From contig JADFXX010000004.1 in NCBI GenBank assembly GCA_015233335.1, positions 79,237 through 143,236 on the forward strand: 64,000 nt of DNA, in the 5' to 3' direction. The notes beneath the pieces are model-generated. The model saw nothing but the letters and a program-made list of their open reading frames with translations. It searched no databases and was not told the origin of the DNA. The DNA comes from Candidatus Omnitrophota bacterium. Its GTDB lineage: Bacteria; Omnitrophota; Gorgyraeia; Zapsychrales; Fredricksoniimonadaceae. How positions within the stretch are numbered: position 1 is the first letter of the stretch; each line of letters opens with the position of its first letter. This document shows positions 1 through 64,000 of the stretch, piece by piece. Made by a program: the position numbers and the translations under genes.

Positions 1-467
1 ACTTCCCTAATAGCACGTTCCACATCTGCCGTAACAGTACCTGCCTTTGGTGTCGGCATAAGTCCGCGGGGGCCAAGCACCTTGCCTAGCTTACTTAAGT
101 CGCGCATCATATCGGGACTTGCCACCACCACATCAAAATCCATAAATCCACCCATGACTTTCTCAATAAGATCACTATCTCCGACATAATCTGCCCCAGC
201 CGCCTGAGCACGGGATACGGCCTCCCCCTTGCAGAAAACAGCTACCCTTACCTTTTTACCGATGCCATGCGGAAGCACCACAGTACCGCGCACGCCCTGG
301 TCTGACGCTTTCAGATCCAAATTGAGATTAAAATGCAATTCAACAGTTTCGTCAAATTTAACCTTAGGAGCACGACTCAATCGATTGACCGCTTCCGGTA
401 GAGGAAGGGGATTTTCTATAACACCAACAGCCTTATGGGCTTCTTTCATTCTTTTGCTCGTTCTCAT
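1..467 (-). CDS. rplA: 50S ribosomal protein L1, N-terminal part (gene runs off the window start)
   Basis: Own translation of the minus strand from ATG at 465-467: MRTSKRMKEAHKAVGVIENPLPLPEAVNRLSRAPKVKFDETVELHFNLNLD...GLMPTPKAGTVT, an L1-like sequence. It follows rplK directly, as in the conserved rplKA cluster. It is absent from the ORF track because the window edge truncates it. Confidence 0.9.
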   Translation of the reverse strand, partial: MRTSKRMKEAHKAVGVIENPLPLPEAVNRLSRAPKVKFDETVELHFNLNLDLKASDQGVRGTVVLPHGIGKKVRVAVFCKGEAVSRAQAAGADYVGDSDLIEKVMGGFMDFDVVVASPDMMRDLSKLGKVLGPRGLMPTPKAGTVTADVERAIRE

Positions 468-471
468 AAAC

Positions 472-897
472 TTATCCTTTTACCTCTATGCCCATGGAAC
501 GGGCCGTACCGACGATGGTGGCAATCGCCTGTTTCATATCAATAGTGTTTAGATCATCCATTTTCATTTTGGCGATCTCTTCGACCTGTTTGAGGCTTAA
601 AGATCCAATGACTTCCTTACCGGTTGTGCCGGAAGCTTTGGCCAATTTAGCACTCTTTTTGATCAACGCCGAGGTCGGAGGTGTTTTGATAATAAAATCG
701 AATGATTTATCCTTGTAGACCGTAATAACAACCGGTAAAGGCAAGGGGTCACGACCTTTAGTTTTGTCATTGAAAGACTTACAAAACATCATGATGTTGA
801 CGCCATGCTGACCTAGAGCCGGCCCGACCGGAGGCGCCGGGTTTGCTTGACCGGCAGGAACATATAATCTGATTTGTGCGATAGCTTCTTTTGCCAT
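472..897 (-). CDS. rplK: 50S ribosomal protein L11
   Basis: Track ORF 472..948. [43 protein letters not shown] is a classic L11 N-terminus. I chose the internal ATG at 897, which gives 141 aa. Confidence 0.95.
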
Positions 898-910
898 AGT
901 AGTTCCAGTT

Positions 911-1438
911 TTAAATTTTCTCAACCTGCCAATATTCGAGCTCCACAAGGGTGGATCGTCCGAAAATGGACACGCTGACCTTCAATTTACCGCGATCCGG
1001 ATAAACTTCCATCACCGAACCGTTAAAATTCGCAAAAGGACCCTGCCCGATGCGAATCGCCTCACCCACCTCAAAAACAATCTTCGGAGAAGGTTTGGAC
1101 TCAGTTTCCTGGGTGCGTTTGAGTATATTGTCCACTTCCGTCTCGGTCAAAGGCTGGGGCTGTCTTCCTGGACCGATAAAGCCGGTGATTCCTGGTGTCG
1201 TTTTAACCAGATACCAGCTCTCTTTGGTCATATCCATTTTGATCAACAGGTAACCAGGGAAAAACTTGCGAGTTGTGATTCTTTTTTTACCGCCACGTAC
1301 TTCAGAAACCTGCTCGGTCGGAACGACAACTTCTTGAACAAATTGCTTTAATTCTGTTGTAGCAATACGGCTTTCAAGTCCGGCTCGCGCGCGTTCTTCT
1401 GCCCCTGTCTGCGTATGAACAACATACCATTTCATCAT
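911..1438 (-). CDS. nusG: Transcription termination/antitermination factor NusG
   Basis: 175 aa. [13 protein letters not shown]...[11 protein letters not shown] plus a C-terminal KOW-like region. It sits between secE and rplK. The start ATG overlaps the secE stop (TAATG). Confidence 0.95.
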
Positions 1439-1623
1439 TATTTAATAATTATCGCAACACCTTTAGAAAAGGCGAAATCGATAACCCCCACAAAAATACC
1501 CAATAAAAAAGAACTTAAAATAACAATCAGCGTTGAATCCACCAGCTCACGGCGGGTAGTCCAGGAGACTTTCTTCATCTCCGCAAAAACTTCGCTAATA
1601 AATTTTTGGATCCTGGCAATCAT
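1438..1623 (-). CDS. secE: Preprotein translocase subunit SecE
   Basis: 61 aa with a single C-terminal TM helix. KKVSWTTRRELVDSTLIVIL is SecE-like, and the gene holds the conserved position upstream of nusG. Confidence 0.85.
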   Translation of the reverse strand: MIARIQKFISEVFAEMKKVSWTTRRELVDSTLIVILSSFLLGIFVGVIDFAFSKGVAIIIK

Positions 1624-1656
1624 CTTTTTTTATTTTGGCCTGCGGCCAAAATAAAA

Positions 1657-1730
1657 CAGGCCTGGCAGGAGTCGAACCTGCAACGCACGGTTTTGGAGAC
1701 CGTCGCTCTACCAATTGGAGCTACAGGCCT
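1657..1730 (-). tRNA. trnW: tRNA-Trp (anticodon CCA)
   Basis: Hand-folded cloverleaf of the reverse complement: AGGCCTG/TA/GCTC-CAATTGGTA-GAGC/G/ACGGT-CTCCAAA-ACCGT/GCGTT/GCAGG-TTCGACT-CCTGC/CAGGCCT-G. The 3' CCA is not encoded. Confidence 0.9.
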
Positions 1731-1757
1731 ATGTCGTCACAGGTTTTTAAATTCGGT

Positions 1758-1910
1758 TTATTTTTTTGTCTCTTTGTGCAATGCATGTTTGCGGCAAAAA
1801 GGACAAAACTTCTTTAACTCCAGGCGCTCTGGTTTCTGTTTTTTGTCTTTAGTACTGTTGTAATTAATGCGATTGCACTCGGTGCACTGAAAATGAATTG
1901 TCTCGCGCAT
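1758..1910 (-). CDS. rpmG: 50S ribosomal protein L33
   Basis: Own translation; the ORF falls below the track's length cutoff. [50 protein letters not shown], 50 aa, carries the CxxC...CxxC L33 zinc ribbon. Confidence 0.85.
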
Positions 1911-1978
1911 ATCTATTCCTGATTCCTTGCGCTCCTCCGTCTCATAACGGAGTCACAGAAGATTTGTGTTTATGAAGA

Positions 1979-2052
1979 AGCCCCCGAGCGGTTTTGAACC
2001 GCTGGCCTCGTCCTTACCAAGGACGTGCTCTACCAAACTGAGCTACAGGGGC
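1979..2052 (-). tRNA. trnT: tRNA-Thr (anticodon GGU)
   Basis: Hand-folded: GCCCCTG/TA/GCTC-AGTTTGGTA-GAGC/A/CGTCC-TTGGTAA-GGACG/AGGCC/AGCGG-TTCAAAA-CCGCT/CGGGGGC-T. Confidence 0.9.
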
Positions 2053-2112
2053 AGCATATCCGACCGCCTGCAGCATTTGCCCTAAAAAAATAGGCCAAAA
2101 TAATGAACCAAG

Positions 2113-2141
2113 AGTATATCCGCAGACGAAAATATTGTCAA
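2113..2141 (-). promoter_or_regulatory. Sigma-70-type promoter for the tRNA-Thr/rpmG/tRNA-Trp/secE/nusG unit
   Basis: The minus strand reads TTGACA (2141-2136), a 17-nt spacer, then TATACT (2118-2113). This lies about 55 nt upstream of the tRNA-Thr 5' end. Confidence 0.55.
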
Positions 2142-2156
2142 GAATATTTTTTAACA

Positions 2157-3305
2157 CTACACAAGCTTTAGAAAACGCCTTTTGCCAATCTTCAAAACCC
2201 CAGTGGTCACAGGCCAATTCTCGTCGAAAACCACCTTCCCCTCATGAGTCACGGCTTTTTCATTAAGTAAGCGGCGAGCTTCTTTTTTAGAGGCCGCCAT
2301 TTTCCCAACCACCAGAATGTCTACTAATTTCTGTCCTGGGATAATTTTAAATTCGGGAATATTATCAGGCGTTTGATGCCGGCTGAAGGTGTTTTCAAAA
2401 TGCTCGCGTGCATTCAAAGCGGCGGATGAGGGGTTAAACATTTCGACCACAATCTGCCCAAGCCGCAATTTGGCCTCTTTAGGATGCATCTGGGCAACGA
2501 CCCTCATATCTATATCTGTTAGAGTCTCATAATAACGCAGCATCAGATCATCGCTAATAGACATAATTTTTCCAAAAATCTCATCGGGCTCATCATTGAT
2601 ACCGATAGTATTTCCCAACGACTTGCTCATTTTTTGAACACCATCCGTCCCCTCCAAAAGAGGCGTCATCAGAACTACTTGAGGCTTCTGATGATACGCT
2701 TCCTGTAACTGCCTTCCCATCAACAAATTAAATTTCTGATCATTCCCTCCTAATTCAACATCTGCTTTCAAATGCACGGAATCATAACCTTGGAGAAGAG
2801 GGTAAATAAACTCGAGCAGACTGATTTCTTTACCGCATTCAAAACGTTTCTTAAAGTCGGCACGCGCAAGCATCTGAGCGACCGTTAAGTGGGCGGATAG
2901 TTCCAACAGGTCTGCAAGGTTTAATTTGTTAAGCCAATGACTGTTAAACACCACTTCTGTTTTTTGAGGGTCTAAAATTTTGAAGACCTGAGCTTCATAG
3001 GTACGGGCATTTTTTTCAACATCCGCTGCTGACATTTTCTTGCGCAATTCATTACGTCCCGTTGGGTCCCCAACTTGGGCCGTAAAATCACCGATCAAAA
3101 AAACCACCCTATGTCCCAAATCCTGGAACTGTTTCATTTTTCGTAATAAAACTGTATGGCCTAAATGAATATCCGGAGCGGTAGGGTCGAAACCAGCTTT
3201 AATAACAAGCGGACGTCCTTCATTGAGCTTACCCTCAAGATCGCCTAAGCTTATGATTTCTGTTGTACCACGCGAAAGTTTTTTAAGAGTATCTTGAGTG
3301 GACAT
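2157..3305 (-). CDS. tyrS: Tyrosine--tRNA ligase
   Basis: 382 aa. It has the class I HIGH-type motif (PDIHLGH), KMSKS, a GGNDQKFN segment and a C-terminal S4-like domain. Confidence 0.92.
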   Translation of the reverse strand: MSTQDTLKKLSRGTTEIISLGDLEGKLNEGRPLVIKAGFDPTAPDIHLGHTVLLRKMKQFQDLGHRVVFLIGDFTAQVGDPTGRNELRKKMSAADVEKNARTYEAQVFKILDPQKTEVVFNSHWLNKLNLADLLELSAHLTVAQMLARADFKKRFECGKEISLLEFIYPLLQGYDSVHLKADVELGGNDQKFNLLMGRQLQEAYHQKPQVVLMTPLLEGTDGVQKMSKSLGNTIGINDEPDEIFGKIMSISDDLMLRYYETLTDIDMRVVAQMHPKEAKLRLGQIVVEMFNPSSAALNAREHFENTFSRHQTPDNIPEFKIIPGQKLVDILVVGKMAASKKEARRLLNEKAVTHEGKVVFDENWPVTTGVLKIGKRRFLKLV

Positions 3306-3334
3306 ATAGGAGAAACAAAATACAACTGGCTACC

Positions 3335-3389
3335 AAAAAAGTAGGGACAGACACCACTTACCTTAAGGGAAAGTGGTTTCTGTCCCTGC
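3335..3389 (-). terminator. Rho-independent terminator after rpsA
   Basis: Minus strand: GCAGGGACAGAAACCACTT, loop, AAGTGGTGTCTGTCCCTAC, then TTTTTT. The stem is 19 bp with one mismatch and one G-U pair. Confidence 0.7.
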
Positions 3390-3392
3390 TTT

Positions 3393-4937
3393 TTATAACC
3401 TTGCGCTGACGCCGATTTTCATACCCTCGACATCGACTTTAATAATTTTAACCTGGAGCTTATCGCCAGCTTTAAGTGCTGCGGCCTGAGTCTTTTCAAT
3501 TTCCGAAGAATAAACTAAAGCTTCGATGTCATCTTCCAATTTTACAAAAACTCCGAAATTAGAGTTCATGATGACAACAGCTGGAACAATGGCACCTACG
3601 GGAAATTTATCAGCTATGCTGTTCCAAGGATTAGCCTGTAGCTGCTTGAGTCCCAAAGTAATCTTTCGGGCTTCAGTTTCAACAGACAGGATGCTGACCT
3701 GTACTTCCTGCCCTTTTTGAACAACTTCCTGAGGATGGTTGATTTTTTTGGTCCAGGACATATCAGAGACATGGATCATGCCTTCGAGCCCGTTGCCTAA
3801 TTCGACGAAAGCACCGTAATCAGTAAACCCCCGGACAACACCTTTAACAATCGAACCGACACTAAATTTAGCGGCCGCATTGCTCCACGGATTTTCTTCT
3901 AACTGTTTCATGCTCAAGGAAATGCGCTTAGCATCTTTATCCACATTGATCACTTGAACCTCAATAACATCCCCTAATTTAAACATTTCCTGAGGGTTGA
4001 CCATTTTCTTCTGCCAAGTGATTTCGGAAGAATGCAGGAGGCCTTCAATGCCTTTGTCAATCTCAACAAAAACACCATACGGCATAATATTGACAACTTT
4101 ACCCTTAATCCGGGCACCAGGAGGGAATTTAACGACCGACTCATCCCAGGGGTTTGAGGTGATCTGTTTGAGCCCCAACGAAACTTTGGAATTGTCCTTA
4201 TCGAAGTCCAGAATCAAAACCTCAAGCTTCTGCCCTACAGAAACGATCTCTGAGGGATGATTAATGCGGCTCCAGCTCATATCTGTGATGTGCAAAAGAC
4301 CGTCCACTCCTCCTAGATCAATAAACGCCCCAAAATCGGTGATTCCTTTGACTGTGCCGCGACGTTTCTGTCCCTTTTTGAGCTCATTCCAAAGTTTTTC
4401 ACGAACTTCTTCCCTTTCCTTCTGTACCATTTCACGACGGGAAAGGATCAAATTGCGGCGCTGCTTGTTCATCTTGGCCACCACAAACTTGTAATTGTGG
4501 GCGGTAATGTCATGGTTAGACAAACCTTTGAAAGCTGACAAAGACATCGGTAAAAAAGCCTCGATACCGAAAACATCAACAATATACCCACCCTTGACCG
4601 CACGCATGATCCGGCCTTCGAGGATATCCCCTTCATTAATGTCATCAGAAATCTTCTGCCAGCCTTTCAGCCGTTCGGCCTTGGCATAGGACAGAATCAG
4701 ACGGCCATTGTCATCCTCAATATTTTCAATCAAAACCTCAAGCTGCTGCCCTATGGCCAATTCGGTGGGGTTACGAAATTCTTCTATCGGGACGAATCCT
4801 TCAGACTTAAAACCAATGTCGACGATAACCTCCTTAGGGGTGATTGCCGCGATGGTTCCTTTTGACACCTCGCCTTCCTTAATATCCTTCAAGGTGCTAG
4901 CGTACAACTCTTCCATTACTGATCTATCTGCATCCAT
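3393..4937 (-). CDS. rpsA: 30S ribosomal protein S1
   Basis: 514 aa made of repeated S1 OB-fold modules (GxVxxIxxxGxFVxL patterns recur about 6 times). Confidence 0.92.
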   Translation of the reverse strand: MDADRSVMEELYASTLKDIKEGEVSKGTIAAITPKEVIVDIGFKSEGFVPIEEFRNPTELAIGQQLEVLIENIEDDNGRLILSYAKAERLKGWQKISDDINEGDILEGRIMRAVKGGYIVDVFGIEAFLPMSLSAFKGLSNHDITAHNYKFVVAKMNKQRRNLILSRREMVQKEREEVREKLWNELKKGQKRRGTVKGITDFGAFIDLGGVDGLLHITDMSWSRINHPSEIVSVGQKLEVLILDFDKDNSKVSLGLKQITSNPWDESVVKFPPGARIKGKVVNIMPYGVFVEIDKGIEGLLHSSEITWQKKMVNPQEMFKLGDVIEVQVINVDKDAKRISLSMKQLEENPWSNAAAKFSVGSIVKGVVRGFTDYGAFVELGNGLEGMIHVSDMSWTKKINHPQEVVQKGQEVQVSILSVETEARKITLGLKQLQANPWNSIADKFPVGAIVPAVVIMNSNFGVFVKLEDDIEALVYSSEIEKTQAAALKAGDKLQVKIIKVDVEGMKIGVSARL

Positions 4938-5077
4938 GGATTTAAAACCTCTTTCTTTACAGGAATTCTTTGCACGAATAACTCATCCCGCCAGGCGGGA
5001 TACATCGACAAAGTCTGGTAATTATGCCAAAAAAGTCTTAAATGTCAAGAAATTCTTTGTCTGGTCAATGGAATTTT

Positions 5078-5668
5078 TTAAAACGGCTTTGGGGCCAAGG
5101 CGTAAATTTTATCTAAGATACGCCCGGATGCTTCTTCATAACTGGAAGCATCACTGACGGAGAATGGCTCTCCGAATGTGGCAAACACACGTCCCCTTTT
5201 AAAGAATTTAGCGCCTCGAGGCAAGACATGATCGGTCCCCTGGACAAAAACAGGCACGACCGAAACCCCGGATTTCATGGCTAAAAAACCAGCCCCCGGT
5301 TGAGCTCGGGAAGGCTGATTGCCGATACGCCGGGTACCTTCCACAAAGATCAAAATCACCCGGCCGTTTTTCAAACGCTTGAGAGCTTCTTTCATGGCGC
5401 CTAAATCCGCCTCACCCCTTTTGACCGGAAAAGCCCCGAGGCGGGTTAAGACGAACCCCAAGGCCCCTTTAAATAATTCGATCTTGGCCATAAAATTAAT
5501 CCGTCGCACGGAACAAATGCCTAAAACCACCGGATCCAGGTAACTGGCGTGATTACTTGCAAGAATAAAAGCGCCCTTTCGAGGAATGTTACTAGTCTGA
5601 TAGGTACTAAAAGGAAAAAATAACCAGCTCACAACTTTGGTCAAAAAATAAACAATGTAATAAATCAT
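5078..5668 (-). CDS. plsC: 1-acyl-sn-glycerol-3-phosphate acyltransferase family
   Basis: 196 aa. It has the acyltransferase motif NHASYLDP (NHxxxxD), FVEGTR and an N-terminal TM segment. Confidence 0.8.
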   Translation of the reverse strand: MIYYIVYFLTKVVSWLFFPFSTYQTSNIPRKGAFILASNHASYLDPVVLGICSVRRINFMAKIELFKGALGFVLTRLGAFPVKRGEADLGAMKEALKRLKNGRVILIFVEGTRRIGNQPSRAQPGAGFLAMKSGVSVVPVFVQGTDHVLPRGAKFFKRGRVFATFGEPFSVSDASSYEEASGRILDKIYALAPKPF

Positions 5669-5688
5669 AGTTTAAATAACGATCGTTT

Positions 5689-6375
5689 CTAGATTAAATT
5701 AAACCGATAACCGATCCCCGGCTCATTAATAATACGTTTAGGTTGAGCTGGGTTGTCTTCGATTTTCTGACGCAAATGGTTTAAATACACCCTTGCTGAA
5801 TTTGATTTCTCTTCATTATCCGTCCCCCACACTTCCCTTAAAATTTGTCGCATCGTTAATACCCGCCCTGCGTTCTTGATCAATGAAGTCAATAAACCAT
5901 ACTCAATGGCAGTTAACTTAAGCGCTTTACCGTTCAGAGCGACCATACGGGTATTAAACTCAATACGTAACCCGGCATTATTAAAAATTTCATTCACGAT
6001 CCCCTGTGTCGTTTTTCGTCTCAAAACCGCAGAAAGCCTAGCTGTCAGTTCAGTGGCGGAAAATGGTTTTGTGACATAATCATCCGCTCCGCTTTCTAAA
6101 CATTTCACTTTTATTTCTTCCTGGCCTCGCACGGAAACCATAATGACCGCAACATCGCTAAATTCTCTAATACGCAAGAGCACGTCAAAGCCTTCCATAT
6201 CCGGCAAGCCCATATCTAGAAGCACCGCATGGGGTTTTTTATAAACAAGTTCCGCTAATCCTTTTTCACCGCTGGCAGCAAATACAACTTCATACCCGGC
6301 ATGATTGAGAATAACCCCCAACATTTTCTGGATTTGCGGTTCGTCATCGATAACAAGAACAATCCCCTTGGCCAT
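5689..6375 (-). CDS. kdpE: OmpR-family response regulator KdpE
   Basis: 228 aa with a receiver domain (VLVIDDEP...LLDMGLPDMEG) and a winged-helix output (GIGYRF). It lies immediately downstream of kdpD. Confidence 0.85.
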   Translation of the reverse strand: MAKGIVLVIDDEPQIQKMLGVILNHAGYEVVFAASGEKGLAELVYKKPHAVLLDMGLPDMEGFDVLLRIREFSDVAVIMVSVRGQEEIKVKCLESGADDYVTKPFSATELTARLSAVLRRKTTQGIVNEIFNNAGLRIEFNTRMVALNGKALKLTAIEYGLLTSLIKNAGRVLTMRQILREVWGTDNEEKSNSARVYLNHLRQKIEDNPAQPKRIINEPGIGYRFNLI

Positions 6376-6376
6376 C

Positions 6377-9019
6377 TTATTCTTTTTCTACCATTGGTAA
6401 AGTGATCGTCACCATGAACCCCTTGGGAGACAAGTTCTCCGCTTCCACATCGCCATCATTCAACTGAACAAAGCGACGGGCTATGGAAAGCCCTAGACCT
6501 AAACCGCCTTTTTTTGTTTTTGCTCCCCGATAAAATTTATCAAAAATCTTAGTCAAAACTTCTTTAGGGATGCCTTCCCCCTCATCAATGACACTGATTC
6601 TGATCTTTTGATCCATGATACGCACTTGAACATCAATATCCCGGCCTTCAGGGCCGTGCACGAGAGCGTTATGGATGATATTCTTCAATGCCTGCGTAAT
6701 CATATAAAAATCAACATTCACATACAAAGGCCCTTGAGGGCAATCCAGCAAAATGCGCTTTTCATCCCCTTGTGTGGCTGCCTGTTTGAGGGCATGGGCA
6801 ATGATATCCTTGACCTCACACCAGGCAAAATTAGGTCTTAAATTACCCGTATCCAATTTAGTCAAATCCAACACTGCATCGACCCCGCTTGTCAAACGCA
6901 GGCAGGCCAAACGACATTCTTCAAGAAGGTCCATTGCGTCCTGAGGCCACTGATGGTATAAGACCAAAGCATCCAAATAACCGGAAATAATCGTCAAGGG
7001 GGTCTTTAGTTCATGAGATAAATTATCGAGTAAAGCGCTTTGCAAATTTTGTGTATCTTCCTTCATCTTAGCTTCCCGCGAAATCTTAAGCAGCTGATCC
7101 TTTTCTAGCATCACCGTCATAAGGGCTGTAAATGATTCTAATAGTGTCCTTTGGGCGAAATCCAGAGGTTTATCGTTCAAGAGTTTAATCACCAATACTG
7201 CCCTCACCTGTCCCGTTGACATTAAGGGCAGGTACATTAAAGGCTGCTGTGCTAAAGTATCGGAAAAACGACCGGCCGCTTTCTTATTAGCCACAACCCA
7301 CTGAACTAAGCCTTTCTGATTCTCAGTCATTTCTACATAATCCCCCAAGGGACTGGCAAAAAGGGGTTGTTCATTCTCATCAATCATCAACACGCTGCTA
7401 TTACACTGGCAGAGCAAATTAATTTGTCCGGTAGCGACCCTCATAGCTTGGGCGACATCAGTGCTAAGAGCTAGCGCACGGGTCAACTCATACAAAGATT
7501 CAGAGCGCTGTCTTTGCTTTTGTTCGATCTCTTTTTGACGGCGCAGCTTGGAGGTGACCAGTCCCATCATTAAGGCCGTCACAAAAAACATGCCCAAAAT
7601 ACCAAGGTCGTAACTACTTCTAAGATTAAAAGTGTATTTAGGAGGAATGAACAAAAAATCCCATGCAACACCGCTTAAGGCCGCCAGCATTAATGCCGCG
7701 CTTCTGCCTAAAAAAACTCCGCTCAAAACGACTGTCAGCAAATACATGAGACCCAAAGTTTGATAGCCCGTCAACGGTTCTAAAAATATATTCACTATGG
7801 TCGCAATAGCAAACATCAAGAAGCTCAATCCATATTCACGCGGCTTAATGTGAGGAAGGAAATCTTTTGGTTTGCGTGGAAAATTCTTTTCTGACGATGA
7901 TATACGCACCATGTGGACATCGATCTGTCCGCTAAGATTAACCAGCCTTTCCGCCATAGGTGTGATCCCCAGCCACCGCTGCCAATTTGTCTCAACAGAT
8001 TTCCCGATAATAATTTGGGTAACATTTTCGTTATTAGCCACGTCAATGATCACTTGAGCAAGATCATCCCCTACCTGGTGGATGATCTCAGCCCCCAATT
8101 GACGGGCCAGGCTCAAATTCCTCATCAAACGGTCTTTATGTTCTTCGTTGAGGGGTTGAGAGCCTTCGACATGCAGGGCAATCCAGGAAGCGTCCAGCAT
8201 CCCTGCCCAACGACGGGTCATGCGGATGAGCGACTCCGAGAAAGGAGTGATCCCTACCGCGACTAAAATACGCTCTCCGCTTTTGGTGGGTCCTGATATA
8301 CCGCGGGCCGACATAAGCGAACGCAAATTCCGGTTAACATGTGCGGTGGTCAAGCGCAAGGCCATTTCCCGCAGGGCCGTTAGATTCTCAGTTTTAAAAA
8401 AATTATTTGTAGCGGCGCGCGCCTGGTCCGGGACATACACCTTGCCTTCCGCCAGACGTTGATGCAAAGCTTGCGGGGATAGATCGACCAAGGTGATTTC
8501 AGAAGCTTCGTCGAGGATGGTATCCGGGACTGTTTCTCCGACGATCACTCGGGTGACCGCAAGAATATCTTCCCGTCGACTGTCGACATGCTGGACATTC
8601 AAGGTGGTAAAAACATCAATGTCCGCAGAAAGGATTTCTAAGACATCCTGATAGCGTTTAGGATGCCGGCTGCCGGAGGCATTGGTATGAGCGAGCTCGT
8701 CGACCAAAACTAATTGAGGACGACGTTTGAGGATTTCATCAATATCCATTTCCTCAAGAGTAATGCCACGGTAATCCACTTTTTTAAGGGGAATTTGCTC
8801 TAACCCTTCGAGAAGGGCCTGGGTTTCAGCACGGCCATGCGTGCAGACCACCCCTACCAATACTCTAAACCCTTCAGCCTGACGCTGGCGCGCCTCCTGA
8901 AGCATAGCGTAAGTCTTACCGACACCGGGACACATGCCAAAAAATATTTTCAGCTTGCCGCGGTGGCTATCTTCAGCTTTAACCCTTGCTAAGATTGCGT
9001 CCGGATCAGGTCGTTCCAT
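6377..9019 (-). CDS. kdpD: Sensor histidine kinase KdpD
   Basis: 880 aa. The N-terminal KdpD domain carries a P-loop (GMCPGVGKTY). This is followed by a Usp-like region, 4 TM helices, a GAF-like region, an H-box (SHELKTPLT) and an ATPase domain. Confidence 0.92.
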   Translation of the reverse strand: MERPDPDAILARVKAEDSHRGKLKIFFGMCPGVGKTYAMLQEARQRQAEGFRVLVGVVCTHGRAETQALLEGLEQIPLKKVDYRGITLEEMDIDEILKRRPQLVLVDELAHTNASGSRHPKRYQDVLEILSADIDVFTTLNVQHVDSRREDILAVTRVIVGETVPDTILDEASEITLVDLSPQALHQRLAEGKVYVPDQARAATNNFFKTENLTALREMALRLTTAHVNRNLRSLMSARGISGPTKSGERILVAVGITPFSESLIRMTRRWAGMLDASWIALHVEGSQPLNEEHKDRLMRNLSLARQLGAEIIHQVGDDLAQVIIDVANNENVTQIIIGKSVETNWQRWLGITPMAERLVNLSGQIDVHMVRISSSEKNFPRKPKDFLPHIKPREYGLSFLMFAIATIVNIFLEPLTGYQTLGLMYLLTVVLSGVFLGRSAALMLAALSGVAWDFLFIPPKYTFNLRSSYDLGILGMFFVTALMMGLVTSKLRRQKEIEQKQRQRSESLYELTRALALSTDVAQAMRVATGQINLLCQCNSSVLMIDENEQPLFASPLGDYVEMTENQKGLVQWVVANKKAAGRFSDTLAQQPLMYLPLMSTGQVRAVLVIKLLNDKPLDFAQRTLLESFTALMTVMLEKDQLLKISREAKMKEDTQNLQSALLDNLSHELKTPLTIISGYLDALVLYHQWPQDAMDLLEECRLACLRLTSGVDAVLDLTKLDTGNLRPNFAWCEVKDIIAHALKQAATQGDEKRILLDCPQGPLYVNVDFYMITQALKNIIHNALVHGPEGRDIDVQVRIMDQKIRISVIDEGEGIPKEVLTKIFDKFYRGAKTKKGGLGLGLSIARRFVQLNDGDVEAENLSPKGFMVTITLPMVEKE

Positions 9020-9099
9020 GCATTATATCATACTCGCTACAATGGTCATTGCGAGCACTTTTTAAACTCCCGGTCAGCCAGGCAAGAAACAGGGAATAT

Positions 9100-9678
9100 T
9101 TATTTTTTATATGCATCAAGTGCCAAGTTGACCAGTAAGACATTCACAACCGGCTCACCGAGCAGTCCTAAGAATCGGTTCCGGGTATTTTGATCTACCA
9201 ATATTTTTATCTCCTGTTGCGATAAGCCTCTCACACGTGCGATGCGCGGGATTTGATAGAAGGCTGCCGCCAAGCTGACATGGGGGTCCAACCCGCTCGC
9301 TGATGAAGTAACTAAATCCACCGGTATGGGAGTTTGATTATCGGGATCAGCCGCTTTCAAAGCAGTTATCCGCGCCTTGACCTCATCCATTAAAGCAGGA
9401 TTTGTAGGCCCTAGGTTTGAACCAGAAGAAGCGGAGGCATTATAAGCAGGGCTTGTCGCTGAAATCCTGCCCCAAAAATATTTAGGGTCATCAAAATTCT
9501 GGCCGATCAAAGAAGATCCCGCGACCTTGCCGTCTTTCAAGAGTATCAAACTACCTTCGGCTTGTTTATGAAACACACTTTGAGCAATACTGGTCACGAC
9601 CAGCGGATAAAGAATGCCTGTAAGCGCCGATAACAGGACAAATGAGACGATCGCCGGTCTAATTTGAGCAAGGATCAT
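9100..9678 (-). CDS. kdpC: K+-transporting ATPase subunit KdpC
   Basis: 192 aa with an N-terminal TM helix. ASGLDPHVS is a KdpC signature, and the gene occupies the expected position in the operon. Confidence 0.9.
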
Positions 9679-9693
9679 TTTAACTACCTCCGT

Positions 9694-11772
9694 TTAAACT
9701 AAATGCAAAGCCACTAAAATCATATCGATCAGTTTAATCCCCACAAAGGGAGTAATGACGCCACCAAGTCCGTAAATAAGCAGGTTATCCCGCAAAAGAC
9801 GGCTGGCCGCCACAGGCCTGTAGGGCACGCCGAATAAAGACAAAGGGATAAGGAATATAATGATCAGGGCGTTAAAAACAACCGCGGACAATATCGCACT
9901 TTGGGCCGTTGCCAAGTGCATAACGTTAAGTGCCTCCAGGGCCGGATAAGTGCCCACAAAAACCGCCGGGATAATGGCAAAATACTTGGATACGTCGTTG
10001 GCAATGCTAAAGGTCGTGAGGGAACCTCGCGTGATCAAAAGCTGTTTTCCGATTTTAACGACTTCGATCAATTTAGTAGGATTAGAATCCAGGTCCACCA
10101 TGTTCCCCGCTTCTTTGGCAGCCTGTGTTCCGGTATTCATGGCCAGGGCCACGTCTGCCTGGGCCAAAGCCGGTGCGTCATTAGTCCCGTCGCCGGTCAT
10201 AGCGACCAAGCGGCCGCCGGTCTGCATTTCACGGATCAATTTTAATTTAGTTTCGGGCGTGGCCTGCGCCAAAAAATCATCCATACCTGCTTCCGCGGCA
10301 ATAGCTGCCGCTGTTAAAGGATTATCCCCGGTGATCATGATGGTCTTAATGCCCATACGACGCAGCTCAGCGAACCGTTCTTTGATGCCGCCCTTGATGA
10401 TATCCTTCAATTGAATAACCCCAAGGACATTTTTCCCTTCTGCGACGACCAGCGGAGTCCCGCCGCCTTTGGAAATAATTTCGATGGTCGATTTCAAATC
10501 ATCGGGAAAGATGCCACCGGCATTTCTCACATAGCCCTCGATCGCTTCAACCGCACCCTTTCTAATTTGGCGATTCGCTCCCAAATCAACACCGCTCATT
10601 CTAGTTTGAGCGCTAAAGGGAATGAACTTCGCTTCCAATTCCTTGGTTTGACGTTCCCGAATCCCATATTTTTCTTTCGCTAAAACAACAATACTGCGAC
10701 CTTCCGGTGTTTCATCGGACAAAGAAGACAATTGGGCACAATCGGCCAAGTCTTCGACACTCACTCCCTTAGTCGGGACAAAAGCCACGGCCTGCCTGTT
10801 GCCAAGGGTAATAGTCCCTGTTTTATCCAACAATAAAACATCGACGTCGCCAGCCGCTTCGACCGCGCGTCCGGATGTGGCAATAACATTAGCCTGGATC
10901 ATACGGTCCATACCAGCGATGCCGATGGCAGGCAGGAGTCCGCCGATGGTCGTCGGAATTAAACAAACCAGTAAGGCAACTAAAGCTGTCACGGTAATGA
11001 CAACCCCTTTCCCCGCAAGATCAACGCTAAAAATCGAAAATGGCAAGAGGGTCACCGTGACCAGAAGAAAAATGATGGTAAAAACGACCAGCAGGATACC
11101 CAAGGCTATTTCATTAGGTGTTTTTTGACGGCGTGCACCTTCGACCATCGCGATCATATGGTCCAAGAATGTTTCTCCGGGGTTAGCCGTAATGCATATG
11201 ACCAGCCAATCAGAAAGAACGCGGGTCCCCCCGGTGACAGCTGAACGGTCTCCTCCGCTTTCACGGATAACCGGAGCGCTTTCCCCGGTAATGGCGCTTT
11301 CATCGACGGATGCCACTCCTTCGACAACTTCGCCGTCCATAGGGATATAATCTCCGCGTTCAACCAGCACAACATCCCCTTTGATCAGGGTGGTCGCTGA
11401 AACAGTATCATAAGCAGAACCATAGATAGGTTTTATCAACTTTTTAGCCGGTGTATCTTTACGGGCACGTCGTAAACTCTCTGCCTGAGCTTTGCCCCTA
11501 CCCTCGGCCATAGCTTCGGCAAAATTTGCAAAAACAATGGTAAACCACAACCATAAGGATATGGCTAAAATAAAGCCGGCCTTAGCTTCACCGTGACCGC
11601 CTAATGCCTGCACAAACAGTCCGGTGGTCAAAACGCTGCCGACTAAAACGACAAACATCACAGGATTTTTGATCTGATGCCGGGGGTCCAATTTCTTAAA
11701 TGACTCAATAATAGCCGGCCCTAATATCGTCGGCTCAAAAAGCGATGTCATGTTACTGTGAGTCTTTTTCAT
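9694..11772 (-). CDS. kdpB: K+-transporting P-type ATPase subunit KdpB
   Basis: 692 aa with DKTGTIT, TGDN and [10 protein letters not shown] motifs. Confidence 0.95.
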
Positions 11773-11773
11773 A

Positions 11774-13519
11774 TTATCCTTTAACCAACATTAAATGTTC
11801 CGCAATAGGCCCTAAGGCGAGTGCCGGGAAGAATACCAAGGCGCCGACGACCAGAACGACCATGGCCAAAAAGAAAACAAACAGCGGTGTATGGGTCGGC
11901 AAGGTCCCTTGAGTTGTCGGCACAATTTTCTTAGCTGACAAAGATCCGGCAACAGCCAGCATCGGGATCGCCAGCCAATAGCGTCCAAAAAACATCGCAA
12001 TCGCCGTCATCACATTATAAAAAACCGTGTTCGCATTAATCCCCCCAAAAGCACTCCCATTATTTCCGGCAGCTGAACTAAAGGCATAAAGGATCTCACT
12101 AAATCCATGCGGGCCGGGGTTAGAGATACCGGCTTTCCCAGCGACTGTAAGCACGGCAATGGCCGTGGGTATCAAAATAAACAAATGGGGAATTAAAGCG
12201 ACCAGGGAAGCCATCTTCATTTCAAACACTTCGATCTTCTTCCCCAAATATTCCGGTGTGCGTCCGATCATCAGGCCGGCGATAAAAACAGCCACGATCA
12301 CAAAGGCGATCATGCCATAAAGCCCGCAGCCTACTCCGCCGAAAATGACTTCCCCCATTTGGATAAGCCATAAAGGGATTAATCCGGATAATGGCATAAG
12401 AGAGTCGTGCATACAGTTGACTGACCCATTGGCGACCGCTGTGGTCGAAACGGCCCAAAGGCTTGAATTAACAATCCCAAAACGGGCTTCTTTGCCTTCC
12501 ATGTTCCCGCCGGGCTGAAAATCGGATGCTTTTTGGTCAACCCCCAATTTGTCCAACAAAGGATTACCCTGCTGTTCAATCTGTATGCCGGCCCACAGGC
12601 AGGGAAGAAAGATAATAAACATCGCGGCCAGTATGGCCCAGCCTTGTCGACGGTCTTTAACCATCACCCCAAAGGAATAGCACAACGCCACGGGGATCAG
12701 CACAATAGCCAGTAATTCTAGAAAATTAGAAACAGGAGTTGGATTTTCATAGGGATGTGCAGAGTTGACATTATAAAATCCTCCGCCGTTGCTGCCTAAT
12801 TGTTTTATGGCGATCTGAGAGGCCACAGGCCCCAAAGCAAGATCCTGCTCTATAACAGGTTTTCCGTTACTATCTTTAGCAGTTTGAAGAAGTTTTGCCG
12901 CGGCACTATTATGGAAAGTCTGCGGTATTCCTTGGGAGACAAAAGCAACAGCAAACACGATTGACAAAGGCAGCAAGACATAAAGAACACTTCTCACCAA
13001 ATCCACCCAAAAATTCCCGATGGTATTCATCTGTTTTTGAATAAACCCTCTGATTAAAGCCACCAAGACCGCCATGCCAGTTGCCGCGGAAACGAAATTC
13101 TGGACAGTCAGGGCGAGCATCTGAGTCAAGTAGCTCATAGTGCTTTCCCCGCCATAACCTTGCCAGTTAGTATTAGAGGCAAAACTCACAGCAGTGTTAA
13201 AGGAAGAGTCCGGTGACACCGCGGGCATGGCCATGGGATTTAGAGGAAGGAAAGCTTGAAGGCGCTGGATAGCATAAACGGCCAAAATACCTAAAACATT
13301 AAATAAGACCATGGCCACGGCATAGGTTTTCCAAGGCATGCCGGTTTCCGTTTTCACGCCGCAAAGTCTATAAATCCATTTTTCAAAGGGAGCCAACCAC
13401 ACGTTTAAACCCGCAGGGCTTCCCTCATATATATGGGCCATATACGTTCCAAGCGGTTTGACCGTCAAAAATACGACGATCAGAAAAAAAGCAGCTTGGA
13501 TAAAATCATTAAGGCTCAT
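11774..13519 (-). CDS. kdpA: K+-transporting ATPase subunit KdpA
   Basis: Polytopic membrane protein. I chose the internal ATG at 13519 ([12 protein letters not shown]...), 16 nt after the kdpF stop. The longer track ORF would overlap kdpF. Confidence 0.92.
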
Positions 13520-13535
13520 GAAAACCTGCTTTCGG

Positions 13536-13625
13536 TTAGAATATTTCCGGTTTAAGCAAAGCAATTAAAAGATAAACGAACAAACCAAATGAGGCAATCC
13601 CGCCGATCCAGTAAATAGCTAACAT
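13536..13625 (-). CDS. kdpF: K+-transporting ATPase subunit KdpF (29 aa)
   Basis: Own translation: MLAIYWIGGIASFGLFVYLLIALLKPEIF. A single TM helix with a C-terminal LLKPE is KdpF-like, and it lies directly upstream of kdpA. Confidence 0.7.
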   Translation of the reverse strand: MLAIYWIGGIASFGLFVYLLIALLKPEIF

Positions 13626-13635
13626 AAATACCCCC

Positions 13636-13719
13636 CTATACTTTAGAGCACAAAACAATAAAGCCCCAAGTAACAACCGCAAAAAACAATGTTAAACCAA
13701 TAAAAACAATATCCATCAT
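13636..13719 (-). CDS. Candidate 27-aa hydrophobic peptide upstream of kdpF
   Basis: Own translation: MMDIVFIGLTLFFAVVTWGFIVLCSKV. It is preceded by GGAGAG 6 nt upstream of the ATG, and its stop lies 10 nt before the kdpF start. Confidence 0.4.
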   Translation of the reverse strand: MMDIVFIGLTLFFAVVTWGFIVLCSKV

Positions 13720-13869
13720 AGTCTTCTCTCCTGAAATAAATCCTGAAACAAGTTTAGCATGATCGCCAATTTTAGCTAATTAAAAGGGCCCCAAAAGTTA
13801 TTAAAAAAGTATTAAAATGCCTTGAGAAAAATACTGCGGATATTAAAGGATCAATTGCCCTACAAAATC

Positions 13870-16389
13870 CTATTCATAACCATACTTTTTGATAAACCAC
13901 GCTTTCATGGCCTGAACGGACCATAAATAAACCCCCACAATTAAAACGAGGAACAAGAAAAATGATGCGGGCGGCATAATAAATTTAAAATAACTCCCAA
14001 GCGGTGTGTAAGGAAGAACCAGTGCGATCGAAACAATGTAGATGGATGTAAATATCAAGAACGGACTCGGCCAACTTTCTATAAATGGTATTTTACCGGT
14101 GCGTATAATATGAATGACCAAAGTCTGCGTACACATCGATTCTAAAAACCAACCTGTGGCAAACAGGTCTTGCTGGGCATGAAAAATGAAGATTAAAACG
14201 CCAAAAGTCAAATAATCAAACACAGAACTTAAGGGTCCGAAATACATCATAAATCTCTTAATATAATTGACATTCCACGACCTTGATTTTAACAAATACT
14301 CTTCATCCACGTCATCCGAGGGGATTGCCACTTGGGAGGCGTCATACAAGAAATTATTCAAGATGATCTGAATCGGGTACATCGGCAAAAAAGGCAAAAA
14401 GAAACTCGCCCCTGTCATGCTGAACATATTCCCAAAATTCGAACTCGCCCCCATTTTGATATATTTAAAAATATTCCCAAAGACACGCCTGCCCTCTAAA
14501 ACGCCGTCGCGAAGGACCATTAAATTCTTCTGCAAAAGGATGATATCCGCAGATTCCTTGGCAATGTCGACAGCATTATTCACAGAAATCCCGACGTCAG
14601 CGGCCTTCAGGGCCGGCGCGTCATTAATACCGTCACCCAGATACCCTACGGTATGGTTATTCCTGTGCAAAGCGCGTATAACCCGCTCTTTTTGCATAGG
14701 AGAGAGCCGGGCAAAAACGGTTGTTGTTTTGACCGATTCCTTAAGCTGGTCATCGGTCATTTTTTCTAACTGGTCTCCGGTCAAAAGGCCCTTGATATCA
14801 AGGCCCACCTCACTGCAGATCTTTTTGGTGACCAGATCATTATCTCCGGTCAGCACTTTAAGCTCTATCCCCAACTTTCTCAAGACCTCAATAGTTTTAC
14901 GGGCTGTTGGTTTAGGCGGGTCAAGAAAAGCAATATAACCCTTTAAAACTAAGTCCTGCTCGTCATCCTTAGAATAAACGTCCTTATTTGCCCCCATGTC
15001 TTTATAGGCAATCGCCAGAACCCTAAAACCATCAGCACTTAAAGAATCATATTCTTCCTTTAAATCAGTTAATACAATTTGATCCAGTTCCTCGATTTCA
15101 CCATCCAGTTCATACTTGGTGCATCTTTTCAATATTTCTTCAGGGGCCCCTTTTGAAATGATCTTATGTCTTCCCTCCATATCGACAACGACCGACATCA
15201 GTCTTCGTGAAAAGTCAAAAGGCATCTCATCAATCTTTTTATATTGCTTAACGACCAATTTTTCATATTTCAAGACCGCTTTGTCCAAAATATTCTTAAG
15301 CCCTGTTTGATAAAAGCTGTTGATATACGCAAGTTTAAGGACTCCCTCGTCTTCTTTTCTGACGATATCGCAGTATCTTTCCAGAACAATTTTATCGAGC
15401 GTCAATGTCCCTGTCTTATCCGTACACAACACATCCATAGCGCCGAAATTCTGGATGGAGTTCAGGCGTTTGACAATGACTTCTTTTTTAGACATCGCGA
15501 TGGCCCCTTTGGAAAGGTTGATCGTCACAAGCATAGGCAGCATTTCAGGGGTCAGGCCTATCGCGACAGCCAATGAAAACAAAAGAGCCTCCATAAAATT
15601 ACCTTTGGTAAAGTAATTGATCGAGCAAATAGCGACCACCAGCACCACCATAGCGCGGATCATAAGCCAGACGAATTGGTTGATACCGCGGTCGAAACTA
15701 GTCGGTTGATTGATAGAAGCAAGCCGCTTAGAGATGGCCCCAAACTCAGTAGCCAACCCTGTTCTTAAAACCACGCCCAAGGCGGTACCGCTCACAACAC
15801 TGGAGCCCATAAACGCGGTGCAATCCACAGTGGCTGTTTTTTCCACCGGCATAGATTCACCAGTTAAGGCCGCCTGGTTAACAAACAGATCTTTGGCCTG
15901 TATGATCCTTAAATCAGCCGGGATCATATCTCCCGCGAATAGGTCTACGATGTCTCCGGGCACGATCTGTCTGATGGGAATTTCCTTAGACTTACCGTTT
16001 CGATAAACGGTGGCTGTTGCGCGCACCATCTCGCTTAATCTTTCCGCTTCCTTATCTGCGCGGTATTCCTGAAAAAAACCAAGAACGACGCTCATGATTG
16101 CCATAAGGCCGATAATAGAACCGCTGACAGGGTCCCCCGTCCAAAAAGTGACGCCCGCGATGACGACAAGCAGGAGGACCAACGGGTGAAAAAACTTAAG
16201 GATAAACTGAAAAACGATGGCTCTTTTCTGTTTCTTAGCCGACTCATTAAATCCATATTCGTCAAGGCGTTTTTGGGCTTCCGCCTCAGAAAGGCCGCTT
16301 GCCGATGTCTGGAGTTTCTCAAATAGGACTTCTTTGGCGCATCCTTTATAATCAAAATCAAGTGTTTGGTTTTTTTGTTTATTATTCAT
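13870..16389 (-). CDS. mgtA: Mg2+-importing P-type ATPase (MgtA/MgtB type)
   Basis: 839 aa. Motifs: LFVNQAALTGESMPVEK, LTPEMLPMLVTINLSKGA, DKTGTLT, GDGINDAPAL. Confidence 0.9.
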   Translation of the reverse strand: MNNKQKNQTLDFDYKGCAKEVLFEKLQTSASGLSEAEAQKRLDEYGFNESAKKQKRAIVFQFILKFFHPLVLLLVVIAGVTFWTGDPVSGSIIGLMAIMSVVLGFFQEYRADKEAERLSEMVRATATVYRNGKSKEIPIRQIVPGDIVDLFAGDMIPADLRIIQAKDLFVNQAALTGESMPVEKTATVDCTAFMGSSVVSGTALGVVLRTGLATEFGAISKRLASINQPTSFDRGINQFVWLMIRAMVVLVVAICSINYFTKGNFMEALLFSLAVAIGLTPEMLPMLVTINLSKGAIAMSKKEVIVKRLNSIQNFGAMDVLCTDKTGTLTLDKIVLERYCDIVRKEDEGVLKLAYINSFYQTGLKNILDKAVLKYEKLVVKQYKKIDEMPFDFSRRLMSVVVDMEGRHKIISKGAPEEILKRCTKYELDGEIEELDQIVLTDLKEEYDSLSADGFRVLAIAYKDMGANKDVYSKDDEQDLVLKGYIAFLDPPKPTARKTIEVLRKLGIELKVLTGDNDLVTKKICSEVGLDIKGLLTGDQLEKMTDDQLKESVKTTTVFARLSPMQKERVIRALHRNNHTVGYLGDGINDAPALKAADVGISVNNAVDIAKESADIILLQKNLMVLRDGVLEGRRVFGNIFKYIKMGASSNFGNMFSMTGASFFLPFLPMYPIQIILNNFLYDASQVAIPSDDVDEEYLLKSRSWNVNYIKRFMMYFGPLSSVFDYLTFGVLIFIFHAQQDLFATGWFLESMCTQTLVIHIIRTGKIPFIESWPSPFLIFTSIYIVSIALVLPYTPLGSYFKFIMPPASFFLFLVLIVGVYLWSVQAMKAWFIKKYGYE

Positions 16390-17782
16390 TGGTATGACTC
16401 CTCATCACAGCCACCGCCAGCCCGATGACCAGCCACATAAGAACGCCGAGCTGGACAGTGTAGAAGGTATTATCAAAAAAACTCTGAATGAAAAAGCCAA
16501 ACAATCCCGCCAAAGTTCCCTGAAGGACAGTTTTAGACCACAAAGTCTCCAGGGCCCTAAAAGAATTTAATCCCTGTTGAAACAGAACAAACAGCATCCA
16601 TAAGAAACAAGCAAGCCCCAGCAATCCGGTTTCAGCCGTAAGTTGAAGATAACAATTATGGGCATACCACCATGTTTTGGGATCAGGATTCCGCTTGAGA
16701 ATTCTTGAATAAGTATTCAGCCCCGTTCCCAAAATAGGAGACGTTCGGATGATCGAGACCGCCTTTTCCCAAAACCCCCTGCGTCCAGATCCTCCCTGTT
16801 GCAACAGTGAGGCAACTAATGAAACGCCCAAATGTTTAGGATCAGATTGTTCTCGACTTACAGTGGAAGAAGAATGTTTGTCTTGAGTCTGTTGTCGAGC
16901 CACAGCAGGATTATTATCATTGATCAAAGATAAGTGCCTAACATGGCTCAAAGAAGGCAGGAATAAAAAGATAAATATCAAAAATAGGATGCCAGCGTAA
17001 AGCACTTTTCGACGATCCTCCCAAACCATAAAAAGCAATATACCCAAAAATCCGAGCCAAGCGCTCCGGGAGTAAGTCCAGCACAAGCAAACTATCAAAA
17101 GCATCAAAAGAACGATCAAAAATCCCTGCAAGAAAGATACTCTATTTTTAGCTATAGTTAGATATAACAGATGGGATTCAATACCAATAACCGGCAACAA
17201 ATAAGCGCCTAATCCATTGCAGGTAGAAAAAGAAGAGTTGATCCTCCCGCCCGCCATGGCTTGACCTTTTAAAAAATCAACACCCCAATAATGTTCAGAC
17301 ACTCCGTTGACAAGGACGACAAAAGCAGAGGCCAGTAAAATATTCAAAAAAATCTGAATTCGTTTGACTGTCACAAAGGCCTCAATAAAACTAAAATATA
17401 AAAATATGCCTTTAAGGAATTTCCCAAAAAAAGCGAACAAGCTAAGCCCAAAATACTGACTCTGCAGCACGGAAATAAAGAACACTAAAACTAAAAATTG
17501 TAAAGGGAGCCCCAGAATGTTGGCCCCAGGCGTCAATCCTTCAATAATAAAACGGGCTTTGGCTACCACGTTCAAGTGGGAAAACCTTAATGGCCAATGA
17601 AAAGCAATCTGGCTAATTTTCTTTACAACATAGAAAAAAATGACCAAACCAGCGAAAGAATCGAGCAAAGCGATTGAGATAGGCAGAAAAAAAACCAAAG
17701 CACATGTAGAGAAAACGATCCCCCTGTCACATAAGGCAGCGATGCTGGTATTGGCCAAAGACAAAGGTTTTCGGATGCTCAT
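16382..17782 (-). CDS. O-antigen ligase/polymerase family (Wzy_C-like) membrane protein
   Basis: 466 aa, polytopic. WWYAHNCYLQLTAETGLLGL resembles the Wzy_C H-N-x-x-L...E-x-G motif. The stop overlaps the mgtA start by 8 nt. Confidence 0.7.
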   Translation of the reverse strand: MSIRKPLSLANTSIAALCDRGIVFSTCALVFFLPISIALLDSFAGLVIFFYVVKKISQIAFHWPLRFSHLNVVAKARFIIEGLTPGANILGLPLQFLVLVFFISVLQSQYFGLSLFAFFGKFLKGIFLYFSFIEAFVTVKRIQIFLNILLASAFVVLVNGVSEHYWGVDFLKGQAMAGGRINSSFSTCNGLGAYLLPVIGIESHLLYLTIAKNRVSFLQGFLIVLLMLLIVCLCWTYSRSAWLGFLGILLFMVWEDRRKVLYAGILFLIFIFLFLPSLSHVRHLSLINDNNPAVARQQTQDKHSSSTVSREQSDPKHLGVSLVASLLQQGGSGRRGFWEKAVSIIRTSPILGTGLNTYSRILKRNPDPKTWWYAHNCYLQLTAETGLLGLACFLWMLFVLFQQGLNSFRALETLWSKTVLQGTLAGLFGFFIQSFFDNTFYTVQLGVLMWLVIGLAVAVMRSHTNE

Positions 17783-18099
17783 TTTATTCTAGTATCTTCC
17801 ATGCTGACATGATCTTCATAGAAAGTTTTTCCCCATCCCACCACTTTATTATCAATTAAACAAACAGGGACTTTCTGGGAAAAAGATTGATAAGTTCGAA
17901 GGTATATATCGAATTCCACTCTCGTTTTATCGGACTTTTGATAAATTTCCACGGCTTCAGGTTTTCCCAGGGCAGCGATCAACTGTTGTTTGGTCATGCC
18001 AAGCTGGGGCTGGCTGAAAGGTTTTTTAACTTGATTGGCCGTATCGGCACAACCCAGGAGGGTCAAACATAACGCAATGGTTAAGAAATTTTTTGTCAT
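17779..18099 (-). CDS. Lipoprotein with a BamE/SmpA_OmlA-like motif
   Basis: 106 aa. It has a lipobox (LTLLGC), and GMTKQQLIAALGKPE resembles the BamE fold motif. ATGA overlaps occur at both ends. Confidence 0.55.
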   Translation of the reverse strand: MTKNFLTIALCLTLLGCADTANQVKKPFSQPQLGMTKQQLIAALGKPEAVEIYQKSDKTRVEFDIYLRTYQSFSQKVPVCLIDNKVVGWGKTFYEDHVSMEDTRIK

Positions 18100-19505
18100 A
18101 ATAAGTCCAATCCTTTTTGAAAGGCCTCATCCAGAAGATCCAAGGCTAAATCTATTTCCTGACGTGTGATATACAAAGAAGGCGCTAAGGTAAAAACATT
18201 TTTATAATAGCCTCCGATACTCAAAAGCAACCCACGCCGACGACCTGCGGCGGTCAATTTCCCTTCTAATCCGATGTTCATGATATGATCCGCCAGCTGA
18301 TGGTCAGGCGTAATACCGTCTTTACGGCAAATCTCAATGCGCAGCGCCAGGCCCAATCCGTCCACATCGCCGATCTGGGGATACTTTTTCTTTAAGTCTT
18401 TAAGGCGGTCGAGGAAGTACTTTCCCTTTTCAGGAACGCTGGTCGCAAAATCTGATTTTTCGATCAGGTTCATGACCCCCAAGGCCGCCGCAGTGCCAAT
18501 AGAATTGGAAGAATAGGTCGCATGTGTCGAGCCCGGAGGAAAAACTTCGGGAGAGATCAGATGTTCTTTGGCCCATAGACCGGAAAGCGGGTTAAGCCCG
18601 TTGGTCAAGGCCTTGCCAAAAACAATGATGTCCGGGACCACTCCGAAATGTTCGATCGCCCACATTTTACCGGTCCGAAAAAGCCCCATATGCACCTCAT
18701 CATCCACGAATAGCACCTGGTGACGGTCAAGCAATTGCTTGAGGTTTTTAAAATACTCTTTCGGCGGGGGGATATAGCCGCCGGTAGCCTGGACCGGCTC
18801 AACAAAAAATGCGCCATATTCACAATTTTTAGTTTTAGGGTTCACCAGTGAATAGTATTCCGACTCGAATAATTTCTCAAAATCCCTAAAACAAGACAGA
18901 TCACAACAATCCTTGCCGCGTCCGGAGGGACAGCGGAAACAATAGGGATAGGGGACAAAATGGGCCCGGTCCGCAAAATGTCCGTAATGTTCGCGATAAC
19001 GGTAGCTCGAGGTGATGGCCGTGGCCCCCAGAGTACGGCCATGATATCCCCCCATGAAGGCAAACATCGAATTTTTCCCGGTATGGTTGCGCACGATCTT
19101 AATAGCGTCTTCGATCGCGGCCGCACCCCCGATATTAAAATGCACCCTTCCTTTCACACCAAAAGTTTTTTCAATATTAAGGGCGATCTTCTCTGCGAGC
19201 AAGATCTTTTCTTCATGCAAATACTGGCAGGAAAGCTGCGGTAATGCGTCTATCTGATCTTTGACGATATTGTTAATATACTGATTCTTATAGCCAAAAT
19301 TAGCGACGGAATGCCACATCTGCAGATCAAGGTATTGCGTTCCCTGATCGTCATACACATAAATCCCCTCACAAAGATTAAAAATCTTAAGGTTTTTGGC
19401 GTAATGAACGGTGTCCCCCCAAGAACAATATTGAGCTTCCTTGGCTAAAAGGATCTCTTCTTTAGAGGGCACCCTGCTTCCAGGAACCTGCGATATGGGA
19501 CTCAT
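18096..19505 (-). CDS. Class III (omega) PLP-dependent aminotransferase
   Basis: 469 aa. Features: GGAAAIEDAIK, the DEVHMGLFRTG pattern, and FGKALTNG, which provides the Schiff-base Lys. Confidence 0.85.
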   Translation of the reverse strand: MSPISQVPGSRVPSKEEILLAKEAQYCSWGDTVHYAKNLKIFNLCEGIYVYDDQGTQYLDLQMWHSVANFGYKNQYINNIVKDQIDALPQLSCQYLHEEKILLAEKIALNIEKTFGVKGRVHFNIGGAAAIEDAIKIVRNHTGKNSMFAFMGGYHGRTLGATAITSSYRYREHYGHFADRAHFVPYPYCFRCPSGRGKDCCDLSCFRDFEKLFESEYYSLVNPKTKNCEYGAFFVEPVQATGGYIPPPKEYFKNLKQLLDRHQVLFVDDEVHMGLFRTGKMWAIEHFGVVPDIIVFGKALTNGLNPLSGLWAKEHLISPEVFPPGSTHATYSSNSIGTAAALGVMNLIEKSDFATSVPEKGKYFLDRLKDLKKKYPQIGDVDGLGLALRIEICRKDGITPDHQLADHIMNIGLEGKLTAAGRRRGLLLSIGGYYKNVFTLAPSLYITRQEIDLALDLLDEAFQKGLDLL

Positions 19506-19546
19506 GTATTATCCCCTTTGAGAATATGAAAAAGTAAGAACCGTGA

Positions 19547-19555
19547 ATTATACCA
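19547..19555 (-). promoter_or_regulatory. Possible extended -10 promoter element (TGgTATAAT)
   Basis: The minus strand reads TGGTATAAT about 40 nt upstream of the aminotransferase ATG. I see no good -35. Confidence 0.35.
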
Positions 19556-19580
19556 CAAATAAAAAACCTGTCATTGCAAA

Positions 19581-21122
19581 TTACCAGTCAACAGGATAAT
19601 AATCTTTAAGGAATTTACCGCACCAGTGTGCCCCTGAAAGGATGCCGTGGAAAAAAGGATCGCAGACACGGGCAGCCCCGTCTACGATATCCAGAGGAGG
19701 CTCGAAGTCATGGTTTTCCTGCTTGCGTATAGACAATGCGGCGGGGTCCTCATCGGTGACCCAGCCGGTGTCCACGGCATTCATATAAATACCGTATTTG
19801 ACTAGATCACGGGCAGAGGTATGGGTCAGCATATTTAAGGCCGCTTTGGCCATATTGGTATGCGGATGGCGGTCTGTTTTGGTAAAGCGGTGGAATTTCC
19901 CTTCCATGGCAGATACATTAACGATATGTTTCTGTCCGGTATTCTCCCGTTTCATCAATGCTAAAAGTTTATTACATAAGACAAAGGGAGCTATCGCATT
20001 AACTAACTGCAGTTCAATCATCTCAGCGGTAGGAATTTCCCCAAGCCCCAGCCGCCAGCTGTTAGTTACCCGCAAATCCACTTGTTGCAGATCCGCATCC
20101 AGTTTCCCTTGAGGAAAAACTTTCTCAACCGGTAATGCAGGATCATGCGTATAGGGGATTTGAGAAAGCTTAGCTGAGGCAGATAGGCCGATGCCGGGTA
20201 TTTTTCCATTCCAGGCCAATAAAGCTTGATTTAAGCCGGTGGATTGATTTTTTAAATGGAGATCAGACTTACACGCCTCAAAAGGCCTAAGCAAAGACTG
20301 AACACGCGAAGGCAGCTTTTGAATATCCAGCATTTCATTAGCCATCAAATGCGCATAAAAACCCGGCGGACGCCGGACAGTTTGTGCGGCGTTATTGATC
20401 AACAGGTCCAGGCGCTCATATTTTTTCCCAATAAAGTCACAAAAAAGTTCGACACTCGGTGTATGACGAAGGTCTAACCCATAAATATGAAGCCGCTTAT
20501 GCCATTGATCAAAGTCCTCTTCCCGGGAATAACGAAGTGCCGCATCCACAGGAAATCTCGTTGTAGCAATGACCCGGGCCCCGGCGCGCAACATCATCAG
20601 GGAAGCCTGATACCCGATTTTCAACCGCGAGCCTGTAATGAGGGCAACTTGTCCCTCAAGGGACGCTGTTTGAAAGCGTTTAGCATAGTTAAACTCCGCG
20701 CAGGCCGGGCACATGGCATCATAAAAAAAATGCACCCGGGTAAATTCACTTTTGCAAATATAACAGGCTCGGGGATTGATGAGCTCCTGTGCAAGGAATG
20801 CGTCATGAGTTTTGGCATGTGTTATGAGTTTCGGAGCTATAAATACCGAAGACTGGCGGGCCGCGCGGATACCGGTCGATTGGCGGACCCTGCGTTCATG
20901 TTGGTCGATATTCTGACGTTTAAGCCGGACGCGGTCCTTTTTTCTTTTACGCATTTCATCACGGTCCGGACGGGAGATCTCTCCGGCCACTTTTAAAATG
21001 GCAATTCTTTGTTGATCGGACAAGTGCGCCAACTCAACGCTGTTTTTGACTAGATCCTCCAGCACAGCGATGCAAGCTTGTATTTCTTCTTTGGAGTACT
21101 TCGCGGCGGTAATTTTATTCAT
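19581..21122 (-). CDS. Atypical long SDR-family oxidoreductase with a basic helical region and CxxC-x14-CxxC zinc-ribbon-like N-terminus
   Basis: About 513 aa from the ATG at 21122. The Rossmann segment is [13 protein letters not shown] with LINNAAQ. The N-terminal 170 aa contain [13 protein letters not shown] and [22 protein letters not shown]. Confidence 0.75.
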
Positions 21123-21124
21123 TT

Positions 21125-21802
21125 TTAGGCAGGAATATGATAGCACTTCAAGTGGGATTGAAGCTTCCGGACGTCCAACTGCCCCAAAGCTGTGGGCTTA
21201 CGCAAAAATGTATACGTGTACAAGCTGCCTGCGGCCGGTAAGATAAGACGAGACACCGCGCCCAATGGCCCTAGGGAGATCGTGATCAAAGGATGTTTGC
21301 GATGCTGATGGGTAAAGGCGATCATATCCATCACATCATCCCAGCTTTTCGCGAAGGCCGCGATTTTGACAATATCCGCCTTGGCGCTAAGTGATTTTTT
21401 AAGGATAGAACCCAGATCTGTAGGCATAGTATCCAAATAATGGCTTGAGATCATGACCTTTTTGGCCATTTGATGAGCTTTTATTACGACCTGTTTTAAT
21501 AATGGAGAAGAGAATTCAATATCGATCATATCCACATGCGGCAAACCCTCTTCGATAATCCTCCATTTAAGACGATCAGAAAAAATTTTACGGGCCCCTT
21601 CTTTTTTCTGATTGCGTACGGTCAATAATAAAGGAATTTTTAAAAGCCTGCGGCGTCTCACTTGAGCGGCAACATAGGCCGGATCCAATTTTTTAAACAA
21701 ATCCGCGCGCAGCTCGAGCAAACCAACGCCCAAACTCTTGATTTGGGCGTTGGTTTCCTGGTCGGTAATAACAAGTGCGATACGTGAATTGATTTTTGAC
21801 AT
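21125..21802 (-). CDS. aroD: Type I 3-dehydroquinate dehydratase
   Basis: Motifs: [14 protein letters not shown] and the VKIAAF Lys motif. I chose the start at ATG 21802 (MSKINSR...). The longer track ORF extends into the inverted-repeat element. Confidence 0.8.
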
Positions 21803-21834
21803 TCCAGTTAGAGCTCGATCCATTAGTGCGGATG

Positions 21835-21993
21835 AACAGCTATTATGTCTTCGGCACATTAAGGAATTTTTTGCCAAAAGTCTTCTTAATTTTACGGCAA
21901 GAATGTTCCAAATAAAGAGAATCTTTAGAACATTGTTGCCGTAAATTTAAGAAGACGGCAAAAATATTCCCTGCCGAAGACATAATAGCTGTT
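21835..21993. repeat. Nested inverted-repeat (long-hairpin, MITE-like) element, copy A
   Basis: 22-bp perfect terminal inverted repeats: AACAGCTATTATGTCTTCGGCA at 21835-21856 and its complement at 21972-21993. Inner arms also pair. The element is colinear with copy B at 29615-29793, in the opposite orientation, at roughly 80 percent identity. Confidence 0.8.
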
Positions 21994-22002
21994 TATCCCT
22001 CA

Positions 22003-23604
22003 CTAGATAACAGCTTCCGCTTCTTTGGCCGCCATGTCTAAAAACGACTTGATACGGCGAGAACGGGTCGGGTGGCGCAATTTGCGCAAGGCCTTGGATT
22101 CAATCTGGCGCACACGTTCGCGGGTGACGTTAAATTCCGCCCCCACCTCTTCCAAGGTACGGCTGGTGCCGTCCATGATACCGAAGCGCAATTCCAAAAT
22201 TTTACGTTCACGGTCATCCAAAGTCGATAGCACCGAGGTGATCTCTTCCTTGAGCATAGAATGCAAGGTCGCATTCGCCGGTGACACCGCCTTTTTATCT
22301 TCGATAAAATCCCCGAAGTGGGTGTCCCCTTCATCGCCGATAGGCGTCTGCAAGGAGATCGGCACTTGGGAGATCTTCAAGATCTCCTTGACCTTGACGA
22401 CTGGCAGGCGCATTTCCTTGGCGATTTCCTGGGCGGAAGGCTCACGGCCGTACTCCTGCACAAAGACGCGCGAGACCCTGATAATTTTATTGATCGTCTC
22501 GGTCATGTGCACCGGAATACGGATGGTGCGTGCCTGGTCCGCGATAGAACGCGTAATGGCCTGTCTGATCCACCAGGTGGCATAGGTCGAAAATTTATAC
22601 CCGCGTTTATATTCAAATTTTTCAACGGCACGGATCAAGCCCATATTGCCTTCCTGGATCAGATCCAAAAAAGACAGACCGCGGTTGATATATTTCTTTG
22701 CAATGGAGACGACCAATCGTAAATTCGCCTCGACCAACAATTTCTTGGCCTTATTAAAACGGGATTGCCGGGTCTTGATCTCCCGCAGCTGCTCCTTGAC
22801 CTTCTCGACGGGCTCACCTAATTCCTTTTGCAAAGCAATGAGCTGTCTTTTAAATTCAGGTGCATTGGCCGGTTTTTTCTTGACCTTCAGGTGTCTTTCA
22901 ACACGTTCGATGTTGGCAATAAGATCGCTGATCTTAAGGACAATTTCCTCGTTGATCGTTGAAGTCAGCTTGAATTCCGCGATCGATTTAGCGGAAATAT
23001 CAGAGCCCACTCTTGTATGCCGCACATGCTCAAGGATATGGGCCAGGTCCTTCATCAGGCGGCCGCGACGTTCCAATTCATCCTTGATCACATCTTCCGC
23101 ATTGATCTCATCGCGCAAAACCTGATTGATAATGCTCAATGCTTCCTTGCGTGCGTAGTAGGTCTTGAACAAGGCCTCCGCGAACCGCAATTCCGCCTCC
23201 TCAATACGTTTGGCCAAAGAGATTTCTTCTTCACGGGTCAACAAGGGAATAGACCCCATCTGTTTGAGATACATTTTAACCGGATCATCCAAGGGGATGA
23301 ACTTATCGGAATAAACATCATCCTCCTTGTTTTCCTCGCGCAGGCGCCGCACCTGCTGTTCTCGGCTTTCTTCCACCGCGTCCTCTATGACGGGGGCCTC
23401 TTCGCCGGTATCGACGACCTTGATGTCCTGGCCGTCGAGCACATCAAACACCTGGTCGATGTCTTCGGAAGAATCGATGGCATCGGACAAAGTTTCGTTG
23501 ACGTCCTCATAGGTCAAAAAGCCTTTCTTTTTGCCGAGGGTCACCAACTTGTCCAAATCTCCCTGCAGATCTTTAGGATCTTTTTCTTTGACAGGTTCTT
23601 TCAT
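22003..23604 (-). CDS. rpoD: RNA polymerase sigma factor RpoD (sigma-70)
   Basis: 533 aa with regions 1.2 to 4. Motifs: [38 protein letters not shown] and [20 protein letters not shown]. Confidence 0.95.
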
Positions 23605-23619
23605 AATGTCCTCATTTGA

Positions 23620-25392
23620 TCAACTGGTTTTAAGCGACTGATTAAACTGCTCGCGAAGCTCTTCCAATTTCTGGCCATCCCCCTCGGCCTCAGCTTGGCG
23701 GATGGCTTGCAACAATTGCCCCCGGATTTTCTTTTGTCTTTCCTTCTGGATCTTTCCGATACAATCCTGAAAAACCCGGGCCGCATCAGTTAACTTGCCC
23801 TCTTCCATGCTAATTAAACGGGTGACCAAACTCTGGGCCGGCTCATTATTTAAAAGCATCAACAGATCGTTGATCGACCACTCTCTTTGCTGAGAGGCCA
23901 CCTCCCAAATTCCCTGCACCACCTGACGCATCTGTCCATCTGAAAAATCTTCGGGGCTGACGGCCTCACCTGCGGCTTTGACCCACGCCGCATCCTTTAA
24001 AAACAACGCCAGCAATAATTCTTCCGTATTGACGCTCGAAGCTGATCCCTTGGCCCTATCCTCGGGACTTTTGCCAGGCACCTGTCGATTCACGCTGGCC
24101 GGTGCCTGTTTAAACAATACCGACTCCGGGACGCTCAAAAGACGGGCGAGCTGCCGGGTCAATTCATACTTGGCCACTTCATTCTTAAACCGTCCGATGG
24201 TCAGAAGCAATTCCTGACTGATCTTAGATTTGCCCTCAACCGTTGCCAGGCCATATTGCCCCTTAAGCCAATTGAATTTAAAATCCAAAATGGACTGAGC
24301 GTCCTTAATACGCGCCCTGAAGGCCTCAAGGCCTTGCTGGCGTATGAACGAATCAGGGTCCTCATCTTGGGCCAAAGTCGCCACACGCACGTTCATACCT
24401 TCATCGATCAACAGATCAAGACTGCGCACAATGGCCGATTGGCCGGCGGCATCAGTATCAAAGAGCATCACAACATTCGACGTATAGCGGCGGATCAATC
24501 TGACCTGTTCGCTTGTTAAAGCCGTGCCTAAAGAGGCCGCAATATTTTCGATCCCATGGGTGTAAGGCATGATCATATCCATATAGCCTTCCACTACGAT
24601 CATTTGATCCAATTTCCCCGCCGCGAGTTTAGTCAACTGCAGGCCAAACATATGCTGGCCTTTAGTATAGAGTACGGTCTCGGGAGAGTTGATATACTTG
24701 GCGCCGTCAGACTCTTCCATTGTGCGGGCCCCAAAAGCGAGGGGACGGTTTTGAATATCAAAGATCGGAAAAATGATCCGGTTACGAAATCGGTCGTAAT
24801 GCCCGTTTTTACCCTCGCGGGCAATGATGAGCCCCGCTTTTTGCATCAACTCTTCGCTGATCCCTTTGGATCTCAAATGTTTTAAAAGAGCGTCCCACTC
24901 ATTGGGGGCGAACCCCAATTGGAATTTCTTGACTGTTTCCAAATCGACCCCCCGGCCTTTAAGATAATCCCGGGCCAAACCCGCGTCGGCTTGCCGGTGG
25001 GTCAACAAAACATCATGAAAAAAAAGAGCTGCCAGTGTATTAACTTTGACAATCTCCTCGCGCAACTGGCGTGAGGGATTAGGCGCATCCGAGGCGTCTT
25101 GGGGGACCGCGATCCCTGCTTTATTGGCCAAAAACCGAACGGCCTCGGGAAACTCCAAATGTTCCTGGCGCATGAGAAAACCAACCGCATTACCTCCCAC
25201 ACCGCAGCCGAAACAATGAAAGATCTGCTTGTCGGGATTGACCACGAACGAAGGCGTTTTCTCATGATGAAAAGGACAAAGAGCTTTAAAATTGCGACCG
25301 GCCTTTTTTAAGGCCGTATAATTGCCGATGATCTCAACAATATCCGAACGTTCAATAACCTGATGAATGACATCATTGGGGATCAATCCCAT
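23620..25392 (-). CDS. dnaG: DNA primase DnaG
   Basis: Zinc ribbon CPFHHEKTPSF...HCFGCG and TOPRIM EGYMD...DTD. The ATG at 25392 (MGLIPNDVI) is preferred over the track's TTG at 25407. Confidence 0.92.
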   Translation of the reverse strand: MGLIPNDVIHQVIERSDIVEIIGNYTALKKAGRNFKALCPFHHEKTPSFVVNPDKQIFHCFGCGVGGNAVGFLMRQEHLEFPEAVRFLANKAGIAVPQDASDAPNPSRQLREEIVKVNTLAALFFHDVLLTHRQADAGLARDYLKGRGVDLETVKKFQLGFAPNEWDALLKHLRSKGISEELMQKAGLIIAREGKNGHYDRFRNRIIFPIFDIQNRPLAFGARTMEESDGAKYINSPETVLYTKGQHMFGLQLTKLAAGKLDQMIVVEGYMDMIMPYTHGIENIAASLGTALTSEQVRLIRRYTSNVVMLFDTDAAGQSAIVRSLDLLIDEGMNVRVATLAQDEDPDSFIRQQGLEAFRARIKDAQSILDFKFNWLKGQYGLATVEGKSKISQELLLTIGRFKNEVAKYELTRQLARLLSVPESVLFKQAPASVNRQVPGKSPEDRAKGSASSVNTEELLLALFLKDAAWVKAAGEAVSPEDFSDGQMRQVVQGIWEVASQQREWSINDLLMLLNNEPAQSLVTRLISMEEGKLTDAARVFQDCIGKIQKERQKKIRGQLLQAIRQAEAEGDGQKLEELREQFNQSLKTS

Positions 25393-25410
25393 AAAACTTA
25401 CATCCAAAAA

Positions 25411-25986
25411 CTATTTTCTACTTTCAGGGTGTAAAACTAAAGCGGCAGCCGTGTTATAGTGCTGACCTGCCCAAAGCTTGTCCACCAAGTTATTAAACAA
25501 AACGCTATATGTGCCTACTGCCGCCCGTCCGGCAATTTTATAGCTATAAGAATGCAAGGTCATGCGTGTCACAGGGCCGTTATTGACCAACAAAACCATG
25601 AATATCATAAGACTGCAAAGCAAGATACCGCGTCCAACCGCTAAAATCCCCGCCGCGTATTTATCAAACCCTTCATGAGTCGTTTCTATCTTAAATAAGG
25701 CCAAGACCCCATCCCGGATGAACTTAAAAACAACACTCACAGCAAGCCAAAGAAGCCCCAATATCACAATCTGCCAAAATCCGCCGGAAAAGGCGGTCTT
25801 TTTTGCCAGCCAAGCGGCAAATACAGCATAATAATGAAGACTGACAAAGACCGCGATAACAACGCCTAAAGCCTTAAAAAACTCGGTAATAAAGCCGTTT
25901 TTAACTCCGATATAAATGACTCGCAATAAGAAAAAAGCTAAAGCAATGTCAAGCCAGTTAATGCTTTTAATGAGATGTGTCAACAT
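25411..25986 (-). CDS. cvpA: CvpA family membrane protein
   Basis: About 191 aa from the ATG at 25986. NWLDIALAFFLLRVIYIGVKNGFI is a CvpA-like N-terminus, and there are 4 TM helices. Confidence 0.7.
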   Translation of the reverse strand: MLTHLIKSINWLDIALAFFLLRVIYIGVKNGFITEFFKALGVVIAVFVSLHYYAVFAAWLAKKTAFSGGFWQIVILGLLWLAVSVVFKFIRDGVLALFKIETTHEGFDKYAAGILAVGRGILLCSLMIFMVLLVNNGPVTRMTLHSYSYKIAGRAAVGTYSVLFNNLVDKLWAGQHYNTAAALVLHPESRK

Positions 25987-26155
25987 AATTATGCCTACGA
26001 TGTAAGGGGAAGTATAACATGTGACTATACGGCTGTCAAGAAAGCGCTTACCGCTAGCCCATAACACAAAATATTGAAAACAAATGAGTTATAATCAAGC
26101 AAAAACAAACCCGGTTCTATTTAATAATTAAAACCGCAACATAAGCAGAATGTGT

Positions 26156-29100
26156 TTAAACCGCGGCCGGGACAGCCATAGAAGGCTCAAGACGAACAGA
26201 TGCTTGAGGTGGCTGGGGCTTGTATTCATTGAATTTAACGGACACAATGCGGGACACTCCGCGTTCCTGCATGGTCACGCCATACATAATGTCGGCCGCG
26301 GCCATGGTATTTTTATTGTGAGTAATAACGATAAACTGGGCTATTTTAGCAAACTCTTTAAGCAGGAGTGCGAAGCGGTCCACGTTGGATTCATCCAAAG
26401 CCGCATCAATTTCGTCCAAGACGCAAAAAGGACTGGGATTGACTTTAAATACCCCGAAAATGAGGGCGATCGCGGTCAAGGTCTTTTCCCCGCCGGAAAG
26501 CAGGCTGATGTTTTGTAATTTCTTGCCCGGAGGTCTGGCCACAATATCAATACCGCACTCCAGAGCATTATCAGGGTCAAGCAAAACCAGCTGGGCTTCC
26601 CCTCCCCCAAAAAGCATACGGAAGTAGATCTTAAATTCTTCATTGACCCGGGTGAAAGTATCAGTGAACATCTGACGGGTAGTGCGGTTGATTTTCTGGA
26701 TAGTTGATAAAAGCTGTTCACGGGCCGTCAATAAATCGCTTTGCTGTTTAGTCAAAAACTCATAGCGGCCTTTGAGTTCTTCAAATTCTTCGATCGCCAC
26801 CAGATTGACCGCTCCGTAAGATTCGCAGCGTTTTTTCAACCGTTCGATTTCCAGGGCCAGCTCTTCGGTGTTCAGTTGGGGTTCAAAAGCTTGCTCGACG
26901 ATCGGTTCGGTTCCCTGGGTTGCTTTCACATTCAGAGCTATTTCGCTTGGCAGCGGGCTTGAGGACACGTTCCCTTCGGGAACATGTCCCCGGGTTAGCG
27001 GCACTGCTTCATTTTGTATTTGATCTAGATCTATCCTGTAGGCCTGCATCAGGCGGTCTTTGAGGGATCTTTGGTTAAACTGCACTTCCTGCTGGCGCAT
27101 CTGCTGATTATGCATGTCTCCTTTGACCCGTACTATTTCATCCTCGATACCGCGTATGCCGTTGTGCAATGAATTCAGGTGCCGGGACATTTCTTCTTTT
27201 TTAGCTGTATGGTCGTTTAAAATCATGCCTAAAGATTCTTTTTTCTCCCGCAGCTGTAGGATGATCTGCCCCAACAAAACAATATCTTCCCTGACCTTAA
27301 CTTTTTTAGCTTCTAGTTCACGGTTTTCCGACTCAAAGCGCGCAATGTCTGCCAGATCGCGGTCAAGATTTTGGGAATGCAGCAGCAGATGATCTTCATA
27401 ACCTTTGCGTTTATCAGAAAGGGCGGAATTTTCAGCTTCTAATTGCGCGATGGTCACATTCAATTCCGACCTCTCTTGGATCTTGGCGGCAATGCTCTCC
27501 TGCTTGAATTTAATGTCCTCCTGGCAACGTGTGATCTGTCCGCTAATACCATCCAAATTCAGGGTAAGCTCGTTTTCCTGGACCTTCAAGGAGGCCAGCA
27601 GGTTTTCCACTTCCCCAAATTCACCCGTAAGCACATCCAGTTCACCCACCAATTTCCCGTTGACCTGCTCAAAATCACTTTTCTGGGCCTCAAGGACCGA
27701 GAGCTTCTTTTCCTGCTGCTGAATATTTTTAAGAACTTCCTCAATTAAGCCCGTTTGCTCCCTGATGCTCTGGTTTAAATGAGTGCGGGCCTCGAGCGCT
27801 TGTTCTAATTTTCTGTTGATCTGATCAACGCGGTCTTCTAAGTACTGCAAATCCAATTCCACATATTTAGTTTCATAAGTGATCTCATACAGTTCGGGGG
27901 ACTCTTCTGTGGCAGGAATGACCCGGACATCCTTGATCTTGCCGATAATGCCGGTCTGTTTGGCGCTTGGGGCAACCTTGGCAATAAAGCGGCCTTCCAC
28001 GACAGGGTCAGGGATATCCTGGTATTGCACCTGCATTTTCTGAATAAATTCCTTTTGGGACAAAAGGAAAACGTGATTTTTTTCTAAGTCGTCCACCAAG
28101 GCTTCCTGAACAAAAAATCGGCTTTGGGTCTCCTGTAAAGAATGTCGACGTTGACTGCAATCCGCCTCTAGTTGTTGTACTTGGTACTTCGTCTGCCCCA
28201 AGGCAGAATCAAGGGCTTCACAACGCTCTGCCACCTGCACCTTTTCATTCTTGATCTTGGAATTTTCATGTTCCAGACGGGTTTTTCGCCCCAGGGTCTC
28301 AAGCGTTGCCTTCATGTTTTCCGTTAACCGGTTTTTAAAGGCCACCTGCTGGCCATGAAGGCCCAACATTTCTCCTTCCACCTGATCAATAGACGCTTTA
28401 GCTTGGTTGATCGCGTGCATTAATACACCCAGTTCAACATGCTTTTGCTGCAGTTGCTCCTGAAAAGCTGACAGGTTTTCATCCAGACGCGTGATATTTT
28501 CCTTGACCTCTTCAATTTTAGCCTGATGCACACCGCAACGGCTGAGGCTTGCCGCCTTGTCTGTTTCCAGACGCTGGCAGGTCTCATCCATATTTTGCAA
28601 GCGCTCTTCATTAAAAGAAATCTGGCGGGTATTAATGACCGCTTCGTTTTCTAAATGGATATCTTTGGCTTTAAGCTCATTGATGCGGTCTTCAATTTCT
28701 TGAAGCTGTTCGTTTTCCCCGCTGATCCGGTTATTCAAGTCTTCCAACTGCCTGGTCAATTCCGTTTCCTGGATCTGCAAAGCCCTGACGGCCGCCGCGA
28801 TCTCTTCCCCCTCATCATTCAGACGCGTCATCTGCTGGCGGGCATAAAACAGCTCATAATTCTTCAGGACCTCAAATTCCTCCTTATAACGCTGGGCTTT
28901 TTTGGCCTGGCGTTCAATGGAGCCGATCTGACGCTTAACCTCGACGACAATATCATTAATACGCAGCAAATTGCCCTGCGTATCTTCCAGTTTATTTAAA
29001 GCTTCTTTCTTTTTGCTTTTGTATTTTGTGATCCCAGCGGCCTCATCAAAGATCTGGCGGCGGTCATCCGGTTTTGCCGAAACCACCAAGTCGACCTTGC

Positions 29101-29530
29101 CCTGCTGGATCAAGGAATACGCTTCAGCACCGACGCCGGTCCCTAAAAAGAGCTCCACCACGTCTTTTAAGCGGCAGACATTTTTATTGAGCAGATATTC
29201 GCTTTCGCCCGAGCGAAAAAGACGGCGGGTGACGATGACTTCATCGCAGTCAAGAGGCAGGATCCTTGATTCATTAGAAAAGGTAAGGCTGACTTCCGCG
29301 AACCCCAAGGGGGCTTTCTGGTCGGTGCCGTTGAAGATGACATCTTCCATCGATGAGCCGCGCAATTCCTTGACGCTTTGCTCACCTAAAACCCAGCGGA
29401 TGGCATCGAATACATTGCTTTTGCCGCAGCCGTTGGGGCCAACGATGGCAGAAATGCCGGGCTGGAATTCAAGCACGGTCTTCTGGGCAAACGACTTGAA
29501 CCCGAATATTTCCAACTTTCTGAAATACAT
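26156..29530 (-). CDS. smc: Chromosome segregation protein SMC
   Basis: 1124 aa. Walker A is GPNGCGKSN. Long coiled coils follow, then a C-terminal LSGGEKTLTAIALIF plus LDEIDAALD. Confidence 0.93.
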   Translation of the reverse strand: MYFRKLEIFGFKSFAQKTVLEFQPGISAIVGPNGCGKSNVFDAIRWVLGEQSVKELRGSSMEDVIFNGTDQKAPLGFAEVSLTFSNESRILPLDCDEVIVTRRLFRSGESEYLLNKNVCRLKDVVELFLGTGVGAEAYSLIQQGKVDLVVSAKPDDRRQIFDEAAGITKYKSKKKEALNKLEDTQGNLLRINDIVVEVKRQIGSIERQAKKAQRYKEEFEVLKNYELFYARQQMTRLNDEGEEIAAAVRALQIQETELTRQLEDLNNRISGENEQLQEIEDRINELKAKDIHLENEAVINTRQISFNEERLQNMDETCQRLETDKAASLSRCGVHQAKIEEVKENITRLDENLSAFQEQLQQKHVELGVLMHAINQAKASIDQVEGEMLGLHGQQVAFKNRLTENMKATLETLGRKTRLEHENSKIKNEKVQVAERCEALDSALGQTKYQVQQLEADCSQRRHSLQETQSRFFVQEALVDDLEKNHVFLLSQKEFIQKMQVQYQDIPDPVVEGRFIAKVAPSAKQTGIIGKIKDVRVIPATEESPELYEITYETKYVELDLQYLEDRVDQINRKLEQALEARTHLNQSIREQTGLIEEVLKNIQQQEKKLSVLEAQKSDFEQVNGKLVGELDVLTGEFGEVENLLASLKVQENELTLNLDGISGQITRCQEDIKFKQESIAAKIQERSELNVTIAQLEAENSALSDKRKGYEDHLLLHSQNLDRDLADIARFESENRELEAKKVKVREDIVLLGQIILQLREKKESLGMILNDHTAKKEEMSRHLNSLHNGIRGIEDEIVRVKGDMHNQQMRQQEVQFNQRSLKDRLMQAYRIDLDQIQNEAVPLTRGHVPEGNVSSSPLPSEIALNVKATQGTEPIVEQAFEPQLNTEELALEIERLKKRCESYGAVNLVAIEEFEELKGRYEFLTKQQSDLLTAREQLLSTIQKINRTTRQMFTDTFTRVNEEFKIYFRMLFGGGEAQLVLLDPDNALECGIDIVARPPGKKLQNISLLSGGEKTLTAIALIFGVFKVNPSPFCVLDEIDAALDESNVDRFALLLKEFAKIAQFIVITHNKNTMAAADIMYGVTMQERGVSRIVSVKFNEYKPQPPQASVRLEPSMAVPAAV

Positions 29531-29614
29531 ATCATTACTTTATAACAACTGACAAGAGAGTCAACGAGGATTTCAATTATTTTTACGACATATAAATCCA
29601 TGAATTTCCTGTAA

Positions 29615-29793
29615 GGTAAGGATGAATAGTTATTATGTATTCGGCACGGAATATTTTTGCCGTCCGCTTCGGTTTACAACAAAAATGTTCTAAAGATTCT
29701 CTCTATTTGGAACATTTTTGTTGTAAAGCCTCGCGGACATTTGGCAAAAAATTCCCGAATGTGCCGAATACATAATAACTATTCATCCTTACC
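29615..29793. repeat. Nested inverted-repeat (long-hairpin, MITE-like) element, copy B
   Basis: 33-bp perfect terminal inverted repeats: GGTAAGGATGAATAGTTATTATGTATTCGGCAC at 29615-29647 and its complement at 29761-29793. The inner arms TTTACAACAAAAATGTTC / GAACATTTTTGTTGTAAA flank a 19-nt loop, TAAAGATTCTCTCTATTTG. Confidence 0.85.
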
Positions 29794-29831
29794 GCTCACT
29801 TATAATCCTTGCAATATTACGCCGGCTCAGT

Positions 29832-30062
29832 CGCAGGGATAGGGTTGTTCTTTTCAACTCACTGTCATTTTTAGCCAAAAATTTTTTGTTTTTTCGGCCC
29901 CCCCTTGCTGAGCAAAAAACAGGGGATCTAGGATGTCTGAACTTGTTTGAGCTCTTTATTTCCAGAGAAATAAAGAGCGAGTTGTTCAGACACCCAAAAA
30001 ATAATAAATTTTTGACGTTAAGAAAATGACCGTGAGTTGAAAAGAACAACCCTATCCCTGCG
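29832..30062. repeat. Second, unrelated inverted-repeat element (MITE-like, non-coding)
   Basis: 31-bp perfect terminal inverted repeats: CGCAGGGATAGGGTTGTTCTTTTCAACTCAC at 29832-29862 and its complement at 30032-30062. They extend to about 40 bp with one mismatch. There is an internal second hairpin, TGTCTGAAC...GTTCAGACA. Confidence 0.8.
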
Positions 30063-30080
30063 GCCTGATCGTGAATATGA

Positions 30081-31298
30081 TTATTCTAGAACACCTGTCT
30101 TGCAGACTTGAGCGAATTTCTTGGCGCTTTCTCTGACGGTCCTTTGCTGCGTTTGATAATTGACATCGATCAATCCGAATCTGGGGGCAAAGCCATAAGC
30201 CCACTCGAAATTATCCAAAAGCGACCAGTAAAGATACCCCTTAACATGGACACCTTCTTGCATGGCCAGATGGACATTCTTAAGATGCTCGCGGATAAAT
30301 TCCCACCGCTGCTGATCATCCGTCGCACAAATACCGTTTTCCGCGATGATCACCGGTAAATTATATTTTTTGAGATTTAAAAGCACATGGTGAAGGCCTT
30401 GGGGATAAATATCCCAGCCTAAAAAATTCTTCTTCAAGGGATGGTGATTACCCTTACAGGTTTCCATCAGCAAGTTGCCGATCCACCAGCTACGCACATC
30501 CACCAAATGCCTCGAATAATAATTAACTCCAATAAAATCAAGGGCTTTCTGCCGTGTTAAACGATCAATAATTTCCAAGTTATACAATTGTTCTCTTAGG
30601 GCCACGGCCCAGCGGTTTCTTAATCCTTGGGTACAGCCGACAATGGCCTGCATATGATGGGCGATGCTGACAGCAGGTGGCGCGATGTTTAACTCATGAT
30701 AAATCTTATGGATCAACCGATAGGCCTCGATATGGGCTTCGTTTAACTGGTCTCCGACGGCCTTGGTCTTAAAAAAAGACCTTTCCTGCGGAGGCCACAT
30801 CCCCCAAAGATAGGCATGAGAAAAATAAATGGTCGGCTCATTGATGGTAAACCAATAGTGGACATGTTTGGCTAAAACGCGAGTAACAAAATCGCAGTAA
30901 CGCAAGAAGCGTTTCACACAACGGGGATTGACCCACCCGCCCTGCTCGCTAAACCAGATCGGGTTGGTAAAATGATGCAGGGTCACCATGGGCTCTATAT
31001 GGCGAGCGCGCAGGCTCTTGATCACATCGATGTAATGGTCCAGGGCCTCAAGCGAAAGTTCTCCCTCCTTAGGCTCAATCCGGCTCCATTCAATGGAGAG
31101 ACGGTGGGCATTGTGGTTTAAACTTTGGGCCAAATCAAAATCCTGCCGGTAAAGCTCATAATGACGGCAGGCATCGCCGGAGTTTTCCTTCCCGGCCTTC
31201 TTTTCCCACGGCCACCAATCCGCATGAACATTTTGGCCCTCGACCTGATAAGAAGAGGTCGCAGCACCCCAGAAAAAGTCTTGAGGAAATTTGATCAT
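30081..31298 (-). CDS. Glycoside hydrolase family 1 beta-glucosidase
   Basis: 405 aa. Features: FFWGAATSSYQVEG, TINEP (acid/base Glu) and IIAENG (nucleophile Glu). Confidence 0.9.
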   Translation of the reverse strand: MIKFPQDFFWGAATSSYQVEGQNVHADWWPWEKKAGKENSGDACRHYELYRQDFDLAQSLNHNAHRLSIEWSRIEPKEGELSLEALDHYIDVIKSLRARHIEPMVTLHHFTNPIWFSEQGGWVNPRCVKRFLRYCDFVTRVLAKHVHYWFTINEPTIYFSHAYLWGMWPPQERSFFKTKAVGDQLNEAHIEAYRLIHKIYHELNIAPPAVSIAHHMQAIVGCTQGLRNRWAVALREQLYNLEIIDRLTRQKALDFIGVNYYSRHLVDVRSWWIGNLLMETCKGNHHPLKKNFLGWDIYPQGLHHVLLNLKKYNLPVIIAENGICATDDQQRWEFIREHLKNVHLAMQEGVHVKGYLYWSLLDNFEWAYGFAPRFGLIDVNYQTQQRTVRESAKKFAQVCKTGVLE

Positions 31299-31377
31299 AT
31301 AAAAATTATATCATCGCAAATTAAAAATCCTTCAAAAATGTGTTTATTTATGTCCAACTAAAGAGTAAATTAAATCT

Positions 31378-32661
31378 ATGCGTGCTCTTATAAAATTGAT
31401 CCAGAAAACTTATAAAATGATAGAGCATCCGGGAAGTAAAAAGGGGCTGCATAATGTCATCTCCCTTTCGGGTCTGCAGGTCATAAGCTATATTTTACCG
31501 ATCATTATTCTACCCTACCTTTTTCGGGTAATCGGTGCTGAAAAATTCGGTCTGATCGCATTCGCCCAGGCCTTTGTTCAATACTTCTGCATCCTCACGG
31601 ATTACGGCTTTAGCGTTTCTGCAACAAAAGAAATCGCCCTTTGCCTTGAAAATAAAATTCAGGTCCGAAGGGTCATTGCTGCCGTCATGACGGTAAAGCT
31701 AGTCCTGGTTTTGTTCAGCTTTGTTATTTTGGGGGGCATTGTGTATTTTGCCCCTAAATTCAGGAGCGACTGGGTCATCTATGTCCTGAGTTTTGGCGCA
31801 GTCGTGGGTGGGTCCTTATTCCCCTCCTGGTTTTTCCAAGGGACAGAGCGGATGAAGTACACAGCGATCCTGAGTATTTTCGGACAATACGTTTATGCGT
31901 CACTTATTTTTATTTTTATACACGGGAGGAATGACTATCTGCTGGTCCCCGTCATAACCTCTATAGTCTCGCTCTTGACCGGGCTGGGAGGGCAATACAT
32001 TATTTTAACCCGCTTTGACATACCCTTCCAATTGCCGGAATTTCGGGAAATACGCCATCAGCTAAAGGAAGGATGGAATGTTTTTATTTCCGATGTTGCC
32101 ATCAATGCATATACGATCACACGCATTTTTGCCGTGGGGCTCTTAACTAATAACACCCTTACCGGATATTACTCCATTGCGGAAAAAATAGCCAATGCAG
32201 TCCAAACATTCCCCCTGTCTTCTTTTTCTCAGGCGATCTTCCCGCGCCTGAGCAAAATATTCAACAGAAATAAAACAAGAGCATTTGAAATCATGCAGCA
32301 AGTACAGCTGATCACCATCATTATCTCTTTGATTTTCTTGCCGGTCATCTTTCTTTTGGCGCCTTGGATCGTGCGGCTTGTCTGCGGAGGGGTATACCCC
32401 GCGACCGTATTATCTCTAAGGTTTTTGCTGATCTCGATATTCTTCATCAGCTCCAATGCTTTCCGTGTGCAGTTTCTGCTGGTTTGCGGAGAGACCAAAA
32501 CCTATTCGAGGATACACATCAGCATGGCCATGATAGGGCTGCCTTTGATCATTATTTTTATATATTGTTTTTCTTATGTGGGAGCGGCTATGGCCACCGC
32601 GATCATTGAAGGAGGGGTTTTTACGATCACTTATTTAATCATTAAAAAACTAAAATTTTAA
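31378..32661 (+). CDS. Polysaccharide/oligosaccharide flippase (Wzx/MOP superfamily)
   Basis: 427 aa with about 12 TM helices, resembling a polysaccharide-biosynthesis-protein family member. It is AT-rich relative to its neighbours. Confidence 0.7.
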   Translation: MRALIKLIQKTYKMIEHPGSKKGLHNVISLSGLQVISYILPIIILPYLFRVIGAEKFGLIAFAQAFVQYFCILTDYGFSVSATKEIALCLENKIQVRRVIAAVMTVKLVLVLFSFVILGGIVYFAPKFRSDWVIYVLSFGAVVGGSLFPSWFFQGTERMKYTAILSIFGQYVYASLIFIFIHGRNDYLLVPVITSIVSLLTGLGGQYIILTRFDIPFQLPEFREIRHQLKEGWNVFISDVAINAYTITRIFAVGLLTNNTLTGYYSIAEKIANAVQTFPLSSFSQAIFPRLSKIFNRNKTRAFEIMQQVQLITIIISLIFLPVIFLLAPWIVRLVCGGVYPATVLSLRFLLISIFFISSNAFRVQFLLVCGETKTYSRIHISMAMIGLPLIIIFIYCFSYVGAAMATAIIEGGVFTITYLIIKKLKF

Positions 32662-32664
32662 AGA

Positions 32665-32847
32665 TCACCAAAAATTCTTCTGCACCCAGGCATCCGCCCC
32701 TTGGAGAGTATTCCAGCCGTTTTTATCGGGATTCGACGCATTCTGCACGTCTTTTCCCATGCCGCATGCCGCCCCATTCACAGTTTCGCAGCCGGTAGGA
32801 ACGATCAATACCATCAGTAACAATAAATAATGAATACTTTTCGGCAT
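32665..32847 (-). CDS. Small lipoprotein, entericidin EcnA/B-like motif
   Basis: 60 aa from the ATG at 32847, with AAGGA 9 nt upstream; an alternative ATG lies at 32856. The lipobox is VPTGC. CETVNGAACGMGKDVQNA resembles the entericidin C-N-T-x-x-G-x-G-K-D-I pattern. The upstream part of the track ORF contains a terminator. Confidence 0.45.
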   Translation of the reverse strand: MPKSIHYLLLLMVLIVPTGCETVNGAACGMGKDVQNASNPDKNGWNTLQGADAWVQKNFW

Positions 32848-32940
32848 AATTTTCATCCTTTTTAGTGAAACCTGTTCCCAAGTTGCCAAACCACTACTAT
32901 AAGTATATACAAAGTTTGGGCATTTTGTACGAAAATCCGT

Positions 32941-32979
32941 AAAAAAACAAAACCCCTTGATGAAATTCACCAAGGGGTT
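32941..32979 (-). terminator. Rho-independent terminator ending the ECF/PilT-like/repeat-protein cluster
   Basis: Minus strand: AACCCCTTG, loop, CAAGGGGTT, then TTGTTTTTTT. Confidence 0.7.
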
Positions 32980-33009
32980 TGTTAATGATCATCCGTTGAG
33001 TGTACAATA

Positions 33010-33918
33010 TTATTTGTTATGTTTATCGTGTTTAATGTCCTGTCTATCTTTATGGATATCCCGACGCACTTGATTGAGCGCGTGTCGGGTTGTGTTCAAG
33101 GCCTTATGATCTTCGTTTAATTTAGCCTTGGCCGCTTTGATGATCGCCGGATCATGAGTCGCCTTGGCGGTTTGAAGAGCCTTCAGATCATCCCGCACTT
33201 GTTCATATCCTGATTTCACTTGGGCCTTAAGGGCTATGGCCTTATCCGTGTCCCCTTTGATATCTTGGAGATCTTTACGAATATCCCGGTCTTCTGCAAT
33301 GTCGATCTCTTCCTTCTTAAGATCACGTTTTTCAATATTACGCTTCTTTACATCGACGTTTAATTTATCTTGGGCATGCTTAATCAATGTCTGATCTCCG
33401 GAAGCTTTGGCGACAGCTAAAGCCTGACGATCAGCCTTAATATAATCATTGTCTTCCTTCAAGGCCGCGGCATCATCCTTGATCCCCGTCCTGTCTTTGG
33501 CAATATTCTTATTATCATTGACAGTGGCCTTATCGATCTTCAGATTAGCCTCGTCTTGTCCAAGGCCCACTTTGTCTTTGGCACGATCCTTCTCATCCTT
33601 AATAAGGTCAACCTTCGTTGCCTTTTGAGCACGGAGGTCCTTGTTCAACTGCTCTATAGTAGCCTTGATCATGGCCTGATCACCCGACTCATAAGCAGCC
33701 TTCAAGGCCGCACGATCTGCTCTCACATCTGCGTTGTCCTCTGCAAGCACAACCGTATCGGCATGGATACCTTTTGTATCTTTCTGGATATCTTTAATAT
33801 CTTGACGGATATCTTTTTGATCCTGACCGATATTCTGCGCATAGCCCTGCGGGATCGCAAGCAATGCTGTCCCTCCCAGTACAACTGTTAAAGCTAAAAC
33901 CATTTTTGATGCCTTCAT
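33010..33918 (-). CDS. Secreted charged helical-repeat protein (three modules), function unknown
   Basis: 302 aa from the ATG at 33918, with AAGGAGG upstream. The signal peptide is MKASKMVLALTVVLGGTALLAIPQGYAQ. An approximately 60-aa module recurs three times (ADRxALKxAxxSGDQxxIK...LNxD...). The C-terminus is His/Lys-rich. Confidence 0.6.
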   Translation of the reverse strand: MKASKMVLALTVVLGGTALLAIPQGYAQNIGQDQKDIRQDIKDIQKDTKGIHADTVVLAEDNADVRADRAALKAAYESGDQAMIKATIEQLNKDLRAQKATKVDLIKDEKDRAKDKVGLGQDEANLKIDKATVNDNKNIAKDRTGIKDDAAALKEDNDYIKADRQALAVAKASGDQTLIKHAQDKLNVDVKKRNIEKRDLKKEEIDIAEDRDIRKDLQDIKGDTDKAIALKAQVKSGYEQVRDDLKALQTAKATHDPAIIKAAKAKLNEDHKALNTTRHALNQVRRDIHKDRQDIKHDKHNK

Positions 33919-34012
33919 ACATCCTCCTTGATTGATTGCTGCCCTCAATTTTTCAACTCTCTAAAGGTTTAAACACTCAAGGTTTCAAAAAGTTCCGTTT
34001 TATGCCTAAATT

Positions 34013-34414
34013 TTATTTTCCATGTTTTATTTGGCGCCTGTCATGACGAAGATCTTTCTTCTCGGCATTGAGTTTCTGATGATCATGATTTAAGGCCTCT
34101 TGGGCTTTGTGTTCGGTCTTGCGGTCTCCTCGCAGCTTTTCTTTCGCTAATTTAATAGCGGCAGGGTCATGGGCCGCTTTAGCTTTGGCAAGTGCCCTGA
34201 GATCTGTTTTCAGCTGGGCCTTGGCTAAATCTAAACTAACGATATCACTCGAGATCTTCTCTTTTTCTAATTTTATATCCTGAAGATCCTTTCTGATGTC
34301 CTGTTTTATGGAAGAGGTCGCCGGTGGTGTCTTTGCGAACGACATAGTCCCCGTACATAAGATCACTGCTCCCATACCGATCGAAGCCCCTAATACAAAC
34401 CTTGATGCCTTCAT
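34013..34414 (-). CDS. Secreted charged helical protein, single-module paralog of 33010..33918
   Basis: 133 aa with the RBS AGGGAGGAAG and a signal peptide beginning MKASRFVLG. AAHDPAAIKLAKEKLRGD...DLRHDRRQIKHGK parallels ATHDPAIIKAAKAKLNED...DIHKDRQDIKHDKHNK in the neighbouring gene. Confidence 0.6.
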   Translation of the reverse strand: MKASRFVLGASIGMGAVILCTGTMSFAKTPPATSSIKQDIRKDLQDIKLEKEKISSDIVSLDLAKAQLKTDLRALAKAKAAHDPAAIKLAKEKLRGDRKTEHKAQEALNHDHQKLNAEKKDLRHDRRQIKHGK

Positions 34415-34439
34415 ACTTCCTCCCTATTTGCCATTTTCC

Positions 34440-35642
34440 TCACTCTTCTTCCTTCATACATGAGGCATCCACCACATGCTCGTCAACGAGCTTCTGCATA
34501 CTTTGTTTAAATGTATGCATCTGCTCGCACATACCCGTTTCCATATAACCATGGATCTCATGGTTACGCTGCTGACGGATGATATTACGGATGGCCAAAG
34601 TAGCGATCAGCACCTCGGTTGCAACCACCATTCCGCTATTGTCCGTCTTTCTAAACAGACGTTGCGAGACCACTGCCTGAAGGGATTGCGCCAACTGGAC
34701 GCGAATCAGGGGCTGTCTTTCTGCGTCAAAAACATCCAAAAGGCGGGTGATTGCCTGCACAGCAGTGCCGCTATGCATCGTCCCCAAGACCAAGTGTCCC
34801 GTCTCGGCGGCACGCAATGCCAGCATAATAGTTTCAAGGTCACGCATTTCTCCAACAACAATGACATCAGGGTTTTCCCGCAAGGCGTTCCTTAATCCGT
34901 CGCTAAAAGAAGCCGTATGCCAGCCGACTTGGCGCTGATGGATAAGCGACCGCTCATTATCGATAAAATATTCAATAGGGTCTTCGATCGTAATAATATG
35001 CCGTTCTTCGTACTGGTTGATCCGGTTGATCAAAGAAGCCAACGTCGTAGACTTGCCGCTGCCGGCCGGACCTGTAATAAGGATCAATCCCCGTTTAAAA
35101 CGCGTAAGGTCCTCAAAAACCGGGGGCAGGCCAAGTTCTCTCATGCCCGGGACACTATAAGGAATGGGCCGGATGGCGATGGTCGTCCCTTTCTGATGCC
35201 TGAAAATATTCAGGCGAAACCGGGAAGTCCCGGGGACATCCAAGACCAGGTCCACTTCCTGCCCGTTTTTATACTGTTGCAATTTTTCAGGAGAAAGGAT
35301 GGCGTTAACGATCTTAGATAATTCCCCGGCCGCCAAAATTTTGGCAATCCGCCGCTCAAACTTTCCATAAATTTTGAAAACCGGCCCTTCTCCGTCGGCC
35401 AAAAAGAGGTCTGAACAGCGCACACGCACGGCCTCCTGTAACCAGTTAAACAGTCCGCAACCCTTTAACAGATCTCTGCTCACTGTTGTTTTTATCTCCT
35501 TAGAAGATACGATCGAAGGAGCATCCGCGCCTGTGGGCTCTTCAAGCCCCACATTCTTAAAATCCACATCCCCACAAGTCTCCAGGAAGCATGATCCGGC
35601 ATGATTCGGCAAATCCCATAGGTTTGATAATGTTTGTCCCAT
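34440..35642 (-). CDS. PilT/PilU-family hexameric secretion ATPase (orphan; no pilus genes nearby)
   Basis: 400 aa. Walker A is GPAGSGKST; other motifs are ITIEDPIEY, VIVVGEMRD and GHLVLGTMH. It carries an N-terminal extension of about 55 aa relative to typical PilT. Confidence 0.85.
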   Translation of the reverse strand: MGQTLSNLWDLPNHAGSCFLETCGDVDFKNVGLEEPTGADAPSIVSSKEIKTTVSRDLLKGCGLFNWLQEAVRVRCSDLFLADGEGPVFKIYGKFERRIAKILAAGELSKIVNAILSPEKLQQYKNGQEVDLVLDVPGTSRFRLNIFRHQKGTTIAIRPIPYSVPGMRELGLPPVFEDLTRFKRGLILITGPAGSGKSTTLASLINRINQYEERHIITIEDPIEYFIDNERSLIHQRQVGWHTASFSDGLRNALRENPDVIVVGEMRDLETIMLALRAAETGHLVLGTMHSGTAVQAITRLLDVFDAERQPLIRVQLAQSLQAVVSQRLFRKTDNSGMVVATEVLIATLAIRNIIRQQRNHEIHGYMETGMCEQMHTFKQSMQKLVDEHVVDASCMKEEE

Positions 35643-35678
35643 AGACCTTCTCTTGATAAATGCTTCTTTGTTATTTTT

Positions 35679-36125
35679 TTATTTATTATGGCTTTCGCGC
35701 CATTTTTTACGGGCCTGTTCCTTTTGCTCCGCCGACATTTTTTCCCAATTTTTATAATTTGTTTCAATCCTATGTTTTTCCTCCGCAGACATCTGTTTCC
35801 ACGCCTTTAATTTTTCCTTTACTTTCTGACGATCTTCGGGGGACATTTTTTTATATTCCTGCCAATTGTGACGGATCCTCTGCCTTTGGGCAAAAGAAAG
35901 TTTCTTGAAACGGTCATACCGGTTTAAAATTTCCCATCTCATGGCAGGATCCAAGCTCTTAAATTCCTGCAGACGATTGCGGTATTCCTGCTTCTGGGCC
36001 TCGGTCAAGCTGTTCCATAAAGCAATATTGTCTTGATACTGCGTATTCTGGGCTTGCGCCGATTGAGGGGATATGATCAAAACAAGAAATAAAAGAAAAA
36101 TACCGGGTATCATTTTATTTAGCAT
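35679..36125 (-). CDS. DUF3106-like secreted protein
   Basis: 148 aa with a signal peptide. W-x-x-(L/M)-(S/T)-x-E-(Q/E)-K and R-rich helical repeats recur (WNSLTEAQKQEYRNR, WQEYKKMSPEDRQK, WKQMSAEEKHR, WEKMSAEQKEQ). Confidence 0.65.
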   Translation of the reverse strand: MLNKMIPGIFLLFLVLIISPQSAQAQNTQYQDNIALWNSLTEAQKQEYRNRLQEFKSLDPAMRWEILNRYDRFKKLSFAQRQRIRHNWQEYKKMSPEDRQKVKEKLKAWKQMSAEEKHRIETNYKNWEKMSAEQKEQARKKWRESHNK

Positions 36126-36348
36126 GGATCGCTCCTTTATTCAAATCCGGCCCTTCGGGGCCGACAATATCCCAATTTCGCAATAAATCTAGCCGTTTAA
36201 TTACTTCCATATCTGTATCATCGGCCTTGCTCTGCTTGCCTGTGTCTTCTTTCTTGCAAGGAGATTGCGTTGCCGCCCAACTATGGGTACATAAGGACAT
36301 TGCAGCCATCAAGACGATAAATTTAAAAAAGATGATAACCCTTTTCAT
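36115..36348 (-). CDS. Small secreted protein, unknown function
   Basis: 77 aa with signal peptide ...SLCTHSWA. It lies 14 nt after the anti-sigma gene and overlaps the next gene. Confidence 0.5.
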   Translation of the reverse strand: MKRVIIFFKFIVLMAAMSLCTHSWAATQSPCKKEDTGKQSKADDTDMEVIKRLDLLRNWDIVGPEGPDLNKGAIHAK

Positions 36349-36362
36349 AGTATCCGTGCCTC

Positions 36363-36851
36363 CTAGGTAACACTTTCTTTTTGGGCACTATCTAAATCTT
36401 TAATAATATCCAAGTCCTTAATAGTCTCAAAATGCTCGGCAAGATCTATATTCTTAAGCATTTCAATATCATCCGTTTTCATCTGACTTAACTTATTCTG
36501 CATGTTGATCTGCTCGACGACTCCGGTCGAACCGATAATGATCATTAAACTTAAAGCCGTAACAACAGGAACTAACCGCCTGTTGCCCCATAAAGCCTTA
36601 AATCCCCTTAAAAACCGTTCATAAGCTGATTCTTGTGTTGCCACCTTGGTCCAAAATCTGCTCACAAAATCCGCTGAAGGTTCAATCGTTGGCGCCAAAT
36701 CAAGCAATCCCCAAGCACGCGCCATCTGCTGACTTTCCTGAAGACAGCCCGGACAAGATGCCAGGTGAGCTTCGATCTCTTTGAAAAATTGAGGATCCAA
36801 CTCCCGATCAAGAAAAGCTGAAAGGTTATTTTTAACTTCTCTGCATTCCAT
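36363..36851 (-). CDS. Anti-sigma factor (zf-HC2 type), single-pass membrane
   Basis: 162 aa. The N-terminal zinc motif is H-x3-C-x2-C (HLASCPGC). There is one TM helix (LVPVVTALSLMIIIGSTGVV). It lies directly downstream of the ECF sigma gene. Confidence 0.8.
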   Translation of the reverse strand: MECREVKNNLSAFLDRELDPQFFKEIEAHLASCPGCLQESQQMARAWGLLDLAPTIEPSADFVSRFWTKVATQESAYERFLRGFKALWGNRRLVPVVTALSLMIIIGSTGVVEQINMQNKLSQMKTDDIEMLKNIDLAEHFETIKDLDIIKDLDSAQKESVT

Positions 36852-36917
36852 TGTTGAAACCTCCTATCTTTCTAACACGGCAAACCCCTAAAAGTTCCGC
36901 TATTCATTGAATTATTC

Positions 36918-37523
36918 TCATATATCCGTCAATTTAACCTTCAACGTCTCTTTAGCCCTATTTAAAAGCGATTTAACGGCCTTGGGCGAACAGTTCAAAC
37001 TTTGAGCAATCTCTTCATAACTCATTTTTTCATAGCGCTTTAGGAAAACAGCACTGCGTTGGTTCTCCGGAAGCTCATTGATCACGGCCTGAATCCTGGC
37101 CGACTTTTCATCTTCCAGCATTTCTTCCAAAGGGGAAAGGCTCTTATCATCCGCCTGCTGAGCCACCATACTGCCCTCCTCTGATTCTATTTCTTCATCC
37201 AGCGAAACAGCATATTTACGCTCATTGCGTATGGCATTAAGCGCGCTGTTACGTACGATGGTATAAAGGAAGGTCTGAAATTTTGCTTGAGGCCGATAAT
37301 TGGCCCCCATTTGATGGATTTTTAAAAAAATCTCCTGGGTCAGGTCTTCGGCTGCATGGCGATTCAAGCCGTATCGGTATAAAAAGTTAAGGACTCTTGG
37401 ATAATACTTGCGCATCAGAACTTCAAAAGAACGCGGATTCCCATTCTGAAATTCAAGCATTAAAACAACATCCGGATCAGTAGTATAATCTTCAGGTTTT
37501 TTAAAAATGGGGTAAAGAGTCAC
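36918..37523 (-). CDS. ECF-type RNA polymerase sigma factor (sigma-24 family)
   Basis: 201 aa (GTG start in the track). Region 2 is AEDLTQEIFLKIH, and region 4 is an HTH (MSYEEIAQSLNCSPKAVKSLLNRAK). Confidence 0.88.
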   Translation of the reverse strand: MTLYPIFKKPEDYTTDPDVVLMLEFQNGNPRSFEVLMRKYYPRVLNFLYRYGLNRHAAEDLTQEIFLKIHQMGANYRPQAKFQTFLYTIVRNSALNAIRNERKYAVSLDEEIESEEGSMVAQQADDKSLSPLEEMLEDEKSARIQAVINELPENQRSAVFLKRYEKMSYEEIAQSLNCSPKAVKSLLNRAKETLKVKLTDI

Positions 37524-37538
37524 TTTTTGATTATTTTC

Positions 37539-37566
37539 TTGAGATAAAGGTGGATGTTGTTATACT
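37539..37566 (+). promoter_or_regulatory. Possible sigma-70-type promoter for the outer-membrane protein gene
   Basis: TTGAGA (37539-37544), a 16-nt spacer, then TATACT (37561-37566), 64 nt upstream of the ATG. Confidence 0.35.
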
Positions 37567-37629
37567 AAAAATAATACCAGATTTGATGGATTATTAAAAC
37601 ATAATTGGCGTAATTTAAAAACTAAAAAG

Positions 37630-39543
37630 ATGATCATGATCCCCCGTCTTCCCTTATATGTTATTTGTATAATGACGTTTTGTTCTCTTTCTTCCCTGCT
37701 TGCATGGGCTGATGATTCCTCCTTGGACCAAACAACACAACAGATCGCTTTAAATTCCAGACCAGACGCCCAAAAAGATTTTCAAGTTGACACCTCTTCA
37801 AACACTACAGACAAGCAAACCGATACTAATGATAATAAAAGCTGGGAATTCTCTCAATCTGTAAAATATTCCAGAGGTAAATACGGAACAAGCCAAGAGA
37901 GCGAAACATATGAAGAAGATTCCTCTCTTCAAAGAGATTTTGCAAACGCCATGGTTTCAGTGACAATCCCCTCACTCTGGCAGACAGGAAATGTGATCGC
38001 CACTGCCATCGGCAGACAAATCATTAATAAAAGAACTGTAAAAACAGCCACCAACTCAATTATCAGTCCTACCATCGCGGGTTTAGGGGATATTTCTTTG
38101 AGCGGCAGTTACTATCTGCTTGAAGAAGGCCGTAACTCCCCTGTTGACGTAACCCTGACCGCCTACCTTAAAACCCCTACCGCTTCAGTGAAGGATGGTC
38201 TGGGTTCAGGGGCTTGGGACGGCGGTCCCGGAATAGGATTCACTAAAAAAATAATCGACCATATTAAAGCCGTCGCTGATGCCTCATACACCTTCATCGG
38301 CAAGGTTCCCGGAGAGGAAACACGTAATCAAGTGAGTTTAGACGGCGGATTAGAATATGACATTACTCCTGCAACATCAGCTACCGTAAAATATGAATAT
38401 TCCAATGCGACGACTAAAGGGGGCCCGAATTCACAAGACATTGCCTTGTCCATAAATTACAAGATCAATGATGACTGGAAAATCAACGGTGAAGTTGATT
38501 TTGGGCTGACGCACGGCAGTGCTGATGAAACCTATCTGTTAGGGGCGAGTGTATCCTTTGCCGGCGGCATCTTAGGCCTATTACCATCCCCTAATGCTGT
38601 ATCCTCGAATACATCGGATTACCAGACCGCCTCCTCTTTCTTTGAACCGATTTCAACCCGTTTTATCTCCGACCCGCTTTTTCTGCCCCTGAAAGGACAG
38701 CTTTACGGGGCAACGGCTTATACCTACAGTCTGGCCCATTCCAGCACTTATAATTATTTAGGAAAAAACACGGCTAAGTCTTCCGTCGATACGAACACCT
38801 TTACCCAAAATATTCAGTACGGCATCTCTGATAGACTGACTCTTCGGTTGATTGACTCCTATGCATTTAACAAGGCCGCCCAATCCGTCTCTACAACCGG
38901 AGCTGTCACCAATAACAACAATGAGGGTTTTAATAACCCGACAATCGGCACGATCTACCGGGTCTTGGAACAACCCAGTTTCCCTGCCGATGTTGACCTG
39001 ACATTTAATATTTCTCCCAGCGCCTTTTCAGCCAAAGAAGCCGGCAGCGGTCGTAACGGCACAGTCGCCTCCGGCACTCAACCCATTGCTGTTGTCACAG
39101 GCATTGGACGTGAAATGAAGAATTTTACGATCGAAGGCACTTTTACCACAACCTATGTGGGGAACAAATACTATGAGTCCTACGCGAATGATGACAATTA
39201 TCTGGAGCAGGAATACTTTAACTATTCATTTGGCTTGAACACTCAAACCAGACTTACCGAACGTTTATCAATCAATCTCGGGGCAGGATATACCATTACA
39301 GACCATGCTTATCTGACCAATTTATCGACAGGGACAAAAGTGTATGTGACCATCCCCAACACATTCGACTTGACCGGCTCCATCAATTATCATTTCATCC
39401 CCAACCGGCTGGTAGGCGCATTAACCTACACCTATGACGACTACTCTACCGGGAAGAACACTTACTCGGCCGTTACATCAGACACTGAATCAAGAAACCA
39501 CTACGCCAACGTTTTCGGCGCCCGGATGCAGTATCTTTTCTAG
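37630..39543 (+). CDS. Large outer-membrane protein, apparently two beta-barrel-like modules in tandem
   Basis: 637 aa with signal peptide ...SLLAWA. The sequence shows alternating beta-strand-like patterns. An AGLGDISL motif resembles the MetA-pathway/transporter-type OMP family. The C-terminus is ARMQYLF (terminal Phe), and there is an internal ...LLGASVSF at about aa 310. Confidence 0.6.
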   Translation: MIMIPRLPLYVICIMTFCSLSSLLAWADDSSLDQTTQQIALNSRPDAQKDFQVDTSSNTTDKQTDTNDNKSWEFSQSVKYSRGKYGTSQESETYEEDSSLQRDFANAMVSVTIPSLWQTGNVIATAIGRQIINKRTVKTATNSIISPTIAGLGDISLSGSYYLLEEGRNSPVDVTLTAYLKTPTASVKDGLGSGAWDGGPGIGFTKKIIDHIKAVADASYTFIGKVPGEETRNQVSLDGGLEYDITPATSATVKYEYSNATTKGGPNSQDIALSINYKINDDWKINGEVDFGLTHGSADETYLLGASVSFAGGILGLLPSPNAVSSNTSDYQTASSFFEPISTRFISDPLFLPLKGQLYGATAYTYSLAHSSTYNYLGKNTAKSSVDTNTFTQNIQYGISDRLTLRLIDSYAFNKAAQSVSTTGAVTNNNNEGFNNPTIGTIYRVLEQPSFPADVDLTFNISPSAFSAKEAGSGRNGTVASGTQPIAVVTGIGREMKNFTIEGTFTTTYVGNKYYESYANDDNYLEQEYFNYSFGLNTQTRLTERLSINLGAGYTITDHAYLTNLSTGTKVYVTIPNTFDLTGSINYHFIPNRLVGALTYTYDDYSTGKNTYSAVTSDTESRNHYANVFGARMQYLF

Positions 39544-39560
39544 CATTTTAGCATTCACTC

Positions 39561-39779
39561 CTAATAATAAATAGTAGCCGGAGCCGTGTCATTTTGTTTA
39601 TTTTTTAAATAATCAAATTGCATGCCCTTGGCCGAACCTCGCTGCGTGACACGTTCGGTTTCGGTTGTTTCAATCACCTTCCCGTTAGCGTCTTTCTTCA
39701 CCTGAACTTCCTTTGTAACCAAGGTCGTGACACACCCTGACAAGGCTAAGCACATCAATATAATAAGAGTTCTGTTCAT
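39561..39779 (-). CDS. Small lipoprotein, unknown function
   Basis: 72 aa from the internal ATG at 39779. The lipobox is LALSGC. The upstream part of the track ORF has no support. Confidence 0.5.
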   Translation of the reverse strand: MNRTLIILMCLALSGCVTTLVTKEVQVKKDANGKVIETTETERVTQRGSAKGMQFDYLKNKQNDTAPATIYY

Positions 39780-39903
39780 AAAAATCCTCCTGTTTAGTTC
39801 AATATAATATTTTCTCTGATAATATTCAATCAAAATAACTAGCGGCAAAGACTTTATCGTTCTAAAATAATATCCGATATTGTACTTACGAATGGAGATC
39901 CCT

Positions 39904-41223
39904 ATGTCCTTTTTATACGAACTGCTTATAATTCTCATCATGATCATTTTAAACGCTGTTTTTGCGGCGTACGAAATGGCTCTAGCTTCTATCTCACGGA
40001 CTAAACTCACATACTTAGTTCAAACCAAAAAAAAAGGCGCCCTTGAAGCATTGTTCATGAAAGATCGCATGGAGGCAAGTTTAGCAGTTGTGGAACTAGG
40101 GGTCACCCTGTTTGGCTCGATCGCGGCTGCCATAGGGGGTGCCGGCATCACAAAAACGCTTAATCCATATTTCCAGAATAGCTTCGGGGTATCAAAAGAA
40201 ATTGCGGAATTCTTAAGTTTGGTCACCTTGATCATCCCTTTAAGCGGTTTTACCATCATATTTGCCGAACTGATCCCTAAAACTTACGCGATCAAAAACA
40301 GTGAACAGGTGATCCTGAAATTGTCCAAAATGATGAAATATTTCTCAGTGATCGCCTATCCCCTTGTTTCTTCCTTGGAAAATATCGTTAAAACAGCAAT
40401 TCAATTCATTAGTAAAAAAATACCCGCTGACAGCTCAGGCCCCGACACTCAAAGCAGCCTGCATGAGTTGACAGCGGCACTGTCCTTAGCCAGGACCTCA
40501 CGCTTAATCGGCGCCCAACAGGAAAAAATTGTTATGTCCGCGGCCCAACTCTCTTTAAGGCCCATCAAAGACATTACCATCCCCGCCGCTGACATATGCA
40601 TGATCCCCCAAGACAGCTCCCTGGCAGATGCTTTGATCCAGGCCCATCTGGATATGCATACCCGCTTCCCTGTTTGTCGGGTTACGGGCGACCCTCAGAC
40701 GGTCCAGGGATACGTTAATTTCAAAGATATTATTGGGGCGCTTAAGATTAATCCCGAAGATCCTACGATCAGGGGGATTATTCGTCCTATCATGAAATTT
40801 CCGGATACAGGCCCCATCTCAAAGGTATTAGAAAGAATGATCCAGGAAAAACTGCACATCGGGATGATCGAAGATGCACAGGGACAGATCATAGGCATGA
40901 TCACACAGGAAGACATCATTGAAGAACTAGTCGGAGAAATAGAGGATGAATTTGACCGCCTTCCGGGCCATATCCTTCCTTACGGCAATCAATGGTTGAT
41001 CGGCGGAGCTGTTCTGATGTCAGGGGTCGCTAAGACTCTCGGGATAGACCCCGCGCTTTCCTTGGGCAATGAAGGCGATTTAAGATTGGCCGACTGGTGT
41101 CAGCGCCGATCGATAAAACCTTTCAATGGCGGCGAAATTATTTCCGGAAACGGTTTTCAGGTGACTGTCAGAAAACTACGAAGAAAAAAGATCAGCGAAG
41201 CATTTATTGCTAAAACTTCTTAA
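39904..41223 (+). CDS. CNNM/CorC-HlyC family transporter (DUF21 plus CBS pair plus CorC_HlyC)
   Basis: ATG at 39904 preceded by GGAG. The DUF21 N-terminus is LIILIMIILNAVFAAYEMALASIS. A CBS region and a C-terminal transporter-associated domain follow. Confidence 0.85.
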   Translation: MSFLYELLIILIMIILNAVFAAYEMALASISRTKLTYLVQTKKKGALEALFMKDRMEASLAVVELGVTLFGSIAAAIGGAGITKTLNPYFQNSFGVSKEIAEFLSLVTLIIPLSGFTIIFAELIPKTYAIKNSEQVILKLSKMMKYFSVIAYPLVSSLENIVKTAIQFISKKIPADSSGPDTQSSLHELTAALSLARTSRLIGAQQEKIVMSAAQLSLRPIKDITIPAADICMIPQDSSLADALIQAHLDMHTRFPVCRVTGDPQTVQGYVNFKDIIGALKINPEDPTIRGIIRPIMKFPDTGPISKVLERMIQEKLHIGMIEDAQGQIIGMITQEDIIEELVGEIEDEFDRLPGHILPYGNQWLIGGAVLMSGVAKTLGIDPALSLGNEGDLRLADWCQRRSIKPFNGGEIISGNGFQVTVRKLRRKKISEAFIAKTS

Positions 41224-42844
41224 GGCTACGAAACCCTGCCACTACATCAGAGATGTTCTGGTAAAACGCGTCCTCCCCCATCAATCCGGTGATCTCATAG
41301 CGATCAAGCTCGGCCCTGACAGGATCAATGACATTGGCCCAAACAAGACGAACCCCTCTTTCTTTAAGAATACCGTGGATTTCGCGCAGGGTTTCAGCCC
41401 CAGAAAAATCCACATCAGCGACCGCTGAAGCATCAACGCAAAGCCATGACAAAGGGGGTTGGGCCCCTTCGGCCAAGCCAATGACCTGTTCGAAAAGCTG
41501 TTGGGCATTGGCATAATAGATCGTGTGCGCAAAACGGTACAATAAAAGTCCGGGCAAAACCTGCTGGGGAGTACTCACCGGCAGGATCCGCCAGGCATTC
41601 GTGGTCTTATCCACTGTCAAGACGGCATTCTGAGACTGGTAACTGTGGCGCACATGCTCCATAAGGGAAAGCACCATCGCAATGACGATGCCCTGCTCAA
41701 CACCGATCAGGACAACCACGACGGTCGTGATCAGCGCCACCCAAAACTCACATGGCCTTTGACACCAGACTTTGCGCATTCCCTGGATATCGATCAATTG
41801 CAGGCCAATGAGAAAAACCACCGCAGAAAGGACAGCATTGGGCATACTCGCAAGCGGACCTGTAAAAAAAAGCAGGACTAAAAGGACGATCAGGCTCGTG
41901 ATGATCTGGGACAACTGAGTACGGCCGCCGGCGCCATCGACCATTTGTGTCTTGGTCGGACTTCCGTTGACTATAAAGGTTGAGGACAACGCGGCGCCGA
42001 TGTTAGCCAACCCTAAACCGACCAGATCCGTATTCTCGTTAAAAGGTTCGTTATATCGTGCCGCATAGGCCCTCGAGGTCGCGGCGCTTTGGGCCAAAAT
42101 CACGATAAACATTGAAAAAGCCGTAGGAAGCATCTGTAAAACCAGATCAATCGACCAAGGGGCATCCGGCAAACCGATCCGGGGCAACCCGCGAGGCACT
42201 TCACCCAGAGTATGGACCCCGTGGGCTTTTAAATCAAATACAATACTGACAACAACCATGCCAACCACGGCAATGAGCGCTCCCGGTATTTTCTTTGAAA
42301 ACTTCTCCGCTCCCAAAATAATTCCGATCACAACAATCGATATCGCCAAATCATAAAAATTAATCACGCCCTGCCAGGCACCCGAGAGGCCCAGCATACC
42401 GGGGGCTTCGCTAAAGGCCACATGGAAGCCGACCCCAGTCAAAAACCCGATCAGAACGGTCCTTGAAAGAAAATCCGCCATAAAACCCAGTCCGATCACA
42501 CGCGCGAAGATCAATAGGCCGGCCGACATTAACGCCAAGACTCCGGCGAGTGCCATATACTCATGGGATCCCGCTGCGGCAAGGGGTCCCAATCCCGCCG
42601 CAAGAATGGCCGCGGTCGCTGAATCAGCAGAAACAACTAAATGGCGGGACGAACCAAAGATGGCATACAAAACCATAGGAATAAGCAGGGTATATAAACC
42701 GGTAATGACCGGTGTGCCGGCAATCTTAGTGTAACCCATCACTTCAGGGATTGCCAGGGCGGCCAGGGTGAGGCCCGCGATCACTTCATTGGACAAACCG
42801 GACTTTTTAATGGGAAGAGCCCCTTGAAGGATGGAAAAACGCAT
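41210..42844 (-). CDS. SulP-family anion permease with C-terminal STAS domain
   Basis: About 544 aa from the ATG at 42844. AGLTLAALAIPEVMGYTKIAG is a SulP signature. The STAS-like C-terminus contains VDFSGAETL. The start is 1 nt after the PPK2 stop. Confidence 0.88.
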   Translation of the reverse strand: MRFSILQGALPIKKSGLSNEVIAGLTLAALAIPEVMGYTKIAGTPVITGLYTLLIPMVLYAIFGSSRHLVVSADSATAAILAAGLGPLAAAGSHEYMALAGVLALMSAGLLIFARVIGLGFMADFLSRTVLIGFLTGVGFHVAFSEAPGMLGLSGAWQGVINFYDLAISIVVIGIILGAEKFSKKIPGALIAVVGMVVVSIVFDLKAHGVHTLGEVPRGLPRIGLPDAPWSIDLVLQMLPTAFSMFIVILAQSAATSRAYAARYNEPFNENTDLVGLGLANIGAALSSTFIVNGSPTKTQMVDGAGGRTQLSQIITSLIVLLVLLFFTGPLASMPNAVLSAVVFLIGLQLIDIQGMRKVWCQRPCEFWVALITTVVVVLIGVEQGIVIAMVLSLMEHVRHSYQSQNAVLTVDKTTNAWRILPVSTPQQVLPGLLLYRFAHTIYYANAQQLFEQVIGLAEGAQPPLSWLCVDASAVADVDFSGAETLREIHGILKERGVRLVWANVIDPVRAELDRYEITGLMGEDAFYQNISDVVAGFRSLKKF

Positions 42845-42845
42845 T

Positions 42846-43670
42846 TCAATAGACCATCGGTACAAAGGTTTGACTATTGATAGGAGGTCTGACATACCCG
42901 GTATCAGATTGGCGTCTCGGCAATTTAACCGGTGGTAAAGGAAGGTTCCTATAAGGGATCTGCGTTAACAGATGATGGATGCAATTAAGACGGGCGCTTT
43001 TTTTGTTATCCGCATCCACCACCCGCCATGGGGCCTCTTTAATATCGGTATATTTAAACATCTGGTCCTTGGCCTTAGAATACTCCACCCATTTCGCCCG
43101 GGATTGCATATCCATGGGGCTTAATTTCCAACGCTTGGTGGGGTCCTGCAGGCGCGCCTGAAAACGCTTCTCCTGTTCTTCATCACTGACCGAAAACCAA
43201 TATTTTAAAAGGATGATCCCCGAGCGGATGAGCATGCGCTCAAATTCCGGGCAGCTGCGAAAAAACTCCTCATACTCTTTGTCTGAACAAAAACCCATGA
43301 CATGTTCAACCCCGGCGCGGTTATACCAACTGCGGTCAAAAAGCACCATCTCGCCGCTGGCCGGAAGATGTGCCGCATAGCGCTGAAAATACCACTGCGT
43401 TTTCTCTTTTTCCGTCGGCACTCCAAGGGCGACGATACGGCAGATGCGGGGATTCAGATGCTCGGCAACCCGTTTGATCACTCCCCCTTTACCGGCGGCA
43501 TCCCTGCCTTCAAAGATCACCACCACCTTAAGGCCGCGGGCCTTGATCCATTCCTGCAATTTGACTAACTCCATCTGCAAACCGAACAGCTCCTGCTCAT
43601 AAAATTTCTTTTTAGCCTTTTTCTGGACATTTTTATCCTGCAATATTTTCTTATGCTCATGCTTTTTCAT
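42846..43670 (-). CDS. ppk2: Polyphosphate kinase 2 (single-domain PPK2)
   Basis: About 274 aa from the ATG at 43670. Motifs: FEGRDAAGKGG (Walker A) and FDRSWYNR. The start overlaps the upstream gene's stop (ATGA). Confidence 0.88.
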   Translation of the reverse strand: MKKHEHKKILQDKNVQKKAKKKFYEQELFGLQMELVKLQEWIKARGLKVVVIFEGRDAAGKGGVIKRVAEHLNPRICRIVALGVPTEKEKTQWYFQRYAAHLPASGEMVLFDRSWYNRAGVEHVMGFCSDKEYEEFFRSCPEFERMLIRSGIILLKYWFSVSDEEQEKRFQARLQDPTKRWKLSPMDMQSRAKWVEYSKAKDQMFKYTDIKEAPWRVVDADNKKSARLNCIHHLLTQIPYRNLPLPPVKLPRRQSDTGYVRPPINSQTFVPMVY

Positions 43671-44041
43671 CTTTGTCCTTTCATCACCCTTGCCATAAAG
43701 ACGGCCATAAATAAAATTTCCGCAATAAGGGATGCCACACCCATCGGTTCGAACCATGCATCAGGTTCGGCTGGGACATAGGGCAACCCCACCGTGCGGC
43801 TCATGACATACCCGATTAAAGATGCAGTCGCAATAAAAATTCCAAGAGTCCAGCCCCAGTCATGTTTGCAATAAATACCAAACGAAGCAACCAAGGCCGC
43901 CGCGCCATTCGCATAAAAAAGCCAACCTTTATAAACAGCATCGCTCATGCTGTCTTTCGCATCGATCACATGAATAAGGCCTATGATCAAAATCAGCACA
44001 ATACCAAACCACAAAAATATTTTTGGTGTTTTAGTCATCAT
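43667..44041 (-). CDS. Small 4-TM membrane protein, unknown function
   Basis: 124 aa with four hydrophobic segments. It is translationally coupled to ppk2. Confidence 0.5.
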   Translation of the reverse strand: MMTKTPKIFLWFGIVLILIIGLIHVIDAKDSMSDAVYKGWLFYANGAAALVASFGIYCKHDWGWTLGIFIATASLIGYVMSRTVGLPYVPAEPDAWFEPMGVASLIAEILFMAVFMARVMKGQR

Positions 44042-44094
44042 GGGGGCATACGACGGAGGCTTTCATCACAGGGGCCTGGCTCGATCCTGAGCAA

Positions 44095-44544
44095 TCAGTG
44101 CCGCTCGTTCAAAGCCCTCCTTGAATCCTGTTGCTTTAGCTTCTGCATTTCAAGCCGGTCTTTAAGCGCCTCTGCCTGAATATCCTGTCCCTCGTGGATC
44201 TGACGCTGCATATCCCTGGCGTCTTGTTCTTTCTGCCGGGTGTCCGCCGCCAACTGTTTGGGGTCCTGCCCTGTGATCATCGTCGAAAATTGACTCTGCA
44301 TATTTTGGATGCCCTGATTGACACGATCCATAAAATTGCTTACTAAAAAACTTATATAATGCCAATTCCGGGTGATTTCAGAGGTTTGATTGTGAGAAGA
44401 GGTGCAGTCCGTGATAATGGTTTTAGTCCCTCCTGAATCTTCAATCTGATGTGTACAGGTACGCTCGGCGAATGCCGAAGGGTCAGTCACAGCAACAAAT
44501 AAAAATAAAAGAAATGTTATGCTCAGGAATTTTCTTCTGTTCAT
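44095..44544 (-). CDS. Secreted protein, unknown function
   Basis: 149 aa with signal peptide ...DPSAFA, two Cys near the N-terminus, and a Q/D/E/R-rich helical C-terminus. Confidence 0.45.
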   Translation of the reverse strand: MNRRKFLSITFLLFLFVAVTDPSAFAERTCTHQIEDSGGTKTIITDCTSSHNQTSEITRNWHYISFLVSNFMDRVNQGIQNMQSQFSTMITGQDPKQLAADTRQKEQDARDMQRQIHEGQDIQAEALKDRLEMQKLKQQDSRRALNERH

Positions 44545-44559
44545 GTCTGTTCTCCCGGC

Positions 44560-45204
44560 TCAAATGTAATAAATATTAGCCAAGTAAAACGTAATGTTGG
44601 ACTGATTTTCTTTGGCCGTTCCCACCCAGGCAAAGCCTCCGATAATATGGGACAAATTCTTGCCGGTCAGGTCGATCGAATATTCTTTCCAATCCTGTGT
44701 CAAGGCAACAGATTCCTTCGTCGCCGAATCAGAATCAGGATAGGGATGGCCCATCCCGACCCCTCCCATTTTAAAAGTCACGACCTCACCACCCTTTTCT
44801 CCTCTGGCCCAAAAAACCAGCTTATGGGCTCCTGCTAAATTAAATCCTCCTTTAACCTCTCCCCAATTATTAGCAGGCTCAAGCCAATATACACCGGCCC
44901 ACCCGGAACTTGTGGCCGTACAATCTCTGTCAAACTTAGCCTGAATACAGCTTCTGTTCCCCCCGCAATTTTCAATCCATACATCATTGATCTGGACACA
45001 TCTGCCGTCGGGCATAAAACCGGAAGCAGCAAAATGGTTAGGAGAAGGTTTATCCTTATAAACATAAAATTTTTCAAATTCTTTTGATTTTGAGGAATCC
45101 GCATTCTGATCTGCATGGGATAAGGGGATCAAAAAGAAAAAGCAAACGGCAAAAATAACTAAAGACTTAAAGAAAATACACGCTTTTTTATCAAGTTTAA
45201 GCAT
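44560..45204 (-). CDS. Secreted beta-sandwich-like (carbohydrate-binding-module-like) protein
   Basis: 214 aa with a signal peptide and 5 Cys. The pattern GWAGVYW...NWG...FWARGEKGGE...WKEYSIDL resembles CBM-type modules. This was judged by eye only. Confidence 0.45.
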   Translation of the reverse strand: MLKLDKKACIFFKSLVIFAVCFFFLIPLSHADQNADSSKSKEFEKFYVYKDKPSPNHFAASGFMPDGRCVQINDVWIENCGGNRSCIQAKFDRDCTATSSGWAGVYWLEPANNWGEVKGGFNLAGAHKLVFWARGEKGGEVVTFKMGGVGMGHPYPDSDSATKESVALTQDWKEYSIDLTGKNLSHIIGGFAWVGTAKENQSNITFYLANIYYI

Positions 45205-45315
45205 ACAACAAGTCTCCTTTTTGATTTTAGTAATATATCAAAGTGTACCATCCATACCCAAATAATGCCAATTTTTTGTATTTCCAGGGAGGTTTAATAA
45301 AAAGCGGCTTTCCCC

Positions 45316-47046
45316 TTAGCCAAAGGTAAAAGCATAGACAAGAATGCCGTCATTCTTAAACTCAAGACGCAGGAGGTGGGGCTCAATCTTCCCTTTGAAA
45401 TCAAGCAGATGGTAAAGCCTCTCTTCATCAAGAATGACCCTGCCATCCTTGAGGTCCGCGCCTGCCTGCGAGGGGTCTGCCGGCCTGTCATCAATAAAAA
45501 CCTGAATCTGATCGCCCCTAGAACCGGGGCCAACAACCAAAAAGACCTTATCAGCCTTGAAATGCAGCAATAACGCAGAACCCTTTTGTGCTTTTGCCGA
45601 TTCATTATTAATATCCCAACGGCCTTCATACGCAAAGGTGTGCAAGGCAAGAAAAGCCGGATGAGTAAAAGTTTGTGCTCCTCCTACAATCCTCTCATTG
45701 GAAGCAAAACGGTCTATTCTGGCCCTTCCAAGATATGTTTCAGGGGTAAGAGCATCATGTGGCGTTATGTCCGGATTTGCGCTGACGGGAACGTCAAGAA
45801 TTTGTCCTGATTCTTTTAAAAGCTGTCTTATGCTAAGCTCCATTCGCTCATAATGCCCTTCCCCAAAATGAATGTGTCGGATATTCCCCTTACGATCGAT
45901 GAGATATTCTGCAGGCCAATAATGATTTTTATAAGCCTGCCATGTTCCATAATTATTGTCCAAAGCAACAGGATAATTGATCTTGAACTCCCGAAGGGCG
46001 TTTTGAACATTATGAGGCTCCTTCTCAAAAGCAAATTCAGGGGTATGAACGCCAATGACAATAAAATTCTTATCCTTATATCTCTCGTACCAATCTGTCA
46101 CATGAGGAAGAGTCCTTACACAATTAACGCAACTATAGGTCCAGAAATCAACCAGTACGACCTTACCTCGAAGTTGTGCCATAGTCAAAGCAGGGCTATT
46201 AAGCCAAAAACTGATCCCCGTCAGTTCCGGCGCAGGTCCCATATCAGAAAGGCCCTCTACAGATTTAGATGTCCTGTTGCTCGTCTCTCCTTCCCCGCGA
46301 AGCTTCCCAAGCTGACGAGCCACCTGGTCATTATTCTCAACCCTGCTTAAGAAATTTCCATAAGAAGGAAATAGATCAAGGATCTTAACCTGTATGACCT
46401 TGTCATAATTAGTATAGATCAGTAGGGCCGCAACGATCATGATAAACCCAAACACCTGTTGAACGACACCGGTATACTTGGTCACCTGACGCATTTTGAC
46501 AAAAACTTTTGATCCTGCTAAAGAAAAAAAGTATAAGGGAATTCCCAGTCCGCAGACATAGGTCAAGGTTACCAATATCACTCTGGCATCCACAGCTTGT
46601 GTAGCGGCCAATGTGGCTATGGTCGCAAGAATCGGTCCTGCGCAAGGGGCCCAAACAAGTCCAATGGAAAAACCGGTCATGTATCCGGCGCCAAAACCTG
46701 CGCCCTGTTTTTTGAGTTTATTTTGAAAGGGGCTGAGAATTTGATTAACAAAGGTCTCAAACCGGGCTCCCAAGGCAGGAATCATCATCGATATCCCCAA
46801 AAGTCCGATGATGATAACCGCTAACAGGCGAAAAACATTAGCATCCAGATGAAAAATCTTTTCCAGATAAGAAATAAAAAGAGTAAAGACGCTAAAGCTT
46901 GTCATGACCCCTAAGGTAATCCCTAAGGGCCTTTGTCTGCCCGCTTGGGAAGATGCGGAAAGGACAATGGGCAGCAGCGGCCAAATACACGGTGCCAAAA
47001 TCGTGACAAACCCTGCAAGGAATGAAAACAAAAACAATACGGACAT
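45316..47046 (-). CDS. dipZ: DipZ-type thiol:disulfide interchange protein (CcdA/DsbD membrane domain plus thioredoxin-like plus DipZ C-terminal domain)
   Basis: 576 aa. Membrane-embedded Cys occur in ILAPCIWP and VWAPCAGP. The periplasmic thioredoxin fold carries WTYSCVNC. Confidence 0.85.
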   Translation of the reverse strand: MSVLFLFSFLAGFVTILAPCIWPLLPIVLSASSQAGRQRPLGITLGVMTSFSVFTLFISYLEKIFHLDANVFRLLAVIIIGLLGISMMIPALGARFETFVNQILSPFQNKLKKQGAGFGAGYMTGFSIGLVWAPCAGPILATIATLAATQAVDARVILVTLTYVCGLGIPLYFFSLAGSKVFVKMRQVTKYTGVVQQVFGFIMIVAALLIYTNYDKVIQVKILDLFPSYGNFLSRVENNDQVARQLGKLRGEGETSNRTSKSVEGLSDMGPAPELTGISFWLNSPALTMAQLRGKVVLVDFWTYSCVNCVRTLPHVTDWYERYKDKNFIVIGVHTPEFAFEKEPHNVQNALREFKINYPVALDNNYGTWQAYKNHYWPAEYLIDRKGNIRHIHFGEGHYERMELSIRQLLKESGQILDVPVSANPDITPHDALTPETYLGRARIDRFASNERIVGGAQTFTHPAFLALHTFAYEGRWDINNESAKAQKGSALLLHFKADKVFLVVGPGSRGDQIQVFIDDRPADPSQAGADLKDGRVILDEERLYHLLDFKGKIEPHLLRLEFKNDGILVYAFTFG

Positions 47047-47056
47047 ATCCCCCTCG

Positions 47057-47563
47057 TTAGAAACTGCCCAGATAGTCCTTTTTGCCTATGTCAACGCCGT
47101 TATGACGGATGATGGCATAAGCGATCGAGGCATGAAAATAAAGATTAGGCAGCACAAAATTTAATAAATAAGGCTGTCCTTGAAAACTCGCTTCTTTCCC
47201 CCCCATCTTTAAAGTGATGAGACGCTCTTCAGAACCGTTGATCTGCTCGGCTTTAAATTTTTTTAAAAACTCAATAGTTTTTTCGATCCGGGCATACAAC
47301 TCCGGAAAAGTTTTCTCTGTATCCGGGTAACTGGGGATCTCAACTCCTGCCAAACGTGCGCCGGCGCCTTTGACAACATCGCTGACAATTTGTATTTGAC
47401 GCGACAACGGAAACATGTCCGGTGCGAGTCGGGCATTAATAAAAACTTCCGGCTCAATTTTACGAGACAGCGCATGGGCTTCTGCTTTTTTCAGAACTCC
47501 TGATAAATTGTTTAATTGACGGATTGAAGCAGGGATCAAAACTTCATACATGGACAGAGACAT
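47057..47563 (-). CDS. DUF1993 family protein
   Basis: 168 aa. The four-helix-bundle-like sequence MYEVLIPASIRQLNNLSGVLKKAEAHA...RLAPDMFPLSRQIQ is typical of DUF1993. Confidence 0.75.
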   Translation of the reverse strand: MSLSMYEVLIPASIRQLNNLSGVLKKAEAHALSRKIEPEVFINARLAPDMFPLSRQIQIVSDVVKGAGARLAGVEIPSYPDTEKTFPELYARIEKTIEFLKKFKAEQINGSEERLITLKMGGKEASFQGQPYLLNFVLPNLYFHASIAYAIIRHNGVDIGKKDYLGSF

Positions 47564-47642
47564 AGGCCAACTCCTTTACGATGATTAGACGTGTCATTGC
47601 GAGCGAAGCGAAGCAATCTTTCAGGTGCATTGGCAAAGCAGC

Positions 47643-48041
47643 TTACTCTCCTTTGGGGGCTCCCTGATCTTCCGATTGCCCTTGCTCCCTCATGCCGGGG
47701 CCTTCTTCACCTTCTTGTTGTTCCTGCGATGACATCTTCCGACGATTTGGCATGCAGGCAAAATATTTCTGGTCCGGTGTAGAATGACAAATTCCGGATC
47801 TTGTCCCGCGAGGAGTAGTCATTTCACAAGCATCCCCTTGGGCCTTATCTGTACAAGCGTCAATAGCAAATTGTGGCGGAATTCTTGGGGGACCGCTTCG
47901 CTGTTTTTCCATATCTGGGCCACCCTGGCCCACTTGCTCTCCCTGTGAAGGCATATTGTTTTGGTCCATGGCATCTTGGGCTAAAAGAGTGCCTGCAAAC
48001 AAGAACAAAAATAAAACCACCCCTAAGCTTTTCTTAATCAT
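47643..48041 (-). CDS. Secreted low-complexity protein with 4 Cys, unknown function
   Basis: 132 aa with signal peptide ...GTLLAQD. The core is CTDKAQGDACEMTTPRGTRSGICHSTPDQKYFAC, flanked by Q/G/E-rich tails. Confidence 0.45.
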   Translation of the reverse strand: MIKKSLGVVLFLFLFAGTLLAQDAMDQNNMPSQGEQVGQGGPDMEKQRSGPPRIPPQFAIDACTDKAQGDACEMTTPRGTRSGICHSTPDQKYFACMPNRRKMSSQEQQEGEEGPGMREQGQSEDQGAPKGE

Positions 48042-48053
48042 TGGTTCCCCCCA

Positions 48054-51000
48054 TTATTTTTTTCCCCATTTCAATATGGCAGCTTTTAAAAAACCCGGAT
48101 CGATAGGCTTGATCAAAAAATCATTAACTCCCGCCCCAAAAGCATGTCCCCGGTCTTCCTTCATGACAGCTGCAGTCAGGGCAATGATGGGAAGGTCCTG
48201 ACCAAACTCACGGCGGATAGTCCTCGTGGCCTCAAGCCCGTCCATTTCCGGCATCTGCATATCCATAAGGCACACATCATAAATATTTGTCCGGACCTTC
48301 TCAACAGCCTCTCGTCCATTCCAAGCGTGCTCACCGATACAGCCGAACATATCAAAATAGACCTTTAAAAGCTCCCAATTTGTCGAATTGTCCTCTGCGA
48401 CCAGCACACGGATACCTTTCAGAGAAAGCTCTTCTGCCGTATGGCGCGTGACAATCTCTTTTTTATCAATGCGCTTGTCCCCCAGCATTGTACATAGCAC
48501 ATCGATCACTTCTCGTCTTAAGGCAGGCTTCGCTAAATAAGCATCAAATCCGGCATCCTTCGCTTCTTTAGCTGTTCCGGGCCGGGCATCAGATGTCAGC
48601 GCAAGGATCTTGGTTGCACTAAACCGTTTCTGCTGACGCAATTTTCGCACCAGCTCCATTCCGCTCATATCCGGCATCATAATATCCGAAATAATGATAT
48701 CCGGCACATCCCCGTCAGATGCCAGCCGGTTAAAGCATTCTTTGGCCCCTTGATCCAAAAACACCACCTTCATCCCCGCTCCTTCACAATAAGCCTGAAG
48801 GATCTCACGTGCACGCTCGTTATCATCAACGATCCCAACCGTCTTGCCATTTAAAACTCCCTCATCCAGCACCGAAATCCCCTCAGACGGCTGGTCTTGG
48901 GCCTTTTGAAGCACAATGGATGCAATAAACTCCGAACCTTTCCCGGGCTCAGATCGAATTTCGATCTCCCCTCCCATTTTCTCGGCAAAGGCCTTGGAGA
49001 TCATCAGTCCCAAACCGGTTCCCCCAAATCTTCTCGTGATTGAAGTGTCCACCTGGACAAAAGACTGGAACAATTTGGCCTTATCTGCCTGCGCTATCCC
49101 AATGCCGGTGTCCTTGACTGAAATCATAATCTTCTCATACCCGTCAGGAATAGCGCCCCCTCTGGCCGGACTGATATGGACCTCTACAAAACCTTTATCT
49201 GTAAATTTAACGGCATTATTAACAAGGTTAAGGATAATTTGTCTTATCCTCGTCGGATCACCGACAAACTGACGGGACATCCCTTTCTCAAAAGAAAACA
49301 AAAGGTCTATATTCTTCTCCCGTGCCTTAGGATAAAGCATTTTCGCCAAGTCCCCTGCCAGATATTCAAGGTCAAAATTGATGGATTCAAGCTCAATCTT
49401 TCCCGCTTCAATTTTGGAAACGTCCAGAATATCATTGATCAATACCAAAAGAAGCTGTCCGCTGGATTTGACGGTTTCAAGATATTTTCTCTGCCTATCA
49501 TCAAGTTTGGTCTCCTGCAGCAAATTTGAAAATCCCAAGATCGCGTTCATAGGAGTACGGATCTCATGGCTCATATTGGCCAAAAATTGGCTCTTGGCAA
49601 CAGTCGCCGCATTGGCCCGATCCGTAGCTTGCTCAAGAGCTTCATTAGTTTTTAAAAGACTCTCCTTTTCCCTGTATAATTCCTCTGTCCGCGATTTGAC
49701 CAACTTTTCAGCTTGATACCGGGCAATCACCATAAAATTTAAAAAACTGGCGATTAACCCCGTTAAGAAAAAACCGATCGGGAGTACCCACCAATAAAAA
49801 TGGGATAAATTTCTTTCAACAAAAGTAGTGCTTGGCACCATAGTCACCTGCCATTGACGCTCAGGAATATCTAGGGGCATAACATATTTCAAAACAGGAT
49901 GGTCCCAATCAATAACTCCGTCCCTGACCTTATGCCGGTATAAAATCTGCCTGTCCGCTGGTGCCGTACGGTCTTCGATGAGACACGCCAAACCCTCCGG
50001 AGGCATTTTAGAATAAATCTCTTTAAAAAAATCATCCGCACTATAAACCGCAAGGACAAACCCTTTCAAATTCATACGGCGCTGTTGGAGTGTCCGTATG
50101 GGCTGGTCCTTCGCATACACAGGCATGAAAAACAGGACACCTGTTTTTTTCCTGCCCTGCTGAAGAAGCTCCAGCGGTGCTGTGACCACAAGATGGGCAG
50201 AATCCCGGCATTTTTCCATAGCAGCTCGCCGGAGGGCCTCAGAGGCAAGGTCATAGCCCAGCGCCGCCTCATTGTCCTTGAACGGTTCTAAGTAATAAAC
50301 CGGGAAGTATTCATCCCTATCCACAACAGGTCTTTTCATGCCTGCGGCGTCCTTTTCAAAAATCTTAAACCCCTCCATGCCGTCCTGCCTTGCACTGCTC
50401 TCATAAAAAATACGGTCCGCCCGGGCAATCCGGGGGACCCATTCAAACGCGCGGATGGGAACATCCCCAAGAAGCGGCAACACATACTGGCTGAATTCTT
50501 GGCGATCCACATCTTGTTTAACATCCATTAACCGGCGCACCTCATCTAAACGTTCGATCTGATGCTCCAGCTCTTGAGAAACATTTTGAACACGTGTGAC
50601 AGCTCTTTGAAAGAAAGTTGTTCTAAACACATCTTGTGCATTGGACTGCAGCTCAAGAAAAAGAATAACAGTCAAAGTCAGTCCTACCCCTCCAATAAGC
50701 ACTGCCATCCCCCATTGAACCAACATGTCTGGTTTTGCGCCTTCCCGAGCGTGGTACATAGCCGCCAAAAATCTTCGCCAGTAGGTAAATCCAAAAAGGA
50801 TCCCTATACAAAAGATTCCCAAGGGCACTATTCCTTTAAGTCTTCCGACCGCAACCTCAAGTTCAAAATTATGTGCATTCTGGTCAATCCCCAAGACAGC
50901 GATCAATTCGCCGGTATGGGTATCATGAAAAGGAACAAAAGACGAAACCCATCTTCCCCATCGATCTGTATAAGGAACGCCCGTTATCCCTTTCCCTGCG

Positions 51001-52094
51001 CTAAACACATCTTTAAGTTGCACCGGAGCCTCGTCATATACCTGCCCCGGCGGCGACTCATCTTTACTGCCCTGCATCTCAGAATCCGCTAAAAATATGA
51101 TTTTCCCTTCAACCTTACGCAGGAAATAAATGAACCGGACAGAGGGCATCACTTGACGCAGGTGCTGAAGGCGGGACTTTAATATCTGATAGGAAGGATT
51201 GTTGACATCAGCATCTGTCCCTGATAAATCTTTGATCACTCCTGGCTCCACGGTCATAAGCACCTGATAAGCATCGCTTAAAAGTTGTGCACGATTAAAA
51301 GAAGCCTGTCTTTGTCCCCATTGGTTTGTCCAGAACCACCCAGCTGTAAGAAGAGCTATAAGCAGCAGGAGTAAGCCTACGATCGAAACTCTGACTTGGC
51401 GCAATGCATGGGGAGCATTACTTATCGCATAGCGCTCCTCGTTGTAATACCAAACCATAACCCCGATACCGCACGCCGTAAAAGCACGCAATACCTGAAC
51501 AGGGAATCCGGTAAAATTTAAAAACGTGTCGTGATTGATCATGCCGGCGAGCAGCACTGGGGCCTTGGGCACAATGAACCCGGCAGCAACGGCATATACG
51601 GCCATCGCCACTGCTGCCGGGGCCATGCTCCAACCGGCCATCTCCTTGTGCCGGGATAAATGCCAAAGTCCCAGCGCCGCCAATAGTCCGCCTTCAAATC
51701 CAAAAGAATAGCGGATCGTTGCATTCAGAGCGTTCGTCCCTTCAGATACTTCTAAAAAAACTGCCAAAAATAACGGAAGGTAGATCCAAAGACCAATCCT
51801 CATATATTTTAAAAACACGCATAGAGAACGTCCGAATTCAAAAAGGCATACAAACGACACTCCCATAATGACCAGACGGACCCATTTAAACTGGTCCGTG
51901 TCTCCAAGGCTCAAGGCCAGCATATCCAGCCATTCATTGACCCCATGGATCAGACCAAAAGCTCCCAGCCAATACCAAAAATTTTGTGTCTTATTATTTT
52001 TATGAAGGGCACCGCATACTGCAGCAAGCAAGACAAAAGCAAGGCCGTAGATAAAAAAAACATAATCCATCTGCCCCAAAAAGAATTCTCGCAT
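48054..52094 (-). CDS. Hybrid sensor histidine kinase: multi-TM N-domain, CHASE, HisKA/HATPase, two receiver domains
   Basis: 1346 aa. The CHASE-like segment is [21 protein letters not shown]. The H-box is SHEIRTPMN, followed by G-boxes. The two REC domains are VGIVDDNE...[11 protein letters not shown] and VLVAEDNS...[11 protein letters not shown]. Confidence 0.9.
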
Positions 52095-52125
52095 CGATTA
52101 ACACTCCTCGTAATACTACAAAATT

Positions 52126-53244
52126 TCAACCCCGCGGATATTTTTCCAAAGCTGATGCTTTCTCTTCAAACCCCTCAATAAAATTCTTATCGGACACATC
52201 AATGCCCAGCATTTGCGCCCTTTGACGGTTGGCCAAAATTTTGCCTCGCTGGGGAATTAAACAAGGAATATCCGCAGGGCTTTTCTTTTGATGAATAACC
52301 ATATCTGCCAACCTGACAACCTCATACCCCTGTTTATAGGCAGAATCATCTGCCGCTAAAAGATACCCTTCTTTGAGCATTTGCCTTTCCCATGTCATAT
52401 CCGGCTTCTTAATATTCTGCAAATACCATGCCGTCACTTTTAAGGGATCCGCCGAAGCGCCCGTTTCATCCTTAAGCGTATTATGGTTGACTATTAAAAA
52501 AGCGTCGACACTCTTTTGAAGCCTCAAGGCCGCGTCCTGCCACTCTGAAAACGAATTAGCATAGACGATCTCGGTAAGTTTCAAGGGGGATTTACCTGTT
52601 TCTTCATACCGGACAACTCCCCGGATCTTCCCCTTACTGGTCTCGGAATTATCAGCAAGTATCGCGAAAGTTTTAGCTTGCGGGACCAGTTTGGAAAAGT
52701 TTTCTATCGTGTCTTGAGGATAACCCGGCTTTAAAATACCTGTAATATTATGCCCCGGATGTTCAAGTGAATCAGCCAAACCGTATTTCACAGGAGATTC
52801 AATGATCCCTCTAAAGACAACAGGGGTCTTAGTATCAACAAAATTACTGCCAATATAATTTGACGCATTATCATCACCGACGACAATCAGGTCCGGCTTA
52901 AATTCATTGATCTGTTTTAAGATTTCCCTGGTGGCCTCCTTGAGATCATTTTTTATATTTTTCCTTTTACTGTCCATCCATACTTTTTTAAGAACAATGT
53001 GATCAGTTTCGACAAAATCAAGGCTTGTATATATATCCGCCTGGTCCTTACTGTCCAAAAATTTAAAATCCAGCATCGCCGCACAAAATCCTTCGTTCAC
53101 CTCTTGTTCCCAAACATATTCTCTGTGATAGCTATTAACGACAAATATCCGCAATTTTTGAGAATCTCCGTAAGTTTGGGGAAGCAGGCCCATTAAAAAA
53201 AACAGCACAACACACATGCCAAACAGAATTCTTTGCATTGCCAT
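52126..53244 (-). CDS. Periplasmic substrate-binding-like protein (ABC_sub_bind-type), likely partner of the adjacent kinase
   Basis: 372 aa with a signal peptide. The organisation resembles a sugar/nucleoside-type binding fold. It lies 31 nt upstream of the hybrid kinase. Confidence 0.6.
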   Translation of the reverse strand: MAMQRILFGMCVVLFFLMGLLPQTYGDSQKLRIFVVNSYHREYVWEQEVNEGFCAAMLDFKFLDSKDQADIYTSLDFVETDHIVLKKVWMDSKRKNIKNDLKEATREILKQINEFKPDLIVVGDDNASNYIGSNFVDTKTPVVFRGIIESPVKYGLADSLEHPGHNITGILKPGYPQDTIENFSKLVPQAKTFAILADNSETSKGKIRGVVRYEETGKSPLKLTEIVYANSFSEWQDAALRLQKSVDAFLIVNHNTLKDETGASADPLKVTAWYLQNIKKPDMTWERQMLKEGYLLAADDSAYKQGYEVVRLADMVIHQKKSPADIPCLIPQRGKILANRQRAQMLGIDVSDKNFIEGFEEKASALEKYPRG

Positions 53245-53380
53245 CCTCCTGATAAAAACACAGCACCAATTCTTTACATTCTAATGTTTATTCTGTGAGC
53301 ATTCCATACAAAAAAAATTGAAAATTACTAGAAAAAACTTGGCAGCTCTTGTTAGAATGATGCTTAATGAAAGGACATTT

Positions 53381-53914
53381 ATGGACACTCTAAAATTTAT
53401 TTTGGAACGAAGGAGTATTCGAAGGTATACCAAGGCCCCTGTTTCCCGGGAAATCCTGTTAAAACTGGCAAAAGCGGGAATGTCGGCCCCCAGCTCGCGT
53501 GATACGCGTCATTTTCGGTTTATCATCGTAGATGATCCACTACTGATCGATCGGCTTGGGACAGAATTACCTTATTCCAAGATGCTTTTAACGGCAAGAC
53601 ACGCCATCGTTGTGGCCAGTGATTTAAGTGTGGCCCACGGAGGATCTTCAACGGACTATTGGGTGCAGGATTGTTCAGCAGCTGCGGAGAATATTCTAAT
53701 CGCGGCCAAAGCCTTGAATTTAGGCGCCTGTTGGACCGCGGCCCATCCAAGACAGGACCGGGTCGCGATCGTCAAAAAAATACTCTGCCTGCCGGAAGGC
53801 ATAAGTCCGCTATGCGTGATCGCAGTCGGTGTCCCGACAGGAGATGACAGGCCCCGCGATAAATTCAATTCTACTCATGTCCATTTCAACCAATGGGACG
53901 GGTCCGGGCAATAG
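53381..53914 (+). CDS. Nitroreductase family protein
   Basis: ATG at 53381 with AAGGA upstream. ILERRSIRRYT and SAPSSRDTRHFRF are nitroreductase signatures. Confidence 0.85.
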   Translation: MDTLKFILERRSIRRYTKAPVSREILLKLAKAGMSAPSSRDTRHFRFIIVDDPLLIDRLGTELPYSKMLLTARHAIVVASDLSVAHGGSSTDYWVQDCSAAAENILIAAKALNLGACWTAAHPRQDRVAIVKKILCLPEGISPLCVIAVGVPTGDDRPRDKFNSTHVHFNQWDGSGQ

Positions 53915-55637
53915 CAGCGTTATCCCCCGAGCTATGTCTACGAGTTCTCAGGCCGGGCTTAGTCACCGGCGAAAACTGAAAAGTTTTCACATATTCATCA
54001 TCATCGCTGTCCACATCCCCCTCGTTAAGGGAAATCAATGACAAAGGGACCGGCAGCCCTTGCAGGACGACATTACGGGCTAGGATATATTTTTCAGCAA
54101 AATGCCCATCCGTTTCTGCCGCCTTCCCTAGGCAATAAAGGGCGTTTGTAAAATCCCGCTTTAAGAAATAGACAGAACTCAAACCATTCCAAGCGCTGCT
54201 ATTAAATGGATTAAGGGCCAAGGCACGCTGATAAAACTGTTGGGAAAGTCCATAATCTTTCTGACGAAACAAATTATCAGCTAAAGAGTAATAAGTTTCA
54301 GAGACATCCGGTTCTTTTAAATTTAACGGGTTTATAAAAGATGCCAGAACACAGGCTAAGAACACCCCGACCACTTTCACCAATTTGGATTTATCCCGTG
54401 TTTTGACGGCTTCATATAAAGTAGAAACAAAAAAAGCGGCATAGAACATCACAAAAGGAATAATAGGCACAAGATAACGCGTTTTAGCCGGAAAAAATAT
54501 AGACATCACAGACGATAATAAAAAAAGGTTCAGCAGTTGATAGCGCTCTCTTAATTTCCAAGCCGCGAAAAAACCCGAAATAGCAAAAACAAATATGACT
54601 GAGGTGGACAAAAATTGCAGTGAGGTCGGCACGACAAAGAAATTCCTGAAGTAAACATCCTCAGAGCGCAAAAATTCACGGCCGGTCAAAAAAGACCAGA
54701 CCTTCCCAAAAATAAGCCTAGCCCAGGAAAACGGATGTTCCTCTATTTTCTCAAACGTCTTTTGGAAGTAAAAATTATTGACCTGGGATTCTGTCAAAGC
54801 ATTGTTGTGCAGTTCCCGGTAAGGCATGGTAATAAAATTTTGCCACAGACGGCCTCCCTCAACAAAAATATTCGACCCATAAGAATCAGGGTCATTCCCC
54901 AGATACAAATTAGAAGCAACTTGGGAGCGCAGCGTCCACGAGCCTGAAATTTCGTGATTTCGAAATAAAACCGGAGCTAAAACAAGCGCCACCGTCAGTA
55001 TAAAAGCCCCATAATGGCACAATGCGCGTTTGTGGCTCTGATCTTGCCTCCAAATCCATAATAGGATAAGCCCGGCAAAAAGGCTAAGATCCGGACGGCA
55101 CAGTAATGATGCCCCAAACAAAAATCCTCCTAAAAGATATTTCTTCAACGAATCTTTAGCTACGATCAGATCATAGATCAAGGCGATATTGATCGTCATG
55201 GCCAGGCATTCGCTAAACAAAAAGACCTGTGTATAGATCATAAACCAATAGAACGTCATGAACCCCGCACAGACAAGAGCAGCAAGAGGATTCGCAAGTC
55301 TTAAGGTCAACAAATACATCAAACATGCGCTCAAAGCCCCCAAAAGACATTGAACAATCACCACCGCGTTTATGTGAAACCCGAAAATTTGGTAAATGAC
55401 CGCCATAAAATAAGGATACAGAGGGGTATGATGAAAGGGTATATGGCCCGCAAGCCCGGGCCAAAACCAATCGTGCCGCTTGATCCAGAATGCCAGAAAA
55501 TTAAATTCTTGGGGGTCACTGCTGGGCAGGTGAAAAACAAGATCATTTTGAAGTCTGGCAAGAAACCAAAGCCGCAGGCCCAGCGCCGTAACAAAAATGA
55601 TCAGGAGAGCAGCTTTATGTTTTTTTAACATATGCAC
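53886..55637 (-). CDS. Glycosyltransferase family 39 (ArnT/PMT-like) membrane protein with C-terminal TPR-like region
   Basis: 583 aa. The N-terminal segment (about aa 1-440) is polytopic. The C-terminal repeats are TPR-like (YYSLADNLFRQKDYGLSQQFYQRALALNP...). Confidence 0.7.
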   Translation of the reverse strand: MHMLKKHKAALLIIFVTALGLRLWFLARLQNDLVFHLPSSDPQEFNFLAFWIKRHDWFWPGLAGHIPFHHTPLYPYFMAVIYQIFGFHINAVVIVQCLLGALSACLMYLLTLRLANPLAALVCAGFMTFYWFMIYTQVFLFSECLAMTINIALIYDLIVAKDSLKKYLLGGFLFGASLLCRPDLSLFAGLILLWIWRQDQSHKRALCHYGAFILTVALVLAPVLFRNHEISGSWTLRSQVASNLYLGNDPDSYGSNIFVEGGRLWQNFITMPYRELHNNALTESQVNNFYFQKTFEKIEEHPFSWARLIFGKVWSFLTGREFLRSEDVYFRNFFVVPTSLQFLSTSVIFVFAISGFFAAWKLRERYQLLNLFLLSSVMSIFFPAKTRYLVPIIPFVMFYAAFFVSTLYEAVKTRDKSKLVKVVGVFLACVLASFINPLNLKEPDVSETYYSLADNLFRQKDYGLSQQFYQRALALNPFNSSAWNGLSSVYFLKRDFTNALYCLGKAAETDGHFAEKYILARNVVLQGLPVPLSLISLNEGDVDSDDDEYVKTFQFSPVTKPGLRTRRHSSGDNAAIARTRPIG

Positions 55638-55641
55638 CGGG

Positions 55642-56241
55642 TCATTTTTTGGATGGTACGCCGCCTTTAATCTTTTTTAACAGCCACGTCATATTCTCAC
55701 CCAAGACCTTCATTGTCTGCAGCCCTTCTTCATCTTGGGCCACATCCCCAACCTCCCGGCCAAAAGCAAAGTTCCAATAGTTTGAACCAACCACGATCAT
55801 CTCAGAAATAGTAAAAAAATGATTGATCGTGTCAAAAGCATGGATGGCGCCGCCGCGCCTCTGAGCTATGACCGCGGCACCTACCTTACGTTTTAAAAAA
55901 CTGCCATTGGCTCTGGAAACAAGGCAAGTACGGTCGATCAGCGCTTTCATTTCAGAGGAAACATCTGTCACATAAACCGGCGAACCGAGAATGATCCCGT
56001 CCGCTGTGATCATTTGATCGATACACTCATTGACGATATCCTCTTCAAAAGAGCAGTGATTGTTCTTTTTGCTGGAACATTTATAACAAGCCCTGCAGCC
56101 GCGGACAGTATGCCCTGCCAGTTGAACTTGCTGGCACTCGATACCCGCTTGCCTTAAAGGCTCAAAGACCTTATCAATTAAAATAGAAGTATTCCCGTTT
56201 TTTCTCGCACTTCCATTAATGGCAACAACTTTCATAACCAT
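55642..56241 (-). CDS. Flavodoxin-fold NADPH-dependent FMN reductase / iron-sulfur flavoprotein-like
   Basis: 199 aa. The N-terminus is VVAINGSARKNGNTS. A Cys cluster, CRACYKC...C, follows. Confidence 0.78.
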   Translation of the reverse strand: MVMKVVAINGSARKNGNTSILIDKVFEPLRQAGIECQQVQLAGHTVRGCRACYKCSSKKNNHCSFEEDIVNECIDQMITADGIILGSPVYVTDVSSEMKALIDRTCLVSRANGSFLKRKVGAAVIAQRRGGAIHAFDTINHFFTISEMIVVGSNYWNFAFGREVGDVAQDEEGLQTMKVLGENMTWLLKKIKGGVPSKK

Positions 56242-56303
56242 GCCCTTTCTTTAAATTATTTAAAACCGTCCGCTAAGCTATTTCTTACAGCGGCCTGATT
56301 ATC

Positions 56304-56726
56304 TCATATTTTTAACCAGACCTCAATTCTCTGTTTGATCTCTTCTCTGACAGCCCTTGTCTTGACAATCTTCTCTTGCCGCGTCCCCTCAAATTTTGAT
56401 GGGTCAGCAAAACCCCAATGAAGCCTTTTAGCAATGCCGGGAAATGTGGGGCAACGCTCTGCGCTGGTTTCATCACAAACCGTAATAACATAATTATAGA
56501 TCTTGCCGCTCTTCATACAGTCAACGACCGCCCGTGTCTTTTTATCGGAAATATCGATCCCTATTTCTTTAAGGACCTCGACCACGATCGGATTCAATTT
56601 GCCCGGTTCAATACCAGCACTTTCAACCTCAAACTGATCCCCGGCTAACTGTCGCAACAATTCCTCAGCCATCTGACTGCGGGCTGAGTTATGAATACAA
56701 ACGAATAGGACCCTCTGCTTTGCCAT
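56304..56726 (-). CDS. arsC: Arsenate reductase, LMW-PTPase (thioredoxin-coupled) type
   Basis: 140 aa. The CX5R P-loop is VCIHNSARS. The two downstream Cys (VCDE, ERCP) match the Bacillus-type Cys10/82/89 triad. Confidence 0.9.
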   Translation of the reverse strand: MAKQRVLFVCIHNSARSQMAEELLRQLAGDQFEVESAGIEPGKLNPIVVEVLKEIGIDISDKKTRAVVDCMKSGKIYNYVITVCDETSAERCPTFPGIAKRLHWGFADPSKFEGTRQEKIVKTRAVREEIKQRIEVWLKI

Positions 56727-56729
56727 AAA

Positions 56730-57773
56730 TCACCACCGGATGTTTTTCTCAAGCGAACGGGCCACATTGACCAGACCGATCATGACCGGGACCTCGATGA
56801 GCGGGCCAATGACCGCGGCAAAAGCCACCCCTGAGTTGATCCCAAAAACAGCAATAGCGACCGCTATGGCCAATTCAAAGTTATTGCTTGCCGCCGTAAA
56901 CGATAAGGTGACCGTACGGCCGTAGTCAGCCCCTGCCTTGCGGCTCATAAAAAAAGAGATAAAAAACATCGCTGTGAAATAGAGCAATAAAGGGATCGCT
57001 ATGCGGACAACATCACCCGGGATCTTTACGATAAATTCACCCTTGAGTGAAAACATAACAAATATAGTAAAAAGCAGCGCAACTAAAGTGACGGGGCTGA
57101 TCCGGGGAATAAAGACCTTCTCATACCATTCCTTTCCCTTGAACCGCAAAAGAACAAACCTTGAGACCATTCCAGCAAAAAACGGGATACCAAGATAAAT
57201 GAACACACTCTTGGCTATCTGCATAATTGTTACATTCACCACAAAGCCCTTAAGACCAAACCACACGGGCAAAATCGTGATAAAGACCCAGGCATAGAGT
57301 GAAAAGAACAGCACTTGAAAGATCGCATTGAATGCCACAAGGCCGGCACAATATTCCCTGTCTCCGTCTGCCAGATCATTCCAGACAATCACCATCGCAA
57401 TACATCGTGCCAATCCGATCATAATAAGCCCGATCATATATTCAGGATCCCCGCGTAAAAAAACAATGGCCAATATAAACATCAATATGGGCCCGATTAT
57501 CCAGTTCTGAACAAGTGACAAAATAAGGATCTTATGGTCCTTAAAAACATCGTGCAATTCTTCATATTTAACTTTAGCCAAAGGAGGATACATCATCAGG
57601 ATAAGACCTGCGGCGATCGGCACATTGATTGTCCCTGACTGAAACTGATTCCAAAATCCAACGACTCCGGGAATAAAGAATCCGACACCCACTCCAAGGG
57701 CCATTGCCAGAAAGATCCATAATGTTAAGAATTGATCCAAAAAAGAAAGTTTCCTGCCTGTTAGTGCTGCCAT
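56730..57773 (-). CDS. acr3: Arsenite efflux permease, ACR3 family
   Basis: About 347 aa from the ATG at 57773, with 10 TM helices. [20 protein letters not shown] and [13 protein letters not shown] are ACR3-like. Confidence 0.9.
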
Positions 57774-57774
57774 T

Positions 57775-58074
57775 TTATTCACCCTTAACGACCTTACAAC
57801 AACCACCTTCGATTTTTAATGTATTGATTTCAACTAAACACTGGGCAATTTTCCTTCTAGCTGATGAAATAATCCTTGATACAGTAGAGCGGTGAACGTG
57901 CATGTGCCGGGCTGTTTTGATCTGAGATAAGCCCTCATAGTCTAAAAGCCTTACAGCTTCAAATTCATCCAAAGTCAAAACAACAGCCCTCCTGAGAGAA
58001 TTGGGAGAATGCTGTGGCTTAAAAAGCCTTTCTATCGGGCTACATTGAACCCAGCGGGTTTTCTTTGGTCTCAT
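57775..58074 (-). CDS. DUF134 (UPF0251) putative DNA-binding protein with a C-terminal Cys-Cys extension
   Basis: 99 aa. [13 protein letters not shown]...FKP...[21 protein letters not shown]...[24 protein letters not shown]...KIEGG matches the DUF134 pattern and is followed by CCKVVKGE. This is the first gene of the ars operon. Confidence 0.75.
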
Positions 58075-58088
58075 TTCAATACCCTATT

Positions 58089-58104
58089 ATGCACATATGT
58101 GCAT
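58089..58104. promoter_or_regulatory. Perfect 16-bp palindrome ATGCACATATGTGCAT, candidate operator
   Basis: Read directly from the sequence. It overlaps the -10 hexamer and the predicted transcription start of the ars promoter. I saw it only once in the window. Confidence 0.5.
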
Positions 58105-58130
58105 TATAAGAATAAAAAAAAATTTGTCAA
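58103..58130 (-). promoter_or_regulatory. Near-consensus sigma-70 promoter of the DUF134-acr3-arsC operon
   Basis: The minus strand reads TTGACA (58130-58125), a 16-nt spacer, then TATAAT (58108-58103). Confidence 0.6.
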
Positions 58131-58233
58131 TTTAAAAGGATAGCCTGACCGACACTTATGCGTCCTCGCTGCTTAACGATGCGCCCCCGGCATTAACCTA
58201 GCCCGGGGGCGAAACATAATGAGCGTATGGATT

Positions 58234-58893
58234 CTATTGACCTGCTTTTGCGCTCATCGCCTCCTGAACAAACTCAGTATAATCCCTGTAACACTTTTGA
58301 TAAAAAGGCTGCGATTTTAAGCCTGCCCGCCATTTTTTAAGCGATGGAAACCGGTCTATGCTAATTTCAGCTAATTCACAAGGGTCAAGCACACTGAGCA
58401 AATTCATATCCGCAAGACTAAACTCCCTGCCGGCCAGATAAGCATTTGCGAACAACTGTTTATCTAAAACGGGGAAATATTTATCGAGAAACTCAAGCCC
58501 GACGCGCAGGGACTCGGGATCAACCTTTTGTCCTGTCATAGGGGCAAACACACGGTTATAAAGGACACGGCCCATAGCATTGGCCACATGGACTGCCACA
58601 TAATCTGTCCAGGCATCAATGATGGCCTTCTTTTTGGCATCCTGGGGATAGATCGATGAATTATTGATCGTCGCTAAATACCGGTTAATGGAGCAGCTTT
58701 CAAATAATTTAAATCCGTCTATGTCAATAGCCGGAATTTTACCCGTAGGGGAAATAGTTAAAAATTCCTGTGTCCGAGTTTCATTTGCCATCGGATTAGT
58801 CTGTTCCCAATCGTACTTCAAGTTTAAATAATTAAGACAATACCTCACCTTGCTAACACTTGACGAAATCCCGCTTCCATATAATTTAATCAT
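58234..58893 (-). CDS. Glutathione S-transferase family protein
   Basis: 219 aa. The N-terminal thioredoxin-like part is ISPTGKIPAIDIDGFKLFESCSINRYL. The C-terminal domain is helical. Confidence 0.85.
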   Translation of the reverse strand: MIKLYGSGISSSVSKVRYCLNYLNLKYDWEQTNPMANETRTQEFLTISPTGKIPAIDIDGFKLFESCSINRYLATINNSSIYPQDAKKKAIIDAWTDYVAVHVANAMGRVLYNRVFAPMTGQKVDPESLRVGLEFLDKYFPVLDKQLFANAYLAGREFSLADMNLLSVLDPCELAEISIDRFPSLKKWRAGLKSQPFYQKCYRDYTEFVQEAMSAKAGQ

Positions 58894-58965
58894 AACCCAC
58901 TCCTTATTTTTTTAATCTTTCTTGGCGAAATCAAACATCCCTTGACTCATGCTTCTTTATACATG

Positions 58966-58994
58966 AAAAAAATCATGACGGATAGGTCATGATT
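58966..58994 (-). terminator. Rho-independent terminator after the UbiA-fusion gene
   Basis: Minus strand: AATCATGAC, loop CTATCC, GTCATGATT, then TTTTT (7 T in total counting the last two stem bases). Confidence 0.7.
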
Positions 58995-59026
58995 CCTGTT
59001 TTTACTGATTTTTATCTACTATTCCT

Positions 59027-60550
59027 TCACTGCAAGTTAAACCAATACCTGATAAAAAGCTTTACGATCAAAAAAATGATGCTTAGAAGATATACAATAA
59101 ATATAGGCCTTTCAGAATAGTTCTTTCTATTGATCAAATAAAAAATAATGCCCCCTGATCCCAGCATCACAAATAACAGGTTGAGCTCTCTGACCAAAAA
59201 ATATGTCAAAGCATAGGATATTAAAAAACTCGACCCGATGATGATCTTGCTCTTTTTGAGGCCTAAAAGGGTAGGAAGAGTTTTGATACCGGCGTTTTTA
59301 TCCCCCAGATAATCCTTGATATCAATAAAATTAATGGCGGCGGTAAAGCAAACCAAATAGAAGAAAACAATGATCTTGGGGACCGCAACCATAACATCTC
59401 CTGCGGGAAGAGAGAACCCCAGTTCAAACAATAACAACGAATTTAATGATATGACCATCTTCGAAAAAAATGGAATTCTTTTTAACCGGAAAGGAGGCGA
59501 AGAATATAAAAAATAATTGATCATCCAAAGCAGAATAATAAAGAAGCATGTATACCCGACGGCACTCGCATAAACCAGCGCTAAAAGAAAAAAGAGCCAG
59601 GACAGACGGCTATAATGATCACTGGGGATAGTTTTTAATACTGTCGGCCTTCCTGTGTTTGATATCCTGTCAATATCGTAGTCCTCGATATTATTGACCA
59701 TAACAGAAAATAGCCATGCAAAAATAACAGCCGGGGGTATAAAAATCCAAAAGAAATTCAACTCCAGGGCTTGGACGCCGGAATTAAACGTAAAGACAAG
59801 CCCCAGAATAACCATTAACAGAAAATGAATGATCCGAAGAGGCCTTGAATCTTTCCAGATTTCAACGAAGTATTTTTTATTATAAAGATAAAATACGCCC
59901 ATACTTAAAGGCAGCATTAACAATACATAGAACCTGACGATCACGGCGTTCGCATAGGAAAAAGAGATCCCCAAAACATTAAAAAAAGCTTTCATACAAA
60001 ACGGCATGGCAATATAAATGAAGATATTGACATAAATGAAAAAAGCAAAAAAGACCGAGCGCAGGACTTTCTTCGTTTTAAGATAAAAATAAATGTAAGA
60101 CATAAAAATAACCAGCGCGATTTCAATGCGCTGCCCCGGAGTGCACCCTCCTTGTCCGTCGAAGGGCCCAAAGAAAAGAAAAAACCTCTGCAGCATATGG
60201 TCGTCTTCCCCGGGCATAAAGTAATAGACACCGAATCCCTGGCCGGAACTGATCAGGAAGTCTGCGATCGGGACAAGGCATAAAACTATAAAGCAGGGCA
60301 AAACAACCCTGGCAATTTTGTCAATAGGCTCCCTTGTGGCAAAATAAAAAATGATGACCAGCGACATCGCTAAGCATATATAGGATAGCGAATAATGAAT
60401 ATAGGCCTCTAAAGGAATTGCGCTTCTGGTAGAAAACAGTTCCAGATAACTTCTTAAAGTGATGGCACCGATAAACGTGAGAATAACATGACGAAATGGC
60501 GTTTGGGGATTTTCTTGATGCTGAATAATATGAAGGAAAAATTTTAGCAT
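59027..60550 (-). CDS. UbiA-superfamily prenyltransferase domain fused to an N-terminal polytopic domain of unknown function
   Basis: 507 aa. The C-terminal half carries both Asp-rich UbiA motifs (NNIEDYDIDR and DIKDYLGDKNAG). The N-terminal 240 aa or so are hydrophobic, with no motif I recognise. Confidence 0.7.
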   Translation of the reverse strand: MLKFFLHIIQHQENPQTPFRHVILTFIGAITLRSYLELFSTRSAIPLEAYIHYSLSYICLAMSLVIIFYFATREPIDKIARVVLPCFIVLCLVPIADFLISSGQGFGVYYFMPGEDDHMLQRFFLFFGPFDGQGGCTPGQRIEIALVIFMSYIYFYLKTKKVLRSVFFAFFIYVNIFIYIAMPFCMKAFFNVLGISFSYANAVIVRFYVLLMLPLSMGVFYLYNKKYFVEIWKDSRPLRIIHFLLMVILGLVFTFNSGVQALELNFFWIFIPPAVIFAWLFSVMVNNIEDYDIDRISNTGRPTVLKTIPSDHYSRLSWLFFLLALVYASAVGYTCFFIILLWMINYFLYSSPPFRLKRIPFFSKMVISLNSLLLFELGFSLPAGDVMVAVPKIIVFFYLVCFTAAINFIDIKDYLGDKNAGIKTLPTLLGLKKSKIIIGSSFLISYALTYFLVRELNLLFVMLGSGGIIFYLINRKNYSERPIFIVYLLSIIFLIVKLFIRYWFNLQ

Positions 60551-60558
60551 ACTAAAAA

Positions 60559-61860
60559 TTATCTGTTAACAGAACCTTTAAGCGGCTCGCGCAACAGGAC
60601 AAATGGCCCCGGATCTTCGGGATAAGAAATCCACCCGGACACAGCCCCGCCATGCAGCTCATTGATAGGCTGTCCTTCTTTATTAAAAAGCTCTTTGACG
60701 GATATTAAAATATTCTTCTGCGGCAGGCAAAGCTCATAGTTTCCGCCGACTTTAATGGAGTTTCTCGCCTCTACTTTAAAACGTCTTTTTAAAGCATCGT
60801 ATTCCCGCACAATTCCGGTATAACGATAAGATGAGTATTGAGAATTGCTCATTAAATATTCTTGACCCTGACTGCCCGGGGCGCCATGCAGGAACCCGTC
60901 AATAAAACCCCTGTTCGATGTAGACAACACTTCCTGCAATAGCTCTGGGTTATAAGGCTTGTCAGTGATCATATCATCAATGGCCCTGCGGTAGGCCCGG
61001 GTGATCATGGCTACATAATAAACAGACTTGGAGCGGCCCTCGACTTTAAAAGAACATACCCCTGCATCCCTCAACTGCCCCAGCAAATGTATAGCACAGA
61101 GATCTTTAGAATTCATTAAATAACTTCCGTTTTCATCTTCGTCCAACTCGAATAAATTCCCGGGGCGCTCTGATTCCATAAGGTAAAACTGCCCCTCAAG
61201 CGGTTCCTCAGCGCCAGTCCCCTTTGACGGATCATCTTTTTGATAAATCTTATACTGCCAACGGCAAGAATTGGTACAAGCCCCCTGATTGCCATCCCGG
61301 CGACTTAAGTAATTTGAGATCAGGCAGCGTCCTGAATAGGCCATACAGATGGCGCCATGAACAAAAGATTCCAATTCCATCTCAGGGCAAACTTCATGCA
61401 TCTGTCGTATTTCCTCGATAGTGATCTCCCGTGAGACAACGATCCTTTGGGCCCCATGATTCTGCCAGAATTTAACCGATGCATAGTTAATAACATTCGC
61501 CTGTACGGAAATATGAATGACCTGTTGGGGGAAATATTCTTTCATCAGCATAATAAGTCCGGGATCTGACATGATCCAGGCATCCGGCTGACAGATTGCG
61601 AGAAGTTGAGCGATATAGGTATTAAACGAGGCCAGTTTATGATTGTGAGGAAATACATTCGCCGTCACATAAACTTTTTTGCCCAAATTGTGGGCATAAT
61701 GAACCGCCGTCGCAACCTGCTCAAAATCTTTAAAACCATTCCCTCTGGAACGAAGAGAAAACCGGGGAATCCCAAGATACACCGCATCCGCGCCAAAAGC
61801 GAAGGCGTATCTCATTTTTTCCATGTCACCGGCTGGGATCAATAATTCTGGTCTGATCAA
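60559..61860 (-). CDS. Peptidase U32 family Fe-S enzyme (TrhP/YegQ / UbiU-like)
   Basis: 433 aa with a TTG start. The conserved N-terminus is PELLIPAG...GADAVYLG. The Cys motif CX6CX15CX3C is exact (CMAYSGRC...C TNS C). Confidence 0.85.
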   Translation of the reverse strand: MIRPELLIPAGDMEKMRYAFAFGADAVYLGIPRFSLRSRGNGFKDFEQVATAVHYAHNLGKKVYVTANVFPHNHKLASFNTYIAQLLAICQPDAWIMSDPGLIMLMKEYFPQQVIHISVQANVINYASVKFWQNHGAQRIVVSREITIEEIRQMHEVCPEMELESFVHGAICMAYSGRCLISNYLSRRDGNQGACTNSCRWQYKIYQKDDPSKGTGAEEPLEGQFYLMESERPGNLFELDEDENGSYLMNSKDLCAIHLLGQLRDAGVCSFKVEGRSKSVYYVAMITRAYRRAIDDMITDKPYNPELLQEVLSTSNRGFIDGFLHGAPGSQGQEYLMSNSQYSSYRYTGIVREYDALKRRFKVEARNSIKVGGNYELCLPQKNILISVKELFNKEGQPINELHGGAVSGWISYPEDPGPFVLLREPLKGSVNR

Positions 61861-61994
61861 GAATGCACTTTTCTAAAGCTGACAGTCCCTAAGCAAGCTT
61901 CAAATCTGTGTTCTACTTCTCTCCACAGCCTCTTGGCTTGTCCTTGCAGCACTGAACATATTATATACGATAATAAATCTTTGTTAACAATTTT

Positions 61995-62034
61995 AAAAAA
62001 CCCTTTACAAGGTTACAAAACCTTATAAAGGGTT
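61995..62034 (-). terminator. Rho-independent terminator after the RRM protein gene
   Basis: Minus strand: AACCCTTTATAAGGTT, loop TTGT, AACCTTGTAAAGGGTT, then TTTT (six consecutive T counting the last two stem bases). A weaker hairpin (CAGGTTC...GAACCTG then GTTTT) lies at 62037-62062. Confidence 0.7.
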
Positions 62035-62099
62035 ATAAAACCAGGTTCAAAGTTAGAACCTGTTTAATCCGTGAAATGCCCCAATTAGATCATGACAAA

Positions 62100-62420
62100 T
62101 CAATACCTCTTTTTGTGCCCAAGTCCGTTGCCGTGCCAATCACCTCCCTGATTCCTGTCCGTTGAGCGTGGATACTCCGTCTTCGCCCGGGCTTCGCTCA
62201 CATTGAGCACCAAGCCTAAGACTTCTTTGCCATGTAAGCCGCTGATGGCAGCTTCTGCTTCCTGCTGGGAAACCATTTCCACAAAACCGAAACCACGGGG
62301 GATCCCTGTAACCCTGTCTTTTAGGATCGTAACGCAGGAAACCACACCAAAATTCTCAAATTCCTTACGGAGACCTTCCTCTGTAGATGCATACGCCACA
62401 TTGCCCACAAAAATATTCAT
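62100..62420 (-). CDS. RRM-type RNA-binding protein
   Basis: 106 aa. RNP2 is IFVGNV, RNP1 is RGFGFVEM, and the C-terminal tail is Gly/Arg/His-rich. Confidence 0.88.
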   Translation of the reverse strand: MNIFVGNVAYASTEEGLRKEFENFGVVSCVTILKDRVTGIPRGFGFVEMVSQQEAEAAISGLHGKEVLGLVLNVSEARAKTEYPRSTDRNQGGDWHGNGLGHKKRY

Positions 62421-62751
62421 TGATAGCTCCTGTCTTTGGGACTTGCCCGTGCGTCTCCCAAAATCTTATTTAATTGACGTTGCGCGTGCCTACAGTTTTC
62501 CTGTCATGTAATGAAGGATCGGAGTGGTTGCGGCAGTAGACTTCCGCATTATAAATGCTCAATATGTGCTTACAGCGGAAATGCTTGCACTTTCTTCCTT
62601 TTCTATACATTATAAGTTTTTTAATAAAGGCTCCTTTTTTTGAAATCTCAATTCCGGTTCTTAAAAAAATGGTTGTGAGAAAATTCCGCGAAAGCGGCAT
62701 TTGAGGCAGGATGGATGATCTATCTAGGAGAGACCCTCGAATGTCAATTAG

Positions 62752-62780
62752 ATAATACTCCCCTTTACGGCGATAGTCAA
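62752..62780 (-). promoter_or_regulatory. Candidate sigma-70 promoter giving a leader of about 320 nt for the RRM protein gene
   Basis: The minus strand reads TTGACT (62780-62775), a 17-nt spacer, then TATTAT (62757-62752). Confidence 0.45.
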
Positions 62781-62793
62781 CTTCTTATAGAAT

Positions 62794-64000
62794 TTAAGCC
62801 TTCCCAACCCTGAATTTTTTACCTTTGATCTTTCCCGCATTTAAATGACCGATCGCATGTTCTAACCGATCATGGCTGATGGCCGCATAACTGTTGACCT
62901 CTAAAATATGGATTTTCCCGACCTCTTCGGGTTTAAGTCCCGCATCCTTCGTCAAGGCCCCCAGAATGTCCCCGGGACGAATATTGTCCTTGCGTCCGCC
63001 GCTAATATAGATGGTCGACATAAATGGGCGCATAACAATATCCTTAAACTTTTTTAATGAATTCAAATCCATGGTCGCGCAATCGATTTTTAAATACTCC
63101 CCAATGGTCCTTAAGATCGCGCGTTCCTGATGCGTGTATAAACTTAACGCGATCCCTTCCTGTCCGGCCCGTCCTGTACGCCCGATGCGGTGAACATAAA
63201 GCTCATGGTCAGAGGGCAGATCATAATTGATGACCATGCTCACATTCTTCACATCAAGCCCGCGGGAAGCCAGGTCCGTGGCCACCATGATCCGGCAGCT
63301 CTTATTATCAAACTTGATCAGTATTAATGTCCTCTCCTGCTGTTCCAAGTCTGAATGGATTTGCAGGGAATCGATCTTTTTTGTACGCAGCAAACCCGCC
63401 ACTTTATTGCACGTTTCCCTGCTGTTACAAAAAATAATGCAGGATTGCGGGCAGTAATGGGCCAAGAGGCGTAACAAGGCATCATTCTTCTCATTTTCTA
63501 CTTTAAAAAACAATTGTTTAATAGTGCCCGTCTGATGCTGGGAATCAATGGTCACCTGTGCGGCATCTTCCTGCAGGCTGGCGCTCAATGTTTTAATGCC
63601 ATTGGGAAACGTTGCAGAAAACAGCATCGTTTGGCGGTCCGTAGGCGTAAATGAGGCAATGTGATTGATTTCAGCAACCGTTCCCATTTCAAGCAGCCGG
63701 TCCGCTTCATCCAGGACCAATACCTTAAGATCACAGGTGATGAGTACCCCTGTCTTTAGCAATTTAGTGATACGCCCCGGAGTGCCCACAACGATATGGG
63801 CCCCTTGCCTTAATGATTTGATCTTGTGGTGTTCCTCAACGCCTCCTGAAATGGTGAGGACCTTGATATTGCTGGTAAACCTTCCCAGCCGGCGAATTTC
63901 ACCTGCCACCTGCTCGGCCAGTTCGCGAGTGGGGACTAACACCAAAGCCTGCGGCATATGGTTTGTAAGGTCTAATTTGGCAAGGATCCCCAACGCGAAG
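62794..64000 (-). CDS. dbpA: DEAD-box ATP-dependent RNA helicase, DbpA type (N-terminus beyond the window end)
   Basis: Motifs: PTRELA, DEAD (VLDEAD), SAT, HRIGRTGRAG, and a C-terminal DbpA RNA-binding domain (GGRKDNIRPGDILGAL). The ORF is open to position 64000. Confidence 0.9.
   Translation of the reverse strand, partial: FALGILAKLDLTNHMPQALVLVPTRELAEQVAGEIRRLGRFTSNIKVLTISGGVEEHHKIKSLRQGAHIVVGTPGRITKLLKTGVLITCDLKVLVLDEADRLLEMGTVAEINHIASFTPTDRQTMLFSATFPNGIKTLSASLQEDAAQVTIDSQHQTGTIKQLFFKVENEKNDALLRLLAHYCPQSCIIFCNSRETCNKVAGLLRTKKIDSLQIHSDLEQQERTLILIKFDNKSCRIMVATDLASRGLDVKNVSMVINYDLPSDHELYVHRIGRTGRAGQEGIALSLYTHQERAILRTIGEYLKIDCATMDLNSLKKFKDIVMRPFMSTIYISGGRKDNIRPGDILGALTKDAGLKPEEVGKIHILEVNSYAAISHDRLEHAIGHLNAGKIKGKKFRVGKA

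Follow-up and report, generated by a model that had tools for sequence, protein, structure and literature searches.

The 64,000-nt stretch of a Candidatus Omnitrophota contig analyzed here, hereafter the window, carries two copies of a long hairpin, members of a hitherto undescribed family of intergenic, non-coding repeats in uncultured Omnitrophota. We favor, as somewhat the more probable account, that these constitute a new non-autonomous dispersed hairpin repeat family of Omnitrophota-type bacteria, in which the arms are homogenized at the DNA level and a strand-specific, single-stranded hairpin presents a central recognition module. For the paired changes that distinguish the arms of different copies, the best explanation is miscopying of DNA in a selfish hairpin element, rather than a functional RNA. 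No description of such an element in Omnitrophota came to light in our searches of the literature.

The first of the two copies, copy A, occupies positions 21830–21998 on the minus strand of the window, and copy B occupies positions 29615–29793 on the plus strand, such that the reference ('+') strand of the element corresponds to the window minus strand in the former and the window plus strand in the latter. Copy B aligned with the reverse complement of copy A colinearly over 169 nt, with no internal indels and 82% complementarity, in agreement with the identity of about 80% given in a preliminary description of this DNA, which had located copy A correctly but had drawn it too short (21835–21993). 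As that description had also proposed, each copy (approximately 170–180 nt) folded into one long hairpin, with a free energy of −107.5 kcal/mol (z −18.3) for copy B and −96.9 kcal/mol (z −17.5) for copy A, and none of 200 shuffles of either sequence was as stable. Four paired differences between the arms of B and A had been reported and all were present, namely GTATTCGG/CCGAATAC versus GTCTTCGG/CCGAAGAC, TAGTTATT/AATAACTA versus CAGCTATT/AATAGCTG, ACAACAA/TTGTTGT versus ACGGCAA/TTGCCGT, and TCCGC/GCGGA versus TCTTC/GAAGA, amounting to at least 7 compensated pairs. The loop motif was found at two sites in the window, those of copies A and B, against a chance expectation of 0, and a mismatch-tolerant scan of the window exposed no degenerate extra copies. 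No long ORF ran over either copy and no target-site duplication was found at either, as previously stated.

Within both copies a conserved core could be delimited, which extended from 21863 to 21970 (minus strand; GGAAT...ATTCC) in copy A and from 29648 to 29755 (plus strand; from GGAATATTTTTGCCG to ..AAAAAATTCC) in copy B, and which contained the apical loop motif at 21908–21928 and 29690–29710 (CTAAAGATTCTCTCTATTTGG, plus strand), respectively. The copy B core also held a single bulged A, a 3×3 internal loop (GCTTCGG/CCTCGC), and a 4-nt bulge, ATTT (29739–29742), and was directly followed by a 5-nt bulge, CGAAT (29756–29760). The unpaired part of the apical loop comprised approximately 12 nt, with three A-T pairs and one T.G pair closing it; hence, the 19-nt near-invariant loop described earlier was accurate in its conservation, which held in more than 100 copies, but not in its size.

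All of the neighboring genes were on the minus strand, specifically dnaG (23620–25407), rpoD (22003–23604), aroD (21125–21802), a CvpA-like gene, smc (26156–29530), and a GH1 glycosidase (30081–31298). Copy A was placed 4 nt past the rpoD stop codon (22003–22005) and 27 nt short of the aroD start codon (21802), while copy B, of which the reference strand is antisense to the flanking genes, was 84 nt upstream of the smc start codon (29530) and adjoined a second repeat, termed element 2 (29832–30062). Judged by their own loops and bulges, the two copies had opposite orientations on one replichore, in a region of uniform GC skew. A promoter or terminator within the element was considered and none was found by scanning, with neither a sigma-70-type promoter nor a U-tract terminator located in copy B. 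A promoter-like site (TTGACT-16 nt-TAAAGT) was present on the minus strand at 29537–29564, between hairpin B and the smc start codon; the number of promoter-like sites in the scan was no higher than the chance expectation. Two tRNA genes on the minus strand (1657–1730 and 1979–2052) were the sole matches in the window to Rfam at gathering thresholds.

The copy search that had been suggested earlier showed that the hairpin extends well beyond the window. When MAGs, at one genome per species, were scanned for the loop motif, 15 further copies were recovered in six Omnitrophota-type MAGs, as well as two chance matches without a hairpin. Five of these MAGs are labelled Candidatus Omnitrophota and the sixth is labelled Planctomycetales, yet is syntenic with the window. 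Metagenomes were scanned using a left-arm pattern from which the apical loop had been excluded, and at least 120 stretches matched, approximately eight of which were chance matches in coding sequence, leaving more than 100 copies, with single assemblies containing at least 7–8 each. The apical loop was conserved in the metagenome copies although it had not been used to select them, and the segment reported as near-invariant (GGRATATTT..CCG) was likewise conserved in more than 100 copies, including those picked by the loop-free pattern. A phage or plasmid origin was rejected upon scanning viral contigs, which gave no matches. Rfam 15 contained no family for the hairpin at gathering thresholds, and a permissive threshold gave only generic miRNA-precursor-like matches (21–27 bits, versus thresholds of 62–195). 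The copies were located between co-directional genes in 54 of 59 cases and occurred in both orientations relative to these (31 versus 23 by strict calls, 47 versus 28 by looser calls), and many started no more than about 13 nt past the stop codon of the gene upstream.

Comparison of approximately 90 distinct full copies revealed a shared anatomy, with the element unit being one quasi-palindrome of 170–185 nt. Its centre, of about 108 nt (GGRATATTT to AAAATYCC), was strongly conserved, and comprised the 12-nt apical loop, the 3×3 internal loop (GCTTCGG opposite CCTCGC), and bulges of 1, 4, and 5 nt (a single A, ATTT, and TKAWT, respectively). The family consensus for the apical loop was TCTAAAGATTCTCTT(C/T)ATTTGGA, with a few discrete variants, and in two loci (L085 and L095) the apex was larger and of different sequence. 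In contrast to the centre, the outer stem (25–35 bp) was strongly divergent between copies and paired in each, with the outer 12–20 nt of both arms forming the most variable columns and conservation climbing toward the centre. In MITEs and REPINs, the conserved and variable parts are the other way round. The asymmetric centre may be a recognition module for a trans-acting protein, by analogy with REP/RAYT, IS200/IS605 ends, and integron attC; its conservation in more than 100 copies could instead reflect a function for the host.

Several derivatives of the standard unit were also seen. An internal-deletion form (L074, 720–880) had lost the apex and right inner arm, and its outer arms paired around the left inner arm that was kept. 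A small nested hairpin (ATATTCCCTGTT...AACAGGGAATAT) took the place of a portion of one long-hairpin arm in L017 (6700–6790; left arm) and L018 (3890–3960; right arm, with the loop also inverted). Additionally, stop-free frames of 100–350 codons ran through the hairpin in L016, L043, L046, L099, and 13 other loci, from which a recurring pseudo-peptide (...VYNKNALKFLFIWSIFVVNPRRLLAKNP...) could be read.

The statistical test of covariation proposed in the preliminary description was performed on a near-gapless alignment of 70 distinct copies, using the pairs predicted by RNAalifold. There were 68 such pairs, 44 of which had changes on both sides. Paired cells made up 95.0% of the observed total, as opposed to 77.7% when the 3′ partners were shuffled and 39.5–46.9% when they were slid, and cells changed on both sides numbered 828, as opposed to 241 and 110–182, respectively. 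The covariation score was 0.432, while shuffled partners gave 0.122, with 0 of 500 shuffles reaching the observed value, and slid partners gave at most 0.10. Co-evolution of the arms is therefore real, and statistically overwhelming. In one inner helix a single triplet had ten Watson-Crick variants, and in another a neighboring pair was split between G-C (44) and A-T (43); these two inner helices were Watson-Crick in 439 of 440 and 699 of 704 cases, and had no G.T pairs. Single-sided changes of the G-C to G-U type amounted to approximately 28 cells, versus the 828 double-sided.

The orthologous copies in the window (copy A) and L009 differed by a 5-nt indel that was mirrored on both arms, and outer-arm length varied from 14 to 32 nt across copies, with left and right being equal in 31 of 43. 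Moreover, the apical loop was reverse-complemented in L018 and L128, and an asymmetric internal loop had been turned perfectly complementary in L128, L022, and L106. When the template is switched during replication of a quasi-palindrome, single events give rise to compensated changes, mirrored indels, and loop inversion (PMC8794818, PMC8604942), and multi-base compensated changes, homogenization of arms, and spacer inversion are recognized as its footprints (PMC8794818, PMC8604942, PMC7202029). Template-switch mutagenesis accounts for the multi-base compensations, mirrored indels, arm homogenization, and inversion of loops or spacers, all four of which were present in the hairpin family; it is, however, a mutational mechanism rather than an element family, and leaves the conserved bulges and loop, and the spread of copies, unexplained. 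Because template switching makes compensated changes in single events, the covariation, which bears out that noted in the preliminary description, does not prove pair-by-pair selection, and the selection for pairing proposed there as one possibility needs qualification. Rather, the lack of wobble intermediates, the mirrored indels, the flipped loops, and the occurrence of both orientations point to template switching at the DNA level and not to selection on an RNA. Pairing of the arms would, accordingly to this mechanism, be kept mainly by one arm being copied onto the other during replication of the quasi-palindrome, each such event potentially yielding compensated substitutions, a mirrored indel, or occasionally an inverted loop, and copies in which bulges or loop had been erased would presumably stop propagating.

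These observations bear directly on the possibility of a structured RNA, either a cis-acting element in operon transcripts that affects processing, stability, or termination, like those proposed for REP and ERIC, or a small RNA gene, with the fold under selection and the loop acting as a protein or RNA binding site. The very strong covariation, the conserved loop and bulges, and the better folding of one strand (see below) would all fit such an RNA, as would the position of the copies in short spacers between co-directional genes, where they are probably transcribed, and the start of many of them close to the upstream stop codon. We nevertheless consider it unlikely. An RNA would be expected in a consistent orientation or with its own promoter, yet both orientations were found and no promoter-like site lay inside the element; G.U-type intermediates were almost absent; and the mirrored indels, the inverted loops of some copies, the variable presence at orthologous sites, and the failure to match any Rfam family beyond generic hairpins far under threshold all count against it. 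The earlier suggestion of a structured RNA or DNA element with a specific loop thus holds for the conserved loop and covarying arms, while its RNA form is not supported. Two known RNAs were also considered and rejected. 6S RNA, which has a rod shape of about 180 nt, does not fit a multi-copy element in both orientations that has no large central bubble and no Rfam match, and a retron msr/msd was dismissed since no reverse transcriptase was found beside the copies, the sole one being that of a group II intron which interrupts a copy.

The two strands of the hairpin were not equivalent. In arm-against-arm alignments, transition mismatches in the outer stem, read on the reference strand, were A.C in 60 cases and G.T in 11 (p = 3e-9), and were spread across numerous positions and unrelated copies. 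The A.C:G.T ratio was 32:5 when the reference strand was sense to the flanking genes and 16:5 when it was antisense; the bias thus keeps its direction regardless of gene direction and is not a mutation bias of replication or transcription, a possibility that we rejected for want of a flip. A.C mismatches are G.T wobbles on the complementary strand, and when folded with DNA parameters the latter was the more stable in 66 of 90 copies (p = 4e-8); RNA parameters gave 59 of 90 (p = 2e-4). Together, the mismatch bias and the better fold of the complement indicate that the hairpin of one particular strand matters. This better-folding strand ran antisense to the neighboring genes in 47 cases and in the sense direction in 28, and since it is mostly antisense and no promoter of its own was seen, a single-stranded DNA form is favored. 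Hence, the biology of the element appears to depend on a single-stranded hairpin of one strand, most likely as single-stranded DNA rather than RNA, as suggested by the orientation statistics and the rarity of wobble pairs.

Filled and empty sites could be compared at several loci. In L042, about 280 nt separated two genes that abut in L126 and L021, a block in which the long hairpin was accompanied by a small REP-like one and by a tail of approximately 75 nt. A hairpin in L021 was in turn without a counterpart at the orthologous site in L126. At the rpoD-aroD site, the hairpin lay 4–21 nt past the stop codon in the window, L009, and L041 and was lacking in L116, and at a second site it was 2–3 nt past a shared stop codon in L059, L063, and L071 and lacking in L103. 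These comparisons provided clean empty sites, but no target-site duplication or exact boundary, with the flanks being too diverged or compound for a duplication to be read. Approximately 20% of copies were flanked, at variable distance, by a direct motif that read CGCAT on the left side and ACGCATG on the other. Another motif, (C)TAGTG(A), was seen just left of the hairpin in the window (21999–22005) and in L009, L059, L071, L073, L062, and L080, and in several loci held the stop codon of the upstream gene; as it was present also in L116, which has no long hairpin at the site, it is native sequence at the rpoD-aroD site.

Copy A and its counterpart in L009 shared a private variant (GATAAACAGC) and are true orthologs. 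The L041 copy at this rpoD-aroD site, on the other hand, belonged to a different subfamily with a variant loop, and the same subfamily was found at the second site in the same metagenome (L071). Across nine orthologous filled pairs, identity was 0.69 in the outer stem and 0.80 in the core, versus 0.67 and 0.84, respectively, for random pairs, and copies were closer to others in the same assembly than to their positional orthologs. Two explanations for the divergent outer stems were discarded. Vertical inheritance of the outer stem with exchange of the core between copies is at odds with orthologs having outer stems no more alike than those of random pairs, and copying of the outer stem from the flank at insertion is at odds with outer stems that are homologous between copies and unrelated to the sequence of empty sites. 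The occupation of one site by different subfamilies fits repeated colonization of permissive spacers, gene conversion among the copies, or a combination of the two; it could also reflect host-level selection for occupancy. Such behavior, with different variants at the same site, has long been known for REP/BIME elements. Overall, the sequences show that the hairpin element has spread within genomes, where it is retained in the short intergenic spacers that separate co-directional genes.

Were occupancy itself under selection, the hairpin would be a DNA site maintained by the host, folded as single-stranded DNA or a cruciform (such as a signal for priming or primosome assembly, or a binding site for a structural protein), with copies homogenized by gene conversion. 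Occupation of the rpoD-aroD and second sites in genomes with about 20% flank divergence is compatible with this, as are the greater similarity of copies within an assembly, the strongly conserved centre, and a strand polarity independent of the direction of transcription. Related genomes nonetheless have hairpin-free orthologous sites, and copies were found that had been cut in half, had lost internal sequence, or were disrupted by element 2 or a group II intron, without apparent consequence. Furthermore, position and orientation in the window followed no regularity, copies A and B being opposite on one replichore, and no associated protein is known, such that we regard a host-maintained site as very unlikely. 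The intron mentioned above is in L028 (3444–5341), with Rfam matches for D1-D4 at 3476–3707 and domain V/VI at 5272–5339 and an RVT_1 ORF at 3913–5250; its 5′ exon is the left terminal repeat of element 2 and its 3′ exon consists of one half of a hairpin and then the right terminal repeat of element 2. A tandem direct repeat with a period of approximately 66 nt and 91–95% identity was noted in L012 (3873–4083), about 1 kb from a hairpin copy.

Other repeats recurred beside the hairpin, the most prominent of which was element 2. The MITE-like window copy of this repeat (29832–30062; 231 nt, no strand assigned) has 40-nt terminal inverted repeats, and the family as a whole measured approximately 235 nt, with terminal inverted repeats of about 35–40 nt (consensus CATTGTAAGKGATAAATTTGTTCTTTTTGCGACTGT...), an internal hairpin, and short forms of about 90–110 nt. 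It was also detected in L016 (3282–3522), L037, L057, L112, L113, L125, and L136. Element 2 was to the right of the hairpin in at least nine loci and was inserted at the hairpin apex in L113 and L125. Members of the family were thus beside or within hairpin copies in many genomes other than that of the window. Together with cases in which just its terminal repeats were seen, element 2 was beside approximately 10–15% of hairpin copies, far above the background of 0.05 motif matches per kb, and its association with the long hairpin is strong. There were also two families of small REP-like hairpins, GTCATTCCCGCGAAAGCGGGAATCCAG and GTCATTGCGAGGAGCGAAGCGACGAAGCAATC, neither present in the window, and such small hairpins were seen on the left flanks of the long one in L042, L092, L094, L098, L105, L127, and others. 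For GTCATTCCCGCGAAAGCGGGAATCCAG the arrangement was fixed, in that it was left of the long hairpin, 5–40 nt away, and in one orientation in 17 copies, versus 0/0/0 for the other arrangements, whatever the gene direction.

The proximity of element 2 raises the prospect of an ordinary MITE, that is, an internal-deletion derivative of a DDE-type IS, moved by cut-and-paste through terminal inverted repeats and perhaps by the transposase of element 2. The hairpin is indeed short, non-coding, multi-copy, and insertion-polymorphic, and in L038 two perfectly paired terminal repeats of the element-2 type bracketed it. In at least six loci an element-2 end stood alone to the left of the hairpin, and the CGCAT/ACGCATG motif recurred on both flanks. 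Yet MITE termini are conserved, and those of the hairpin were its most variable part; about 90% of copies had no element-2 terminal repeat nearby; no target-site duplication was found; and asymmetric bulges and strand polarity have no role in double-stranded cut-and-paste. Moreover, the transposase with matching termini that the preliminary description suggested looking for did not emerge: no recurrent transposase ORF was found near the copies and no parent IS was found in approximately 1 Mb of loci. We consequently see an ordinary MITE as improbable, and of the MITE family with co-evolving arms initially put forward, the dispersed, multi-copy, non-coding nature and the covarying arms were upheld, while the variable ends do not fit an ordinary MITE, and neither a target-site duplication nor a parent IS was found in these loci.

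Searches for other proteins gave a similar picture. Clustering of all ORFs of 128 loci and part of the window identified no protein family that travels with the hairpin. The only ORF cluster that recurred beside hairpins consisted of spurious ORFs through the hairpin itself, and the other recurring clusters were common families spread over the loci. Additionally, tblastn with approximate IS608, ISDra2, and E. coli RAYT queries against about 1 Mb of flanks and the window gave no match to a Y1/HUH transposase better than E = 1.

Among known systems, REPINs provide the closest parallel. These are REP doublets that form hairpins and are mobilized by RAYT transposases (Bertels & Rainey 2011, PMC3116915), and compensatory changes across their hairpin are common (PMC3116915). 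Like REPINs, the Omnitrophota hairpin is non-coding, extragenic, and present in many copies, with the whole unit forming one long hairpin in single-stranded DNA or RNA that accumulates compensatory changes, and it is likewise non-autonomous, persists vertically in a lineage, and has lineage-specific variants at the same intergenic sites of related genomes. REPINs, however, have invariant ends (the REP 16-mers) and a variable spacer, and here the centre was invariant and the ends varied, such that conserved inverted terminal REPs around a variable spacer were not found and the pattern was in fact the opposite. REPINs are also shorter, at approximately 70–110 nt versus 170–185 nt, and the hairpin had no GTAG/CGTC-type tag, no copies flanking a single-copy gene, and no RAYT match in the flanks and window with the approximate queries.

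ERIC/IRU elements of enterobacteria are imperfect palindromes of more than 100 bp that reside in transcribed intergenic regions in either orientation, sometimes at orthologous sites. The hairpin shares with these, and with MITEs that are palindromic over the whole element, its size class, intergenic placement, presence in both orientations, and occupation of orthologous sites. It differs in having no sequence relationship to ERIC and being from another phylum, and in that ERIC is conserved over its full length, whereas the hairpin is intrinsically asymmetric between its strands and has an apical module that is conserved.

Integron attC sites and the ends of IS200/IS605 elements resemble the hairpin in another manner, since they too act as single-stranded hairpins in which pairing is kept with variable sequence and conserved extrahelical bases give polarity. 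The conserved bulges and favored strand of the hairpin would, by analogy, represent a functional resemblance to attC and not membership. The hairpin is much longer than either, is outside of cassette arrays, and has no intI neighbor and no R''/R' core sites (RYYYAAC/GTTRRRY), nor does it have the separate left and right hairpins that flank tnpA/tnpB in IS200/IS605. An integron attC identity was rejected, with ends such as GGATGAAYAG...CTRTTCATCC misfitting the core sites, the copies being single and dispersed, and no integrase cluster being nearby. As the hairpin does not have the conserved ends of MITEs, the conserved terminal REPs of REPINs, or the core sites of attC, and matches no Rfam family, we class it as a member of none of these, and the best-supported placement is that it is closest in kind to REPINs and other MITEs in which the whole element is a palindrome.

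A further, bolder interpretation is that the hairpin represents a type of bacterial mobile element not yet described, in the form of a long single-stranded DNA hairpin with a central recognition module, made up of the loop and bulges, of which the ends are set by structure (the foot of the stem) rather than sequence and which is propagated strand-specifically by a putative enzyme, possibly that of element 2, or, in a variant of the same idea, in which signals belonging to the favored strand drive its transcription into an RNA that forms a long hairpin with a conserved apical module. We view this as doubtful. Points against the preferred explanation are that the ends are the least conserved part, with no target-site duplication or exact boundary seen, such that a transposase would have no evident cue for where to cut, and that the search of the flanks with approximate queries gave no mobilizing enzyme. 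We retain a non-autonomous dispersed hairpin repeat, homogenized at the DNA level, as the preferred explanation, for which a mobilizing protein, a single-stranded DNA intermediate, and a role for the loop and bulges would be expected.

The hairpin family has implications for both the annotation of genomes and the discovery of RNAs and mobile elements. Long, near-perfect palindromes of this type probably break MAG assemblies and yield spurious ORF calls, and gene callers are likely to annotate the read-through frames as hypothetical proteins. For covariation-based RNA discovery the family serves as a caution, in that it passed all of the controls for pair covariation and the pattern still points to template switching in DNA. 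The asymmetry of A.C over G.T mismatches, in turn, offers a handle, from sequence only, on which strand is biologically single-stranded, and could be applied to other palindromic repeats. Moreover, the inverted pattern of conservation challenges the usual assumption that transposases read the ends of elements. Finally, with more than 100 copies and very clean covariation, the hairpin adds a well-populated family, from an uncultured phylum, to the few bacterial hairpin replicators, such as REPINs and ERIC.

Follow-up and report, generated by a model that had tools for sequence, protein, structure and literature searches.

A DUF134 protein as candidate arsenite-responsive repressor at the head of ars operons in Omnitrophota

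Known arsenite-responsive repressors and the locus studied here

Repressors of the ArsR/SmtB family (R773 ArsR, AfArsR, CgArsR, ArArsR) are proteins of about 100 aa encoded by the first gene of their own ars operon, with a palindromic operator at the promoter and three conserved cysteines that include a close or vicinal pair. In AfArsR and CgArsR, As(III) binds to an S3 site of three cysteines, two of them vicinal, and the sensor is formed by the C-terminal Cys95, Cys96 and Cys102 in AfArsR and by Cys15 and Cys16 together with Cys55 of the other subunit in CgArsR (PMC11868830). A disorder-to-order transition is reported for AfArsR (PMC11212059). AdMarR_ars of Achromobacter deleyi As-55, a repressor of arsenic genes that responds to As(III) and Sb(III) and uses Cys36, Cys37 and Cys157 as its As(III) site (bioRxiv 10.1101/2021.08.12.456183), provides a precedent on a scaffold other than ArsR.

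The operon described here resembles these systems in layout and has an unrelated protein in first place. It lies in the window, by which we mean the whole 64-kb stretch of DNA that was analysed, and comprises the following features:

58125..58130, minus strand: −35 hexamer TTGACA, part of a 12/12 sigma-70 match
58103..58108, minus strand: −10 hexamer TATAAT, its last 4 nt inside the 20-bp putative operator
58087..58106, no strand: putative operator, 20-bp inverted repeat TAATGCACATATGTGCATAA, covering the end of the −10 hexamer and the predicted +1
57775..58074, minus strand: regulator, a 99-aa DUF134/UPF0251 protein (Pfam PF02001, 74.7 bits)
58042..58044, minus strand: Cys11 codon (TGT) in the N-terminal arm, proposed third As(III) ligand (from clade conservation)
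57850..57894, minus strand: predicted recognition helix, residues 61-75 (AF2 helix 62-82; aligns with the DNA-reading helix of DeoR and sigma region 4)
57796..57801, minus strand: Cys92-Cys93 codons (TGT TGT), vicinal pair right after Gly90-Gly91 (from clade conservation)
56730..57773, minus strand: acr3, arsenite efflux permease, 347 aa from the ATG at 57773 (TIGR00832, Pfam SBF)
56304..56726, minus strand: arsC, arsenate reductase of the low-molecular-weight phosphatase/thioredoxin-coupled type, 140 aa (Pfam LMWPc)

TTGACA and TATAAT, separated by a 16-nt spacer, form the sole 12/12 sigma-70 promoter match within 55400-59100, which confirms the near-consensus minus-strand promoter placed at 58130-58103 by the first-pass annotation. 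The perfect 16-bp palindrome that it had seen over the −10 hexamer and the predicted +1 is likewise there: this core, ATGCACATATGTGCAT at 58089-58104, has a single match in the window even when up to two mismatches are allowed, against a chance expectation of 0.07. With one asymmetric pair it extends to the 20-bp TAATGCACATATGTGCATAA, whose overlap with the −10 hexamer is 4 nt and which ends 12 nt before the regulator ATG.

Packing of the three genes is as tight as had been claimed, with 1 nt between the TAA stop of the regulator and the ACR3 start at 57773 and 3 nt between the TGA stop of ACR3 and the arsC ATG at 56726. The permease scores 455 bits with the ACR3 equivalog model TIGR00832 (cut-off 282.8). 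The best NCBIfam match of ArsC, arsC_pI258_fam (TIGR02691), reaches 121.4 bits, below its cut-off of 174.3, and the protein carries a CX5R loop, CIHNSARS (C10-X5-R16), plus Cys84 and Cys92. An FMN-reductase-like gene downstream (55642-56241) was considered as a possible ArsH and set aside, as it has only weak SsuE/WrbA NCBIfam matches and is not conserved in related loci.

A hidden ArsR was looked for in the window and in related loci and not found. HTH_5 (PF01022) and HTH_20 (PF12840) are not among the Pfam hits of the regulator at E ≤ 0.01, no Pfam domain of this type occurs in ten small ORFs of the window, and phmmer searches with hand-entered ArsR, SmtB and CadC sequences gave no match at E ≤ 1, whether among the ORFs of the window or across 160 loci. 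The earlier statement that the window holds no ArsR/SmtB-like gene thus stands on both the Pfam and the phmmer results.

The regulator matches PF02001 over residues 2-92 (model positions 6-94 of 98; cut-off 27 bits), whereas with the NCBIfam equivalog PRK04217 it falls short, at 69.7 against a cut-off of 115. Its sequence is identical to that of a protein from a Candidatus Omnitrophica MAG. It has the hallmarks of DUF134/UPF0251 (PF02001, COG1342), namely an MRPxK..R..V N-terminal arm, a DE(F/Y)EA(I/V)RL helix, an SR.T recognition helix and an IEGG strand, so that the first-pass assignment to this family is upheld. Its further claim of an extra CCKVVKGE tail is not, as the Pfam model reaches residue 92 and the clade is among the shortest in the family: members of the ars clade measure 95-117 aa, the usual DUF134 proteins 120-180 aa with Cys-rich tails. 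Unlike other clades, which are longer and have Cys-rich or NifX-like ends, the ars clade is minimal, and its distinctive trait is not an extension but a Cys-Cys pair at the two positions directly after GG.

In outline the protein consists of a basic N-terminal arm, a sigma-70-region-4-like helix-turn-helix core (residues 31-89) and a short C-terminal tail. The AF2 model gives the core as a strand, three helices and a strand with pLDDT above 90; the arms (residues 1-30 and 90-99) are of low confidence, with pLDDT around 50, and the placement of the three cysteines is not given by the monomer model. Residues 35-82 have their best structure and sequence matches in sigma-70 region 4 and in the N-terminal HTH of SorC/DeoR. 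The Foldseek alignments span 40-55 residues with an rmsd of 0.5-0.9 Å and E-values of only 0.06-0.6, and the DeoR DNA-binding domain matches residues 38-75 at E = 2e-4. The 50 highest-ranking PDB matches in Foldseek comprise sigma region 4, HTHs of the DeoR/SorC/LsrR type and an archaeal factor, with no ArsR/SmtB entry among them; no solved structure of any DUF134 protein was found.

The comparison with the described repressors is one of shared architecture on an unrelated protein. The regulator, too, is the first co-oriented gene of the operon, faces a dyad-symmetric putative operator at the promoter and has three conserved cysteines including a vicinal pair in what are probably flexible regions, which recalls the disorder-to-order transition reported for AfArsR (PMC11212059). 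Unlike ArsR/SmtB proteins it belongs to an unrelated family and fold that HTH_5 and HTH_20 do not match; where those have a winged helix with a β-hairpin wing and an α5 dimerisation helix, its model predicts a three-helix HTH of the sigma-70-region-4/DeoR type with two flanking strands, and its cysteines are found on the two terminal arms and not within the DNA-binding core. With MarR_ars it shares a non-ArsR scaffold and a vicinal pair plus one distant cysteine, but that protein, at about 160 aa, has the winged helix of the MarR family, comes from Proteobacteria and has another operator, and the MarR model scores only 18.2 bits on the Omnitrophota regulator, over residues 33-69 and below its cut-off of 24.6. 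Unlike sigma-70 or SorC, finally, it has neither sigma regions 2 and 3 nor a SorC sugar-binding domain, being a stand-alone domain with terminal arms. The regulatory logic is already known; the protein scaffold is new.

Gene neighbourhood, cysteines and operator across relatives

We propose that the DUF134 protein is a dedicated, autoregulated repressor of its ars operon that stands in for ArsR and whose dimer would be released from DNA when As(III) is bound by three thiolates, a reading that we hold at a probability of about 0.68. The same inference had been drawn in the first-pass annotation and is supported by the comparative sequence data on ars linkage, on conservation of the cysteines, on an operator conserved in sequence and in position, and on the match between operator variants and the recognition helix; As(III) binding itself we infer.

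A collection of species genomes contains 392 stretches that encode a relative, and the best 80 of these loci, from species-level genomes that are mostly Omnitrophota, were analysed. Eighty loci of a DUF134 clade without the Cys-Cys pair, found with a 10-sequence alignment, served as control. An ars gene is present at 76 of the best 80 loci of 392 against 4 of the 80 control loci (Fisher p = 5e-35), bearing out the expected enrichment of DUF134 genes beside ars genes, and at 73 of those 80 it is directly adjacent downstream of the regulator. Throughout this best 80 of 392 the regulator sits at the 5′ end of same-strand cargo, which occurs in the orders arsP-(arsM)-arsE-arsF-arsG-acr3-(arsC), arsC-acr3, arsC-aquaporin and acr3-(arsC). 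Precomputed Pfam annotation of other contigs independently adds the arrangements DUF134-LMWPc-SBF, DUF134-LMWPc-MIP and DUF134-ArsP_1-Thioredoxin_3, and one further DUF134-ACR3 locus was confirmed with a purpose-built ACR3 profile; none of these has a gene of the HTH_5 or HTH_20 type in the surrounding 7 kb. Across Omnitrophota, a DUF134 clade thus appears at the head of ars operons in the position usually taken by ArsR.

Among 209 unique clade members that were aligned, Cys93 is present in 209, Cys92 in 208 and Cys11 in 204; the five without Cys11 all keep Cys17. The vicinal pair is accordingly conserved in the ars-linked homologues, and in the wider family CC at positions 92-93 is rare (15 of 151 aligned sequences, that is, 150 representatives and the query, which is itself among the 15). 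The first-pass annotation had named the Cys-Cys pair with either Cys11 or the cysteine of AQCLVE as the metalloid site. The pair and Cys11 are sustained by these counts, and the second option, Cys79, is ruled out, as only 2 of the 209 members have it. The third ligand would be Cys11, or Cys17 or Cys22 where Cys11 is missing. A supposed confinement of GG-CC to ars-linked members fails: Negativicutes have a DUF134 clade with GGCC, and also GGAC and GGRC, whose genes lie beside radical-SAM/SPASM genes or are orphans, so that GG-CC by itself does not mark a protein as ars-linked.

The look for similar palindromes upstream of the homologues, which the first-pass annotation had proposed, was positive. 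The 20-bp inverted repeat TTATG[C/A]ACATATGT[G/T]CATAA lies against the −10 hexamer, or overlaps it, at 79 of the 80 loci (best 80 of 392), in a fixed position: in the related loci it starts either 2 nt past the −10 hexamer or with a 4-nt overlap and ends 7-22 nt before the ATG, and 58 of them have a TTGACA-like −35 hexamer with a 16-18 nt spacer at the corresponding position. Further copies, which would point to a wider regulon, occur neither in the window nor in 750 kb of the 80 loci. Two members depart from the common arrangement: one retains the operator, but the next 6.3 kb downstream are free of ars genes (L014), and one has lost half of the operator (L018).

One symmetric position of the operator varies, base 6 (C or A), and it tracks residue 63 of the regulator (Ser63 or Pro63). 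Proteins with an HRSTV helix go with an ATGCAC half-site (Ser63 in 21 of 21) and those with an SRPTF helix with ATGAAC (Pro63 in 51 of 52); an intermediate SRSTF helix occurs with half-sites that are GCAC or mixed. This match mostly follows two subclades and so represents few independent events.

In the mechanism that we propose, a dimer of the regulator would occupy the 20-bp repeat through its sigma-70-region-4-like helix-turn-helix. Because the repeat overlaps the −10 hexamer and +1 of a consensus promoter, the bound protein would block RNA polymerase, and it is this operator position that points to repression rather than activation. Arsenite would then be held by three thiolates, those of Cys92 and Cys93 in the C-terminal tail and of Cys11 in the basic N-terminal arm, and would tie the two flexible arms together so that the protein leaves DNA. 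Upon release the regulator, ACR3 and ArsC would be transcribed as one message.

Alternative readings and the wider family

In many DUF134 proteins the tail is Cys-rich and zinc-ribbon-like, or a NifX-like module is fused on. A conserved N-arm cysteine recurs in the broad family (Cys7 in the control clade), and the control clade pairs with a NifX-like protein and not with ars genes. Such features elsewhere in the family suggest binding of Zn or Fe-S, and the cysteines considered here could therefore hold a cofactor, a structural Zn or an Fe-S cluster, instead of arsenic. The protein would then be a palindrome-binding autoregulator without direct arsenic sensing, induced by thiol or redox stress, by cluster damage or not at all. 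Palindromic operators beyond the ars clade fit such an account, as does GG-CC outside ars contexts. We nevertheless consider it unlikely: a clade-specific vicinal cysteine pair with one distant cysteine is the known S3 signature for As(III) (PMC11868830), the cargo is variable yet almost always arsenic-specific, as for a sensor matched to its ligand, and a resistance operon under constitutive repression would be useless.

The cargo raises a different question, that of which arsenical is sensed. At 60 of the 80 loci (best 80 of 392) the first gene after the regulator encodes an ArsP_1 permease, usually followed by homologues of ArsE, ArsF and ArsG and often by ArsM. The genes arsP and arsEFG are linked to organoarsenicals, and with these as first cargo in most loci it could be MAs(III), rather than As(III), that the regulator senses in the cell. 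On this reading the regulator would answer mainly to trivalent organoarsenicals (methylarsenite, reduced aromatic arsenicals) and Cys92-Cys93 alone would form a two-coordinate site, as in SpArsR; strict invariance is indeed limited to the Cys-Cys pair, and two cysteines are enough for MAs(III) (PMC11868830). Every member, however, has a third cysteine (C11, or C17/C22), and the operon in the window and its closest relatives carry as cargo only genes for inorganic arsenic (acr3, arsC or aquaporin), which makes organoarsenicals quite improbable as the main ligand. As As(III)-responsive ArsRs usually answer to MAs(III) as well, the two readings are compatible.

That the palindrome acts instead as an RNA or DNA hairpin (a 5′ stem-loop of the mRNA or an attenuator), with the DUF134 protein working elsewhere or as an activator or sigma-like factor, would agree with the resemblance of its fold to sigma-70 region 4 and with the symmetric C-G to A-T changes, which would keep pairing equally well, but is hardly tenable: the left arm borders on the −10 hexamer or shares bases with it, and a transcript starting about 7 nt downstream would therefore not contain this arm, the repeat of the control clade lies in the untranscribed −35/−10 spacer, the central ATAT is kept in 70-76 of 80 operators and would be needless in a loop, half-sites are mixed at seven loci, the variable base changes with the recognition helix, a leader RNA without structure is predicted (z = +1.1), and no Rfam match was found. 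Activation, moreover, is incompatible with an operator placed over +1. The hairpin or riboswitch reading was accordingly rejected, on the geometry of the promoter, the lack of structure in the leader and the lack of an Rfam hit.

The preferred reading, an arsenite-released repressor, also sits well with what is found elsewhere in the family, of which 3,228 clusters (50% identity) match the regulator at E ≤ 0.001. CATATG-centred palindromes occur within 100 nt upstream of the DUF134 gene at 40 of 71 control loci, while the other 378 kb of these loci contain 2 of them; in the control clade the repeat is inside the spacer between the −35 and −10 hexamers, and in Negativicutes a CATATG-centred palindrome was found at a single promoter. 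Their occurrence in both clades indicates that the palindrome goes with the protein and not with the cargo, and suggests that autoregulation may be general in DUF134.

Pfam and NCBIfam list the family as uncharacterised, in line with what the first-pass annotation had said of it, and neither these databases nor the literature searched (DUF134, UPF0251, PF02001, COG1342; Omnitrophota with arsenic) gave a function for it; nothing relevant, and no link between DUF134 and arsenic, was found there. Tentatively, and at somewhat less than even odds, DUF134/UPF0251 as a whole may consist of one-component autoregulated repressors with a shared TTATG-NN-CATATG-NN-CATAA operator, a sigma-region-4-like HTH and clade-specific cysteine sensors on the arms: Cys-Cys for arsenicals, zinc-ribbon-like tails, and NifX-like modules for metal clusters. 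If so, the Omnitrophota ars clade would be the first DUF134 member with an assignable ligand, and its protein the third independent scaffold with an As(III) thiolate switch after ArsR and MarR_ars.

Implications

As a very small protein that comes with a defined operator of 20 bp and with a natural orthogonal pair of helix and operator variants (HRSTV/GCAC and SRPTF/GAAC), the regulator is attractive for building arsenic biosensors. Confirmation of the proposed role would give PF02001 its first, testable function and would show that three-thiolate arsenic sensing evolved on a third unrelated DNA-binding scaffold. Omnitrophota are an uncultured phylum of mostly ultra-small cells that is common in groundwater and sediments, and the control of their ars operons would be explained. 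For the family at large, the CATATG palindromes upstream of other DUF134 genes offer a starting point for tracing which regulons and which ligands belong to the remaining clades.

Promoter, palindrome and gene order of the ars operon

The ars operon of the window is headed by a 99-aa regulator that is a member of the DUF134/UPF0251 family. Its control region is laid out as follows.

58130-58125, minus strand: -35 hexamer TTGACA, a 12/12 sigma-70 promoter together with the -10
58108-58103, minus strand: -10 hexamer TATAAT, 16-nt spacer from the -35
58106-58087: 20-bp repeat, extending ATGCACATATGTGCAT
58089-58104: palindrome ATGCACATATGTGCAT, core of the 20-bp repeat
58074..57775, minus strand: regulator gene, 99 aa, Pfam DUF134 (74.7 bits, cut-off 27)

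The near-consensus promoter TTGACA-16-TATAAT described in the first-pass annotation is the sole 12/12 sigma-70 match in 55400-59100, and the perfect 16-bp palindrome placed there over the -10 and predicted +1, ATGCACATATGTGCAT, matches once in the 64-kb window with up to 2 mismatches allowed (chance expectation 0.07). Four nt of the -10 fall within the 20-bp repeat, which crosses the predicted +1 and stops 12 nt short of the ATG (58074). The tight DUF134-ACR3-arsC packing also holds: the ACR3 arsenite permease (TIGR00832, 455 bits) starts 1 nt past the regulator stop and an ArsC of the low-molecular-weight-phosphatase type follows 3 nt past the ACR3 stop. As had been noted before, the window yielded no ArsR/SmtB gene. 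The regulator also has weak Pfam matches to HTH models, that of sigma-70 region 4 among them, and an identical protein occurs in a Candidatus Omnitrophica metagenome-assembled genome (MAG).

Directly upstream of the ars promoter, on the same strand, lies a glutathione S-transferase (GST) gene (58234-58893), with an 8-bp GC hairpin lacking a U-tract (GCCCCCGG...CCGGGGGC, 58183-58210) in between; two GST homologues are found downstream of the ars genes of L016, a related locus. An FMN-reductase/iron-sulfur-flavoprotein-like gene with a CRACYKCSSKKNNHC motif (55642-56241) follows arsC at a distance of 62 nt; its identification as ArsH is not supported: it has no ArsH match and is not kept beside the operon in relatives. 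A 507-aa UbiA-family prenyltransferase (59027-60550) carries an extra multi-pass membrane region, without Pfam match, in its first ~245 residues.

Arsenic genes beside DUF134 relatives

A species-level scan (one genome per species) returned 392 stretches encoding a relative of the regulator, and the best 80 loci were analysed, nearly all from Omnitrophota MAGs (one is labelled Vampirovibrionales, one 'PVC group'). In these the regulator (R) comes first, 5′ of a variable cargo of arsenic genes on the same strand.

Cargo of the best 80 loci (number of loci)
ArsP_1 permease: 61
MTH895/ArsE thioredoxin: 50
ArsF: 47
ArsG: 45
ACR3: 43
ArsM: 26
ArsC: 20
aquaporin: 5

The most frequent order is R-arsP-arsM-arsE-arsF-arsG-acr3; compact orders are R-arsC-acr3, R-arsC-aquaporin and the window's own R-acr3-arsC. 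An ars gene lies at most 150 nt downstream of the regulator in 73 of the 80 loci, and of the four without an ars match three have less than 800 bp of sequence downstream. The enrichment of DUF134 near ars genes that the first-pass annotation had put forward as a check is pronounced in this clade, in which Cys92-Cys93 directly follow GG (CC clade): 76/80 loci are ars-linked versus 4/80 in a control non-CC DUF134 clade from metagenomes (80 loci, 423 kb; Fisher p = 5e-35), and two of those four are weak methyltransferase matches. Other contigs, with precomputed Pfam annotation, present the same arsenic contexts around DUF134, and genes of the HTH_5 or HTH_20 type are absent within 7 kb of it; in one seeming exception, two unannotated downstream genes are ACR3 halves separated by an N run.

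One CC-clade locus, L014 (4884-6430), combines a CC tail and an intact operator with no arsenic gene across 6.3 kb downstream; its regulator is followed by genes for an 80-aa secreted protein, a 72-aa Cys-rich ferredoxin-like protein and a MazG-like protein. Same-strand CDF-family cation efflux genes downstream of the regulator in four DUF134-headed arsenic loci (L057 1606-2496 and three others) hint that some such operons also handle divalent metals. The typical control-clade neighbour is a NifX-like protein: 27/80 control loci encode a NifX/NifB-like protein (~143 aa, MKIAV..GHFG motif) on the strand of the DUF134 gene, starting in L134 (2411-2842) ~150 nt downstream of it, and some DUF134 family members are fused to such a domain (PF02579).

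Operators and recognition helices

Palindromes upstream of homologues, anticipated by the first-pass annotation, were found in 79/80 loci as a 20-bp inverted repeat, TTATG[C/A]ACATATGT[G/T]CATAA, which begins 2 nt past the -10 or, as in the window, shares 4 nt with it, and ends 7-22 nt ahead of the start codon. At 18/20 positions a single base is kept in at least 70/80 operators, and no further copies occur in the 750 kb of the 80 loci. The position that varies most does so symmetrically, with A/T in 52 operators and C/G in 21 (7 are mixed). Ser63, mostly within an HRSTV helix, accompanies every GCAC-type operator (21/21); Pro63 (SRPTF) accompanies 51 of the 52 GAAC-type operators, and SRSTF intermediates occur with GCAC or mixed half-sites. 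Such a match between base and helix is what direct readout by the DUF134 protein would predict, though it represents few independent events because the pattern follows subclades. The only locus without a full operator, L018 (5417-6303), retains a GTGCATAA half-site; there, 30 nt separate the regulator ORF from the end of the preceding gene, and the operon may be served by read-through from upstream.

CATATG-centred palindromes (TTATGAGCATATGCTCATAA, TTATGAACATATGTTCATAA, ATTGGCATATGCCAAT; e.g. L092 61-76, L089 2661-2676, L090 1365-1380) lie within 100 nt upstream of the control DUF134 gene, in the -35/-10 spacer, at 40/71 loci, against 2 such sites in the other 378 kb, and their variants track those of the recognition helix (SRPTFSRI, SR(P/Q)TFGRI, SRQTFGNI). 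A Negativicutes member (L161) has TGACATATGTCA immediately after the -10. Since palindromes of this kind also precede DUF134 genes of these clades, the palindrome goes with the regulator and not with the cargo. It follows, on strong though indirect evidence, that the palindrome is the site bound by DUF134 and that autoregulation is common across the family, with clades that seem to use similar operators.

Cysteines, fold and proposed mechanism

Of the 120 nearest homologues, which are 64-80% identical and 95-117 aa long, nearly all retain Cys11 together with the HTH and a terminal KIEGGCC. Conservation of the CC tail is near complete among 209 unique clade members (Cys93 in 209, Cys92 in 208); Cys11 is present in 204, the five exceptions all retaining Cys17, and many members carry extra Cys17 and Cys22. 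Cys79 (of AQCLVE), formerly suggested as an alternative ligand, is found in 2/209, which argues against it. Nor is CCKVVKGE an extra tail, as first described: the Pfam model extends to residue 92, and DUF134 proteins usually have longer Cys-rich tails, this clade being among the shortest. The proposed restriction of GG-CC to ars-linked members did not stand. The pair is conserved in the ars clade, but a broad-family alignment of 151 sequences (the query and 150 representatives) has Cys-Cys behind GG in 15: nine plus the query from this clade, and six from a Negativicutes clade in which the pair is not conserved (GGAC and GGRC are also present). The GGCC members of the latter either adjoin radical-SAM/SPASM genes on a mobile element or are orphans, and the dipeptide alone is thus no diagnostic sign of ars linkage; the ars clade is recognised by an MRPKKTRW(V/I)KC arm, an (H/S)R(S/P)T helix and a short IEGGCC end occurring together. 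In L161 (5001-8353) the GGCC protein heads a radical-SAM/SAM-synthetase/SPASM gene set next to genes for an integrase, a MobA/MobL relaxase and a resolvase; this could be a mobile-element cassette for peptide maturation under DUF134 control.

The AF2 model is confident over residues 31-89 (pLDDT >90; strand, three helices, strand, with one strand preceding and the other following the HTH in sequence), with low confidence for the N-terminal arm (1-30) and tail (90-99). In the PDB it best resembles sigma-70 region 4 domains and DeoR/SorC HTHs; ArsR/SmtB is not among the top matches, and no solved DUF134 structure was found there.

The regulator is most likely a dimeric, As(III)-released autorepressor of the ars operon. 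We infer repression from the operator position over the promoter, and the arsenic ligand from cargo and cysteine pattern. A dimer on the dyad over -10 and +1 would exclude RNA polymerase; Cys92, Cys93 and Cys11 would coordinate As(III), either in the same subunit or between subunits, ordering the flexible arms and releasing the DNA, upon which regulator, ACR3 and ArsC would be co-transcribed. The arsP and arsEFG cargo of most relatives favours an alternative in which the regulator prefers organoarsenicals. Alternatively, the cysteines could bind a cofactor or act in redox, with no direct arsenic sensing. The palindrome as an RNA hairpin is opposed by the promoter geometry, the conserved repeat centre, the predicted unstructured leader and the lack of an Rfam match.

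A vicinal Cys pair plus a third Cys likewise forms the As(III) site of AfArsR (Cys95/96/102), CgArsR (Cys15/16/55′) and MarR_ars (Cys36/37/157) (PMC11868830; bioRxiv 10.1101/2021.08.12.456183). The DUF134 regulator is proposed to work like ArsR/SmtB, yet belongs neither to that family nor to MarR_ars. DUF134 is uncharacterised in Pfam and NCBIfam; full-text literature searches found no arsenic link or assigned function for DUF134/UPF0251/PF02001/COG1342, and no link to DUF134 for Omnitrophota and arsenic. The proposed autorepressor would thus place the familiar thiolate-switch logic on a third unrelated scaffold, after ArsR and MarR_ars, and would offer a first way into the function of a large DUF family.
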